Assembly: GCA_964016885.1 (NCBI GenBank)
Contig: OZ024743.1
Location: 301,506,001-301,570,000 of the forward strand
Origin: Eledone cirrhosa
Lineage: Eukaryota
DNA: 64,000 nucleotides
Reading direction: 5' to 3'
The notes under the pieces were generated by a model, which saw only the letters and a list, made by a program, of their open reading frames with translations, was not told the DNA's origin and searched no databases. The position numbers and the translations under genes were made by a program. This document shows positions 1 through 64,000 of this stretch, one piece after another (position 1 is the first letter of the stretch; each line of letters opens with the position of its first letter).

Positions 1-548
1 ACAACTAGTGTAGTATTGGATGATAGTTGTCTTTTTTTAAGGCAGAAGAGAGATAAACAAAAAATAATGGCAACCGTATCCTGAACGTTACCAGCAAAAA
101 ATGCTATTTACACTTTAATTTACAAAAAAAACTACTTACACTTTAAAAAGTAAAGAAAATAAATCCCAGAGAAACAACAGTGTAAGGTAAAATGAGATTC
201 AAGGACACTGCTTCTCAATTTCACAAACTCATGTGAGAGTGAAAACCTTTATTTAAAAGCGAAACGAGATATATTTCGTCTTAACGTGCCAACAGATTTG
301 TTTAACAAATAAGCAAGTCTGTCATTTGCTTCATATTCATTCTTGGTCTTAAAATTATTCTATTTAGATAACGACATATCAATAACATTTAGATAATGCA
401 TTAGGGATGTATTAGCTTGCACGTTGCACGACTAATTCTCGTATGATGGCGCCTTTTAACATGAAACACAGACGTCAGCTATATATAGGAGTCTCATTTC
501 CCTTTAAGTTGTTTATACTTCTTTTAAGTTAGAAATAACGAAAGAGCA

Positions 549-748
549 NNNNNNNNNNNNNNNNNNNNNNNNNNNNNNNNNNNNNNNNNNNNNNNNNNNN
601 NNNNNNNNNNNNNNNNNNNNNNNNNNNNNNNNNNNNNNNNNNNNNNNNNNNNNNNNNNNNNNNNNNNNNNNNNNNNNNNNNNNNNNNNNNNNNNNNNNNN
701 NNNNNNNNNNNNNNNNNNNNNNNNNNNNNNNNNNNNNNNNNNNNNNNN
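549..748. other. Assembly gap (200 N)
   Basis: Run of N. Confidence 1.
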
Positions 749-1171
749 ATTATACACAACTGAATTCATTCGCCTAATATAAGTGTTGCCTCCCTTGCTG
801 AACTCCACGTGGGGTCAGTAATAGTCACACTTATGTATAGCATTTGGAGCAAAAACCCGTTGATAACAGGGGATCCTTGTTCAATCATCTTACCAGAAGC
901 CTAACAATCTTTATGTAGGCGGACAGTACCTGATTTATGGAGTCGCAGAAACCAAAAATATTGGATTTTACAAACCGTCCAGGGTCCGGGTAAATTTTCA
1001 ATCGCATATATTTTTATTGTTTGACCCGAATTGCTTGGTCCTTTGCTCTGGCTATGCGGATGATTTGTTTAACCATCATCTCAGTGTGTTTGGCCCTTAA
1101 CGTATGTTGTAGCTCTAATTCATATGAATCATCGAGCACTTGCCACACATCTCGCAGGTTGATTTTCGTTA

Positions 1172-1230
1172 ATTCCTGAGCTGAAATACGATTCCTGAGC
1201 TGAAATACGATTCCTGAGCTGAAATACGAT
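1172..1230 (+). repeat. 19-bp tandem repeat x3 (TTCCTGAGCTGAAATACGA)
   Basis: Three adjacent copies read directly. Confidence 0.85.
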
Positions 1231-1264
1231 TAAATATATATATAAAAGTTTACATATATCTATA

Positions 1265-1316
<52 letters not shown>

Positions 1317-1324
1317 CACATACA

Positions 1325-1713
1325 TACACGTGTTTTGCAACCGGTCACTTTGTGGCTCAATGAAAAATTAATAAATTAAACACTCAGAGCTATATATCAT
1401 AAAACATGTCTATAGAATCACAAGATGAAATATATACTATAGAATATAGTTAAATGTATTCTATTTTCTCCTAGTTTATTTTAAACCTAATTCTGCTTAG
1501 TTGACTGTATCTAGGCGATTACGCTGTCGTAATATTCGATAAATATTCCACTACGGCCGACGCGAAGCGCTTGTTTTGGTTATTTGTCGGAGATTCCTTC
1601 ATAGAAGCCTCATTCTTATAGCCTGGTTTATTCGATTTTTTATATAGTTAATTATGGTAATTGGGAGAGGAAATAGTATATATTTTATCTTGTGTTTCTA
1701 TAGACATATTTAA

Positions 1714-1716
<3 letters not shown>
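1325..1716 (+). mobile_element. Truncated copy of the non-coding repeat family at 57070-58315, with inverted terminal segment
   Basis: 1452-1716 matches 57357-57625. 1325-1440 is the reverse complement of the family 3' end (57578-57690). Flanked by (TA)n. Confidence 0.8.
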
Positions 1717-1786
<70 letters not shown>

Positions 1787-1915
1787 ACTAAGGAAGTGTG
1801 GTGTACGGAACCAGGTGGACCATAACACCCCAGAGTAGTCAATACATAGGAGTCCAAAAATAGCCCTTGAAACGGCTTCAGCTCTGCCGTCGGAGTCTTG
1901 AAAATGTTCCTATAC

Positions 1916-1949
<34 letters not shown>

Positions 1950-2245
1950 TTATATATATGTATACGTACATACCTATATGTATACAGACGTACAGTAGTA
2001 TGTATATATATACATGCATGCACACATATATATATGCACGTATCGGTTTACCGAACATTTATTATAATGCTCAGTTTGTTTGTTTGTAAACAAACAAACA
2101 GCCCGTTTCATTCTATTCCATTTATCGTTTTCGGTGTGCCCGGCCGACTGAACTCACTCGATATGCAAATTAGGCTGCTCAGCCGTTAATATGCATAAGG
2201 AAAGTATATACTTCCAGACGTTCAATCATCTGGCAGGAATGTATA

Positions 2246-2286
2246 CGATGTTGACGATAGATAATAAGCTTGAAACTAGTACATCG
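2246..2286 (+). ncRNA. Minimal type I hammerhead motif, mutated copy (TTGACGA core)
   Basis: cgatg-TTGACGA-tagataataagctt-GAAA-ctag-TA-catcg. Confidence 0.6.
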
Positions 2287-2639
2287 TTCCTGCGTCAGTG
2301 TTGAACAAAAAGAAGACGTGGTTGCCTAACCACTGTACGGCGTAATTCGGGCTGTTTGTTTGTCTACAAACAAACAAACCGAGCATTATAATAAATGTTC
2401 GGTAAACCGATATGTATGCATGTATGTATATATATACATACTAGTGTACGTCTGTATGTACGTATACATACATACATACTTACATTTAACTAAGTGCCGT
2501 ATTACGAGTGAGAAATGAAATTTTGTTTCATTCTATTCCATTTATTGTTTCGGTGTACCCGGCAGACAGAACTCATTCGATAATATGCATAAGGAAAGTA
2601 TATACTTTCAGACATTCAACCATCTGGCAGGAAGGTATA

Positions 2640-2680
2640 CGATGCTGACGATAGCTAATAAGCTTGAAACTAGTACATCG
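2640..2680 (+). ncRNA. Minimal type I hammerhead ribozyme motif
   Basis: Stem I cgatg/catcg, CTGACGA, stem II agct-aata-agct, GAAA, palindromic ctag, GUA cleavage triplet. Confidence 0.85.
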
Positions 2681-3021
2681 TTCCTGTGTCAGTGTTGAAA
2701 AAAAGTTGACGTGGTTGTCTAAACACTGTACGGTGTAATTCGGGCTGTTTGTTTGTTTACAATCTAACAAACCGAGCATTATAATAAATGTTCGGTAAAT
2801 CTATACGTGCATATATATATGTGTGCATGTATGTATATATATATACTAGTGTACGTCTGTATACATATATGTATGTACGTATACATACATACATAATTAT
2901 ATTTAAGTAAGTGCCGTACTAAGAGTGATAAATGAAATTTCGTTTCATTCTATTCCATTTTTATATATATACATATATATATAATTAGAGTAAACATCAC
3001 GCGCGCCTTATCTCAAAATTA

Positions 3022-3057
3022 TTTTTGAAAAGAATTAGAAATGCGCAACCGGTAAAA
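3022..3057 (+). ncRNA. Variant hammerhead motif (U3-A8, GCAA) in a Neptune-type pLTR fragment (~2990-3155)
   Basis: ttt-TTGAAAA-gaattagaaatgc-GCAA-ccgg-TA-aaa. Same motif at 22201, 37010 and 43933. Confidence 0.5.
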
Positions 3058-3359
3058 ACTTAAAACTAAAACTGAATACTAACCAATACTTATTACTAAA
3101 CTTTATTTTTCCAAAATAAACTATTTTTCACTGGGAACAGTTTGTCAGCACTTTCTCTTATATATATATATATATATATATATTATGATGTTATTTATTT
3201 TGAGAAAAAATAACTTAACATAAGTATGCGCAGTCGGTTACAGCGAGTTTGAACAGAAACAGGTGAGGGAATTCAGGACTGATATCGCCGGTTCAGATGC
3301 TAAAGGGTTAACCCGGTTGACCGCGACTTCGTGTTGGTATATAACCAACACATACTCAA

Positions 3360-3493
<134 letters not shown>

Positions 3494-3993
3494 AGTATAT
3501 TTACCAACATATGCGTACAGGTGTACACTAATGCTAGCAAATACATAAGTTATGTCATAGTACCTAGGTGGTTCAATGCAGGAGGATGGTAATTCTCTAT
3601 ATTTATCTCCAAATAATTTATTTGTTGAGCAAACTTGCCAAATCCACTACTAATCCATTGTAGTGGTAGTAGGCTTTTTTATTATACCAACCCACTCCTT
3701 CTGACTAGCCTCAGTGTCACGTGATTGATTCTTTAGAATCTGCCATTTGACCAGAGATAGTGAACTTTTTCAGTGCAATGGAATTTAGTCCCCGCCAGCT
3801 GTTCCATCCACCGAAGTATTATTTTTATATGAGTCCCTAGTGCCCGCGCATTGCCTGGAGACTTAGCTGAGAATAGACTCCCTGATGACGTAATGAATTC
3901 TCGATGGTTACATTTCGTGTTTCTAACTCCGGAGTAAACAGACCCATCTGCGCACTTCGAGTTGGTATATAACAAACACATACTCAAATGTAT

Positions 3994-4063
<70 letters not shown>

Positions 4064-4123
4064 GAAAGACGTAAAGTAAGAACATTTTAAAAATTAAAAA
4101 TTAACTTACTTGCTAACATTTTT

Positions 4124-4197
4124 ACTCCAACTAATTAGTTTCTGTAATGGGATAAAGATAGTTACGAAATGTAACCATCGAGAATTCATTACGTCAT
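4124..4197 (-). ncRNA. Hammerhead motif with ~50-nt stem II, 5' end clipped; 5' half present at 3877-3917 (+)
   Basis: Composite: actcc-CTGATGA-c gtaatg..gatggttac atttc gtaactatc..cattac a-GAAA-ctaattag-TT-ggagt. Confidence 0.6.
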
Positions 4198-4199
4198 TC

Positions 4200-4698
4200 A
4201 TTGTGTTTATATGTGGGTAGAGATGTGTGCTGATGTAGGTATGTATGTTGACGTGTGTATGTTGTGGGTTCGTCTTAGGGAGAAGTGTTTAGACGGGGTC
4301 CGTATTTGTTATTGAAGTAACAAATACATAGGCCAGACCAAAAACAGCCTCCGCCAACGCATGACTGTCCATAGATCCCAAATTAAAATACGGGAATACA
4401 GGAAAATACCACTGAGTGAACACATTGATACCTGTCCCGCCCAAAATCATCCCAACTTCAGAATCTTTCCCCTCTACAAATTTAAAGATAATGCCACCCA
4501 CACCCAGCGCATCAGCAAAGAATCTTACGTCATTAACAAATACGGACCCCGTCTAAACACTTCTCCCTAAGACGAACCCACAACATACACACGTCAACAT
4601 ACATACCTACATCAGCACACATCTCTACCCACATATAAATACAATGACATACGTAAACACACATGCTCTATGGTGCAACACAAACAAATATATGTGTG

Positions 4699-4734
<36 letters not shown>

Positions 4735-4925
4735 TATATATATGTATATATATATAGTGAATATATGTATGTGTATATATATAGTGAATATCATTTCACA
4801 CCTTTTATTGTTAAGATTTTTGATGTTCTATTAAGAGAACCGATTTTACTGAAAAAATCGAATAATGTACACCATTTTACCAGGGGGAAAAAATACTGGT
4901 CCACCCACACACACACACACATTCT

Positions 4926-5020
<95 letters not shown>

Positions 5021-5075
5021 TTCTCCGTATAAGACAACAGCTGAAAAATATCTTTTGACATGCTAAAATACGAGC
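4200..5075 (+). mobile_element. 5'-truncated Neptune-type PLE (GIY-YIG end plus 3' UTR) with inverted 5' segment
   Basis: 4320-4570 encodes YIGQTKNSLRQRMTVHRSQIK..HIDTC..IFPLYK. 4200-4310 is the reverse complement of 4535-4647. Same family as 22090-25015. Confidence 0.9.
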
Positions 5076-5455
5076 ACTATATATTACATTATATTCAACA
5101 CTCTAAAAAAACTTTAACAGACATGCATTTAAACCTATTAAGAAAACCAGATGATTAATGAGATTTCTTATTCGAAAATAAGATTTCGCGTTACATATCT
5201 GGTGTTACATATCTGGTGCATCCTGTCCGATCTCCATTTGGAAAGCATTGACACTGTGCTTAAATAACTACAGCTACAACACCATTTCAAACACTATTGA
5301 CGTCAAAAATACTCTGTGCTTCCCAACGAAGCTCTCCCTCACCCTCTCACTCTTCTACACACTATCTCTCTATCTCCATTTTTTCTAAACACAAAAATAT
5401 ATAATATATATATATATATATACATAAATATACATATATATATACATATATATAC

Positions 5456-5564
<109 letters not shown>

Positions 5565-8259
5565 TACAAACACAAACAGAATAACACCTATATCCGAGAC
5601 AGATTCCATATAAACAGAGTGACAATGAGGGGTAATGCGGGAACCAATGTAACTAAAGAAAAAACACAGAGAGCACATCACCGTTAAAGACACAAATGCA
5701 AATACTCCACTAAAAAAACAACCGAAAACACTTTAAAGCTACCACCACCAAAACCACCACAATCACAACACCCACAAATAAAAAATATATATATACAAGA
5801 ACAGCGAATGACACAGACTCCAAACTTCGTAGAATGAGGCCCATCATTGAAGAATTGATGACCTACATAGCCTGAAGTGAGGTTTATAAAAACAACTCAT
5901 TCAAAGTGACACAAAGTCTAATGCTTATTGCCTGCCAGAAAGACAGTGTGGGAATTACTAATAGGCTTTAAAAGGAATTCCCAAAGGAACCTAAATATTA
6001 CAAGGAGATCAAACCAGCTGATCTGCAACAGTATCTGGAGGGAAAATAACACCATTTTTATCTTAACTCTTTCTGGCCAACATGGCAATTTTAAGAGTGA
6101 ATTGCTGACATTTTTATTTCATTTTGTTTTTTGTTTCAATCTGCCATGCTTACATTCATCATTTCAGTAATATTTTCAGCAACTCTGCATGTTTTGAGTG
6201 GTGAGTTGTAAATCATGTATCATTTTCTAATCAATCTAATCCATTGCGAAACAAATTTTTATTCCTTTCAACTCATTAGTTACAATCTGTTCTCCCTCTA
6301 GGTGCGTATATATATTTTCTTCAACTGCAACTGCTAAAGCTTTTCATAGAAGAAGAAGACCTATTACACTGTAGCTTGACACATCAGCTCTCTATTTGAC
6401 TTTCTTGATAAGCGTAGTGTTGCTCTGAGACATCCAATTTGTGATAATTCCACTCCGGCGAAGAAAAATATTCAATGAATTCAACAGCACTTTCTTCGAT
6501 ATTTTGACGTTATTCAGCTAGAAATGTGCCACCTGCCTAGTCCGGCTGATTTCCAGGGAAGAGGCTTTGCAGATTGTATTAAAATGAGCTCCGAATAGAT
6601 TCATATATCAACTTGCTTGTTCACTTAGATCTTTTTTTAATTATACTTTCTATTCCAATTAACTATTGTTGCTACATCTATCCGAATGTATTCACTTCTC
6701 TCTACATTTGGTTCTATATAGTTGTGTCATTCTAGTGTCTCATTTCTGATTATTCTGAAACAACGTGATCTGCTAGATCAGATATATCGTATTTCTTTAT
6801 CATGCCTATGGGTTTTGTCACACGTTGTTTTAGTTACACAACGTGCCTCTCGTTTTGACATTGTATTTTTTTCCAGTATATTGAGGAGTCATTTCCAAAG
6901 TGCATATTTTTAGAAAATGCAGATTGCTCTTATCTCGTCTCAGAATCTTTGTGGCATATTTTAACTATGTTGCCTCAGGTTATTTGGTTATCCATTCTCT
7001 GTTTAAGTAATTTGTAGCTAACAACTTTGGTTAGGGCTAATGTTGCCGTCTATTGTATTTCATTTACCTTCAAATAGGAATTTAGTGGTACATATATTGT
7101 AGCATAGTCAAATTAATATATTCTTTACGTTACATTCTTCCAATGAAGTGTGCTTATATTAGCACGTTTCTCGATACATTTTCGGTTTAATTTGTTAATA
7201 TTTAGCTCCAAACATCAATCTCTACATCACTCAAACATCCGGTATAATTTTCAATGTTATTTCCCCTGTATTCAATATATTCCGATCACAGCGATGGTGC
7301 CACATATTTTATTATATTTACTTAGATATATTTCATATTCACCATTAGTTCGAGTCAGGCCCTCTCTATCTCTTAATTCAAAGGTCAACACGCAGACGGT
7401 ATGATTGTCTAGATAGTTTAATTTCTATCAATAGAATGACACCAATTTATTTCCACATTGCACTCTTTGTTTGGCTGTGCCATCTCTAATTTCTTACGCT
7501 CATAAACCAGACTTCCATTACCATTTTATTTGGTAGGCTCATGGAGGCTGTTTATTATTTTGCGCTGTTACTTTCAGCATCACTACTTTGTACTCACCAG
7601 CCACGAATTTCATTATCTCATACATCTCCCTCTCTGATAGGCTCCCATTAATGTTAATCAATATACCATGTCTAATCATTTTTATTTCAGTATTTTCCAG
7701 TTCAAGTCGTCTTCCACAATTTAAGGTTATAATTCTAAAACTGCTTCACTAATGACATTTCGTAGCTATATCGTTGAGCTTTCTCGACCATAATATTGGT
7801 ATTGTTTTATCTCCGCTGGTATTGTTCTATCAATCAACACCACAATTCCCAAATCTCTAGTTTCACGTATTTATATTTGCTCAAAGTTTTCAAAGGTTTC
7901 ACGGATACATTATTATCTATAGCAAAGGTCAAGTTAATTAACAGGAATATATTCTGTTGAAAATCCTTCAATATTATTTCCGACTTATTTGCTTCTATCT
8001 TCCGCCCTGTTTCAATGCTAAAGTTCCACAGAATTGAAATGTTGACTTTTCAAGTACGCGCAATGGTTGGTTATTCCACCAATGACTTTCATGAAGTAGG
8101 TCAGAATGCCAGCACATTATGCAATCTATGGATTGTGCAGATGTACCGTGTATGTTAAAGTATTCTGTTAAATATTGTCATTGCTTATGATTAATGACTT
8201 CTAGTTGTTCTTTACACATATGACATAATGGGTTCCAACCATATTTTAAAATTAATTTG

Positions 8260-8260
<1 letters not shown>

Positions 8261-8290
<30 letters not shown>

Positions 8291-8326
8291 CTTCTTCTTC
8301 TTCTTCTTCTTCTTCTTCTTCTTCTT

Positions 8327-8356
<30 letters not shown>
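8261..8356. repeat. (TTC)n microsatellite
   Basis: Direct reading. Confidence 0.98.
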
Positions 8357-8357
<1 letters not shown>

Positions 8358-8897
8358 ATATTATTATTATTATTACTGTTTATAATAATTTCATTTTCAA
8401 TATTATTTTACCTAAACATATTATGTTAGAAATCGTATCATAAACAATAAATACAATAATATGGAAAACGCTGTCCATTCTAAAACGGCTACAATACGAT
8501 AATAAAAGAAGAAAAAGAAAAAAAGAAAAAGCAAAGCAGATATGAACCAGTGTATACAAGAAACCAAAACGAAATAAAAGTATCGCCTGAATTTCGCATG
8601 AGTAATTCTTAATGGAATGTAAGAAAAATTATATATTTAAATATGGAGACAGGATGTAGAGGTTAGCAAGATGTGAGTTATTTCTCTTTACCCGAAGCAG
8701 CTGGTAGCCCGGCTGAAAATGTTATGTAAAGGGATATTTTTTATAGGATATTTGAATCGAATATTTAATATTCCTTGTATAATAAATTGAATAAAAAAGT
8801 ATTGTTAGATTCAGCTCCAATCGTATTAACTTTATCGTTTCTCCTCCATTCTAAATGAATATGCAAACACTCACACAAATACCCATATATATATATA

Positions 8898-11800
8898 TGG
8901 TCCTGGGTATGACATTAAACTACATCCAGTGGCAAGGCTCCAGTTCGGGAGTTAAGAAGATGTGGGGAATGTGGAGTTAACCCTTAGTTGTCATGACTCC
9001 CAGGTCTGCCCTAGCCCGGGGTGGTAGTACCTGTTAGGGCTCCATTTATGGGTTAAATAACTACCTTATTCGAGTGGCGCCGGTAAGGTATTGTCAGCCA
9101 TTGAAAAGAAATATGGAGAGTCGATCTAACAGCACTAGGGTTAGGGCCCCTAATTACACTGTCAAGGAGCAGCCTGGTCGTTATGACTCTGCTGGCATAG
9201 AGCCACAGAGAGGGCTAGTGGATGATGGATCAGCTGTCTCTGAGACAAATATAAAGAATGCAGTTTTGTCGTGCAGAGGAGCCATCAAAATGGGCACTTT
9301 GAATGTGAGGACTATTCGGACGATGGAGAAGAGAGAGGAGTTGGGACATCTGTTCGAGGAGAATGGTATACAGATACTTTCGATCCAAGAACACACGATT
9401 CTACACGATGAGCCAGTGAGGAGTGTGATGATCAGGAGGGAGAGCCAGCTCATCACTACATCGACAGTGAAGAACACAACAAATGCTGCAGTAGGAGGAG
9501 TGGGCTTTGTGTTCAGTGCAAAAACCAATCTGTTGGTGAGGGAAATAATGCCTATCTCCCCGCAAGTGTTGAGGGTGACCTTCAATGGAAACCCAAGACT
9601 GACAGTCATCTCAGTCTATAGTCCAACCGAGGGGGACAGTGATGTGAATGCGGAAGAGTTCCGTGAGGAGGTGTGTAGAGCTGTCAACACCACTCAGGCA
9701 CACAATATCCTGCTTGTTTTGGGGGACTTCAATGCACATCTGAGTAAGGCGGGCAGTGAAGATCCTTGCTGGTACTTCCATAACAACACCAACCGAAATG
9801 GAAGACTACTGAGAGACACCCTGCTGGAGGCGAACTTGATGGCGACCAACCTAAGGTTTAGGAAGAATCTGGGGAAGATGTGGACCTACATCTCAGATAT
9901 GCACCTGTCCAAGTCCCAGATTGATTTCATTCTGGTGAGGAAAAAGTGGCGGAATAGGGTTCTGAACACGGAACCATACAGCTATTTCAGTACACTGGGT
10001 AGTAACCACCGGCTTGTTATGAGTGAGGTCCGCTGAGCTTAAGAAAGAGCAAGGCTCAGCCACGGAGAACAATCTATGACTGGGGAGCTTTCAAGGAAGA
10101 TGATAAGCTACAGGAGAGGTTCACAGTGGAAGTGAGAAATAGGTTTACTGCTCTGTGTGGAAAGTCAGAGGAGAGAGAGATTGGATGGACTGAGGAGAGT
10201 GTGACGAGGAGGTACTGGCACTTCACCAATGCAGTGGCGGAAGCAAGTGAAACCCTGATGCCGAGGAAAAAGAACAAAGGGAAGCACGTCAGCTCTGCAA
10301 ACCCCAAACTGTGTGCAGCCAGAGAACACCTGAAAGCTGCCAGGGACCAATTTTATGCTGATCCTACGGAGGAGAGGATGGAGACTGTGGAGGTGATGAG
10401 GGAAGAGCTCTGTACCGCTTACACTGAGGTCAGAGAGGAGGCACTGATAGAGAAGATCAGAAGTGTGGAGAGAGCGGTTGATAGATCTGGATGTAAGGAG
10501 AGCTGGATGATCATCAACGAGATCACAGGGAGGAAGAGAATGTGTTCGAGTCAGATCCAGGGAACGGGACCCGAGGATAGGAAGAGGAAATGGCTAGACA
10601 ATTTTAAGAGCCTACTAGGAGAGCCACCCTCCACAGCCTAGAGCACTGGGGAGATCAGGCGGCTGTTTGAGGAACTGGATGTTGAGACAGAGCCCTTCAC
10701 CAGAGAGGAGCTTCAGAGAGCCAAGAAGAAGATCAAGGAGGGCAAGGCTCATGGAGAAGATGGGGTGGCATCAGAGGTGATGAAGAGGTGTGATTTTGAT
10801 GATATCATCCTGGGGTTCTGTAACGGGGCACTGGAGAAAGGAGTTGCCCCGAATCAGTGGAGGATCAGTAACATCGTCCCAGTGCCAAAGAAGGGAGATC
10901 TCTCTAACACCAACAACTACCGGGGGATCTCACTGACGTCACTTGTGGCAAAGACCCTCAACAGGATGATTCTTAACAGGATCCAGCCTGAGATGGAGAA
11001 GCTGAGGGACAACCAGAACGGCTTCAGAGAGGGTAGATCAACCACCAGTCACATCCTATGCTGAGGAGGATATTAGAGGGAGCTAGGGCAAAGTGCCTTC
11101 CTGCGGTCATGGTTTTCATTGACTTTAGGAACGCCTTTGATTCTGTGGACCGTTACTGCCTGATGAAGATATTACAGGCTTATGGAATCCGCAAGAAGAT
11201 AGTGGACCTGATATCACTGCTCTACACCAACACCAAAGCCCAAGTCATTACACCTGATGGGTTGACAGAGTTCTTTGAGATACTGGCTGGAGTGCTCCCG
11301 GGAGATACATTGGCTCCCTAACTTTTTATCATCGTAGTGGACTATTGTATGTGCCTTGCACTGGAGAAACACCAGGACTCTGGCTTTACTGTAGCACCGG
11401 CTCAGAGCAGAAGAGTTAGGGTGAAAAAGGTATCGGATGCTGAATTTGACGACGACATAGTTTTGGTGACAAATACAGTGGAGGAGGCAGAGGATTTGAG
11501 GCGTGAGGTTGAGACTGTGTCGATGAGTGTGGGGCTGAGAATGAATGAGACTAAAACAACATATGTGGTAGAGAATGTTGAGAAGCCAGAGGGGATCACT
11601 AATGTAGGCGGGAAGCCGCTGGAATTGGTTGAGGACTTCCTGTATTTGGGAGCAAAGATTGGGAATACGGAAGATGATGTGGTTGAGAGGAAGAGCAAGG
11701 CCTGGGCGGCGTGCCACAGCTTGAGATCGGTGTGGAAGTCGGACCTTCGTAGAGACCTGAAAATCCGCCTCTTCATTTCTGTAGTGGAGTCTGTGCTGCT

Positions 11801-12060
11801 GTATGGGTCTGAGACTTGGACACTGACCAAGAAACTCACTCAGATGGTGGATGGGTGCTACACGAGAATGCTGAGGATGGCTCTGAAAATTAATCAGTAT
11901 ACAATGAGGATGAAACACTCAGAGCAGTATGGGAGCATCCCAAAAGTCAGCTCAAAAGTGACACAGAGGAGACTGAGGTTGGCTGGACATGCTCACCGAC
12001 ATCCAGAGTTGACATTGCACTCAGTGCTCCTTTGGGAGCCCCTACATGGACACACTAGAA
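8898..12060 (+). mobile_element. RTE-clade LINE (APE endonuclease + reverse transcriptase), decayed and 3'-truncated
   Basis: APE motifs GTLNVRT, IQEH, VYSPT, LGDFNA, QIDFIL. RT motifs NYRGISL, QNGFR, FIDFRNAFDSV, GVLPGDTLAP, EFDDD, FLYLG, LLYGSETW, RLRLAGH. Frameshifts near 10033, 11058 and 11319, and a TAG at 10639 (CAG in the second copy). Single APE-RT ORF. Confidence 0.93.
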
Positions 12061-12255
12061 GAAAATTGCAAACTCGACTGTCACCACATATTATGAACCT
12101 GAAGATTGCGAAAGCATGAAAGTACTCGTTCAATTAACACTTAGAATGTAATATTCTATCATACTATTTCATTATAATACCATTATATATATTTTAAAGG
12201 ATTGTAAATAAAACGAGTAAATCAGACAAAGTTGGAATTCCTCTTATTAATATAA
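12061..12255 (+). mobile_element. PLE pseudo-LTR fragment replacing the LINE 3' end
   Basis: Near-identical to the reverse complement of 17548-17743. Confidence 0.85.
12094..12132 (+). ncRNA. Minimal type I hammerhead ribozyme motif
   Basis: tgaac-CTGAAGA-ttgc gaaa gcat-GAAA-gtac-TC-gttca. 5-bp stem I, palindromic loop III. Confidence 0.88.
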
Positions 12256-12302
12256 TCTTCTATACACAATCATACACACCCTTGTATATTTACCTATCTA
12301 TA

Positions 12303-12382
<80 letters not shown>

Positions 12383-12509
12383 TATATATATATATATATA
12401 TTGTTATACTTGGGGAGTGTTATATTGTTGTAATAATATTGCCAGAATTACTAACAGAATACACTCAATGTAAATGTGTCTGTGGGCGTATGTGTGTGCA
12501 CAAACATAA

Positions 12510-12835
12510 TATCGGCGTTTCCCTGAGGCCCGGTCTCCGGATCTGCCAGCCACACCAATGTCGCTGAGGCTCCCCCGTGGACCCTTTCGGCCTCCACCCT
12601 CTTTCCTGTCGCCACAGTGCCGGCCGCATTCCACGCCAAGCTGCCCTCGACGAGGTCATTAAGCATGGCTTGTATGCTGCAGGCTTCCCTTCCCAGCTCG
12701 AGCCGGTGGGGCTGGATTGAGTGGACGGCAAAAGGCCAGATGTCATGACAATTTTCTCGTTCCGCGTCTGGGATGCCACTTGCACCGACACATTCTGCAG
12801 CCGCAACCTGGTGCAGACTGCGACTGACCCAGGGG
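12510..12835 (+). pseudogene. CRE-clade non-LTR retrotransposon C-terminal fragment (zinc knuckle + restriction-like endonuclease)
   Basis: Manual translation [77 protein letters not shown]-rich island with two stops. Confidence 0.8.
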
Positions 12836-13787
12836 AAACGCCCTCCGGGGAAACGCCTTCTCCTTTCTGTCCGCCGGGGCTGTGGGTGGGCCCCTATCGC
12901 GTACCGTTCTAGTTGTTGTAGAAGAAACAGGAAGACACATCTAATTTATTATATATATAAATATTTACAGCAACTTTCAAGCGTGAATAATCAACTGTTC
13001 CCTTTTGTTATGTATAATTCTTGCACGAATCCTATATAAATACCGGATCTGTCAGAAGAGTAACAAGACTGGGCTCACAAAAAGTATATTTCAATTCCTG
13101 ACAATATACAACATATTCTCCCCTTCAAAGATATCACCTTCAAATCTAATACAATTTTGCATCCTTCTCTAACGCAATTCTATGCACTGCTGAAAGGATT
13201 CTACTAGTATGCCCCTCTGTTTCGTTGTTATGACCCTCTTGATGGAATCAGCGACTTCAAAACGGATCAACTACATGAGCTTCGACGAAATAAAAACGTC
13301 ACACGGAACAAGAACAGCACATTTGGGATCAGTTCACAAGTCAACATACGACTGGCACGCACCAGCTGCCTGACACGATCAAAGTTAGCCTAAGTCATGC
13401 TCGTTAAACGTTTCCCGTTCTTGTGGTCGTCTCCCAGGTCCCCACATCTGTTTAAACCTGTTGTGAGACTCGAAAATTCGTGAGCGCGATATCGTCTCAT
13501 CTCCGTTGTGTGAATGCTTCTGACGGAGTGTTTCCCTGCCAGAGGAAAAACTTGACGTTAGTTTGTTACACTGTGCTCATCACTTGACGTCTTATAATTG
13601 ATTAACTCTTAACAATAGAACCCCATAAGAATACAATGCCTGTAGAATGGTGAGCTAGTAGTTATATAGTATATACTCCTCCAATATTGCGTCACACGGT
13701 GAAGCAACATGCTAATCCCTACCTCCCTCACAGTTCACACAGCACTCTAAGTCCTGGTACCTTCCAGGCACACCTCGTAAATATATA

Positions 13788-13836
<49 letters not shown>

Positions 13837-13837
13837 G

Positions 13838-13995
13838 TAGGTCCCGGGTTGAGTCGGGGATAACCACAGAAAGTAAGGTACTCAATACATGGCAGAGTAA
13901 AATATATTTATTGTAGAGAAGGAGCTTCTACAGGACTAGAACTGTTTCATTTCATCTGAATGAAACAGTTCCAGTCCTGTAGAAGCTCCTTCTAT

Positions 13996-14001
<6 letters not shown>
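13838..14001. repeat. Fold-back of a PLE-like terminus between (TA)n tracts
   Basis: Arms ~13910-13952 and ~13958-14001. Related to 58381-58515. Confidence 0.75.
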
Positions 14002-14051
<50 letters not shown>

Positions 14052-14054
<3 letters not shown>

Positions 14055-14236
14055 GTTTGTACTTTAGGCACAAGGCCAGCAATTACACAGTGCATTACTG
14101 GTACTTCATTTTATCGACCCCGTAAGGATGAAAGGCAAGGGCAAGCTCGGCGGATTTGAAAGATCGTAAATGGAGGTAACTATGCTGGAAAGCATGGCGT
14201 CCGACCCTCTACCGATACTGTCAATCTACCGCTCTT
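14052..14236 (-). mobile_element. tRNA-derived SINE with Meta-type central domain
   Basis: Reverse complement reads ..TTCAAATCCGCCGAG..GCCTTTCATCCTTACGGGGTCGATAAAATGAAGTACCAG. Confidence 0.8.
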
Positions 14237-14289
14237 ATTATCAATATTATTATGTATAATAATATTGATAATAAGAATAGAAGGACCAA

Positions 14290-14490
14290 TTGTTAAGCCC
14301 CCATTACGTTTATAGATTGATGACGCGCGTTTCACTATTGATCAGGTCAAGGCTCCATCTGTATCGATCTGACCCGACTCTGCAATTCAAATGCTTGAGA
14401 GTCGGACCAGATTGATACAGTTCGGACCTTCAGCTGATCAATAGCTAAACGCGCGTCACCAATCAATAAACCTAACGGAGGCTTAACAAA
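14290..14490. repeat. Diverged ~100-bp-arm fold-back
   Basis: ttgttaagcc..gacgcgcgttt..ctattgatcag..ccgactct / agagtcgg..ctgatcaatag..aaacgcgcgtc..ggcttaacaa. Confidence 0.85.
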
Positions 14491-14638
14491 TCGTGCTTGT
14501 GTTTTATATGTACACTCTGTTTAGCCCTACACCTCGCTACAGACGTGAATCTAAATTTGAGTGCTCACCTGGGTGAACCTACAGTAACTTCACATTCCAC
14601 TCCCTGCATATATACATATATATATACACACACACAAA

Positions 14639-14695
<57 letters not shown>

Positions 14696-14737
14696 TTCAT
14701 GTATATATATATATATATATATATATATGTTACTAAA

Positions 14738-15486
14738 AATTGTTTCTACTTTTTGGCACAAAGCCAGCAAATACTCAGTGCATTACTGGTACTTTATTTT
14801 ATCGACCCCGTAAGGATGAAAGGCTAGTTAACCTCGGCGGGATTTGAACTCAGATCATACAGGGAGGTAACTCTATAATTCAAAGCATGGAGTCCGACCC
14901 TCTACTGATACTGCCAATCCACCGCCTTTATATATATATATATTACTAATAGTTGTTTCTAATTTAGGCACAAGGCCAGAAATTACCCAGTGCATTGCTG
15001 GTACTTTATTTTATCGACCCCGTAAGGATGAAAGGCAAAGTCAACCTCGGCGGGATTTGAACTCAGATCATACAGGGAGGTAGCTCTATACTTCAAAGCA
15101 TGGAGTCCGACCCTCTACTGATACTGCCAATCCACCGCCTTTATATATATATATATTACTAATAGTTGTTTCTAATTTAGGCACAAGGCCAGCAATTACC
15201 CAGTGCATTGCTGGTACTTTATTTTATCGACCCCGTAAGGATGAAAGGCAAAGTCAACCTCGGCGGGATTTGAACTCAGATCGTAAAGGGATGTTACTAA
15301 TAATTGTTTCTACTTTAGGCACAAGGCCAGCAATTATCCAGTACATTACTGGTACTTTATTTTATCGACCCCGTAAGGATGAAAGGCAAAGTCAACCTCG
15401 GCGGGATTTGAACTCAGATCGTAAAGGGACGTAACTATGCTGGAAAGCCTGGCGTCCGACCCTCTACCGATACTGCCAATCCACCA
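14738..15486 (-). mobile_element. Tandem array of four Meta-type tRNA SINE copies
   Basis: Units start at ~14738, 14950, 15162 and 15301. Minus strand has B box GAGTTCAAATCC followed by the Meta-type domain. The third copy lacks its 5' head. Confidence 0.85.
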
Positions 15487-16270
15487 ATGATAGGTAAATC
15501 TTCATACAAATTAATACTTTTTTAATTAATAACATTAAAGTAGTAAATATTACTAAAAAATGGCTCTGCTCTCCGGTTAAGCTCACACAGTTTCGATACA
15601 AATGAGAATTAAATATACTGGTTATAATGTGATTGAAATTTATTGCCACATGCACACAAATAATGCTAAGAACGTGAAACCAACAAGACAACGCACCCAG
15701 AAATTGAGAAACGACACTAACGCAAACTGCCAAAAATCCAACCGCACATACACACAGTTTTTCACCGCCGTAATGTCACACCCATTCTTCAATCATATAA
15801 TCAATCAGATGTTGAACAACCGACGCTTGTTGAACACCTACGCTTGTAATAGTGTAATAAAACCACTACCACAATATGTACCACGCCAATACCGTCACAT
15901 ACATATACACATATAAACTAAATGTATAAACGGAGTTAGACATCACACCTCACACTTTGCTGCGAGGCGAAAGACTTTGAAATTCATTTATTTATTAGTG
16001 CTATATATTGCATTGTTTTGATATACAATATGCTTCATTTTTAAAGAGAACCACACACCCAAGCAACAACTGCTTATTCTCTTTATAATCTTCTATGCCC
16101 CACCTTTGATGACCCTATTGCTTTTTAAACAGCGAAATGAACACAAGTTGAATAAATGATATCCTCACATGTAATACAGACATTTCCGAAACCACTTCTC
16201 AGATCCTTGTACAGATTATTCGGAATAGAAGTTTTGGATATTTCACCTCAATTTGTACTCACGCACACAC

Positions 16271-16363
<93 letters not shown>

Positions 16364-17252
16364 GAAACAAACGCCACCCTCAACCCCACCAACCTACCCC
16401 CCCCCCCCAAACAAATGAAACGTGCACTCACACAAACACATGTACACTCTTAGAATTAGAGACACTCACATGTTTGTACGCATACATACATAACAAAAAG
16501 CATAGAAGTTTATGCAGTTACCGAATAACAAATATCCTATAGTGTCCAAGACAAATATATTGCATTTGAAACTCATACATTTCGTCAAAGATTTGTGTTG
16601 TAAGTGAAATGAAACGATACCTTTTGTGTAACGAATATGCGTTACGTAACTTGCATTTAATCATTTCATATTGGTTCCTTTACACTGTGGAAAACGTGGA
16701 TAATTTTGACGGGCATTAACAATTTCTTAATGTTTTTTCGACATATTCTCAAATACTAAACTTCTACACTTCATCATGCTTTAGGCCTTTTGCACTACGA
16801 TTACTTTTACTATCTGAATAATGTAAATCATGAATACAGACCATATAGATATTTCATGTTTACCCGATATTTTCTATTGGTTTGGGTACTTCTCTTTCTT
16901 TTGTTATTATCGAATCGATTTGTAGGTAGTATGCTTCTGCTCCTAAGTTTAAATCTTTATGTTTTAGATAACATTTGTTATATTTTCTATTACATTACAG
17001 TTATTTCTTGTAGATAATGTCAAAAACATACCATACGAGGTGTACATATATCCCAATGGCTAATATACAATCTAGCGTTTAGTTTTCGATCTAAAAAAAT
17101 ATGACATTACTACGACCTCTATATAGGCTTACAGTATATATTATCCGGTATATATATATATACATATATATGTAGTGGGTATGCGAAAAAGAGAAATAGC
17201 ATGAGAGAGTGAGAGAGTGTGAGAGAGAGAGAGAGGGAGAGAGAGAGAGAGT

Positions 17253-17352
<100 letters not shown>

Positions 17353-17547
17353 TTCATATGGAATAGTTACTTTTAAGGTTCATTAGAATGTTCAGTAAGA
17401 TGGTTTGCCTTATCTGCTTTCGGCAATTTGCTCTCTGAATTCACGCACACACACACACACAGACACACACACATATATATATAGATATATATAGAGAGAT
17501 ATAGATAGGTAAATATACACGGGTGTGTATGATTGTGTATAGAAGAT

Positions 17548-18571
17548 TATATTAATAAGAGGAATTCCAACTTTGTCTGATTTACTCGTTTTATTTACAA
17601 TCCTTTAAAATATATATAATATGGTATTATAATGAAATAGTATGATAGAATATCAAATTCTAAGTGTTAATTGAACAAGTACTTTCATGCTTTCGCAATC
17701 TTCAGGTTCATGATATGTGGTGACAGTCGAGTTTGCAATTTTCAACTGTAATGAGATGGGTAAATTTACTACCTTTTATACATTGTATACAGAGAAAAGT
17801 GGCTCCAGAATGCAAAGCCCTGTAAACTGTATTTCGATCAATCAGTGTGTAGTTTTACTGAATTACTACAGCTGTTTGGTTTAAGCGTCACGGCTGGTTG
17901 AGCATGCTAACGACCAATGGTCATACCCAACGTATCAAATGTTTTGCTTTTTGAAATGATGAAAATAGCATTTTCTATTAATCATCACCATCAACATCAC
18001 TTTTATTATTATTATTATTGTTGTTGTTGTTGTTGTTGTTAGTGGTCATGGTCATAGTGGTAGTAGAAGTAATACCCCTAGGCGTTATTATTGTTCATTT
18101 AGCTTGGGTTTGAATTTATCAATAACATTCTTTTCTTTGATTTTTCTCTTGATTTCACTTGGGCTGTGTAATTTGTAGAATGGGAATATTATAAATATTC
18201 CCTGACCACATGTTGCCAGGTGCCCGCTTAGGGGTATCTGACGGACATTTGGGTCTCTGATTTGTTGACGGTGTACCCGTGCACGTTCTGATAGTGCATT
18301 TCCAGTTTGACCGACATATGGTTCTTCACAATTCGGGCATTTAATGCAGTAAATTAGATTTCTGCTTTTGCAGTTCATATTTGCATTTGGGAATATTTTT
18401 CCAGTTTTTGTTTTCATATATTGAAAACCAAAAGCATGAAAGTACTTGTTTAATTAACACTTAGAATTTAATATTCTATCATACTATTTCATTATAATAC
18501 CATATTATATATATTTTAAAGGATTGTAAATAAAACGAGTAAATCAGACAAAGTTGGAATTCCTCTTATTA

Positions 18572-18575
<4 letters not shown>
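17548..18575 (-). mobile_element. 5'-truncated Neptune-type PLE (second family): GIY-YIG + 3' UTR + inverted pLTR tail
   Basis: ORF 18088-18417 NLIYCIKCPNCEEPYVGQTG..RARVHRQQI..HLATCG..IFPFYKL..KPKLN. 18431-18575 is an inverted copy of 17548-17693. Confidence 0.9.
17672..17710 (-). ncRNA. Minimal type I hammerhead ribozyme motif
   Basis: Same motif as 12094-12132, with CUU triplet. Confidence 0.85.
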
Positions 18576-18603
<28 letters not shown>

Positions 18604-18720
18604 AGAGGAAATCGAAAATGCTACTGGAGTCTTATTTTTAAAAATATATATATATTTATTTGGTTTCTTTACCGGTCTCACAGATGTGAGAAAAACCACA
18701 GACCCTCCATCTCAACTCTA

Positions 18721-18756
18721 CTTTTGAAAAGCAGAAGAACTGCGAAACAGGTAAAG
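18721..18756 (+). ncRNA. Variant minimal hammerhead motif (U3-A8) in fold-back element ~18600-18890
   Basis: ctt-TTGAAAA-gcag aagaa ctgc-GAAA-cagg-TA-aag. Confidence 0.7.
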
Positions 18757-18911
18757 GAACCAAATAAATATATATATATTTTAAAAAATAAGACTCCAGT
18801 TGCATTTTCGATTTCACCTGTTTTTCTTTATACATCCACCCGTGTAGGACACCTCGGTTATTTTTCATTTTATAAACAAATTTCACATTCTAATATATAT
18901 ATATCTATATA

Positions 18912-19017
<106 letters not shown>

Positions 19018-19289
19018 CTGGGTCGCAGTCTTTAAGGGTATGTCAATATTTGTTTATAAATCTGATCTATATTGTATTGTATCTGATGAAAGCGCACCAT
19101 AATTTGCTTTGGTGTCCTTGAAATGAATATGCTTTTATAAATATAGTTTATAATATAATGAAATAAATATGGTTTTATAAATATAGTTTCCATTTGTTAA
19201 TATAAGTATATATATATAGTTAAAAATGGAACGGGAACAAAACAGAGAGGCAGTACAAACAAAGGTTTATTAGTTTCACGCTCTTGCGA

Positions 19290-19338
<49 letters not shown>

Positions 19339-19716
19339 CGCACTGGTTGTTCCTTATGCAAACACATTAATGATTTTCTATGTCCAATCAGGCATAAATC
19401 CAAATTTATTTCAATTTTTTTTTTAATCGTCAATGAGTGTTTATTTCTCATTTATCTATATCGGTTCCTTCCTTTTATTTCACACGTCAATTCTTCTATT
19501 CCTATCTCTCTTTGTATCCCGCAATGAATGAGTAACGTCCGAAATATTAAAACACTTTTCTTACTATATCAAACTTTAGACTAATATTCATCATCACGGT
19601 GCTGTATTATTTGTATATATAAAACTATATATATATAATAATAAATACATATATAATACAGTCACACAGAAACACAAACACAATCACAAACATACACACA
19701 CACACACGCACACACG

Positions 19717-19808
<92 letters not shown>

Positions 19809-21643
19809 TATATATATGTATATAAAATGTAAATGAATAGTATGTCACGTATATTATTTGTAGATATATTGTGTTACGCAATGCATGTTATTAATGATAT
19901 ATATATAATTATGATCACACACATATACAGATATATACAAATATACAAATATACAGATCGTTAAAGAATTTATAAAAAAAATCTTTTGCACCCAACAGAG
20001 ATAACATTGATTGATTGTTGATTCATTTAAATATCCCATGGATGCTTTTCAAGTTGACTTCAAATTCTGTAACGAATTAGGGTACTTATCAAGGCATTTT
20101 GTAATCAATGTGGAGAACTTATCATTTCCATCGGAGATTGGATCGTGAAATTTGCTATGAGCTTCAATCCCCTTTGGAGTTACCTGCATCAGCCTTATCC
20201 ATACACTTTCATGATGATGGATTCGTAAGTGTGCCGTCCTCAGGTGACTAGGTTATACTGATTTAGTGGTGTCAATCGTCTTCCACGCAAACCATAGGGA
20301 GACAAAGAGAATGATAGAGGAAACAGGGGCATGAGTACTGGATTGACAATTTATTGATCGGCCTCGAAGGAATGAAATGTGGATTGAGACTCGGCGAAGT
20401 AAGCCGGCGTTTCACCACGATGCCCTCTCGACTCTTCCAATGAAATGAACGACATTTAAAGATTAAATGAGCAATTTCTTATTGTGTGTTTGTTACTATT
20501 TGTGGCAGCATTAATCAATGATATAATTATTTGTCATGTCATTAATTTACAATATAAATATTGGCGGTGAATCTGTTATTGGCATGGCTGATATCATAAT
20601 AAGAAGTGTCAACACGGCTGATATTAACACAAATATATAATTTCATACTTAATATTTCAATGTTATAACGTAAATGCTTCCATTCCAGAAAGTTTCTTAA
20701 CAATTTACTAAATGACATAGAACACAAACATTTTACCGGCACGAATTCGATTTAATAAATTCAATATATCTTTGTTTATATTCCTTCAGAATTATCCGCT
20801 CATTTCAATCAACTATTATTCTGTAATCCTTTCATTATTGATTGTGTTGATGAGATAGTTCCAGGATAATTACTGTATGCTTCGCTTTCAGTTATTTTCT
20901 GTCCATCATTATAATATTCTTGGAATATATTCACAATGTTTCTACTAATAGGTAACTTGACATGGTAGATTGACACATCATTTTTCATCTACCTCAATGT
21001 TTTAAACTAAAATTTCCATGAGAATTTGACTACTAATTGTTACCGGAAAAAACATATGATACTAAAATATGATTCGTATGCCGCTAGAGTCTGTATTGTA
21101 TTTAATCCCTCGGGATAAAGGAAAGGTGTCACCCAAGTATCGAAAGAATAGTATATAATTGTATTGACCCAGCGAAGAAATATGTAAAATTTACCTGAGC
21201 TTTAAATAAATACCCGTAACAATTATCTCACAGAGTGTATTAATAATCGTTATATTCGATATTAATAACGATCTGGTCACATCTGACATTCATCCATATC
21301 CATAAAAATAAAAGGAAATTAATTCCAGAATTGTTTTAGATGAGAGTTCATACACTGTACCCTTCTTAATCAGTTTCTAACCACCCAGGTATGTCAACAT
21401 CGTTATGTTTCATATAGATTAAGTGAACAGTGCCATTGTTCTTCTTCTCATTGTGATTCATTTGTTTTAATCTAGATATTTCCTGAGACATTCAATTCTG
21501 ATATATTTAAAGCATGGTAAATGTGTTAACTTATTTTCTATGTTAAAGGAAAAATATGTTATAGAAAATGAGAGTAGATTTATCGTTTATGCGGATATAT
21601 TGAACCATGCTACAATTTTACAGAAACACACATACACAAACAT

Positions 21644-21701
<58 letters not shown>

Positions 21702-21781
21702 ATAATAATAAAATTGAAGACTAAAATCCAAAGAGGGCTCGATAAGGAAAATATATATGAAATATATAAGATCCGTAGAGC

Positions 21782-21934
21782 AAATATTTATTAAAATAAC
21801 AGATTAAAGTTTAAGCAAAGAATCGTTGCTTTCACCCTTAACGGGATCTTCTGAAACTAACAAAGTTAGTTTCAGAAGATCCCGTTAAGGGTGAAAGCAG
21901 CGATTCTTTGCTTAAACTTTAGTCTGTTATTTTA

Positions 21935-21942
<8 letters not shown>
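21782..21942. repeat. Near-perfect fold-back (~75-bp arms) between (TA)n tracts
   Basis: Centre aactaac-aaa-gttagtt. Contains a hammerhead-like CAGAAGA-tcccgttaagggt-GAAA. Confidence 0.9.
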
Positions 21943-21996
<54 letters not shown>

Positions 21997-22089
21997 TATA
22001 ATAATAATAATAAATTTGAAGACTAAAATCCAAAGAGGTTTCGATAAGGATAGATAATCTGTTATTTTAATATATATATATATATATAT

Positions 22090-22736
22090 TGGTAAACGGA
22101 CAAGAAAATGCTGAGAAATTGTTCACAGTGAAAAATAGTTTAATTAGGAATAAGTGAGAATTAGTAATAGTATTGTTTAGTATTCAGTTTTGGTTTTAAG
22201 TTTAACCGGTTGCGCATTTCTAATGCTTTTCAAAAATAATTTTGAGATAGAGCGTCCGTGATGTTTGCTCTAATCTGATTAGTTTTGGAAATTATACCTG
22301 TTTTTATGTTAAAAAAGTGGCTCCAGCGGTATTAAAATAAGTTTTGCCCCAATTCGTGTTGCAAAAATTCTTGTGGTCAAAACAATTTTGATTGGTCGGT
22401 AGAGGTTTTTTGAATGTTAAAAATTGATTTTGCAGCAAATGTAGGTTTGTGTCGTCTGATTGAGAAGTCACTGAAAAATAAGTCTTTCAAAACAAATATG
22501 TGTGTGTGTGTAGTAGTAGTAAAGAGATTCGTTGTTGTGATAAGGTCAGCAGGGATGTGTGTGCGAACCGCAGCCTGTTGACAGTTCAAATGCCTATTAA
22601 GACAAGTGTGTGTGTGTGTGTGTGTGTAGCAGAGTAATTCGTGGTAGAGGGATGGTCAGTAGGAATGTGTCTGTAAGTGTGTGGGGGATATTTTAACAGG
22701 TTAAAATATATTTTTCAGCCCTTGTCTTATACGGAG

Positions 22737-22769
<33 letters not shown>

Positions 22770-25015
22770 TCATTGTATGTTAATGTACGCGTGTGTATGT
22801 GTGTGTGTGTATATATGTGCGTGTGTGCGCATACACGTGTGTGTGTGTGTGAGAATGCGTGTGTGGGGGGGGGGGGGACCAGTAATTATTGTTTGTGGTA
22901 CTGGTGAAATGGTGTACATTATTCGATATTTTCAGTAAAATCGATTCTCTCAATAGAACATCAAAAACCTTAATAATAAAAGGTGTGAATGATATATAGT
23001 ATTGGCATAATACCAAGGTGTGTGTGAGTGTGTCTAGATTGTACGTACTGCAAGGGGAATCCATTAGGCCTTGCGGTATTGGAATACATGTGTACAAATA
23101 AGTAACTGGAGTGTGTCAAGAAATTGTATACATGTGTACAAATTATATAGTTGTGTACAAATGGTACACATGTATCTGGAGTGCGTCCAGATTGTACGTA
23201 TTGCAAAGGGAATCCATTAGGCCTTGCCGTATTGGAATACTTGTGTACAAATATGTATGTGCCCATCAGTGTGCAATGTGTGCGTTTATGTATGTGTGTG
23301 TGTCGGCACGTTTGTATTTATAGACATCAAAAGGTATGCAAATTTGTGTATATTTTTGTTGCACCATAGAACATGTGTGTTTACGTATGTCATTGTGTTT
23401 ATATGTGGGTAGAGATGTATGCTGATGTAGGTATGTATTTTGACGTGTGTATGTTGTGGGTTTGTCTTAGGGAGAAGTGTTTAGACGGGGTCCGTATTTG
23501 TTAATAAAGTAAGATTCCTTGCTGATGCGCTGGGTGTGGGTGGCATTATCTTTAAATTTGTAGAAGGGAAATATTCTGAAGTTGGGATGATTTTGGGCGG
23601 CACAGGTATCAATGTGTCCACTCAGTGATATTTTCCTGTATTCCCGTATTTTAATTTTGGATCTATGGACAGCCAGGCATTGGCGGAGGCTGTTTTTGGT
23701 CTGGCCTATGTATTGTTCTCGACAACCTGAGCAAGTTAATACATATATTAGATTTTCTGATGCGCATGTGAAATTGTGTTTTACTATAAAACGTTGTCCT
23801 TCTTTGAAATAGAATTCCGAACCCTCTATTAGGTTAATTCATATGCCACAGTTGGGTGTATCGCATTTTTTTTACTGTGGGTTTCGTTGTTGTGGTTGGC
23901 AGTACTTTGGCATGTGTTAGGATGTTTTTCATTGACTTAGATTGTCTTTTGCTCTTTATGATATCGTGTGTTCGTAGGATTTGGTTCATTCTATGGCCAT
24001 TTTTCAACACAGAGATGTTCTGGAGCATGGTGTCAAAGGCCTCATTGTTGAGGAGGTTGTGTGTAGAGATGTATGGAACAGCTTTTAGTTTCGGTTGACT
24101 TAATTTAGGGTGTCTAAGGTCCTCGGTACTGAGTTTTACGGCACGTTGGATTCCATTGGCAATTAATAATGCAGGGTAGTCCCTGCCCATGAGTGTATCC
24201 TTTAGTTCTTGTAGCCGTAAGTAGCAGGTGTTTTTATTGGATACTATAGTACAGATTCTCTTGGCTAAGTTGTAGGGAATATTAATTTTAACGTATCTAC
24301 GGTGGCAAGAGTTGAAAGGAAGATATTGCTTGGCGTCTGTAGGCTTGTGGTATATGTCTGTTTGTATTTTTTTGTTATGGATGTTAATGAGGATGTCGAA
24401 GAAGGGGAGTTGTTGATGGTTGTATTCCATCGTGAAGTTAATATTCGTGTTGAGCCCATTTATAAGGGTCTGAAATTCTTTAAGTTTCTCGATATTTTCG
24501 TGCCAAAGGATGAAGCAGTCATCTAGATATCGCTTCCAGTTCCTTTCTATGTGTAAGTAGAGAGTGTTTCCAAATTTGTTTCGGACTTTAGGGTAGTGGG
24601 TGATTTCCAGGTATCCCATGACTAGGTTGGCATAAGCGGGGCTGTTTTCGTTCCCATAGCGGTCCCAGCTTTCTGCCTGTAGGGTTTGTTATTGAAAACG
24701 AAGTAATTGTTATCCAAGATAAATTTGAGTCCCTCTATCACGAATTCTTTTTTGATGCGTTGTGGGAGTTCATTGGGGTAATTATCCAGCCATAATTGGA
24801 TAGCTTCTATTCCTAGGTTGTGGGGTATGTTGGAGTATAGGTTGACTACATCGAACGTCACTAGTAGGGTTTGTTCAGAAAGGTGCATATCTTGAGCATA
24901 TCTAAGTCGTCCCTTATATAGCTTTTGGTGTGTTTGAGAAAAGGCTTGAGAAGGGTATCAATGAAGTTGCTAAGGCGGTGGGTTTCGCAAGCGGGGCCTG
25001 CTATGATAGGTCTTA
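22090..25015 (-). mobile_element. Neptune-type Penelope-like element, 5'-truncated and decayed (coding remnant 23467-25015; 3' UTR/pLTR 22090-23466)
   Basis: RPIIAGP, TFDVVNLYSNIP, GTAMGT, WKRYLDD, LPFFD, YHKPTD..YLPFNSCH. Cys-rich linker, then NLIYVLTCSGC..YIGQT GIY-YIG. (TA)n on both sides. Confidence 0.93.
22201..22236 (-). ncRNA. Variant hammerhead motif (U3-A8, GCAA)
   Basis: Reverse complement ttt-TTGAAAA-gcat tagaa atgc-GCAA-ccgg-TT-aaa. Confidence 0.55.
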
Positions 25016-25217
25016 ATTATATGTTATATATATATATATATATATATATATAACAGCAAAAGGGATATTATATTTGTTGGTAATTCAACAAATGTATATG
25101 TTTATAACTGAATCGTAGCACTCAACAGTTTTTGTGGAGTATAATATGTATCTGATGAGGGCGTACCAAAGTTTTGTTACCCTTGAAATAAATATACTTT
25201 CCATTTATTAGTATCAT

Positions 25218-25307
<90 letters not shown>

Positions 25308-25339
25308 TATATATATGTAATATAAATAAATATATATAG

Positions 25340-28300
25340 TAAAAAACAATGAAATAACCACAAAGAACAAGTACTTTATATTTAAAAATTCATCATTTTA
25401 TGATCGTTTCTGTGATGTATATGTGAGTTGGTGTGTATAACATATAGATCTATGTAAACATATTACACATTATAAGAGGAAATATACATACCCTCACATA
25501 TACATGCCGTCCACAGAAATGATGAGATGTGTTTATTTAAAAAAAAACAAAGAATTAATATAAAGGGTCTGTTTGGGAACAGGTTTTGAGTTGACAAATA
25601 GAAAAGGAGTTAGAGGTTAAGTTGATAGAATGACAGTAATAGAGATTAAATCTAGGTGTATAGGTGCGCTGATTTATGCTTTGAATGAAAATAATAATAC
25701 TGTGGAGTTCAAATGAAGCCAAGTCAAGAAGGAAGTGAAGGGTACACGAAATGTTTATGTTATTAAAAAATATTGTTAAAAATGAAGGAAAATAAAATGT
25801 TAGGGTAAGGGTATTTGTGAGAAATACCTATCTTATTTAAACCACAAGTAATCTAGATATATAACAAACAAATTAATTAATTGATAGGTATACTTACATG
25901 GATACAGTTATATTAATTCATATGAATGTGATAAATAAAAACTTGATGTTATTAAAGAGTGTTGTTATAAACGAAGGAAAATAACATTTTGGGAAAAGGG
26001 TATTAGTGAGAAATACCAATCTTATTTAAACTACAAGGAATCTAAATAGATAACAGGACATTAATTAATTTATAGGTATACTTACAGAGATAACATTATA
26101 TTAATTCATATAAATGTGATAAATAAAGAAGTAAGAAATTAAAGTAATAAAAATAAAAGATAAATTTACTAAAAAACGGAAGTAGATAAACATATTCTTT
26201 TATAAAGAGTATTGTATCTATATTGACATTGACGATATTAAAGATATTAATTATATTTAATAATCATAGGTATTAAACGTGATAAATAGGGGATGCGAAT
26301 AAATGAAGTAGTGTGGTTTAAAATAATTTTAGGAAAAGAGAGCTGTAACAGTGAAAAAATATCAAGTTCTCTGTAGTAAAATTCTAATTATAGGTTAAGT
26401 AAATTTAAAAAAAAACAATTATAATAATTTGTAAAATAAAAGAGTAAGGTGTATATTAATTAGGTTTATAATATGTGAAGGTTCTTCTAATTCTATGATT
26501 GCAAGATATAATTAATTCCTGTCGCTTATTTAATAGGATATCCTTAGATTTCATGATTTCAAAAAGTTCTTAGGAGCATAACCTACACTCGTATCTGCTA
26601 TTTTCATAATGGGTGGCCCTTTTCAGCACGCTCCAGGTCAGGTTGTAATCGATGTTCTTATTTCTATAATTATTAATTGTTTCAGCCAAGGATGTTGTAT
26701 TAGCTAATGCGGCATTTTTAAAACTATGTTACTTTAAATTGGTTAGACGTAGCTCCTATATATGAATAAGTGGAGTACTTAGTGCTAACTTTACATTTAT
26801 ATACTACGTTATTAATAAGACAATTTCCCTTTCATGGGCAATTTCTTTTGATTCTACAGTTACAACCATTTGTGAATATTATATCAGAGGAGTTAGTTAA
26901 ATTTGGTGTGGAATTTACAGGACATGTTATAGGTGAAGGAGATGGAGGTTTGTTACGGTTTATTTTAGTATTATTTTGGTTGATTTGATGTGTTGGTGGT
27001 ATATTTATGGTTTTTTTACACTTATATGCGTTGTACGAAGTTATATTCTGTTGTAAACCTTTGGTAGTGGAGTATGAACAGTTGACTGTATATCTATTTA
27101 AAAGTTGATGGCATTTATGGTTTGGTGGAAAAGTTTTTCTCTTGGACAGCAACTCATTTTTTAGGGATATTGTAGATTAAATGGAGCATTATATCAAGTA
27201 ACCCGTCTATTGCGGTTTCAATATTGTTTCGTATATTTAGCGACGTATCAGGATGTTTACTAAGAGAGTTATTATTAGTTATTTTATTATATATAGGTTT
27301 AGTTTGATTAACTTATTTAGGTGTTTTAGTCTGATTACTAGGAATTTTGTTAGTAATGTTGTTAACATATGTTGGAGTATTAGGATAAATGGTTTTTTGA
27401 AAGTCATTATATATTACGTGAGAAGAGGTAGTGCAATTAAGTTTTAGATTGGTGTTTTTAGGTGTAGTATGAGTGGCATTTATGTGTGGGTTTTTCATTT
27501 GGTTTTAGTTGGTAATATTAGGTTGTATGTTTGAAATATTATTGGTGCAAGGTATGTATACTAATTTGTTTTTGTGGCCACTTCTAGCTAGAGCTTCGTT
27601 ATAAAAGGGCGCCATTTTTTCGAATACATCTTGACTTGATGAAAGTTTAGAGATCCTGAGTGAGATGTTATATGCTAGGTGTTTAAGGATAGGTCTAGGG
27701 TGATTGGATTATGAGTGTATGTAATGCAAGTATTGGTTAGGTTTATGGTAAGGTTGGTAGATACCCGTAGATAGGAAATTGACTATTTTACTGGTGTTGT
27801 CAAATGTAATAGTGATATTATAATAGTCTTTGAGGAAAGTTATAATAAGTTTTTTTAATTTCTTGCAATTTCTGATAGGCTAAGATTAGTGGATAGAAGA
27901 AGACAGTCTTCACGATATAAACCACGTATAGGGTGGGGAAAAGATGAATTAATGTTAAATAGAAGAAAGAGGCCCACAAGATCGATAATTTGGGCGGAAT
28001 CACTAGAGCGCATAGTTATATCGAAGAGATTACTATATGTATTCCTGGTCCAGTTCTCCTTCTGAAACTCCAGTAGTGTCTGTCTTGCGTGCGTGAAAAT
28101 ATTGATGTCATCCATAGTTAAGTCTGTTCTATTTTTGGCAAATATCAAGGCTTTGTTCAGGAGTATGGGTGATATAGAGGAATAATAAGCTTCTATGTCG
28201 AACTGTAGAAAGGAAGCAGATGATTTATTTCTAATATTAGTAAACCAGTTAATTACTTGGGATGTGTTTTCCCAGAGGGGTAAGCTAACATGTTTTCTTA

Positions 28301-28690
28301 ATTGTGGGATAATTCTATCTAAAAATATTATACTAATGATGCCAATGTCACACTTGGAAAGGCATATAAGCCTTATAGTAGGATTAGAGTTAAAGTTAGA
28401 TTTTTGATCTTTCAGGTTAAAGTGTGTTTTTTTCTCGAAGTTTTCAAGCAATGAGTTGTGTGGGGGGTTCTTATATGTGGTGAAATTATATAAATATTTC
28501 TTATCCTTACGTTTTGTTTTTCTATCAAAATGGTAGGCTCTCCATCTGATCCGTTTGATGAATTGGTTGGCTTTTTGTATCATAAGAAGTAAGAAATCCT
28601 CCTTAGAAGGTATCGGTATATTCTTTAAAGAAGTTCCCAAGTATTGTATTTCCATTGTAATATGGATCATGGACAGGAAAGAGAGCTCAA
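25340..28690 (-). mobile_element. Naiad-type PLE (family 3), decayed, with an internal deletion
   Basis: SLKNIPIPSK..FIKRIRWRA, IRLICLSKCDIG, LQFDIEAYYSSI, GLYRED, CNCRIKRNCP before the GIY-YIG remnant. About 100 codons missing near 28420 relative to the 54070 ORF. Confidence 0.9.
25391..25524 (-). ncRNA. Decayed type I hammerhead motif with 99-nt stem II
   Basis: Reverse complement catcattt-CTGTGGA-..atgtatatgtgag..ctcacatatacat..-GAAA-cgatca-TA-aaatgatg. 8-bp stem I, two substitutions in core/stem III. Confidence 0.65.
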
Positions 28691-28767
28691 CTATATATAC
28701 AGGAAGTCGTAAAATGATATATATTTATATTAAACTATGAATACTTATATAAAATTAGGAGCAAAGT

Positions 28768-29070
28768 ATGTAGATAAGTCTACCAAAATATACGGTAGTG
28801 TCCAATCCGTATGAAGAACTTAATGTTATCCAAATATAGAAGATATCATGAAAAGAGAAGAAACATTCAAACATTTACGATAAGAATCATAGGAAAACAG
28901 TCAAGATAAATAAGTTCGTTATATTAAAAAACAAACTATGTTTTCCTATGATCTTTTTCGTAAATATTTTAATGTATCTTCTCTTTTCATGATATCATCT
29001 ATATTTGGATTACATTGAGTTCTTCATACGGATTGGACACTACCGTATAATTTGGTAGACTTATCTACAT
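28768..29070. repeat. Inverted repeat, ~130-bp arms, ~40-bp spacer
   Basis: atgtagataagtctacc..cataggaaaaca / tgttttcctatg..ggtagacttatctacat. Confidence 0.92.
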
Positions 29071-29158
29071 ATATATACATATATATAAAGAATAAAAGAT
29101 GAAATCGAAAATGCAACTGGAATCTTTTTTTTTTTAAATATATATATTTATTTGGTTC

Positions 29159-29194
29159 CTTTACCGGTTTCGCAGTTCTTCTGCTTTTCAAAAG
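29159..29194 (-). ncRNA. Variant minimal hammerhead motif (U3-A8)
   Basis: Reverse complement ctt-TTGAAAA-gcag aagaa ctgc-GAAA-ccgg-TA-aag. Confidence 0.75.
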
Positions 29195-29361
29195 TAGGTT
29201 TTTCTCACATCGTCTTTGAATGTTACTTGTTTTATATGGAAAAAAGTGTCTCGTAACGCCAGGTTTTTAGAGAAGTAATTTGATTGGTTGGTCAATAATA
29301 TAATAAATTTCGCGCCAGTTCGCGTTACAAAGTTCTTTAAACAAGGCCGGCGGCTCGGGAT

Positions 29362-29986
29362 GTTTTTTCATATATGAGTGAAGTTTGGTTGGATGATGCA
29401 GTCACATGAATAAGCACATCAGCGTTCGCGCCAGTTTATTTGAATTTCTTTTTAATTAAAAAAGGGGGATCTCGGGAAGGCTTTTCTTTTAATAAATGTA
29501 ATTTGATTGGTTATAAATGAAATTATGGGTGTCACGTGATCAAGTTCATTAAATTTCGCGCCCGTATTTGGGAATTTATTTTGTAGCCTTTTACAGAATT
29601 TTATGACAAACAAAAGATAATGGACAAGAGGAATGAGATGGGGGAATTGTTCTGGTTCCGTGAATATGGCAGGTTGTTTTTTCATATATGAGTGAAGTGT
29701 GGTTGTTTGATGCAGTCACTTGAATAAGCACATCAGCTTTCGCGTCAGTTTGTTTGAATTTCTTTTTACTTAAAAAAGTGCCTCACGAAGGCTTTTTTTT
29801 AAATAAATGTAATTTGATTGGTTATAAATGAAATTATGACTGTCACGTGAACAAGTTCATTAAATTTCGCGCCCGTATTTGGGAATTTATTTTGTAGCCT
29901 TTTACAGAATTTTATGACAAACAAAAGATAATGGTCAAGAGAAATGGGATGGGAGATTTGTTCTGGTTCAGTGAATATGGCTGGTT
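29362..29986. repeat. ~312-bp tandem duplication
   Basis: ttttttcatatatgagtgaagt..gtgaatatggc occurs twice. Confidence 0.9.
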
Positions 29987-31554
29987 CGCTACGGTGTCAG
30001 AAATCAGACTTTCTATTGAAATAAAGAAAGTAGAGATATGTACGTTTATTTGTGTACTTGTGTGTGTGTCTGTGTGTGTGTATAGGAATATGATTCTATT
30101 AGTAGAAACGGGGGAGGGAGTTGTGTATATTTGTATAGGGGTGTTATGTGTGTGTGGGGGGGGAAGGTTATGATGGAAAAAATATACATATTTTGTGTGT
30201 GTGTATGTGTGTAGGAAAGTGATTCTATTAATAGAAACGGGGGAGGGAATTGTGAGTGGGGGGGTGTTTTGTGTGTGTATGGGTGTTATGTGTGTGTGGT
30301 AGTATGGGTAGCATGTTAAGATGAAGAGAATATATATTTTGTGTGTGTGTGTGAGTGTGTGTGTGTGTAGGAAAATGATTCCATTTGTAGAAATATTTTG
30401 GAATGAACATATTTTCCTTATTTATTCGTATTTGTTATGTTGTATTGTCAGCGCAAACGTATGTTAAGTTTTATTTAGTTCGGGTTTTTATTTTCTAAAG
30501 TAGAAGGTGTTATGCGTGTGTGTATGTGTCTGCTTGGATGGTTAGCATGTTATGGTGTTGACATAATGTATATTAAACCATATTTAATGCTGGTCTATAT
30601 TTTTGAATAAACATATTTTCCTTATTTATTCGTATTTGTTCTGTTGTAAAGTGTTGGTTGATCAAATAATCCACTGACTTTAGACGTAGACGTAAAGCAC
30701 TCGACGACTTGTCTTCCTTAAAGTATTATCAATAAGGAGAGTCAAGATTATAAAGGGGAGAGATAGTTTTAAATATACATCCTCTGTTTATTATTATTAT
30801 ATATATATTAATAAAAACGATAAAGTTTCCTTTATATGTATTCATGTTCGCTGCGCACATGACTCACTTCTGGTCACCCTAGAATTTATGAACCCACCTC
30901 CAGCATATAGGAACGTTCCTCCCTTCTTTCCCACCCCAATACTTTTAGTGGTCTACATTTTAACATGATATCCGATGGTAGGGATCGAAATTGCGAAGTT
31001 AATCTTATCGGCTGATTTCTCAGAGTTCATTGTCTTTTGTTTTTATTTTTAATTAAATACATTAATTTTTCCGGTTTCTTGTCATCGTGTTAATTTTCCT
31101 AAATGTATTGTTAATAAACTGTGATGAGCGTGTTCTCTCTTCTTCCCGTTCTAAGATTGTGAAAGGGTTACATTTTTTAATGCAATATCGTTCTTTATTC
31201 TTCTTGCTGTTTTCCGTTTCTTTTTTGTTTTTCTTTTTCATTTATTTACTTCCTTTTCTTCAGTCTCCCGAGTGTAACAGTTGCTATAAATGCACATTAG
31301 CTAGTCGTCATTTTACATGTACATGTAATGTCTTAATTGTTAAAAGGTATTGTTTTTATTGTCGTTTACTCAACATTTGGACAAGCAATACTTGATGGCA
31401 CATTTCACAACTGCCAGATTCTATCTCAAAGACTGAGCAACTTATGTATCTTTCGCGCGTATTTATATTTTTTTTAAATATTAAGGTTTCCTTTAATTTT
31501 TTTCTCTTGTCGAGCTCTCGTTCAATTTCTTGTCTTCTCTTTGTTAATTTTCAT

Positions 31555-31935
31555 AAGTTTATATATATATACATATATCGACAGTCGAACGACTTTCGTC
31601 AAATCGGACCGAGGAAACAATGTTTCCATCGGTCTTTCCAATTGTTAACATATCTATCGATCGCAACTCCAGGTAGAAGGAGCAACGTAAAATAAAGTGT
31701 CTTGCTCAAGGACATAACGCATCGTTTTTCGGGGAATCGAACTCACAACCTCACAATTGCGAGTTCGATTCCCGGACCAGGCGATGCGTTATGTCCTTGA
31801 GCAAGACACTTTATTTCACGTTGCCCCTTCTATCTGGAGTTGCGACCGATAAATAGTATTAGCAATTGGAAAGCCGATGGAACCATTGTCTCCTCGGTCC
31901 GATTTGACGATATATATACATACATATAAACTTAT
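31555..31935. mobile_element. Head-to-head fold-back of a 5'-truncated CORE-type SINE
   Basis: B box GAGTTCGATTCC + TGTCCTTGAGCAAGACACTT on + from ~31760, and its reverse complement at 31578-31748. Confidence 0.85.
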
Positions 31936-33943
31936 AGTTTATATATATGTATAATAAATGTTCGGTAAACCGATACGTGCATGTATATATGTGTGCATGT
32001 ATGTATATATATACATACTACTGTACGTCTGTATACTTACATGTATGTACATATACATACATACTTACATTTAAGTAAGTGCCGTACTAAGAGTGAGAAA
32101 TGAAACTTCGTTTCATTCTATTTCATTTATATATATATATATATATGAATATATATTTATATATATATACACACATCCACATCCCCCCCCCCCCTCACAC
32201 ATATATATATATAATTTACGTAGACAATTTAACAACCGATTTCCGTGCTTAAATGACTTGGTGAGTTCAACAATAGTTGATAATATAGATGAATAAATAT
32301 ATGTTAAATTAATTTAAATAACTAATTCATGCAGTGATTAAGTCTTCAATTATATAGCTATACGTACAAAATTAATTAATTATAATTGATGAGTGTAAAT
32401 GAAATTTCGAATTGAAGTAAGATACCTAAACTAATGAGGAAACCTAACGCATACATATATCAAATACTGAGATTACCTCCTATTTCCCACAATGATCTTG
32501 TATTATTCAGCTTCTAAATCTAGGTATACATATTTAACTCAATAATTGAAATTTATCCGCTAATTGGTCTCGGTGACTTCACTTGTAATCGATGATTCTG
32601 ATCTCGTGGCACGATCTAATAAAGTGTCATTTGCATCGCTTCTTCGGCTAGAATTTGCAGCAAAGTCTCCTACTAAATAACAGAATGGTTGAAATATTGA
32701 AGGGAATCAGGTTGTTTGTAGTTAATTTGATGAAAGTCCGGCTCAGGTCTGCTGGGAATTATCGGATTCAATAAATGAACACTGGACCAGATGAAGAATT
32801 TATTTTAATGCAATGGATTGAGTACTCAAAACAAAAAGTCTCATAAATTTCACCGAACATCTCATACGATATTTTAACAATTGTAATATTTAACAATTTT
32901 TCTTGCAAGAATAGCTTATTTATAGAAATCAGTGAATTCAGGTGAATACATACCTAGATGACTCTATTGGTGATTATATACACAAATATATACATATATA
33001 CACTCACAAGGACACACATATTCTTGCCGGATACCCATCGAACCAATTGCGATTGTACCACTTGTTTCAAGGAAGGAAAATATCCTCAATGCAACTATTC
33101 ACACCGCTATTTACCTAGATCCAGCGAAGATAATGGATGTGACAGATGAAACGTTCGATGGTGCTGGAGAGGAAAGTATTTTAATGATCCAGAAGAGATG
33201 GGAGGTAAAATAGGCCTCGGATAGGTTTGAATTCCACATTTGAATGTACACCAAAGCTGGAATATCTAAGGAACTATCAACTCTGGAAAATGAACCAACT
33301 TTCCTTCATCGCTACAAATCCTTCTGAAGTGATTGCTGATTTCAACCTAAATATCGGTGACCTCATTCCTGCTTCTTTCATGCTTTTTGTTCTCATCTGG
33401 AAATGGTTTACAATATTAATTGTGTACATCGATAGCCTATGGCGGTAGCTGTATCTGCATGAGTAACGTAGAGTGGTTTCGTCCCGAATTGAATATCTGT
33501 CCGCTTATTGGAAAAAGTGAATATCGATCGTTATATAAAGCTTCTATTAACATATAAAAGATATGCATTTGGAGAGAAGGCTTTGTGAACGAAACAACAC
33601 CATTTGTGTATAATGTGTCTATGTGCAATTGCTTGGTAATTGTATATAGAATAGAATTTGGTGTCGTAACGGCAAGAACTCAGCCACCGGGTCCTGACGC
33701 TCTACTAACAAACTACCGAATATTCTGCTGAATAATTGTCCTGCACGTTTAATACTGGTATATTCCTGCTCCCTCTATATCCCTCTCTTTCTGTCTCGCA
33801 AACACACGCATACTCACATACAAACACACACACGTACTAACAAATACACAGACACACACAGACATACATATACCAATTCCTCTTCTTTTTCTGTTCCCTT
33901 GTGTTAATTTTTCTCTCTCTTGCCTTTTTTATTCTTTAATCTC

Positions 33944-34015
<72 letters not shown>

Positions 34016-34334
34016 TCTTGCTCTGTCTTTAACTCTCTCTCTCTTTCTATTTTTCATTCTCGCAGATATATTTATTTATTTCAACTTCTATTTTCCCAGA
34101 TGTCACCCCCAAATCCCCTTCCATTCGCACTCAGCATACTGCCCCTTCTCCCAATCTGTTGTTCTACTTTCCTATATATAATGTCATCTGAATAATAGGT
34201 CGTCTCATGACCCTATTAGTACACAGGAAAAACACCAACATCTCAAGTTTCAAAACTGTACTTAATGATTAAATTACACACGCAAACACACACATACGCA
34301 TACACACACACACACGCGCGCACGCACACGCACG

Positions 34335-34393
<59 letters not shown>

Positions 34394-36597
34394 GCACACA
34401 CATACACACACACACACACTATTTCTTTGCAAAGATTCTCAACTTTATATTTCAGACTTCATGCTATTACAATAATCAGACCAATTATTTGTCACTGTAG
34501 ACAGAAAATTAATTATTTTTTTCTAGGAATTTATTAATATTTATATGTTTAGTATTTATTCCTTTTTTTTTTTAGCGATGTATCTTTTTACGCAGTTGTT
34601 GATTTTTATGATAAATATTGATTATTTTAAAGCGAATCTAAATACCTTACTATGTTACGGTTTTAAGACATTTATAATTAAGCGGTAGTAAATGAGTAAA
34701 CAAATTAGATGACTATGTGTTCATATATATTGAGATTTTTTTTTTTTTTTTCATATATTTTTAAAAAAAATAAAAGACAAAGAATAATGGAAGAAATTAA
34801 AAAAGCAAGTCGGCAAATAACAAGAAGGACATACCATTTTAAGTAGAAGTTTTCTTAATTGCCGCAGTATTGATGCACAATATTATGTCACTACGTGAAT
34901 TGTCGGAGTTCTATGACTGATTTAATTTGAAGTGATGCTAAAGGAACAGGAAATGATCGATATTTTTATTATCTTTTTAATTATGATTTTATTATTATTA
35001 TTTATTATGCGCATCGGAATGTCAGAATCATTATGGCGGCGGCCAAAATGCGTTGCGATATTTAGGTACTGAGTTGTCATGCCGCCAATGTTAAATTTAC
35101 ATTTCATCCAAGTTGGTCAATAATTGAAATTGGTGAATCCCACCAATCAAACATTTGTACAGGTGAGAAAGAATACCTACGTAAGCATGGAACAGTTTAC
35201 CTGAAGCTTAATGTTGAATAGTTTTTGTCTATAATGATGCTGAAGACTCAGTTCATGATTTTTTTCCAACATGTCAAGGAAAGAATTTGGTGATTGCTCT
35301 CGATTGTCTCGTCGCAGATGTAACAGTATATTCCATGCTTAACAGCTCCACCCACGACAACCACCACCTTGTGCGATACTTCATCTTCCGTTTAAATGAA
35401 GCGACAACTTCTGATACGGTCAATCATAAGTTCATGGCATATGCCTTCAAGTTATTTGGTTCGGTTGCATCATCACGTTCCAAAGCATAGAGCAAATATC
35501 CATCTACTTGGAATGTTCAGAATCAGAAAACTACAACTAATACTACTACTACTAATACAATTGTTTCTATTACTATTGCAAATAATAATAATTATAATAC
35601 TTTATTATTGACCACGAGGGCCGAACATAGAGGACAATACAGAGGACAGTGGGGTTTACATATATTCGACTAAAATGTATAAACAAAAACATTTAACCAA
35701 TAATATCAACAACATAATTCCCTAATAGGGAGACATACCACCCAGGGATAACGTCAAGGAACCCCACAAATCCCAACACACCCTCATCGCCATTAGCACC
35801 CTAGGAGGGGGCCCTGTCTCCCTCCATCCTTCCAGCCTACAGGCGCATGCTCAGAGTGGGCACATTTACACAGGCCATTCTCGAAGCAATACCCCACCTT
35901 TTAAAAAATGATCGTGGGGTGTAGGGATATTTTTCTCACCCCTCTTATCTTCCTTTGCAAATGGAACTAGAAAAGGTTGACTTGGGCTTGGCCGAAGAGG
36001 AAAGTGTTTGTCTTCAGAAATTCGAGTGGCATATTCTCTCGTTACTGTTATCATACTTCTACTTATCCTTTAGAGGTATTTAGGAACATTTAGATTGGAT
36101 GCATTTGAACTCAGCTCGTATAGGGGCCTATCCTTATGAGATAAATCATGTTGTCCGACGGTTTATGGATACCTCCAATCCATTGGCGTTATAAGTAATG
36201 CTAACATCAATAATAATAATAATGATACTATTACTAATAATAATTCCTCCATACATATGTACGTGCGCCGTACATATTTTAGATGCCAGGGATATTTCAC
36301 GACAGTGTGTGGCACGGCAGGTCTTTGAGCACTAGGTACAAAAAGATTTTGCCACATCACTAGCCTAGAATAATGTGCTACAAATCTTCTTGCCTAAGGA
36401 CAAACTGGATCGCTGTGATCAAATTCCCTACGTTAAATCTAATCGATGCACACACCAATCAGTATAACTGTTGCATTGATACTCATAAACACACACACAC
36501 GTGTTCATTATCATTATACCCCCCACCCTCCCCTCAGACATTAAGAGTGAGTGCTCTGCCAACTTGGATATCTATATTTTCTACTACATTCAGTGCA

Positions 36598-36657
<60 letters not shown>

Positions 36658-36684
36658 ACCATATATATATATATGTATATATAA

Positions 36685-36864
36685 CGGAAGAAATGTGGTA
36701 AGGAACCAGGTGGACCATAACGCACCAAAGTACTCAATACTTAGGGTAGTAGAGTGGGTAATAGGAACGAGTAGGACACGACGGCTGAGCTAAAGCCGTT
36801 TCGACGGCTATTTCAGAATTAGCCGTTGAAACGGCTTGAGCTCAACCGTCGGGGTCCTACTCGG
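36685..36864. repeat. PLE-like terminus with fold-back (36769-36862); related to 1785-1905
   Basis: gagtaggac..aagccgtttc / gaaacggctt..gtcctactc. Shared ggaaccaggtggaccataac. Confidence 0.75.
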
Positions 36865-36879
36865 TCCTATATATATATA

Positions 36880-36926
<47 letters not shown>

Positions 36927-36931
36927 CATAC

Positions 36932-36962
<31 letters not shown>

Positions 36963-37009
36963 ATACATATATTGCTAGCAAACATCACAAGCGCTCTATC
37001 TCAAAATTA

Positions 37010-37045
37010 TTTTTGAAAAGCATTAGAAATGCGCAACCGGTGAAA
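37010..37045 (+). ncRNA. Variant hammerhead motif (U3-A8, GCAA), triplet mutated to GUG
   Basis: Inside Neptune-type pLTR fragment ~36976-37185. Confidence 0.45.
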
Positions 37046-37184
37046 ACTTTAAACTAATACTGAATACTAACCAATACTTATTACTAATTTATACTTATTC
37101 CTAATTAAACTATTTTTCACTGGAACACATTTGTCACCATTTTCTTTTCCTTTTACTAATATATCACAACTCGTGTGTTGCACC

Positions 37185-37243
<59 letters not shown>

Positions 37244-37426
37244 CGGCGATGAATTAGTTTTGGGAGGTTTTTTATATTTAATCGTGTGTCGAAACAAATA
37301 TTGTTATACTAAATATTGTTATACTGAATATGAAATCGTGTGTGTTGAAACAAATATTGCTATACAAATATTGTTATACTAAATGAAGATGGCGTAGACA
37401 TACAATGTAACGGGAGGAAACAATAG

Positions 37427-37470
37427 CACCACTGACGATGTTGCAGATGTGCAACGAAAGAACTTTGATA
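37427..37470 (+). ncRNA. Hammerhead-like motif with an extra base after A9 (family also at 60866-60905 and its mirror)
   Basis: cacca-CTGACGA-t-gttgca gatg tgcaac-GAAA-gaac-TT-tgata. Stem I imperfect. Confidence 0.55.
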
Positions 37471-39316
37471 AACTATATGTATGTGTTTGTGTCTATATTG
37501 TATCTGTATTATTTTTGACCGTTGGTCAGTCAATGGCAACATTGAGGACCGAATACATTAGATTACCGATATAAAAGACACAGAAACGAAAAGCGAAAAC
37601 CAACCAAACAGTGAGTGTGTTTGTTATTAATTCTGGCAATATTATCAAATATGACCCTCCCCAAGTATAACACTATATATATATATATATATACATATAT
37701 ATATGTATATATATATATATATATGTACATATATGTATACATATATATATACAATGCACATGGCGCTATATATATAATCAATTATTATCTATGATATTAA
37801 CAGTTCGTACATAGATTCAATAACACTTTTCATTTCTTTTATGCAAAATTGCTACGGTTAGAATCACAGCACATTACATCCTAATGTTTTTCGAAAATGT
37901 TGTTAGAGGAGAATTCGTCATGATGGAAGATAATATGATGGAGCCTAATTTTTGGATCATCTGATGATTTTATGTTCCGTGATTAGTAGGCTATGAATTT
38001 AAATGTTATCGTTCAGCAGTTAAATTATCACGCATAATTTCGGATATAGCTGACGAACATCAACGACAACCTAGTAAAGAGCAAAAACAGGAGAGCTTAA
38101 ACAACTGCCCATTTAATATTTTATCGCGCTTTTATTATTTTTTTTCTCTTTCCATCAATTGCAAGCGTTTAGAGACTTAGTGAATATAATATAGATAATC
38201 TAATTTCACTACATTTGTGCAGCAGCTATTTGCAGATTCATAAGGTAGCATGATATAATATGCCTTAATCGCTCGTGCCTAGTGAAATGGTATAACTTTA
38301 TTGAAAGGCATACAATTAGATTAACCTGATTCATGATACGTGCGCCTACAATATACCCTTTAAAATCATAGTTTCCTTCCTTCTAATGAAGCACCACATG
38401 GCTAGTTAAAGGAAAATCGATGGGTAACATTTCTTTACACATGACTTGTTGCGTGATGAAACGACGCTCTTGTTTAATAGGTTGCCTAACTCCACAAATA
38501 TATGATGCAAAGATTTGTAGAAACTACTAATCTTGATAAACATCTATTAGCAGAAACGATAGAAAACCGAACAAATATGTTACGGATTTTCGCTCTGAGT
38601 TCAAATCCCATCGATGTCCAATTAGCAATTATATTCTTGGTTCGATAAAGTAAATATCATTCACGAACAGCATTCGTTGTCAGATACAATTGAATAAGGG
38701 CTTCCCTACAATTCGTGACCTTAAACAATACTATCATATCCAACGGTTGCGGGAATGTGGTATTTGTTGAAATTTTGCCGATGGAAAGCTATCCTATGAA
38801 ACTAGTCACGGAGTCGAATTAATTGACTAATCGCACCCACAATGTTTTGGAATATTGTAAATATTATATATTGTATTATAATGACAACACTTTTGAAATT
38901 TGTGTTGTCCAAAAATGTCTACCGTTGGTCTAGAGTTCCTTTTGGAACAACAACCTTTCCTCTTATGTTGCTTAACGAAGCATGTCTATCTTGGCCAGCA
39001 TAGGCCTTCATATTATCAGGTTATCATTCTCCTTTTTTATTGGAAGAAAATATGACGATCAGTCAGTAGTATAACCCTAAATCAACGTGGATGTTAATAA
39101 TAGCAGCCCGGTATCCGTTGAGTCATAATGACCGATCACTTCATATTCTCATCGAACAGGAAATCACGTCCTAACAGCTACTATGACCAGTTACTAGTTT
39201 CATATGACTAAGACACTCATATGACTAAGACACTCAAGGAACCATGATATTCGGGCCATGGCTTGTTCCAGTTAAAACGTTCGCTAGCTCTCCTCACTAA
39301 TAGAGCAGATTAACAT

Positions 39317-39341
39317 AACCCTAACCCTAACCCTAACCCTA
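39317..39341. repeat. Short (TAACCC)4 telomere-like tract
   Basis: Direct reading. Confidence 0.8.
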
Positions 39342-39589
39342 GAACATTATTTATAAGATCCATTTGGAAAATAATTCCATAGTAAAGAGAGTAATGTGGA
39401 GCCATTAAATATTTTGAAATTTAGATATAAGAATTGTACATCGGGATGTAATTAATTGATTTACTTTCAAAACATGACTGCACATCAAAGATTGCAAATC
39501 AAAAAGATAGCTTACTATTTTTGTTTGGGAAATGCTGACTGTGTGAGTTCTTTGATTTTTTTAACAAGCTTTTCTACCTAACTCTATTA

Positions 39590-40144
39590 TTAATTCGGTT
39601 TTGCTGCCAACGATTACACATGGTCAAGGATCTTGGCAAATAAACGAAAGAATACGATCGAGAATGCAAGCGGCCGAAATAGGATTCTTACGAATGGTCT
39701 TTGGAGTAATGTTTCTCGATAATGTGCGTAACTCAGAGATAAGAGAGTCAATGCAGGTAGAGACGCTAATCTTCGTAATTGAGAGATCAGAGCTCAAAAT
39801 CTATGGACATATGTTTAGATTGTCTCCGGCAAAAAAATCGCTGGATAGATTTTGCGGGTAAAATCAACCGGCAAGAGACAGGGGTATATCCTAATCAAGA
39901 TGGCTGGATAACATCCATAAGCCTAGATGTTCACGCCTGGAGATCCAGCCGCATCAGCTGGAGATGATTGATTTTGACAGGACCCGCAGAATGAAACGTG
40001 CGAAGAAGAAGAAGAAGAAGAAGAAGAAGAAGAAGAAGAAGAAGAAGAAGAAGAAGAAGAAGAAGAAGAAGAAGAAGACGAAGAAGAAGAAGAAGAAGAA
40101 GAAGAAGAAGAAGAAGAAGAAGAAGAAGAAGAAGAAGAAGAAGA
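39590..40144 (+). mobile_element. 3' end of a different RTE-type LINE with (GAA)n tail (40002-40144)
   Basis: LPTITHGQGSW..RSRMQAAEIGFLR..DNVRNSEIRE..IERSELKIYGHMFRL is the typical RTE C-terminus, directly followed by (GAA)n. Confidence 0.8.
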
Positions 40145-41618
40145 ATATATTCATTTCGCAGCAGCAAGCTGAAATCTGTTGATAATTATACAGGCATCAG
40201 GTCAGTTTTAACAGTTGATTTTATATATATATTTGTAGGAGATGAAACAAAATTATTAAAACAGAATCCATCGAATCAAAAGCTGAAATGATTAATTCTG
40301 ATTAATAATATCTTGCAAAGGGATTGATATCACTGTAAAATCCACGGTGGCTTAGAAAGCACCATAAAAGTTATCATTATAAAGGGTGTGCTTTTGTCAA
40401 CTTGAATTGAAACATTCTACGCTTGGTGTAAAGGCTGGAAAACTAGGTTGCATCAATTCAATGTGCAATCCAGTTAGGCGGCTTACTACTAGAAAATAGA
40501 AATTACATTATAAGAAGATTAAATGAAGTCGGTGCCCAAATTTCGTTACACATCCTCAAAATGCAATTATTCGATAAATTGGGCAGTCATTCGTCTTATT
40601 TGAAAGAGCAGCATCTTTATTTTCAAATGGGAAAAGTAAATTAGCTTAATAGAAAAAAATATCATCTAACTCTACCGATGTGTAATCAGTTTTTAATTCC
40701 CTTTACTTTTTGCATTCTGCTTTATTGAGATTGAATGTTAGATGATTGATATTAATGCCTGAAAGGAAACATTAAAAATGTGCAACTATCAATCATTAGT
40801 GTTCTACGTTAAAGTGTAATTGCGAAACTCATATGTTAATGCCCATTTTATTTTGTCACATAAAAAGTAATCAGTTGTTATCAAGTATTCCCAACATATC
40901 ATATGCTAGAACATATCTAGCAATTTCAGATATATCGTATATATCTGCGTGTTTCACACTATTCAATAGAATTTGGCTATATTTTCTCTCTGATCATGAT
41001 AAAAAAACGAATGCTTCTATATCTGAACTAATAATAATATAAGATAACTTTCAAGTTAATTTTCCTTTGAAATAATTAAGAAGAGTGCTCAATAAAACTT
41101 TTCAGAATCTTCAGTACCTATTCATTATGTTGTTATTTTCTCGAGTTATGACAAGTTAGATATTATTCCTAACTATTACATACAGGTATTTCAACTGACC
41201 ATGACATATCAATCATAGCTGTCTGTTTGTGTAGGTGACTAAATAATAGAGGTGGATTAAGCATAAAATCAAACATCATAATGACAATACATACATACAT
41301 AAATACGCACACACATACACGAACACACACACGCACACACAGAGAGACACACACCCACACACACATATAAATATACATATATCTGAAACGCAACAATATA
41401 GGTCTTGTAAAAGTTAGTTACCATATACATATATGATGTATTCTATTACTACGTTGTTTAAACCATATAGGTTTTTCGCTGCAATATAATGGATATGTGG
41501 TTTCCTAAGATATTGGCAGTCTGCAGCGCGCCGAAGACTTAGACTATTAGTTCTCGTTCTCTTATAGAGCTACAATAGAAACATTTGCTCTTTTTATATT
41601 ATATATTGATCACATCTC

Positions 41619-41654
<36 letters not shown>

Positions 41655-41684
41655 AGAAACCCACAAACGCCCATCTCAACTCTA

Positions 41685-41721
41685 CTTTTAGAAAAGCAGA
41701 AGAACTGCGAAACCGGTAAAT
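41685..41721 (+). ncRNA. U3-A8 hammerhead family copy with a 1-nt insertion in the core
   Basis: cttttagaaaa-gcagaagaactgc-GAAA-ccgg-TA-aat, within repeat ~41650-41858. Confidence 0.45.
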
Positions 41722-41883
41722 GAACAAAGTTAATATATATATTTTAAAAAAAATAAGACTTCAGTTGCATTTTCGATTTCATCTTTTTTCTTTATACTTT
41801 CACTCGTGTAGGACACCCCGTCTATTTTTCATTTTGTAAAAGATGCCTCACTTTCTAATATATATATATACATATATATATAC

Positions 41884-41966
<83 letters not shown>

Positions 41967-41982
41967 ATTATATATATATATG

Positions 41983-42067
<85 letters not shown>

Positions 42068-42104
42068 GTGTGTATATATATATAAACGTGTGTATATGTA
42101 TAAT

Positions 42105-43080
42105 AAACCCAAAATAATGCAGGTATGGACATAGAATAAAGAATGCAAATGCAAAAGATATTGTTGACAATTAGTCTTTTACCTTACATTTATTTAAATG
42201 TCCTTAATTTTCGAGATAATATCTCTTCTTCGGAGCGAAGTAAAGCGGTTAAACCAGTGTACCAAATAGCTTGCCAAGTCATGCTGACAGGAAATGGTAT
42301 AGAGTATCTGTTCTATCTCTAATGTAAGAGAGTTAGGTTAGGTGGATAAAGAGTAGTCTCCTTTTAAAAGTTTTTTTTTGTACATGCCTGTTAAAGTGTG
42401 TGGGGGAATGCATGAAGGTGTAAATATGTGAGTGTGTGCGTGTGAGGGTGTGAGAAGATATGTCTATACGTAAATGTGGGGGATTTATGCTCTCTCGTGT
42501 TAGAACTGGTATTTGTGTGTGTGTATGTGTGTGTGAGAGAGAATAAGTGGAAGTGTAAGCGTGTGTGTGTGTGTGCTTGCGTGTGTATGTGCGCCTGTGT
42601 GTCTGCGTGTGTGTGTGGGGGGGGGGGTGTAAATATGGGGCTAGATGCTCTATCAAGTTATAAATTGGGTGTTGAGTTCTAGTCTATTATTGATTGGTGG
42701 GTGTGTTTTGTCTGTAATAGGTGTTTTCTTAATTCTAAGATTGCCGAGGTTTCTTTCCTTAGATAAAACCATAACAGTTAAGATAGAAACTGTGTTTTTG
42801 CATTTATCTAGGTTTTTCTTAAATGAGGAAGCGTTAGTATTTAGGTGTACTTTTATTCTTATGTGGAGTGGTCTGGTGGTGCTATCTACGTAGAAGTTGC
42901 TGCATTTTCACACTCTAGTCTCTATACGACGTAATCCTGGTGGCATAAGTCTGTGTCGTTGATGGGGCAGTTGGCTAGCCTGCAGCAGTTGTCATGCATG
43001 GTGGAGTGTCTTTTGGTGTAGCTGTCCGCTTAGAGGACCTGAATGGGCCAGTTGGATATCTAGTCTCTCTCCTCTGACAG
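42105..43080 (-). mobile_element. PLE 3' fragment of another clade (GIY-YIG + UTR), decayed
   Basis: Manual translation CCRLANCPINDTDLCHQDYVV*RLECE/CSNFYVDSTTRPLHIRIKVHLNTNASSFKKNLDKC..PPINNRLE at ~42670-42990. Possibly Nematis-like; clade uncertain. Confidence 0.75.
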
Positions 43081-43084
43081 CTCT

Positions 43085-43539
43085 TACATCAGCACACATC
43101 TCTACCCACATATAAACACAATCACATACGTAAACACACATGTTCTATGGTGGAACACAAAAAAAAAATATATATATATATAGTGAATATATATATATAT
43201 ATATAGTGAATATCATTTCACACCTTTTATTATTAAGGTGTTTGATGTTCTATTGAGAGTATCGATTTTAATGAAAATATCGAATAATGTACACTATTTT
43301 ACCAGGGAAAAAAATACTGGTCCACCCACACGCTCACACACACACATTCTCACACACACACACACACACATACACACGCGTACATTAGCATACAAAGAGA
43401 CATACACACACACATACACACACACATACATTTCTCCGTATAAGACAAGAGCTGAAAAATATCTTTTAACATGTTAAAATATCCCCACACACTTACAAAC
43501 ACATTCCTACTGACCATCCCTCTACCACGAATTACTCTG

Positions 43540-43576
<37 letters not shown>

Positions 43577-44112
43577 TCTTAATAGGCATTTGAACTGTCA
43601 ACAGGCTGCGATTCGCACCCACATCCCTGCTAACCATGATCACAACAACGAACACTTTACTACTACTACTACATACACACACATATTTGTTGTGAAAGAG
43701 TCATTTCTCAGTCAGCCGACACAAACCTACATTTGGCGCAAAATCAATTTGTTACATTCACATGACCTCTACCGACCAATCAACATTGTTTTGACCACAA
43801 GAATGTTTGCAACACGAATTGGCGCAAACCTATTTAATACAGCTGGAGCCACTTTTTTAACATAAAAACAGGTAGAATTCCCAAAACTAATCAGATCAGA
43901 GCAAACATCACGGACGCTCTATCTCAAAATTATTTTTGAAAAGCATTAGAAATGCGCAACCGGTAAAACTTGAAACCAAAACTGAATACTCACCAATACA
44001 ATTACTAATTCTCACTTATTCCCAATTAAACTATTTTTCACTGTGAACAATTTGTCAGCATTTTCTATTCCGTTTACCAATATATCATAACTTGTGTGTT
44101 ACACCTTTATTC
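43085..44112 (+). mobile_element. 3' UTR/pLTR of the Neptune-type family
   Basis: Colinear with the reverse complement of 22090-23430. Confidence 0.9.
43933..43968 (+). ncRNA. Variant hammerhead motif (U3-A8, GCAA)
   Basis: ttt-TTGAAAA-gcat tagaa atgc-GCAA-ccgg-TA-aaa. Confidence 0.6.
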
Positions 44113-44149
44113 TTTTAAAAAAAAAAAATATATATATATATACAAGGTC

Positions 44150-44369
44150 AAGTCGCGTGGCTGAGCAGTTAAAAAATTGGATTCGTAATTGTGAGGTTAT
44201 GAGTTCGATTCCCCGACCAGGAGATGTGATAGGTCCCTGAGCAAGACACTTTATTTCACGTTGCTCTTTCTAGCTGGAGTTGCGACCGATATATTGTATT
44301 ACCAATTGGAAAGACCGATTGTAACATTGTTTAATCTGTCCGATTTGATGAAGGTCGATCGACTGTCGA
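44150..44369 (+). mobile_element. CORE-type tRNA-derived SINE, near full length
   Basis: A-box-like TGGCTGAGCAG, B box GAGTTCGATTCC, core GTCCCTGAGCAAGACACTT. Flanked by (TA)n. Confidence 0.8.
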
Positions 44370-44432
44370 TATATATATATATGTACATATATATATATAC
44401 ACACACATATTTATATATATATACACACACGC

Positions 44433-44502
<70 letters not shown>

Positions 44503-44523
44503 GTATATATACGCGCACACACA

Positions 44524-44586
<63 letters not shown>

Positions 44587-45549
44587 GGGAGAGAGAGAGA
44601 GAGAACACTGGAAGGTAATATCCGTATTGGTGAGATGACATGCTAACTGATATTATTTTCTGGGAAGGTAATATGTTTTATTTAATTACGTACATGTTAT
44701 ACTTGTATTTAGAAGCTCCATCGTTTTCATTACGCAATCGAGAAAATCTCAGGCTTCCAGCCCTCGGTGGTATTTGCTTTTTATCCTCTTGTTGACCTTG
44801 CTTCATAACCATGGTCGTTAATATTAATCTTCAGTGGTCGAGGAATATTAACAATTATGAGTTAATTTAAGCATATTAAATATATACTGGCTTGCTGCGA
44901 CAAAACGCATGTGAGCAGCATTAATAAATAATAAGGAATGGAAGCATACATTATTTAGTAAGCTGAGAAATTGGAATTATGCATTTACTCATGATAACAA
45001 CTATATTCTAAATTATCAATTCCGGTCAATCTGGCTGGAATGGACAACTTTGTAATTTCAATTACTAAAACCGAATTAATCATGGAATGTAGTTTAAATA
45101 TTCCCCGTAATCTATTGTAACATTGACTGTCATTAGCTACAAACATGACAGGACTAACAAAAAGTAAATACAAGTGATTGCCAATTGAATAGTTCATCAC
45201 ACATTTTTATTGTTTTCTATTTTCATAGATCTGAGCGAAACACAAGCCTCCATTATTTTAGTAAATATTGTAGAAATAAACCAAATTGATAATTAATTAG
45301 AATTACTCCGTCTAGGGCGAGAACAATCATTTTCTCAATGAAAATATTCATTGCAAAAAATCAGAGACAAATATGAAAATGTATTTAATTAAATATGGAA
45401 GTCAATTAAAATATCCCGTGTAAATTACTGAAATGATGAGAAACATTTAACTTAGCTAATATCTTAAGTCCTGCAATTATCAGTTTTTCTCATCAATTTC
45501 TTTTTCTTATACTTGTTGGCTTGTGGGTTTCAATTGTTAGCATTGTTGT

Positions 45550-45683
<134 letters not shown>

Positions 45684-46289
45684 GGGGGGGGGATAGCATA
45701 GACGAAAACATGCCAATGACGTAGACTGCGGTTCAATCTTTAAGATACATGCTTGAATCGCAACACGGGGGGCAGCTTCCCTAAATACCAGAACATGATC
45801 GAAGGTTTCGATCGATAGTTATCGATTTATATCTACTGAAACGGTCAAGGTTAGTATTAGAGGTGTTTGTATTTATCGTGGTTTGGTATAACTATAATGT
45901 CACGATGGTATAATTATAATGTTTTGGGTTAATTATAATGTCACAATATCTTTACTTTGAGTTATCTGTAGACGAAAATGTTTTTTCCCAATATTGAATG
46001 GTCTGTGATTGCCCCAAACAATTCGATTAGTATCTGCTATATTGCGGCTCAAACTTCGATTTATATATAGTTTAACCAGCCCCCCCCCCCCCACACACAT
46101 ATATATGTAGGTGAAAAATGATAATAATAAAATAATACTATTATTATTCCATTCGTTTGCAAGCCTCATATCGATGTGTTTGGGATCAATAAATTCGCTA
46201 TATATATCTACATATGTATATATATCTATATGTATATATATATATATACAATTATATATATTTATATATACAGTATATATTTATATATT

Positions 46290-46334
<45 letters not shown>

Positions 46335-46338
46335 GCAC

Positions 46339-46408
<70 letters not shown>

Positions 46409-46409
46409 C

Positions 46410-46464
<55 letters not shown>

Positions 46465-46528
46465 TATATATATAGTGAAAGATGGAAGAGTAAGCTGGTC
46501 AGCTGTACAACAAGGGGCTTTATTTCAG

Positions 46529-46639
46529 GTATTAACAATTGTTTCATTGATCAGGTGATTCTAGAAGCCGCTAATTGCTGAAGGTTGCGTCACTCGATCT
46601 CCAATACATTATTTACCTCTGATCAAATCCTCAGAACAC
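46529..46639 (-). ncRNA. Type I hammerhead motif with ~82-nt stem II (inverted pLTR copy)
   Basis: Reverse complement gtgtt-CTGAGGA-t ttgatcag..ctgatcaa t-GAAA-caattg-TT-aatac. Confidence 0.8.
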
Positions 46640-49600
46640 AAAGAATTCATACATGACATGGTATATATATAGTGAAATAGCGTCGAATCAAAGCAATAAC
46701 ACCAATAATAAAATATATGATAAATAGGTAAAGAAGTTACAGTTGTAAAATTAAAAAGTAAGAAAAAAGATACAATAAAAAAGTAAGAAACTAAAAATAT
46801 AATAAAAAAATAAATAAGTAAATATAAGTGAAAGCATATAAGTACAGATTACGATAGTTGTTAATAGTGGTGATGGTGAGTAAGTGTCTGTATAAGGATG
46901 CTGGGGCGGATGCTAACATAAAAATCCATATTCGAAACGTACATAGATACGTGTAGACAATCTGAGGTAGGAACAAATGACAGATAAAAGAAAAGCAATA
47001 ACTTAGAAATTAAGTGAGAGATACTAGTATGAGACCCAAGGGCGAAGGAGGGATAGTGAAGTTTTTTTTAATATGATATGTGTATGTGGTAAATGTTTTG
47101 CTGATTGTCTTGTCTTAATGGGGTTGAGTGAAGCAAAGACGTACGTTAAAACTATCCACGACACAGAGTACTCACAACATCTAACGATAATTTGTTATCC
47201 CATATACCCAGCTTCCCTAGTTTGAGCAATAACCTTAACCCACGCCATTAACATGGAATAGCACCACATAGGCATGTCCTTAAAAGACATACCTATACCT
47301 TGAAACACGGACTATACACTCAGCAAGATACAGCGTACTAATGACTTCATCCGTCGAATCCGATGGAAGGCCTATCACTAAGAGAAAGGACATGCTAATA
47401 ACACGGAGGAATTTACTAGCGAAAAATACGGATTCAAATCCTGCAAAAATCCACCGAATAACCCCCAGCTCGATGTCTTCGAATTGAACCTCATGAACAT
47501 GGTAAGTGGAACCACATTCAAAAAATGGACACATCACAACAAACTGCACTACTAAAAAAACTAGGCAAGACAAATGGTATGATAGTAAAAGAGGACAGAA
47601 CATCAAACGTATACACCATGAGCTTTAATACATACAATAACATTATATGCCGTGAACTATACAAAAAAAATACAAGAAAACTACAGAATCCACACTCACT
47701 AGCATTAATATGTAAGGAATTAGCCTAGTAAAAAAATTGAAAATATCTGATAGAGCCGGGCCTCTAACCCCTTGTAACCCCGCATTTAAAAGTAATTTCG
47801 AAACAAACCCCACAATTAGATTAATATGCCCATCCGGATATAGGTAGAATAAGCAAGTATATACTAAACAGAGTAATAGCACAAACCAAGGACAAATTAG
47901 TGATTATGCTATGGGGTAACACTAACCAAGCAATATACTGGTTCAGCAAAATAGACAGTAGGGAAACTTCGTACAGTTTGACATTAGTGACTACTACTGC
48001 TCAATCTCCCCAGTCACCCTAGATAAAGCGATAGCCTTTGCCAAGAAAAACTCTAACCTAACTTCTGATGAAATTAAAATAATACTAGCTGATAGGAGAA
48101 CTATCATTAGATTCGAAAATAGTTACTGGGAACGAATAAACAAGCATAATAGCTTCGATATCACAATGGGATCTAGCGTCTCAGCGCAGGTAACAGACAA
48201 CATACATAGTAGGAATATATATATATATAGCACACAACTTACATAAGGAATTTAATAAACTCCAAAAACTTAAATAATCAAAACATGGAAACATTACGGA
48301 AAAACATCAGAGTCTTCTTCAACAAACTATGCCTAGGTATCACTTTCGAACATAACTCTAAAAAGCAAACTTCTTAGATGTAACACTCAACCTAAACACA
48401 GGATTAATAGACCCCTTCCATAAAAATAACGAGTATCTAGCCTACATTAGTTATAACTCAAACCACCCTCAATCAATAAGTTACTCCATAGCACATAGTA
48501 TATCCATCAGAATATCCCGCCTATCTTCTAACCTAGAGATTGTTAACGAGTATGCAAGCTATTATAACATAGCTTTATATAAGGTAGGACATAAAGAAGA
48601 GCTCGAATACATACCAGATAGAGACAGCAGCAACAAACCTAACGACCGCTACACTACCCACACCTATAGAAATAACAAACATAGGACTAAACATAGAATT
48701 AGACAAGGAGCACCAAAAATAACTGAACCGAACACTAATATGAGGATCCGTAGGAACTATAGTAAATCCAGAGATAGGAAATACTTATGGTTCAATCCAA
48801 TATTCAACTCCTCTATAAAAACCAATCTACCTTCTACACATATACCATAGAATCTTTAACAAAAAACTATCAAACTATCTTACTCTACTGCAGCATACAT
48901 AAAATCAACCACAAAATAATCTCTAAAGAAAATACCCTACCAACATACACCATAACACCAAATACAAAACGCAAACGCATAAGACATCACAACTACACAT
49001 ACATCAGGGCGCATCATAGCAAAACATTAATAGGCCTAAATCTCAACCCACCCATAACAACATGCAAAACCGCAACGGAAAACCTGCACACAGGAAGGCC
49101 TCCAGCTGTAACTGCCACCTACTAGATAAGTGCCCACTACAAAATAGATGCCCGGATTCAAGTACGGTGTAGCTGTGTAGTATAAATTCAGGCAAGTTTG
49201 CATGACACTACATAGGTTCCACGTCTGGGGAGTTCAAATAAAGATGGTACGTTCACAGACACTCCATGACGAACTGTAGACTGGAGAACTCTACAACGCT
49301 CACCAATAAGGTCTGGCAGCTTAAAACACAAACCAAGAATATAGGATTAGCTGGTCAAAATTATCGAGAGCAAGGGCCTACAACAATGGAATGTCCCATT
49401 GCAGACTTTGCAATGTACAGCTATTCTATATGTTAAGGTATGATAAGATGCTGCTTAACAGCAAAATAGAAAGTTCAATTTTCTGTAGGCAATAAATAGC
49501 GACCAAGTTCACACATTTTAAACCACCGTGATTCGACCCAACAATCCCAAAATTAGAACTGAACCACCTGGATTTTAACGTACGGAATACATACCATCAC

Positions 49601-50169
49601 ACCGTTATGAGCTGTCAATTGACTGGTCACTAGATCATAAATCTCTTAACATCTATTTAACCCTCTCTCCCTGAAACCTCATCAACCCCATTAAGACAAG
49701 ACAATCAACAAAACATTTACCACACACACATAGCAAACCCCCTTTCACCATCCACCCTTCGTCCTTGGATCTCATACTAGTATATCCCACTTAATTTCTA
49801 ATTTACTTTTTCTTATTTTATCTGTCATATGTTACTACCTCAGATTCTCTACACGTATCAAGGTATGTTTCGAATATGGCTTTTCATGTTAGCACTGAAT
49901 CCACACCAGCATCCTTATACAGACACTTACTCACCACCACCACAGTTATCAACTATCGTATTCTATACTTATATACTTTCACTTATATTTCTTTCTTTAT
50001 ATTTTTAATTATTTTATATTTTTCTTACTTTTTTATTGTATCTTTTTTCTTACTGTTTATTTTTACATCTGGAACTTCTTTACCTATTTATCATATATTT
50101 TATTATTGATGTTATTGTTTTGATTATACGCTATTTCTCTATATATACCGTGCCATGAATAAATTCTTT

Positions 50170-50280
50170 GTGCTCTGAGGATTTGATCAGAGGTAAATAA
50201 GATATTGGAGATCGAGTGACGCAACTTCGAGCGATTAGCGGCCTCTAGACTCACCTGATCAATGAAACAATTGTTAATAC
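50170..50280 (+). ncRNA. Type I hammerhead motif with 82-nt stem II (3' pLTR copy)
   Basis: gtgct-CTGAGGA-t ttgatcag..ctgatcaa t-GAAA-caattg-TT-aatac. Confidence 0.78.
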
Positions 50281-50503
50281 CTGAAATAAAGCCCATTGTT
50301 GCACAGCCGACCAGCTTACTCTTCCATCTTTCACTATTATTAGTCGAAGTATAACCTGCATAGAAATTCTCGGGAACTCGCATCCTAACTATGGAAACAT
50401 CTTGTTGAGTCAAACAAAGTCGTTCGTTAAAACTATCCACGGCACAGGGTACTCACAACCTCTAACTGGATTACCAATAACGATAACTTGTTATCACATG
50501 TAT

Positions 50504-50537
<34 letters not shown>

Positions 50538-51203
50538 GGCTTTTCATGTTAGCACTGCATCCACACCAGCATCCTTATACAGACACTTACTCACCACCAC
50601 CACAATTATCAACTATCGTATTCTATACTTATATGCTTTCACCAGAGCCAAAGAAATGTAACAACTTTAGAAGACAAAGCTTGGACGCTCAGGGATAGCG
50701 ATCAAAAGTTTACCCTAAAATGGGAGAAATTAGCTAAAACCCAAAGCTTTTCCAGGAGCCAAAATTTCTGCAAATTGTGTAATCTTGAGATTTATTACAT
50801 AATCACACACAAGAAGAAATTGCTGAATAACAGAATTGAACGAACATTATTCTGACGTCACATAACTAAAAGCCTTTTATCCCACTACAAGCCGAATATT
50901 GCATAAAAGAGGGACATCCCCCCAACTATATAAACCTCAATCTAGTTAGAAAAATATAAAAACAATCTCTTCTCAACATATATATGTATATTAATAACCT
51001 CAAATTACCACACTAATAATGGAAAGATATGCTGATTAGAATAGGTGCAAAAATGCGATAATGAATGTGTTTAAAAGCGACCATAAGTATGTATATATAT
51101 GTGAAAATGTATATAAATAAGTAAATATATATATATGTTTGATGTTTATAGTTAGATGTAAGTGTATTCATGTATTAAAGTGCTTATATATATATATATA
51201 TAT

Positions 51204-51238
<35 letters not shown>

Positions 51239-52067
51239 CATATATATGTATATGTGTATATATATACACATAGACTAGAGTATGTATGTATATATGTGTG
51301 TGTATATACGTGTGTATATAAAGATAAGTTGAGTATAAAAATGTATACACATGAACGCGTATGTATGTACATGAATACATGTGTGTATATATATATGTAT
51401 GCATGTGTATATGTATGTAAGTATGAACATGTTACTATGTGAATGTGAGTATATGTATTTTGTAGAGGTGTGCAAATATGTTTGTGTGTGAATGCGTGGG
51501 TGAAAGGATACGTACACTTGAAAGAAAAAATTAAGTCTGAATCTTAATTAAGTGCAAACACAAAACCAACCACGCATATCTTTACTATCTCTAATCCTTC
51601 TATAGATTTAGAAAAATAACCAATAATATATTCTATAAAAATGTCAAAACAACAGATGGGAATCTAATTACTCACTGCCACCAACAATTCTCACTGCTAT
51701 CAAAATACCACTCCCTCAACTATTCTTCTAACAACTTCACCCATCCCTCCTAATATTCTCTATAAAAACCAAACAGGTCCTCAATAATATTATTCTGATG
51801 AAATGACAGTAAATAATTACATTGAAATATTGATGTCTGCATAACTAATACTTTGTAGATAGCAGCTGTTTTCAGGTTATGTAACTGTTATAGAAACACG
51901 TGTCAATAAATTCCATTCAACTAAACTGTATCCATTCAAATCTTTCTATTTTTCTCCGGATTACTTTTGGAACTTCAACTGGAACCGTCGAGCAAACTCT
52001 ACGTGAGCTGTCAATCTACTGTGTGTAATATTTATATTACAACACAACAGAAAATACTGTTTATATA

Positions 52068-52911
<844 letters not shown>

Positions 52912-52959
52912 GTTTACATATATATATATATGTATATATATATATACATACATACATAT

Positions 52960-53195
52960 ACGTGTTTTGCAACGGGTCAATTTGTGGCTCAATGAAAGTT
53001 AATAAATTAAATAATCAGAGCTATATATCATAAAACATGTTTATAGAATCACCGGATAAAATATATACCATTTCCTCTCCCAATTTATATATGTTATCTG
53101 GTGATTCTCTAGACATGTTTTATGATATATAGCTCTGATTATTTCATTTATTAACTTTTCATTGAGCCACAAAGTGACCTGTCGTAAAACACGTA
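52960..53195. repeat. Fold-back of the 3' end of the 57070-58315 family
   Basis: acgtgtttt..ctttgtggctcaatgaaa..aaacatgt / acatgtttt..ttcattgagccacaaag..aaaacacgt. Confidence 0.88.
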
Positions 53196-53205
53196 TTAGT
53201 ATGTA

Positions 53206-53258
<53 letters not shown>

Positions 53259-53745
53259 AGAAGAAGTTTATTATGAAATGGAAATGCGGGTATAAAGAAT
53301 TTATTAGGTAACAATTTTGTTTTAAATGCATATAATGTTACCTTTTTTCACCACCGTTTGCAAATTTCTGTTTTATATGTTTATACACAAGATATGGCTT
53401 TCTATAATAATAGTACTAAACACTGTTTTCTGGACTCCTTTAGAAATAACCTGCTACTATAATAGCCCCAATAACTTGTCTGTATCTCTGTACCACTTTG
53501 ACCCCTTTAACTAAATTTTGTCCGAACAACACCAATAGAAGAATTTTCTACACCCGCCAACCCTAACACGCCTCATTAAGCTAACTGCTGCAAAAACATT
53601 CTCTCCCTACAATATCTACTAGTCTGACAGTCTTAAATCCTAAGAGTCCCTCCACCTTACTCACTTCCCTCTTCCCCTTCTCTTCCTACCTCCTTCTTTA
53701 TCTTTTATCTAGTGTATAAAATATTTTCATATCATTCGAATACAA

Positions 53746-53862
53746 AGGTCTGACGACATGGTGTGTTTGCTTACAGTGTACCTTCGGTTTATGATAATAT
53801 TTTTATATTATTCAAATAGCGAGGTATAGGTAACCCATACACTATAGAAACAATTGTTACCT
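53746..53862 (+). ncRNA. Type I hammerhead motif with 90-nt stem II (5' pLTR)
   Basis: aggt-CTGACGA-c atggtgtgt..ttac..tgtaccttcg..ataatat tttt atattat..cgaggtata..gtaa..atacactat a-GAAA-caattg-TT-acct. Confidence 0.82.
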
Positions 53863-54069
53863 AATAAATTCTTTATACCCGCATTTCCATTTCATAAACT
53901 TCTTCTCCATATTTTCTCCGGATTTTAAAACACACTTTATTATACGTTGAGCAATCTCTGACGTCGGTTGACTCCATCCAATACAACTACTTAGTAACAT
54001 TGGAATACAAATTTACTAATTCTTCACACTCCTTTACAGTCGAGCAACCTATCAACATACGTTTCTGAA

Positions 54070-56352
54070 ATGGAAAAACATCATTGTGGTATGTCCTTAA
54101 AAAACATACCCATTCAGGGTAAAAAAGAATACATTCTTGGTATGATACAAAGGACCAACGAATTTATTCGGCGGATTAGATGGAGGGCCTTCCACTTCGA
54201 TAGGAAAAGGATTACACAAACTTCCGACACCACCAACGATAAGTTTGGTTTCAAATCCTACAAAAACCCACCCTCTAACCCTCTTTTGGATTCTTTCGAA
54301 CAGGACTTAATGAAAATGATAACCGGAATCAAATTTACAAACGGAAGGAAAAACGAACTGCAACGAGATATTAAAACTCTACTCGACAACCTGAGGAATA
54401 CCAAAGGAATTATCATAAAGGCAGACAAAACATCGAATCTATACACCCTGGATGTAGAAACATATAATCATTTTATACGTAAGGAATTACGTAGGAAGTA
54501 CAAAAAAACAAACGCAACTACACTAACCAACATTAATAACGCAGCATGTGATATTGTTAAGAAACTGAAAATGGACGACAGAACGGTACCCCTATCTCTA
54601 GCTACACCGACTTTTAATGTGAAGGACCATAAGGATAACTTCGATACTAACCCTAAAATTAGATTAATATGTCCTTCAAAGTCCGATATAGGTAGAATCA
54701 GTAAGTACATATTAGATCGTATTATCCCCCAAGTTAAGGCTAAGCTAGATATTAAATTATGGGGTAATACTCAACAGGCAATAATATGGTTCAATAACAT
54801 TAGGGACAAAAACAAATCTTCTTTTATTCAATTCGATATAGATGAATACTATTCCTCTATTTCACCCGAAACCCTGCATAAGGCCCTCTCTTTTTCTAAG
54901 ACTAACTCGGACCTCACAAACGAGGAAATTAATATTATACTTGAAGCTAGACGCACAGTAGTGCACTTTGAAAATAGTTATTGGGTCCGCAGAGATAGAC
55001 CCTCGGAATTCTACATTACGATGGGTTCTAATGATTCGGCGGAGGTCACGGATCTGGTTGGGATCTATATAGCCCACAGACTCCAGAGCGAATTTAGAGA
55101 CCTCCACGGCGGAATATACCGCGACGATACACTTCTATTAGTCAAGAATATGAACAAACAAAACCTAGAAAGGCGACGTAAAAACATTAGGAAACTTTTC
55201 TTAGAACTAGGGCTTAATATTACCTTCGAACAAAATCTTAAGGTGGTCAACTTCTTGGATGTCACCTTCAACCTTAATAACGGTAATATAGAGCCATTTC
55301 ACAAACTTAATGAAAATCTCAAGTACGTTAATGTAAAATCGAACCATCCCCATTCCATTATTAAATCTATCCCTAAAAATATACCCACAAGGATCTCCCG
55401 ACTGTAGTCTAATTTGCAGACCTTCAACGAGCATGCTGAATATTATAATGACGCACTTAGAAAAGCTGGTTACTGCGAGAAAATAGAATATCTAGACGAT
55501 AACCACATAAGTACTATGAATAAAACACATCTAAGTCGAACTAGTATTGCACCACACACACACATCAATAGGCATACTAATAGGTGCAAACCAGCAAATA
55601 GAGTCAGACGTAGAGAGTACATATGGTATAACCCCGTGTACAATACTTCAATTAGCACTAAGATTATCTCACAATCCTATACACTAATCAATAAACACTT
55701 TACAACTTCACATAAATACTATAAAATCTTTAACTCGCGTACAATTAGACTCTCATACTCCACTGCACCTAACATAGAACAACTAATTAAAAAACTCAAC
55801 TCAGCAATACTAAATAAGTACATCCCTAATGACTCAGCGCACCAGCATTGCAACGTACAACGCACTAACACGCAACTACAACCCCACCAAACTATCCAGG
55901 ATTCTATTGCAAAACATAAAACTAATTGTAACTGCACCAAACCAGGTACGTGCCCACTGAATAACCAGTGCCTAGCACGCAATATTGTCTACCGATGTAC
56001 AATAAATTCCGGAACCAACAGATGGTATTACGTCGGATGTACCGCAACTTCTTTCAAGGCTCGCCTATACCAACATCGATCTTCGATCAGGCACGAGAAA
56101 ATGCGCTCCGTAACAACCCTCGCCGATAAAGCCTGGCAGCTCCGGAGGAGCAATCAAGCATTCTCCCTTGATCGGCAAATTATTGCAGCTGCGCCTGCAT
56201 ATAAGCAAAATCATCGATTCTGCAAATTATGCAATTTGGAGATATACTGCATTTTAACGTCGGTAAACAAACGTTTGAACAGCAAAATTGAACGTTCACT
56301 ATACTGTAACCATCGTTTGAAAACGACTTTTTCTTTTTTTAAATGCATATAA
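54070..56352 (+). CDS. PLE polyprotein (reverse transcriptase + C-terminal GIY-YIG endonuclease), ~760 codons, one in-frame TAG at 55405-55407
   Basis: ORFs 54070-55407 and 55414-56352 share a frame. SLKNIP, RRIRWRA, KADKT, IQFDIDEYYSSI, ITMGS, GIYRDD, NFLDVTFNL, IWYNP, CNC-x5-CPLNNQC, IVY..YVG.T..FK.R..H, CKLCNLE, LNSKIE..CNH. Confidence 0.93.
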
Positions 56353-56763
56353 TGTTACCTTTTTACACCACCGTTTGCAAATATCTGTTTTATACGTTTA
56401 TACACAAGATATGGCTTTTCTATAATAATAGTACTAAACACTGTTTTCTGGACCCCTTTAGAAATACCCTGCTACTATAATATCCCCAACAACTTCTCTG
56501 TAACTCTGTACCACTTTGACCCCTTTAACTAAATTTTGTCCGGACAACACCAATAGAAGAATTTACTTCCCCCGCCAACCCTAACACGCCTCATTAAGCT
56601 AACTGCTGCCAAAACATTCTCTCTTTACAATCTCTACTAGTCTGAGAGTCTTAAATCCTAGGACTCCCTCCACCTTACTCACTTCCCTCTTCCCCTTCTC
56701 TTCCTACCTCCTTCTTTCCCTTTTATCTAGTGTATAAAATATTTTCATATCATTCCAATACAA

Positions 56764-56880
56764 AGGTCTGACGACATGGTATGTTTGCTTACAGTGTACC
56801 TTCGGTTTATGATAATATTTTTATATTATTTAAATAGCGAGGTATAGGTAACCTATACACTATAGAAACAATTGTTACCT
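56764..56880 (+). ncRNA. Type I hammerhead motif with 90-nt stem II (3' pLTR)
   Basis: Same layout as 53746-53862. Confidence 0.8.
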
Positions 56881-57034
56881 AATAAATTCTTGATACCCGC
56901 ATTTCCATTTCATAAACTTCTTCTCCATATTTTCTCCGGATTTTAAAACACACTTTATTATACGTTGAGCAATCTCCGACGTCTGTTGACTCCATCCAAT
57001 GCAACTACTTAGTAACATTGGAATACAAATTTAC

Positions 57035-57075
<41 letters not shown>

Positions 57076-57277
57076 CTTTATATGTAATAATCTCCCATTA
57101 GGTTGAGATACAAATTTGGCTGTGATGTGCTGTGCTTTCTAGCAAGATGCCACCAGCCGTAAGCAACTACCACATCCCTTCCAACCTGACCGCTGCTATG
57201 TCACTATTCTTAGCTATTTTTGAATGAATACTTGGTGCGATCACTTTGGAAAATTTAATGTCTAGATTAGAGCAAAA

Positions 57278-57350
57278 CTCCTGAAGAGTCCGATGTTCGA
57301 GTTTCCAAAGTTACTGGAAATCTCAAAATGCGGACGAATCCATGGTAGAG
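57278..57350 (+). ncRNA. Type I hammerhead motif, 48-nt stem II, GAAA mutated to GAAT
   Basis: ctc-CTGAAGA-gtccg..cggac-GAAT-ccatgg-TA-gag. Confidence 0.65.
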
Positions 57351-57689
57351 GTACATAAATGTATTCTATTTTCTCCTAGTTTATTTTACACCTATTTCTG
57401 TTTAATTGACTGTATCTAGGCGATTACGCTGTAGAAATATTCGATAAATATTCCGTCGCGGCCGACGCCAAGGGCTAGTTTCGGTTATTTGTTGGAGATT
57501 TCTTCATAGGAGCCTTATTCTTATAGCCTGGTCTATTCGATTTTTTATATAGTTAATTATGGTAATTGGGAGAGGAAATGGTATATATTTTATCTGGTGA
57601 TTTTACAGACATGTTTTATGATATATAGCTCTGATTATTTAATTTATTAACTTTTCATTTAGTCACAAAGTGACCCGCTGCAGAACACG

Positions 57690-57774
<85 letters not shown>

Positions 57775-57970
57775 TTTATGTAATAATCTCCCATTATGTT
57801 GAGATACAAATTTGGCTGTATCGTGCTGTGCTTTCTAGCAAAATGCCACTAGCCGTAAGCAGCTACCACATCCCTTCCAACCTGACCGCTGCTACGTCAC
57901 GATTCTAGCCATTTTTGAATGAATTCTTGGCGCGATCAATTTGGAAAATCTAATGTCTAGCTTAGAGCAA

Positions 57971-58047
57971 ACTTCCTGAAGAGTCCGATGCTCGAGTTTC
58001 CAAAGTTACTGGAAATCTCAAAATGAGGACGAAACCATGGTAGAGGT
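57971..58047 (+). ncRNA. Type I hammerhead ribozyme motif, 48-nt stem II
   Basis: acttc-CTGAAGA-gtcc..gagtttcca aagttac tggaaatctc..ggac-GAAA-ccatgg-TA-gaggt. Confidence 0.88.
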
Positions 58048-58312
58048 GAATACATTTATTCTATTTTCTCCTAGTTTATTTTACACTTAATTCTGTTTAA
58101 TTGACTGTATCTGGGCGATTACACTGTCGAAATATTCGATAAATATTCCGTCGCGGCCGACGCGAAAAGCTGGTTTCGGTTATTTCTTGGAGATTTCCTC
58201 ATAGAAGCCTTATTCTTATAGCCTGGTCAATTCCATTTGTTATATAGTTAATTATGCTAATTGGGAGAGGAAATGGTATATATTTTATCTGTGATTCTAT
58301 AGACATGTTTTA

Positions 58313-58383
<71 letters not shown>

Positions 58384-58944
58384 TAAGTTATTCCGGGTTG
58401 AATCGGAGGTAACCACATTAAGTAAGGTACTAAATACATAGCAGAGTATAAAAGTTTTAATATAGATGAGATTGTACAGGACTAGAAGTGTTTCATTCTT
58501 TAGAAATCATCAGGAATCTGGCTTTCTAAAATAAATATAGTGGTATTTATATATTTTCAGGTGGTAGGAGAGGGTTGGAAGTGGGATGGCTGGAGGTCAT
58601 TGGTTGAAAGAAAACGGAATTAATTAAAAGCAAATTCTTTATATCTATAGTTTATATTTAGAGTGACAAAGGCAGAAAGGATTCTATAAACAGGTTTAGA
58701 ATGGGGTGCCACTCCTTATTTTTAAGTTTCTCTTAAGCTAGCAATGCCTATATTTCAGGTGTCTATAAGGTGGTTGTAGTTCGGTCATGATTGATGGATT
58801 TTAAGAAAAGGGAAATTCTTTAAAAGCCAATTCTTTAAAACTCTACTTAGAGTGACAAAGGCCAAGAGAATTCTATAAACCGATTCAAAATATGGTGTAT
58901 ATCATGATTGTCATATTTCTCTTAAGCTATATTCCAGGTTTCAA

Positions 58945-59893
<949 letters not shown>

Positions 59894-59932
59894 TTGCGAG
59901 GTTTTTTTATATGAAATCGTGTGTCGAAACAG

Positions 59933-61111
59933 ATATTGTTATATTTGGGGAGGGTCATATTTGCGTAATATTGCCAGAATTAATAACAGAACACACTCAC
60001 TGTTTGGTTGGTTTTCGCTTCTCGCTGTCTTTTATATATATATATCTGCGATCTAACTTACTCGGTCCTCAATGTTGCCATTGACTGACCGGCGGTCAAA
60101 AATAATACAGATACAATATAGACAAACACATATATATATAGTTTACATAAATCTTTCGTTGCACATCTGCAACATCGTCAGTGGTGTTATATTCATTGTT
60201 CCTCCTGTTGTGTTGTATGTCTACGCCATTTTTTTTTTTGTTCAGTCTGTCTATATATTTATTTATTTATTTGCTTGTTTGTTTATCTTATTTTATTTTG
60301 TCTTCTTTGCGCATGCGTTTGCGTGTGTGTATAGTGTTATGTGTGATGTGTGACTAGTGTGTATAGTGTTGTGTCTGCTGGGTGACTAGTGTGTGTTTAT
60401 GTGCTTGTGTATGTATTTATTTATCTTATTTTATTTAATTTAATTTACTTATTTATTTATACTTCTCTTAGGTCAGTGTTGTTTGTTTGGGTGTTGTTGT
60501 TGTTCCACTCATTCTTTCTGTTTAGCTAAACAGAAAGAATGAGTGGAACAACAACAACACCCAAACAAACAACACTGACCTAAGAGAAGTATAAATAAAT
60601 AAGTAAATTAAATTAAATAAAATAAGATAAATAAATACATACACAAGCACATAAACACACACTAGTCACCCAGCAGACACAACACTATACACACTAGTCA
60701 CACATCACACATAACACTATACACACACGCAAACGCATGCGCAAAGAAGACAAAATAAAATAAGATAAACAAACAAGCAAATAAATAAATAAATATATAG
60801 ACAGACTGAACAAAAAAAAAAAATGGCGTAGACATACAACACAACAGGAGGAACAATGAATATAACACCACTGACGATGTTGCAGATGTGCAACGAAAGA
60901 TTTATGTAAACTATATATATATGTGTTTGTCTATATTGTATCTGTATTATTTTTGACCGCCGGTCAGTCAATGGCAACATTGAGGACCGAGTAAGTTAGA
61001 TCGCAGATATATATATATAAAAGACAGCGAGAAGCGAAAACCAACCAAACAGTGAGTGTGTTCTGTTATTAATTCTGGCAATATTACGCAAATATGACCC
61101 TCCCCAAATAT

Positions 61112-61119
<8 letters not shown>
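59933..61119. repeat. Spacer-less near-perfect palindrome, ~593-bp arms, centre 60525/60526
   Basis: Centre ctgtttag|ctaaacag. The only difference I noticed is a T11 versus A12 homopolymer. Same family as 37258-37675. Confidence 0.95.
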
Positions 61120-61162
<43 letters not shown>

Positions 61163-61181
61163 TATATATATATATACATAT

Positions 61182-61301
<120 letters not shown>

Positions 61302-61669
61302 GAGAGAAAAGATGAATATTAAATGAAAGTGTTTTTATAAAGGAATTTATTAGGTATTGACATATGTTTCTCTAACAGACGGAATACCTATTATTGCTGC
61401 TTGCGTAATCATATAATGTTACCAAGTATTCGATCGCAAATGTATAATCAGTTGTCACTTCTTCAGAGCTATTGGGTAAATTGGAAAAAAATCAGAAACA
61501 TTAAAGTAGTTATATTAGTTGTAAGAAAGGAAGAAGTGAAGGGATAGTATATGACAGATGGCAATTCAATTTGCTTGTAAACAAGTATATAGAAGGTTTT
61601 TAATGAGAATACAATGAGTATATGGCTTATTTTATCTAAATAAGAATTTTTTGGAGTGCCTATTTTAAT

Positions 61670-64000
61670 CTTTACATCCAAAACTGTCAACCGCTCTCTC
61701 CACACTTCTGATCTTCTCTATCAGTGCCTCCTCTCTGACCTTAGTGTAAGCGGTACAGAGCTCTTCCCTCATCACCTCCACAGTCTCCATCCTCTCCTCC
61801 GTACGATCAGCATAGAATTGGTCCCTGGCAGCTTTCAGGTGTTCTCTGGCTGCACACACTTTTGGGTTTGCAGAGCTGACGTGGTTCCCTTTGTTCTTTT
61901 TCCTCGGCACCATGGTTTCACTTGCTTTAGCCACTGCATTTGTGAAATGCCGGTACCTCCTCGTCACACTCTCCTCAGTCCATCCAATCTCTCTCTCCTC
62001 TGACTCTCCACACAGAGCAGTAAACCTGTTTCTCACTTCCACTGTGAACCTCTCCTGTAGCATATCATCTTCCTTGAAAGCTCCCCAGTCATAGATTGTT
62101 CTCCGGGGCTGAGCCTTGCTCTTTCTTAAGCTCACGCGGACCTCACTCATAACAAGCCGGTGGTCACTACCCAGTGTACTGAAATAGCTGTATGGTTCCG
62201 TGTTCAGAACACTATTCCGCCACTTTTTCCTCACCAGAATGAAATCAATCTGGGACATGGACAGGTGCATATCTGAGATGTAGGTCCACATCTTCCCCAG
62301 ATTATTCCTAAACCTTAGGTTGGTCGCCATCAAGTTCGCCTCCAGCAGGGTGTCTCTCAGTAGTCTTCCATTTCGGTTGGTGTTGTTATGGAAGTACCAG
62401 CAAGGATCTTCACTGCCCTCCTTACTCAGATGTGCATTGAAGTCCCCCAAAACAAGCAGGATATTGTGTGCCTGAGTGGTGTTGACAGCTCTACAGACCT
62501 CCTCATGGAACTCCTCGGCATTCACATCACTGTCCCCCTCGGTTGGACTATAGTCTGAGATGACTGTCAGTCTTGGGTTTCCATTGAAGGTCACCCTCAA
62601 CACTCGCGGGGAGATAGGCATTATTTCCCTCACCTATCTGTATACCACTCTCCTCAAACAGCTGGATAATCATCAACGAGATCACAGGGCGGAAGAAAAG
62701 GTGTTCGAGTCAGATCCAGGGTACGGGGCCCGAGGATAGGAAGAGGAAATGGCTAGATCATTTTAGGACCCTACTAGGAGAGCCACCCTCCACAGCCCAG
62801 AGCACTGGGGAGATCAGGCGGCTGTTTGAGGAACTGGATGTTGAGACAGAGCCCTTCACCAGAGAGGAGCTTCAGAGAGCCAAGAAGAAGATCAAGGAGG
62901 GCAAGGCTCATGGAGAAGATGGAGTGGCATCAGAGGTGATGAAGAGGTGTGATTTTGATGATATCATCCTGGGGTTCTGTAACGGGTCACTGGAGAAAGG
63001 AGTTGCCCCGAATCAGTGGAGGATCAGTAACATCGTCCCAGTGCCAAAGAAGGGAGATCTCTCTAACACCAACAACTACCGGGGGATCTCACTGACGTCA
63101 CTTGTGGCAAAGACCCTCAACAGGATGATTCTTAACAGGATCCAGTCTGAGATGGAGAAGAAGCTCAGGGACAACCAGAACGGCTTCAGAGAGGGTAGAT
63201 CAACCACCAGTCACATCCTGATGCTGAGGAGGATATTAGAGGGAGCTAGAGCAAAGTGCCTTCCTGCGGTCATGGTTTTCATTGACTTTAGGAAGGCCTT
63301 TGATTCTGTGGACCGTTACTGCCTGATGAACATCTTACAGGCTTATGGAATCCCCAAGAGGATAGTGGACCTGATATCACTGCTCTACACCAACACCAAA
63401 GCCCAAGTCATTACACCTGATGGGATGACAGAGTTATTTGAGATACTGGCTGGAGTGCTCCAGGGAGATACATTGGCTCCCTACCTTTTTATCATCGTAG
63501 TGGACTATTGTATGCGCCTTGCACTGGAGAAACACCAGGACTCTGGCTTTACTGTAGCACCGGCTCAGAGCAGGAGAGTTGGGGCGAAAAAGGTATCGGA
63601 TGCTGAATTTGCCGACGACATAGTTTTGGTGACAAATACAGTGAAGGAGGCAGAGGATTTGATGCGGGAGGTTGAGACTGTGTCGATGAGTGTGGGGCTG
63701 AGAATGAATGAGACTAAAACAAAATATCTGGTAGAGAATGTTGAGAAGCCAGAGGGGTTCACTAATGTAGGCGGGAAGCCGCTGGAATTGGTTGAGGACT
63801 TCCTGTATTTGGGAGCAAAGATTGGGAATACGGAAGATGATGTGGTTGAGAGGAAGAGCAAGGCCTGGGTGGCGTGTCACAGCTTGAGATCGGTGTGGAA
63901 GTCGGACCTTCGTAGAGACCTGAAAATCCGCATATTCATTGCTGTAGTGGAGTCTGTGCTATTGTATGGGTCTGAGACTTGGACACTGACCAATAGACTC
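61670..64000 (+). mobile_element. Second RTE-clade LINE copy with inverted 5' part (61670-62659 minus, APE; 62660-64000 plus, RT), running off the window
   Basis: Highly similar to 9352-11830. LGDFNA and SDHRLV on minus. NYRGISL, DFRKAFDSV, GVLQGDTLAP, EFADD and FLYLG on plus. Confidence 0.95.

What the first reader, a model, noticed from the sequence alone, without database searches (positions are those of the whole stretch)
22201..22236. Triple-variant hammerhead (U3, A8, GCAA) conserved in four copies of an autonomous Neptune-type pLTR
Seen: ttt-TTGAAAA-gcattagaaatgc-GCAA-ccgg-TH-aaa at 3022, 22201, 37010 and 43933, with only single-base differences. It sits near the pLTR end, and I found no canonical motif elsewhere in that UTR. 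All four keep C at position 13. Inference: the element transposed with this core, so either a strongly non-canonical ribozyme works, or the structure is kept for a non-catalytic role such as RT recognition or dimerisation.
Basis: partly seen in the sequence, partly recalled or inferred. Interest (0 to 1): 0.7.

Follow-up and report, generated by a model that had tools for sequence, protein, structure and literature searches.

The report
Hammerhead core mutant in active retrotransposon
A jumping gene with about 12,000 copies in this animal genome carries a hammerhead-type self-cutting RNA motif in which a normally fixed core base (A13) is replaced by C, so it likely cuts slowly or not at all while the element keeps spreading, and a related family in the same genome with the normal base offers a natural control for asking what these ribozymes are for.

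Summary
The motif is real; the 22201 copy is on the minus strand. It is the minimal type I hammerhead of a Penelope-like element with a CX4CxxC linker (Neptune/Nematis type). U3-A8 is published and shared by related families here, so only A13C is new: one unusual change, not three. C13 is fixed in a lineage of 11,807 pattern matches with four successive subfamilies and intact 784-aa ORFs elsewhere. The four window copies are truncated and not autonomous. A second lineage (14,971 matches, three copies in this window) and further families keep GAAA, with covarying stems. No canonical hammerhead lies elsewhere in a full-length copy. About half of the copies in both lineages end just upstream of the motif, and neither shows a clear excess of ends at the cut site, so uncut RNA is what gets copied. 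Core and stems stayed unchanged across subfamilies (0/31 vs 27/156 flank columns). Best reading: a strongly attenuated or silent hammerhead kept as a structure, because cleavage is not needed for insertion. No cleavage or RNA data. The scan earlier noted a UUGAAAA core in another genome, without A13C.

The parts
22201..22236 (-). Minimal type I hammerhead homologue: stem I 5' arm 22236-22234, U3 22233, A8 22228, stem II 22226-22214, G12 22213, C13 22212, palindrome 22210-22205, N17 22204, stem I 3' arm 22203-22201
22230..22245 (-). Predicted 6-bp hairpin that pairs U3-A6 and two stem I bases with upstream sequence (would block the active fold); unchanged in four subfamily majorities
   Evidence: prediction only
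22090..25016 (-). 5'-truncated, frameshifted Penelope-like element copy between (TA)n tracts, with ~1.4 kb 3' UTR/pLTR
23467..25016 (-). ORF2 remnant (residues ~266-784): RT, CX4CxxC linker with a stop at the last Cys, GIY-YIG endonuclease
2984..3156 (+). Short pLTR-end copy (motif 3022-3057), 5' end at the family hotspot, stem II damaged
36977..37190 (+). Short pLTR-end copy (motif 37010-37045, G17), 5' end at the hotspot, carries most of the 3' tail
43085..44120 (+). 3' UTR-only copy (motif 43933-43968) with full 3' tail; 5' limit approximate
18721..18756 (+). Hammerhead of the related GAAA lineage (U3-A8, A13), one stem III change
29159..29194 (-). Hammerhead of the related GAAA lineage, intact core
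41685..41721 (+). Hammerhead of the related GAAA lineage, one base inserted in the core

Best explanation
This is the inherited pLTR hammerhead motif of an endonuclease-bearing Penelope-like element whose founder fixed an A13C core change, which likely left it strongly attenuated or silent, with its hairpins and palindrome likely kept for a structural role. Shown: homology to PLE minimal hammerheads, lineage-wide C13, continued amplification in four subfamilies, intact ORFs in the youngest. Inferred: transcripts start about 45 nt upstream of U3; the ORF2 protein primes reverse transcription internally about 160-200 nt downstream of U3 and copies straight across the uncut motif, so cleavage is not on the insertion path and its loss costs little. 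Predicted: a 6-bp upstream hairpin ties up U3-A6, stem I is only three A-U pairs, and two RNAs pair through the ACCGGU palindrome; this dimer or RNP scaffold would be what selection still keeps.
For: A13 is kept in 15 of 18 motifs compared, the 3 exceptions being this lineage, in 3 of 4 outgroup 3' UTRs inspected, the fourth being too short, and as GAAA throughout the Cervera Fig. S3 alignment text. A13 mutation costs 10-100-fold (PMC4075628, citing earlier work). No revertant subfamily: the first 100 of 158 non-C copies are T 49, A 36, G 15 (hand count). The lineage is young: median divergence 0.7-4.1% in 10-36 copies per subfamily, with uninterrupted ORF2 frames of 768 aa or more in 17 of 18 loci that were picked for long ORFs or a tandem array. 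5' ends cluster 30-50 nt upstream of U3 in 48 of 100 GCAA copies and 47 of 100 GAAA copies. At the predicted cut site GCAA has 8 junctions against 7 at a same-sequence control position; all hand counts. Hammerhead mutants do not affect insertion by Anolis PAc in vitro (PMC11167929). Core and stems 0/31 variable against 27/156 flank columns, Fisher p=0.005. Blocked fold favoured by ~7 kcal/mol per monomer in GCAA, about equal in the young GAAA lineage.
Against: No cleavage or RNA data. The end maps look alike in the GAAA lineage, so they say nothing specific about C13; there the cut site has 13 junctions against 8, 9 and 10 at neighbouring positions, a slight rise I cannot call a peak. In longer context U3-A6 is also predicted paired in canonical relatives (0.39-0.95 against 0.93-0.97), so the 'lock' contrast is weak, and folding z-scores are not significant (-0.6 to -1.75). 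All other core bases stayed intact, which fits residual catalysis. The conserved block was chosen after viewing the alignment and may be promoter DNA.
Confidence: 0.5

Rival explanations
1. It is a slow but working ribozyme: a protein-assisted dimeric hammerhead that tolerates C13, perhaps helped by the U3-A8 background, and cleavage is still selected (for processing tandem transcripts or for translation).
For: G5, A6, U3-A8, A9, G12, A14, A15.1-U16.1 and A17 are unchanged through four subfamilies. A13 is among the milder core positions (10-100-fold). PAc hammerhead cleaves only with its protein (PMC11167929). Natural core variants with low activity exist (A6C, U13a; PMC3088659). The two loop II changes add a pair or stabilise stem II.
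Against: A13 is invariant in every other family sampled. Stem I is the weakest possible, three A-U pairs, with predicted probability 0.0. There is no excess of ends at the cut site. PLE minimal hammerheads are already very slow with an intact core (PMC4209133).
Confidence: 0.3
2. It is a neutral relic: dead since A13C, with no RNA role; the block looks conserved because it overlaps the internal promoter or simply has not yet mutated in the few master copies.
For: The conserved block extends 16 nt upstream of stem I and lies just downstream of the inferred start site. Only four masters are compared. Naiad PLEs proliferate without canonical hammerheads (PMC8557442).
Against: 0/31 against 27/156 variable columns (p=0.005); the only changes fall in loop II and preserve the hairpin.
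Confidence: 0.2

Closest known systems
Minimal type I hammerheads of metazoan Penelope-like elements (Cervera & De la Pena 2014, PMC4209133), incl. the U3-A8 variant of Schistosoma mansoni
   Same: pLTR location, short stem I, G10.1-C11.1, palindromic stem III implying dimer action, UUGAAAA box (S. mansoni family 4 in Fig. S3)
   Different: C instead of A at position 13; no extra base between A9 and stem II; stem I only three A-U pairs
PAc Poseidon hammerhead of Anolis (Frangieh et al. 2024, PMC11167929)
   Same: Motif upstream of two 3' end points about 41 nt apart (tail); uncut RNA appears to be the template; (TA)n/AT-rich targets
   Different: PAc has a canonical C3-G8 core overlapping the ORF start and was shown to cleave with protein; here the core is altered, lies ~220 nt upstream of ORF1, and is untested
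Natural hammerhead core variants (Perreault et al. 2011, PMC3088659)
   Same: U3-A8 covariation; rare tolerated core changes with low activity
   Different: The passages read list A6C, insertions (A6a, U13a) and U15.1-A16.1, not an A13 substitution
Neptune/Nematis EN+ PLEs (Craig et al. 2021, PMC8557442)
   Same: RT then CX2-5CxxC linker then C-terminal GIY-YIG with CCHH; (TA)n targets; tandem and inverted pLTR structures
   Different: That paper calls canonical hammerheads universal in these clades; this lineage has a non-canonical one only

Membership tests
PLE minimal type I hammerhead | Located in the pLTR of a PLE, sense strand | tested here: met
   ~1 kb downstream of ORF2 and ~220 nt upstream of ORF1 in tandem copies
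PLE minimal type I hammerhead | Stems I and II with covariation | tested here: met
   18 motifs: pair I.1 18/18, I.2 18/18 (3 types), II.1 18/18, II.2 17/18, II.3 18/18, II.4 17/18; related sequences, not independent events
PLE minimal type I hammerhead | Palindromic stem III for dimers | tested here: met
   ACCGGU; predicted duplex probability 0.66-0.95
Hammerhead ribozyme (consensus core) | 3-8 base pair, U4, G5, A6, A9, G12, A14, A15.1-U16.1, H17 | tested here: met
   U3-A8, A17 in the family majority
Hammerhead ribozyme (consensus core) | A13 | tested here: not met
   C13 in about 99% of lineage copies; filed as a homologue/variant, not as a consensus hammerhead
Hammerhead ribozyme (consensus core) | Site-specific self-cleavage | not testable with these tools
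   No RNA run listed; genomic end maps show no peak in this lineage and no clear one in the control
EN+ Penelope-like element | RT plus C-terminal GIY-YIG with CCHH, pLTRs, tail | tested here: met
   Pfam RVT_1 and GIY-YIG above cut-off; ends at +161 and +202 from U3
Neptune clade | CX2-5CxxC linker between RT and EN | tested here: met
   CX4CxxC in intact ORF2; shared with Nematis
Neptune clade | RT phylogeny with named Neptune references, apart from Nematis | not tested
   Tree (quick method, 46 rows) had no named Neptune or Nematis references
Autonomous element | Intact ORFs in the copy | tested here: not met
   All four window copies truncated or broken; intact ORFs seen only elsewhere, in the youngest subfamily

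The most novel reading that the evidence does not exclude
The C13 motif cleaves at a useful rate as a protein-assisted dimer: a natural, active A13-substituted hammerhead, rescued by its U3-A8 background or by the element's protein, and switched by an upstream hairpin that hides the UUGA box until the protein binds.
Probability: 0.15. Interest if true: 0.75.

Novelty: new variant of a known kind. Interest (0 to 1): 0.45.

Why it matters
What PLE hammerheads do is stated to be unclear (PMC8557442). Here one genome holds two recently active, similarly built lineages whose motifs are nearly identical but differ at an otherwise invariant core base. That is a ready-made natural pair for testing whether cleavage matters to the element. 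If C13 is silent, a high-copy lineage shows that catalysis can be dropped while the fold is kept. If it cleaves, search descriptors that demand GAAA miss whole families.

Tried and rejected
Rfam: no ribozyme family among the 150 of 224 window matches shown or the 20 matches on a full-length copy; it does not report the minimal motif itself, so this is weak. Alternative register using the GAAA inside loop II: rejected by inspection, it gives no 10.1-11.1 or 15.1-16.1 pair. Metagenome pattern scan: 80 loci examined of at least 121, 19 with a short stem by chance, none with both stems and none with a PLE ORF. Viral contigs: no relatives. A repeated GGAA match lies inside a Tc1/mariner-type transposase frame (family name from my own knowledge of the WPPSSPDCNPLD motif) and lacks stem I: rejected. 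Swapping base 13 in silico changes no predicted fold. Sequencing runs: no RNA holder listed; two contig sets of unknown kind show no listed alternative letter at 22212 but may be the source sample. Novelty searches: 'hammerhead ribozyme'+'A13C' 0 papers; hammerhead+A13+A14+G12+mutation 4 papers. Not held, so not seen: Lunse et al. 2017 (about 150,000 PLE-linked variants, recalled; it could list A13 changes), Martick & Scott 2006, Nelson & Uhlenbeck 2008, Przybilski & Hammann 2007, Scott 2013. Cervera supplement file 1 could not be searched. The Roberts 2023 per-mutant values were not read (supplements only listed). bioRxiv supplements are closed. No intermediate lineage with A13 and the long hairpin was found, so the order of the changes is unknown.

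Full report
Observation. The motif lies at 3022(+), 22201-22236(-), 37010(+) and 43933(+), each with C at hammerhead position 13 (C13 is base 22212). The copies carry private decay: G17 at 37010, a broken stem II pair at 3022, U17 at 22201 where the family has A17. The same scan found three copies of a related motif with canonical GAAA at 18724(+), 41688(+) and 29162(-).

The element. The 22201 motif sits ~110 nt from the 3' end of a minus-strand Penelope-like copy (22090-25016) between (TA)n tracts. Its ORF2 remnant begins at residue ~266, has three frame breaks and a stop in the RT-EN linker. The other three copies are 3' UTR only. The family is autonomous elsewhere. A search with the endonuclease listed many 784-aa frames among 150 scored matches. 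Of 18 loci fetched for their long frames or tandem array, 17 hold an uninterrupted ORF2 frame of 768 aa or more; the 784-aa ORF2 has RVT_1, a CX4CxxC linker and GIY-YIG, and an ORF1 overlaps it upstream. All their motifs have GCAA (17 of 18 loci showed one). The linker fits Neptune or Nematis (PMC8557442); my tree had no named references. The nearest named proteins are molluscan, including Octopus bimaculoides at 58%, so the host is probably a cephalopod (inference).

How fixed is C13. In the 3.0-Gb genome the U3-A8 pattern with GCAA has 11,807 exact matches (control 0) and with GAAA 14,971 (control 2). In the GCAT stem background only 158 matches lack C13; the first 100 are T 49, A 36, G 15 by hand count, i.e. 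scattered decay and no revertant subfamily. I split 83 distinct GCAA-lineage ends into four subfamilies, with median divergence from their majority of 3.4, 4.1, 1.4 and 0.7% after dropping truncated rows (17, 10, 36 and 17 rows used). C13 therefore predates several amplification waves.

Relatives. The GAAA lineage also has intact 775-aa ORF2 copies, 55.6% identical to the GCAA ORF2, with the same layout. It is not the immediate sister in the quick tree, yet its motif differs at only a few bases. A pattern that excluded both lineages gave 318 matches (control 24), mostly further families with UUGAYAA cores, CCGG palindromes and GAAA; PLE ORF pieces were seen next to 4 of the 32 loci fetched. 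Among 18 hand-picked motifs (17 from this genome, one outgroup), stems I and II covary, 17 have U3-A8, and only the three GCAA subfamilies lack A13. Outgroup elements from host DNA in MAGs have GAAA in 3 of 4 3' UTRs inspected. So the structure is a true hammerhead homologue, U3-A8 is ancestral in this group, and A13C is derived. A relaxed scan found no canonical core in a full-length GCAA element or the window copy and found both in a GAAA control.

Genomic footprints of the RNA (hand counts of the first 100 listed matches, which come from the start of the assembly and are not a random sample). In the GCAA lineage 48 copies end 56-78 nt from the palindrome end (30-50 nt upstream of U3), none at 19-55, 4 at 17-18, and 48 run on. 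The GAAA lineage gives 47 at the same place, 4 nearer and 49 running on. I read this as the transcript 5' end; an RT stop is an alternative. Copies end at +161 or +202 from U3, matching the two-start 'tail' of PMC11167929. Junctions just downstream of the palindrome are rare (159 and 285 genome-wide). At the predicted cut site GCAA has 8 against 7 at the same-sequence position one repeat unit away, and GAAA has 13 against 8, 9 and 10 nearby. Uncut RNA is thus the template in both lineages. This agrees with the PAc result but does not measure the effect of C13.

Constraint after A13C. Across the four subfamily majorities 0 of 31 core and stem columns vary against 27 of 156 flank columns (one-sided Fisher p=0.005; an 8-nt duplication and a 1-nt deletion next to stem I not counted; block chosen after viewing the data). 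The two loop II changes extend or stabilise stem II. Fourfold sites of ORF2 differ at 14 of 161 between the window copy and a young copy.

Folding. All GCAA subfamilies have UCAAAA upstream, predicted to pair with UUUUGA and hide U3-A6 (probability 0.97-0.99; blocked -6.1 to -6.8 against open +0.4 to +1.1 kcal/mol). In the young GAAA lineage the two folds are about equal (-5.0 against -5.8). In longer context the contrast shrinks, since canonical relatives also show U3-A6 paired at 0.39-0.95. These models lack tertiary energy, so this is a hint only.

Literature seen. PMC4209133: parts 1-2 of 4 of the text and part 2 of supplement file 2 (U3-A8 in ~1,300 Schistosoma motifs; low activity; consensus GAAA). 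PMC11167929, PMC3088659, PMC4075628, PMC2837043, PMC3907566, PMC6765202, PMC9901934, PMC13725137, PMC13282606 and bioRxiv 10.64898/2026.07.22.740005: passages only. PMC8557442: introduction and passages. A13 changes appear there only as sporadic copies (two of 198 cricket satellite sequences, PMC2837043) or as a 10-100-fold loss (PMC4075628, second-hand). I found no report of a family-fixed A13C, but the largest PLE variant survey (Lunse 2017) was not available.

Verdict. A real, lineage-fixed core variant of a known PLE hammerhead. Most likely it is attenuated or silent and kept as a structure (0.5); a slow working ribozyme (0.3) and a neutral relic (0.2) remain open. It is interesting mainly as a natural paired test of an open question.

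Noticed in passing
L044 minus strand ~3930-3945; L239 ~3950-3965: ORF2 overlaps ORF1 in the -1 frame in both lineages, with a conserved T-TTT-TTA heptamer (ORF1 'HFLD'): a likely -1 ribosomal frameshift site. Craig 2021 Fig. 1 legend mentions frameshifted ORF1 in some PLEs.
   Followed up: partly
GCAA versus GAAA lineage motifs (e.g. window 22201-22245 and 18709-18756): The hammerhead block, including loop II AAGAA and an upstream ATCTCAA, is nearly identical between lineages whose ORF2 are 56% identical and not sisters in the tree: strong constraint or an exchange of pLTR ends.
   Followed up: partly
G000: About half of the listed copies in both lineages are 170-250 nt pLTR minis ending at one hotspot, often as head-to-head pairs ~110 nt apart.
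   Followed up: partly
G000, (L245-L276): Several further hammerhead families with UUGAYAA cores and ACCGGU palindromes; U3-A8 seems the rule in this PLE group.
   Followed up: partly
window 3022-43968: The window holds 3 exact matches of a pattern expected about 0.09 times per 64 kb (4,156 in 3.0 Gb): a local cluster of PLE insertions in (TA)n-rich DNA.
   Followed up: no
window 4189-4905: A fifth fragment of the GCAA family (endonuclease end, 96% aa identity, partly inverted) without the hammerhead end.
   Followed up: no
window 9038-12119 (+) and 61665-64000: Two ~96% identical copies of a LINE with AP endonuclease and RT; the second is split into inverted pieces.
   Followed up: no
window 52149-52400, 60486-60565, 21823-21903: Long near-perfect inverted repeats, probably foldback or MITE-like insertions; the Rfam miRNA matches are below cut-off.
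   Followed up: no
window 53998-56352 (+): Long frames with a weak match to PLE RT (24% identity, E 3e-6), flanked by a 705-bp direct repeat (53317-54020 / 56334-57038): possibly a distant Penelope-like element with pLTRs. A CTGATGA-type candidate at 51795 was not examined.
   Followed up: no
L200-L214: Penelope-like elements, most likely host-animal DNA, sit inside bacterial MAG records in the GTDB collection.
   Followed up: partly

Follow-up and report, generated by a model that had tools for sequence, protein, structure and literature searches.

A stop-broken Hydra-clade PLE with a 90-nt stem II in its predicted hammerhead motifs

The element at 53253-57039 of the window (the 64,000-nt stretch of Eledone cirrhosa DNA analysed here) is, at a probability of roughly 0.6, a stop-broken copy of a Hydra-clade PLE in whose pseudo-LTRs (pLTRs) a hammerhead of the dimer type is predicted, with 90 nt in stem II, the long stem being likely selected and common to a radiation of related families, and the mechanism being as proposed below. 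This reading builds on the observed clade features, the motif, the copy architecture and the covariation of the rod-like stem II in sister families. On its sequence, the window motif looks like a new structural variant, the ribozyme and the clade both being known ones.

Direct repeats at 53316-54021 (5' pLTR) and 56334-57039 (3' pLTR), both on the + strand, are 95.5% identical over 707 aligned columns and offset by 3018 nt. Each carries AGGT-CTGACGA-[90 nt]-GAA-ACAATTGT-T-ACCT, and the ~700-bp pLTRs, hammerhead motifs and 3018-nt spacing of the initial annotation are thus all real. Motif 1 (53746-53862, all parts on the + strand) consists of stem I (53746-53749/53859-53862), the core CTGACGA (53750-53756), the 90-nt stem II insert (53757-53846), GAA (53847-53849) and the stem III palindrome ACAATTGT (53850-53857), with a predicted cut after 53858. 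Motif 2 (56764-56880, +; core at 56768) has one basal-helix mismatch and a predicted cut after 56876. Both predicted cut positions agree with those first given, as does the leader of 211 nt (53859-54069, +), which follows from the ATG at 54070 and the predicted cut after 53858. When compared with a type I hammerhead, CUGANGA, GAAA, the UH core and stems I-III are present, and a 90-nt rod replaces the short canonical stem II with its loop I-loop II contact. Stem III is best read as an 8-nt palindrome and, as suggested at the outset, would be able to pair between two copies. The closing C-A mismatch of the initial annotation is not special: at the base of stem II, T/T is common among Hydra rows and C/A occurs in PLE-X1_cBra (File S2, PMC8557442).

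The element has (TA)n at both ends. The 3' pLTR terminates in (TA)n, 163 nt past the second cut site. At the other end, an inverted short arm (53253-53316, -) is the reverse complement of 53852-53912 by blastn; its 3' end lies ~+50 to +54 past the cut site and adjoins (TA)n, an end class matched in 29 arms of other copies. The single ORF of 760 codons (54070-56352, +) encodes the RT followed by a C-terminal GIY-YIG, with no IFD, and has one in-frame TAG at 55405-55407. This stop is private to the window copy, the codon being a sense codon in 21 of the 22 arms that span the site. For comparison of copies we used 40 loci; they were picked among the first 100 of the 162 places that match the 3' end exactly. 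An open frame of 758 aa was present in one of the 40 (copy L130).

The first description of the element as a near-intact Naiad is ruled out by the C-terminal GIY-YIG, by DKT in place of DKA and by a complete hammerhead in both pLTRs. Naiads have an N-terminal endonuclease, CxC, DKA and an IFD, and are described as lacking a canonical hammerhead (Craig et al. 2021, PMC8557442). None of these features fits the window element: the endonuclease YVG (aa 654 of 760) stands after the RT YRDD (aa 350), DKT is at 119, the sole CxC (620) is past the RT and not upstream, and the type I motif is complete in both pLTRs. The likeness to Naiads is confined to PLE architecture and (TA)n preference (PMC8557442).

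We instead assign the element, from its sequence, to the Hydra clade because a C-terminal GIY-YIG, RWR, DKT, CxCx5C, CxxC/CxH and (TA)n targets define that clade. In the window protein these are found as RWR at 37, DKT at 119, YRDD at 350, CNCTKPGTC at 620, YVG at 654, CKLC at 718 and CNH at 746. The published Hydra clade has the same C-terminal endonuclease, RWK, DKT, CxCx5C linker, CxxC, CxH, absence of CCHH, and (TA)n targets, together with type I hammerheads, an AC..GT palindromic stem III and an inverted 5' arm (PMC8557442, as far as available); its RWK is RWR in the window copy and RWK in sister families L162 and L185. The window protein has no CCHH, nor does a CxxC separate the two parts of its GIY-YIG motif; by eye, its RT3-RT4 spacing is colinear with that in the Hydra rows shown in Fig. 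S7. The insertion preference is seen as (TA)n at the window junctions and as (TA)n or (TC)n at arm 3' ends in the 40 loci. In a FastTree phylogeny, families A-E formed one clade (support 1.0), families M and N joined weakly (0.35), and the short-stem family S11 fell outside; the input comprised database relatives without a non-Hydra outgroup, in an alignment projected on one family-A protein, and published Hydra references were compared by eye. Pfam gave nothing above cut-off for the ORF halves or for three intact relatives.

The 90-nt stem II is both real and unusual, in keeping with the initial remark that it is not a standard form. The 26 published Hydra rows have ≤26 nt between CUGANGA and GAA (File S2, PMC8557442), and the window element further differs from the described Hydra elements, in the parts available, by its 8-nt loop-less palindrome and 3.0-kb unit. 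Two spike-moss PLE-X rows have ~48-54 nt in the same interval (File S2, PMC8557442). These PLE-X1 hammerheads, flagged there as deviating, resemble the window motif in having an enlarged stem II region, but belong to Chlamys-related, endonuclease-less plant elements, with a stem about half as long and no shared module seen in the rows given. Elsewhere in the available literature, a 'long' or 'larger' helix II means 6-8 bp. The minimal hammerheads of metazoan PLEs are like the window motif in lying in both pLTRs ~3 kb apart, with a short helix I and a palindromic helix III, but a helix II of 7-8 bp counts there as 'larger than usual', and no internal-loop module is described in the available text (Cervera and De la Pena 2014, PMC4209133). 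Within a literature scope that includes the available parts of Perreault 2011, Cervera 2020, a 2019 review, a 2026 retrozyme preprint and a 2026 viral ribozyme paper, no PLE hammerhead with so large a stem II came to light; Luense et al. 2017 (dimeric PLE hammerheads) and the supplements of Cervera 2014 and Perreault 2011 lie outside this scope and may show long stems. The long-stem form is likely not yet described.

In metagenomes, a motif was present in 53 of 76 Hydra-like loci and none in 23; the best motif had an insert of 10-25 nt in 53/53, and one locus had an additional weak 104-nt match within its ORF. Because similarity to a single database protein set the ranking of these loci, close relatives of the window lineage are under-sampled among them. 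A metagenome scan with a single protein found nothing.

The host genome presents a different picture. Across its 3.0 Gb, matches to the core pattern numbered 8,469 with inserts of 8-40 nt (46 in the control), 4,950 with 41-74 nt (65), 9,640 with 75-105 nt (191) and 7,505 with 106-140 nt (152, under a different palindrome mask), family M (~104-115 nt stem II) making up most of this longest class. Inserts of 41-140 nt thus amount to 22,095 pattern matches, which are not element counts, against 408 in the control, a 49- to 76-fold enrichment spread over >12 families; 70 distinct long-insert sequences fell into 18 clusters. Tens of thousands of hammerhead motifs in a genome can therefore escape descriptors built for short stems. 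Insert lengths in this genome run from 11 to ~115 nt, as rods, one branched form and simple hairpins. Seven long-stem families are linked to Hydra ORFs (A90, B91, C85, D83, E82, N98 and M104, the last via a degenerate motif in the window), as is the short-stem S11, and no linked Hydra ORF was found for J95, F78, G62, H58 or K in the sampled loci. The window family was also present in two sequencing runs (contigs only), with identical end positions. It is highly implausible that chance alone arranged the motif, or that it is a bare core of the kind that Craig et al. noted in some Naiads (PMC8557442). Such a view would agree with the Rfam search, where the 150 of 224 matches listed included no hammerhead family and were microsatellite and hairpin noise only, but it is already refuted by these counts and by the domain order, with the endonuclease C-terminal; stems I and II, moreover, covary across families.

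An interrupted rod is the predicted fold of the 90-nt insert; in the 5' pLTR its energy was -25.9 kcal/mol (z -3.7), with 0/200 shuffles equally stable; that of the 3' pLTR gave -20.8 kcal/mol (z -2.1; 9/200). The window family is young and offers no usable covariation, its variation in stem II being 1.4% versus 1.4-2.0% elsewhere. In families D, E and F (20 motifs, sequence-only alignment, 19-pair structure), 90% of cells were paired, with 43 two-sided changes and 0/500 shuffles as high, against 32-43% paired in slid controls; these cell-based measures are inflated by kinship among the sequences, and pair- and type-based measures were not significant (57/500 and 225/500 shuffles). RNAalifold alone on D/E/F predicted eight pairs, with two-sided changes in five, and in families A, B and C two-sided changes occurred in 12 of the 19 predicted pairs.

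Between the covarying helices lies a nearly invariant internal-loop module, 5'-A-N-U-X-3'/5'-X'-A-G-3', present twice, 11-12 nt apart, and kept by six families. The D/E/F model places module 1 of the window motif at AGUG 53775-53778 opposite UAG 53827-53829, and a variant module 2 at GUUU 53787-53790 opposite UAG 53817-53819 (both +). Both modules are invariant columns in alignments A1 and A6, and with this model the window motif, aligned at both, reaches 38 bits versus 22-24 bits for two module-less long stems. By eye, G62 seems to carry one module and H58 perhaps does; the long stems of J95, K and N98 lack it. The evidence for the module rests on the alignments because a loose script (regex) scan also matched 4-59% of shuffled sequences. 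The module may resemble bulged-G or S-turn motifs.

It could be argued that the extension is tolerated baggage: insertions into an arm directed away from the core would be retained provided that they pair, and shared ancestry alone would account for the modules held in common. The range of insert lengths and shapes in this one genome would fit, as would the success of short-stem Hydra families: the long stem is unnecessary for success because the short-stem Hydra family is equally abundant (8,469 matches at 8-40 nt). We nevertheless consider this quite improbable, as the unpaired or non-canonical module positions are invariant across families with protein identities of 44-67%, while the helices on either side exchange one base pair for another. 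From these comparisons, the 90-nt stem II is likely a selected structural extension common to a radiation of related families in this host. A lineage whose stem II has grown to 48-115 nt and carries a repeated module also offers a module that can be mutated apart from the catalytic core.

The ends of the copies constrain what the RNA template can be. In the 40 loci, 33 arms end at +163 to +178 past the cut, a class selected by the search pattern, and 29 end at +45 to +54; 17 further pieces are internal or run off the fetched interval. Both arm types stand on opposite strands, back to back, in 26/40 loci. Both 3' end sites that recur throughout the family (+45 to +54 and +163 to +166 past the cut) fall in the leader and are likely RT start sites, by analogy with the green anole Poseidon element PAc (Frangieh et al. 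2024, PMC11167929), for which two internal RT starts, an uncut template as main substrate and a protein-assisted hammerhead are reported. PAc likewise has AT-rich targets, extends both strands and shows a pair of 3' ends that lie downstream of its hammerhead, but belongs to another clade, starts RT 111-118 nt inside the ORF rather than in the leader, and has no long stem II described in the available parts of that paper (PMC11167929). The two 3' ends of the window family are ~110 nt apart, compared with the 30-40-bp tail described for PLEs generally in the sources available.

The cut itself is crossed by 54/62 arms. No arm (0/62) starts ≤3 nt from it, eight start within 25 nt, and three are longer than one unit. 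With most arms running through the cut and not one beginning at it, linear RNA cleaved at both motifs is rejected as the template, and with it the linear form of the excised 3-kb template first envisaged; judged from the copies, the template RNA would be either uncut, or cut and re-ligated into a circle. The circular form of the original proposal is compatible with the data, but dimer cleavage through the palindrome and a circular template were already proposed for PLEs in 2014 (PMC4209133). Overlapping pieces of one insertion share 7.0 variants/kb, versus 1.4/kb between insertions (overlaps ≤1.7 kb), and these shared rare variants point to one source element for both arms, via two RNAs, a circle or later gene conversion, which could itself produce the sharing between inverted arms. 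The pLTRs of the window copy have one shared and 30 private variants, numbers without power for using tandem pLTR identity as a test of circularity. Circular junction reads, the check suggested initially, cannot discriminate either, because reads across the closure of a circle would be identical in sequence to the pLTR. Two fixed 3' ends, arms that run through the cut and shared rare variants together constrain models of PLE transposition.

These observations bear on whether efficient dimer cleavage releases a 3018-nt unit that circularises and serves as both message and template, with the long stem II tuning or stabilising catalysis, e.g. in place of loop I-loop II contacts. The core and palindrome are intact, and such a circle would give the arms exceeding one unit (3/62) and the 677-881-nt tandem repeats of the non-coding K units discussed below; the scheme has a published precedent (PMC4209133), and self-cleavage can aid cap-independent translation in viral UTRs (PMC13725137). 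Yet read-through of an uncut two-pLTR RNA also yields more-than-unit copies, minimal hammerheads cut poorly even as dimers, and hammerhead mutants of the anole PLE still insert in vitro, with no reads ending at the cut (PMC11167929). A competing predicted fold also covers the cut site: with downstream sequence, 53826-53837 would pair over the cut region 53856-53876, and predicted hammerhead pair probabilities are <0.1, versus ~0.6-0.9 if the RNA ends at 53870. We regard efficient cutting and circularisation as rather unlikely. The competing duplex is strong (-16 to -17.5 kcal/mol) in family A, with one family-J copy at -15, and a general conserved 'anti-cleavage' switch was rejected on account of this restriction. 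PLE hammerheads are poor cutters and were dispensable for in vitro insertion in the sole element tested.

For the selected-extension reading that we favour, the following mechanism may be proposed. Two copies of the motif would pair through ACAAUUGU, and cleavage would probably be slow, conditional or protein-assisted. The RT-endonuclease would nick (TA)n on both strands, and cDNA would start at the two internal sites, ~+50 and +163 past the cut, on a template RNA continuous across the cut (uncut, or cut then circularised); one source element would in this way give rise to both arms, standing back to back. The two-module rod would most likely be a binding or docking surface in an RNP, with the element's own protein as the leading candidate partner, and as a modelled role this is the least supported step. 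A more ambitious scheme, which taken whole is tentative and unlikely, makes the hammerhead the hub of RNP assembly: two RNAs from one source would pair via the stem III palindrome, each long stem II would expose, at a spacing of one helical turn, a pair of identical internal loops to an RT-endonuclease dimer, and one complex with two templates would prime both strands of a (TA)n break, giving overlapping two-armed insertions, with cleavage secondary or a regulated exit step.

The element is bordered by non-coding, retrozyme-like tandem K units of 695 nt (52879-53255 and 57039-58321), recognised by their own hammerhead with a 48-nt stem II and by an internal (TA)n. They have the palindrome ACCATGGT and their own 3' end at +279, and number 2,808 first-look candidates genome-wide. 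The window element interrupts the internal (TA)n of the K array and probably arrived after it. The longest alignment shared by the two is ≤19 nt, and on their sequences the two palindromes could not pair with each other. The initial suggestion that the element best qualifies as driver of the neighbouring non-coding units is accordingly unsupported; the window copy is an unlikely driver because it has a private stop and splits that array. Mobilisation of K units in trans by some Hydra protein is possible. A search for an ORF partner found Hydra ORF pieces near 5 of 30 K loci, none of them demonstrably linked: one is the window element, two are on the other strand, one is downstream, and one lies ~1.3 kb upstream of the hammerhead, past the shared sequence of the unit.

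Several other repeats occur in the window or were met among the loci. A decayed Hydra element of family E (47253-49522, +) has hammerheads with an 82-nt stem II at 50175 (+) and 46634 (-), one per arm, and a truncated family B copy (50640-50891 and 51795-51904, +) has a 91-nt stem II and the palindrome ACACGTGT. A broken Hydra ORF (28655-26465, -) is followed ~1 kb downstream by a degenerate family-M hammerhead (about 25515-25400, -). In family C (L161-L166), ACACTTGT forms stem III and is imperfect as a palindrome, a homodimer of which would contain two C-U mismatches; L162 has an open 784-codon frame despite this. Family J95 (L050:1495-1622, -, and relatives) has a 93-97-nt stem II with a predicted three-way junction, and no ORF was found upstream. 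A short-stem hammerhead at 2645 (+), with a 14-nt insert and ACTAGT, belongs to another repeat family, and weak matches to the long-stem model (17-19 bits) at 61353-61472 (-) and 20926-21028 (-) are possibly decayed motifs. Long near-perfect hairpins at 52149-52400 and 60486-60565 gave sub-threshold matches to miRNA models and are likely back-to-back transposon arms. Finally, a repeat of >2 kb, 96% identical and partly inverted, relates 9535-11837 to 61669-64000.
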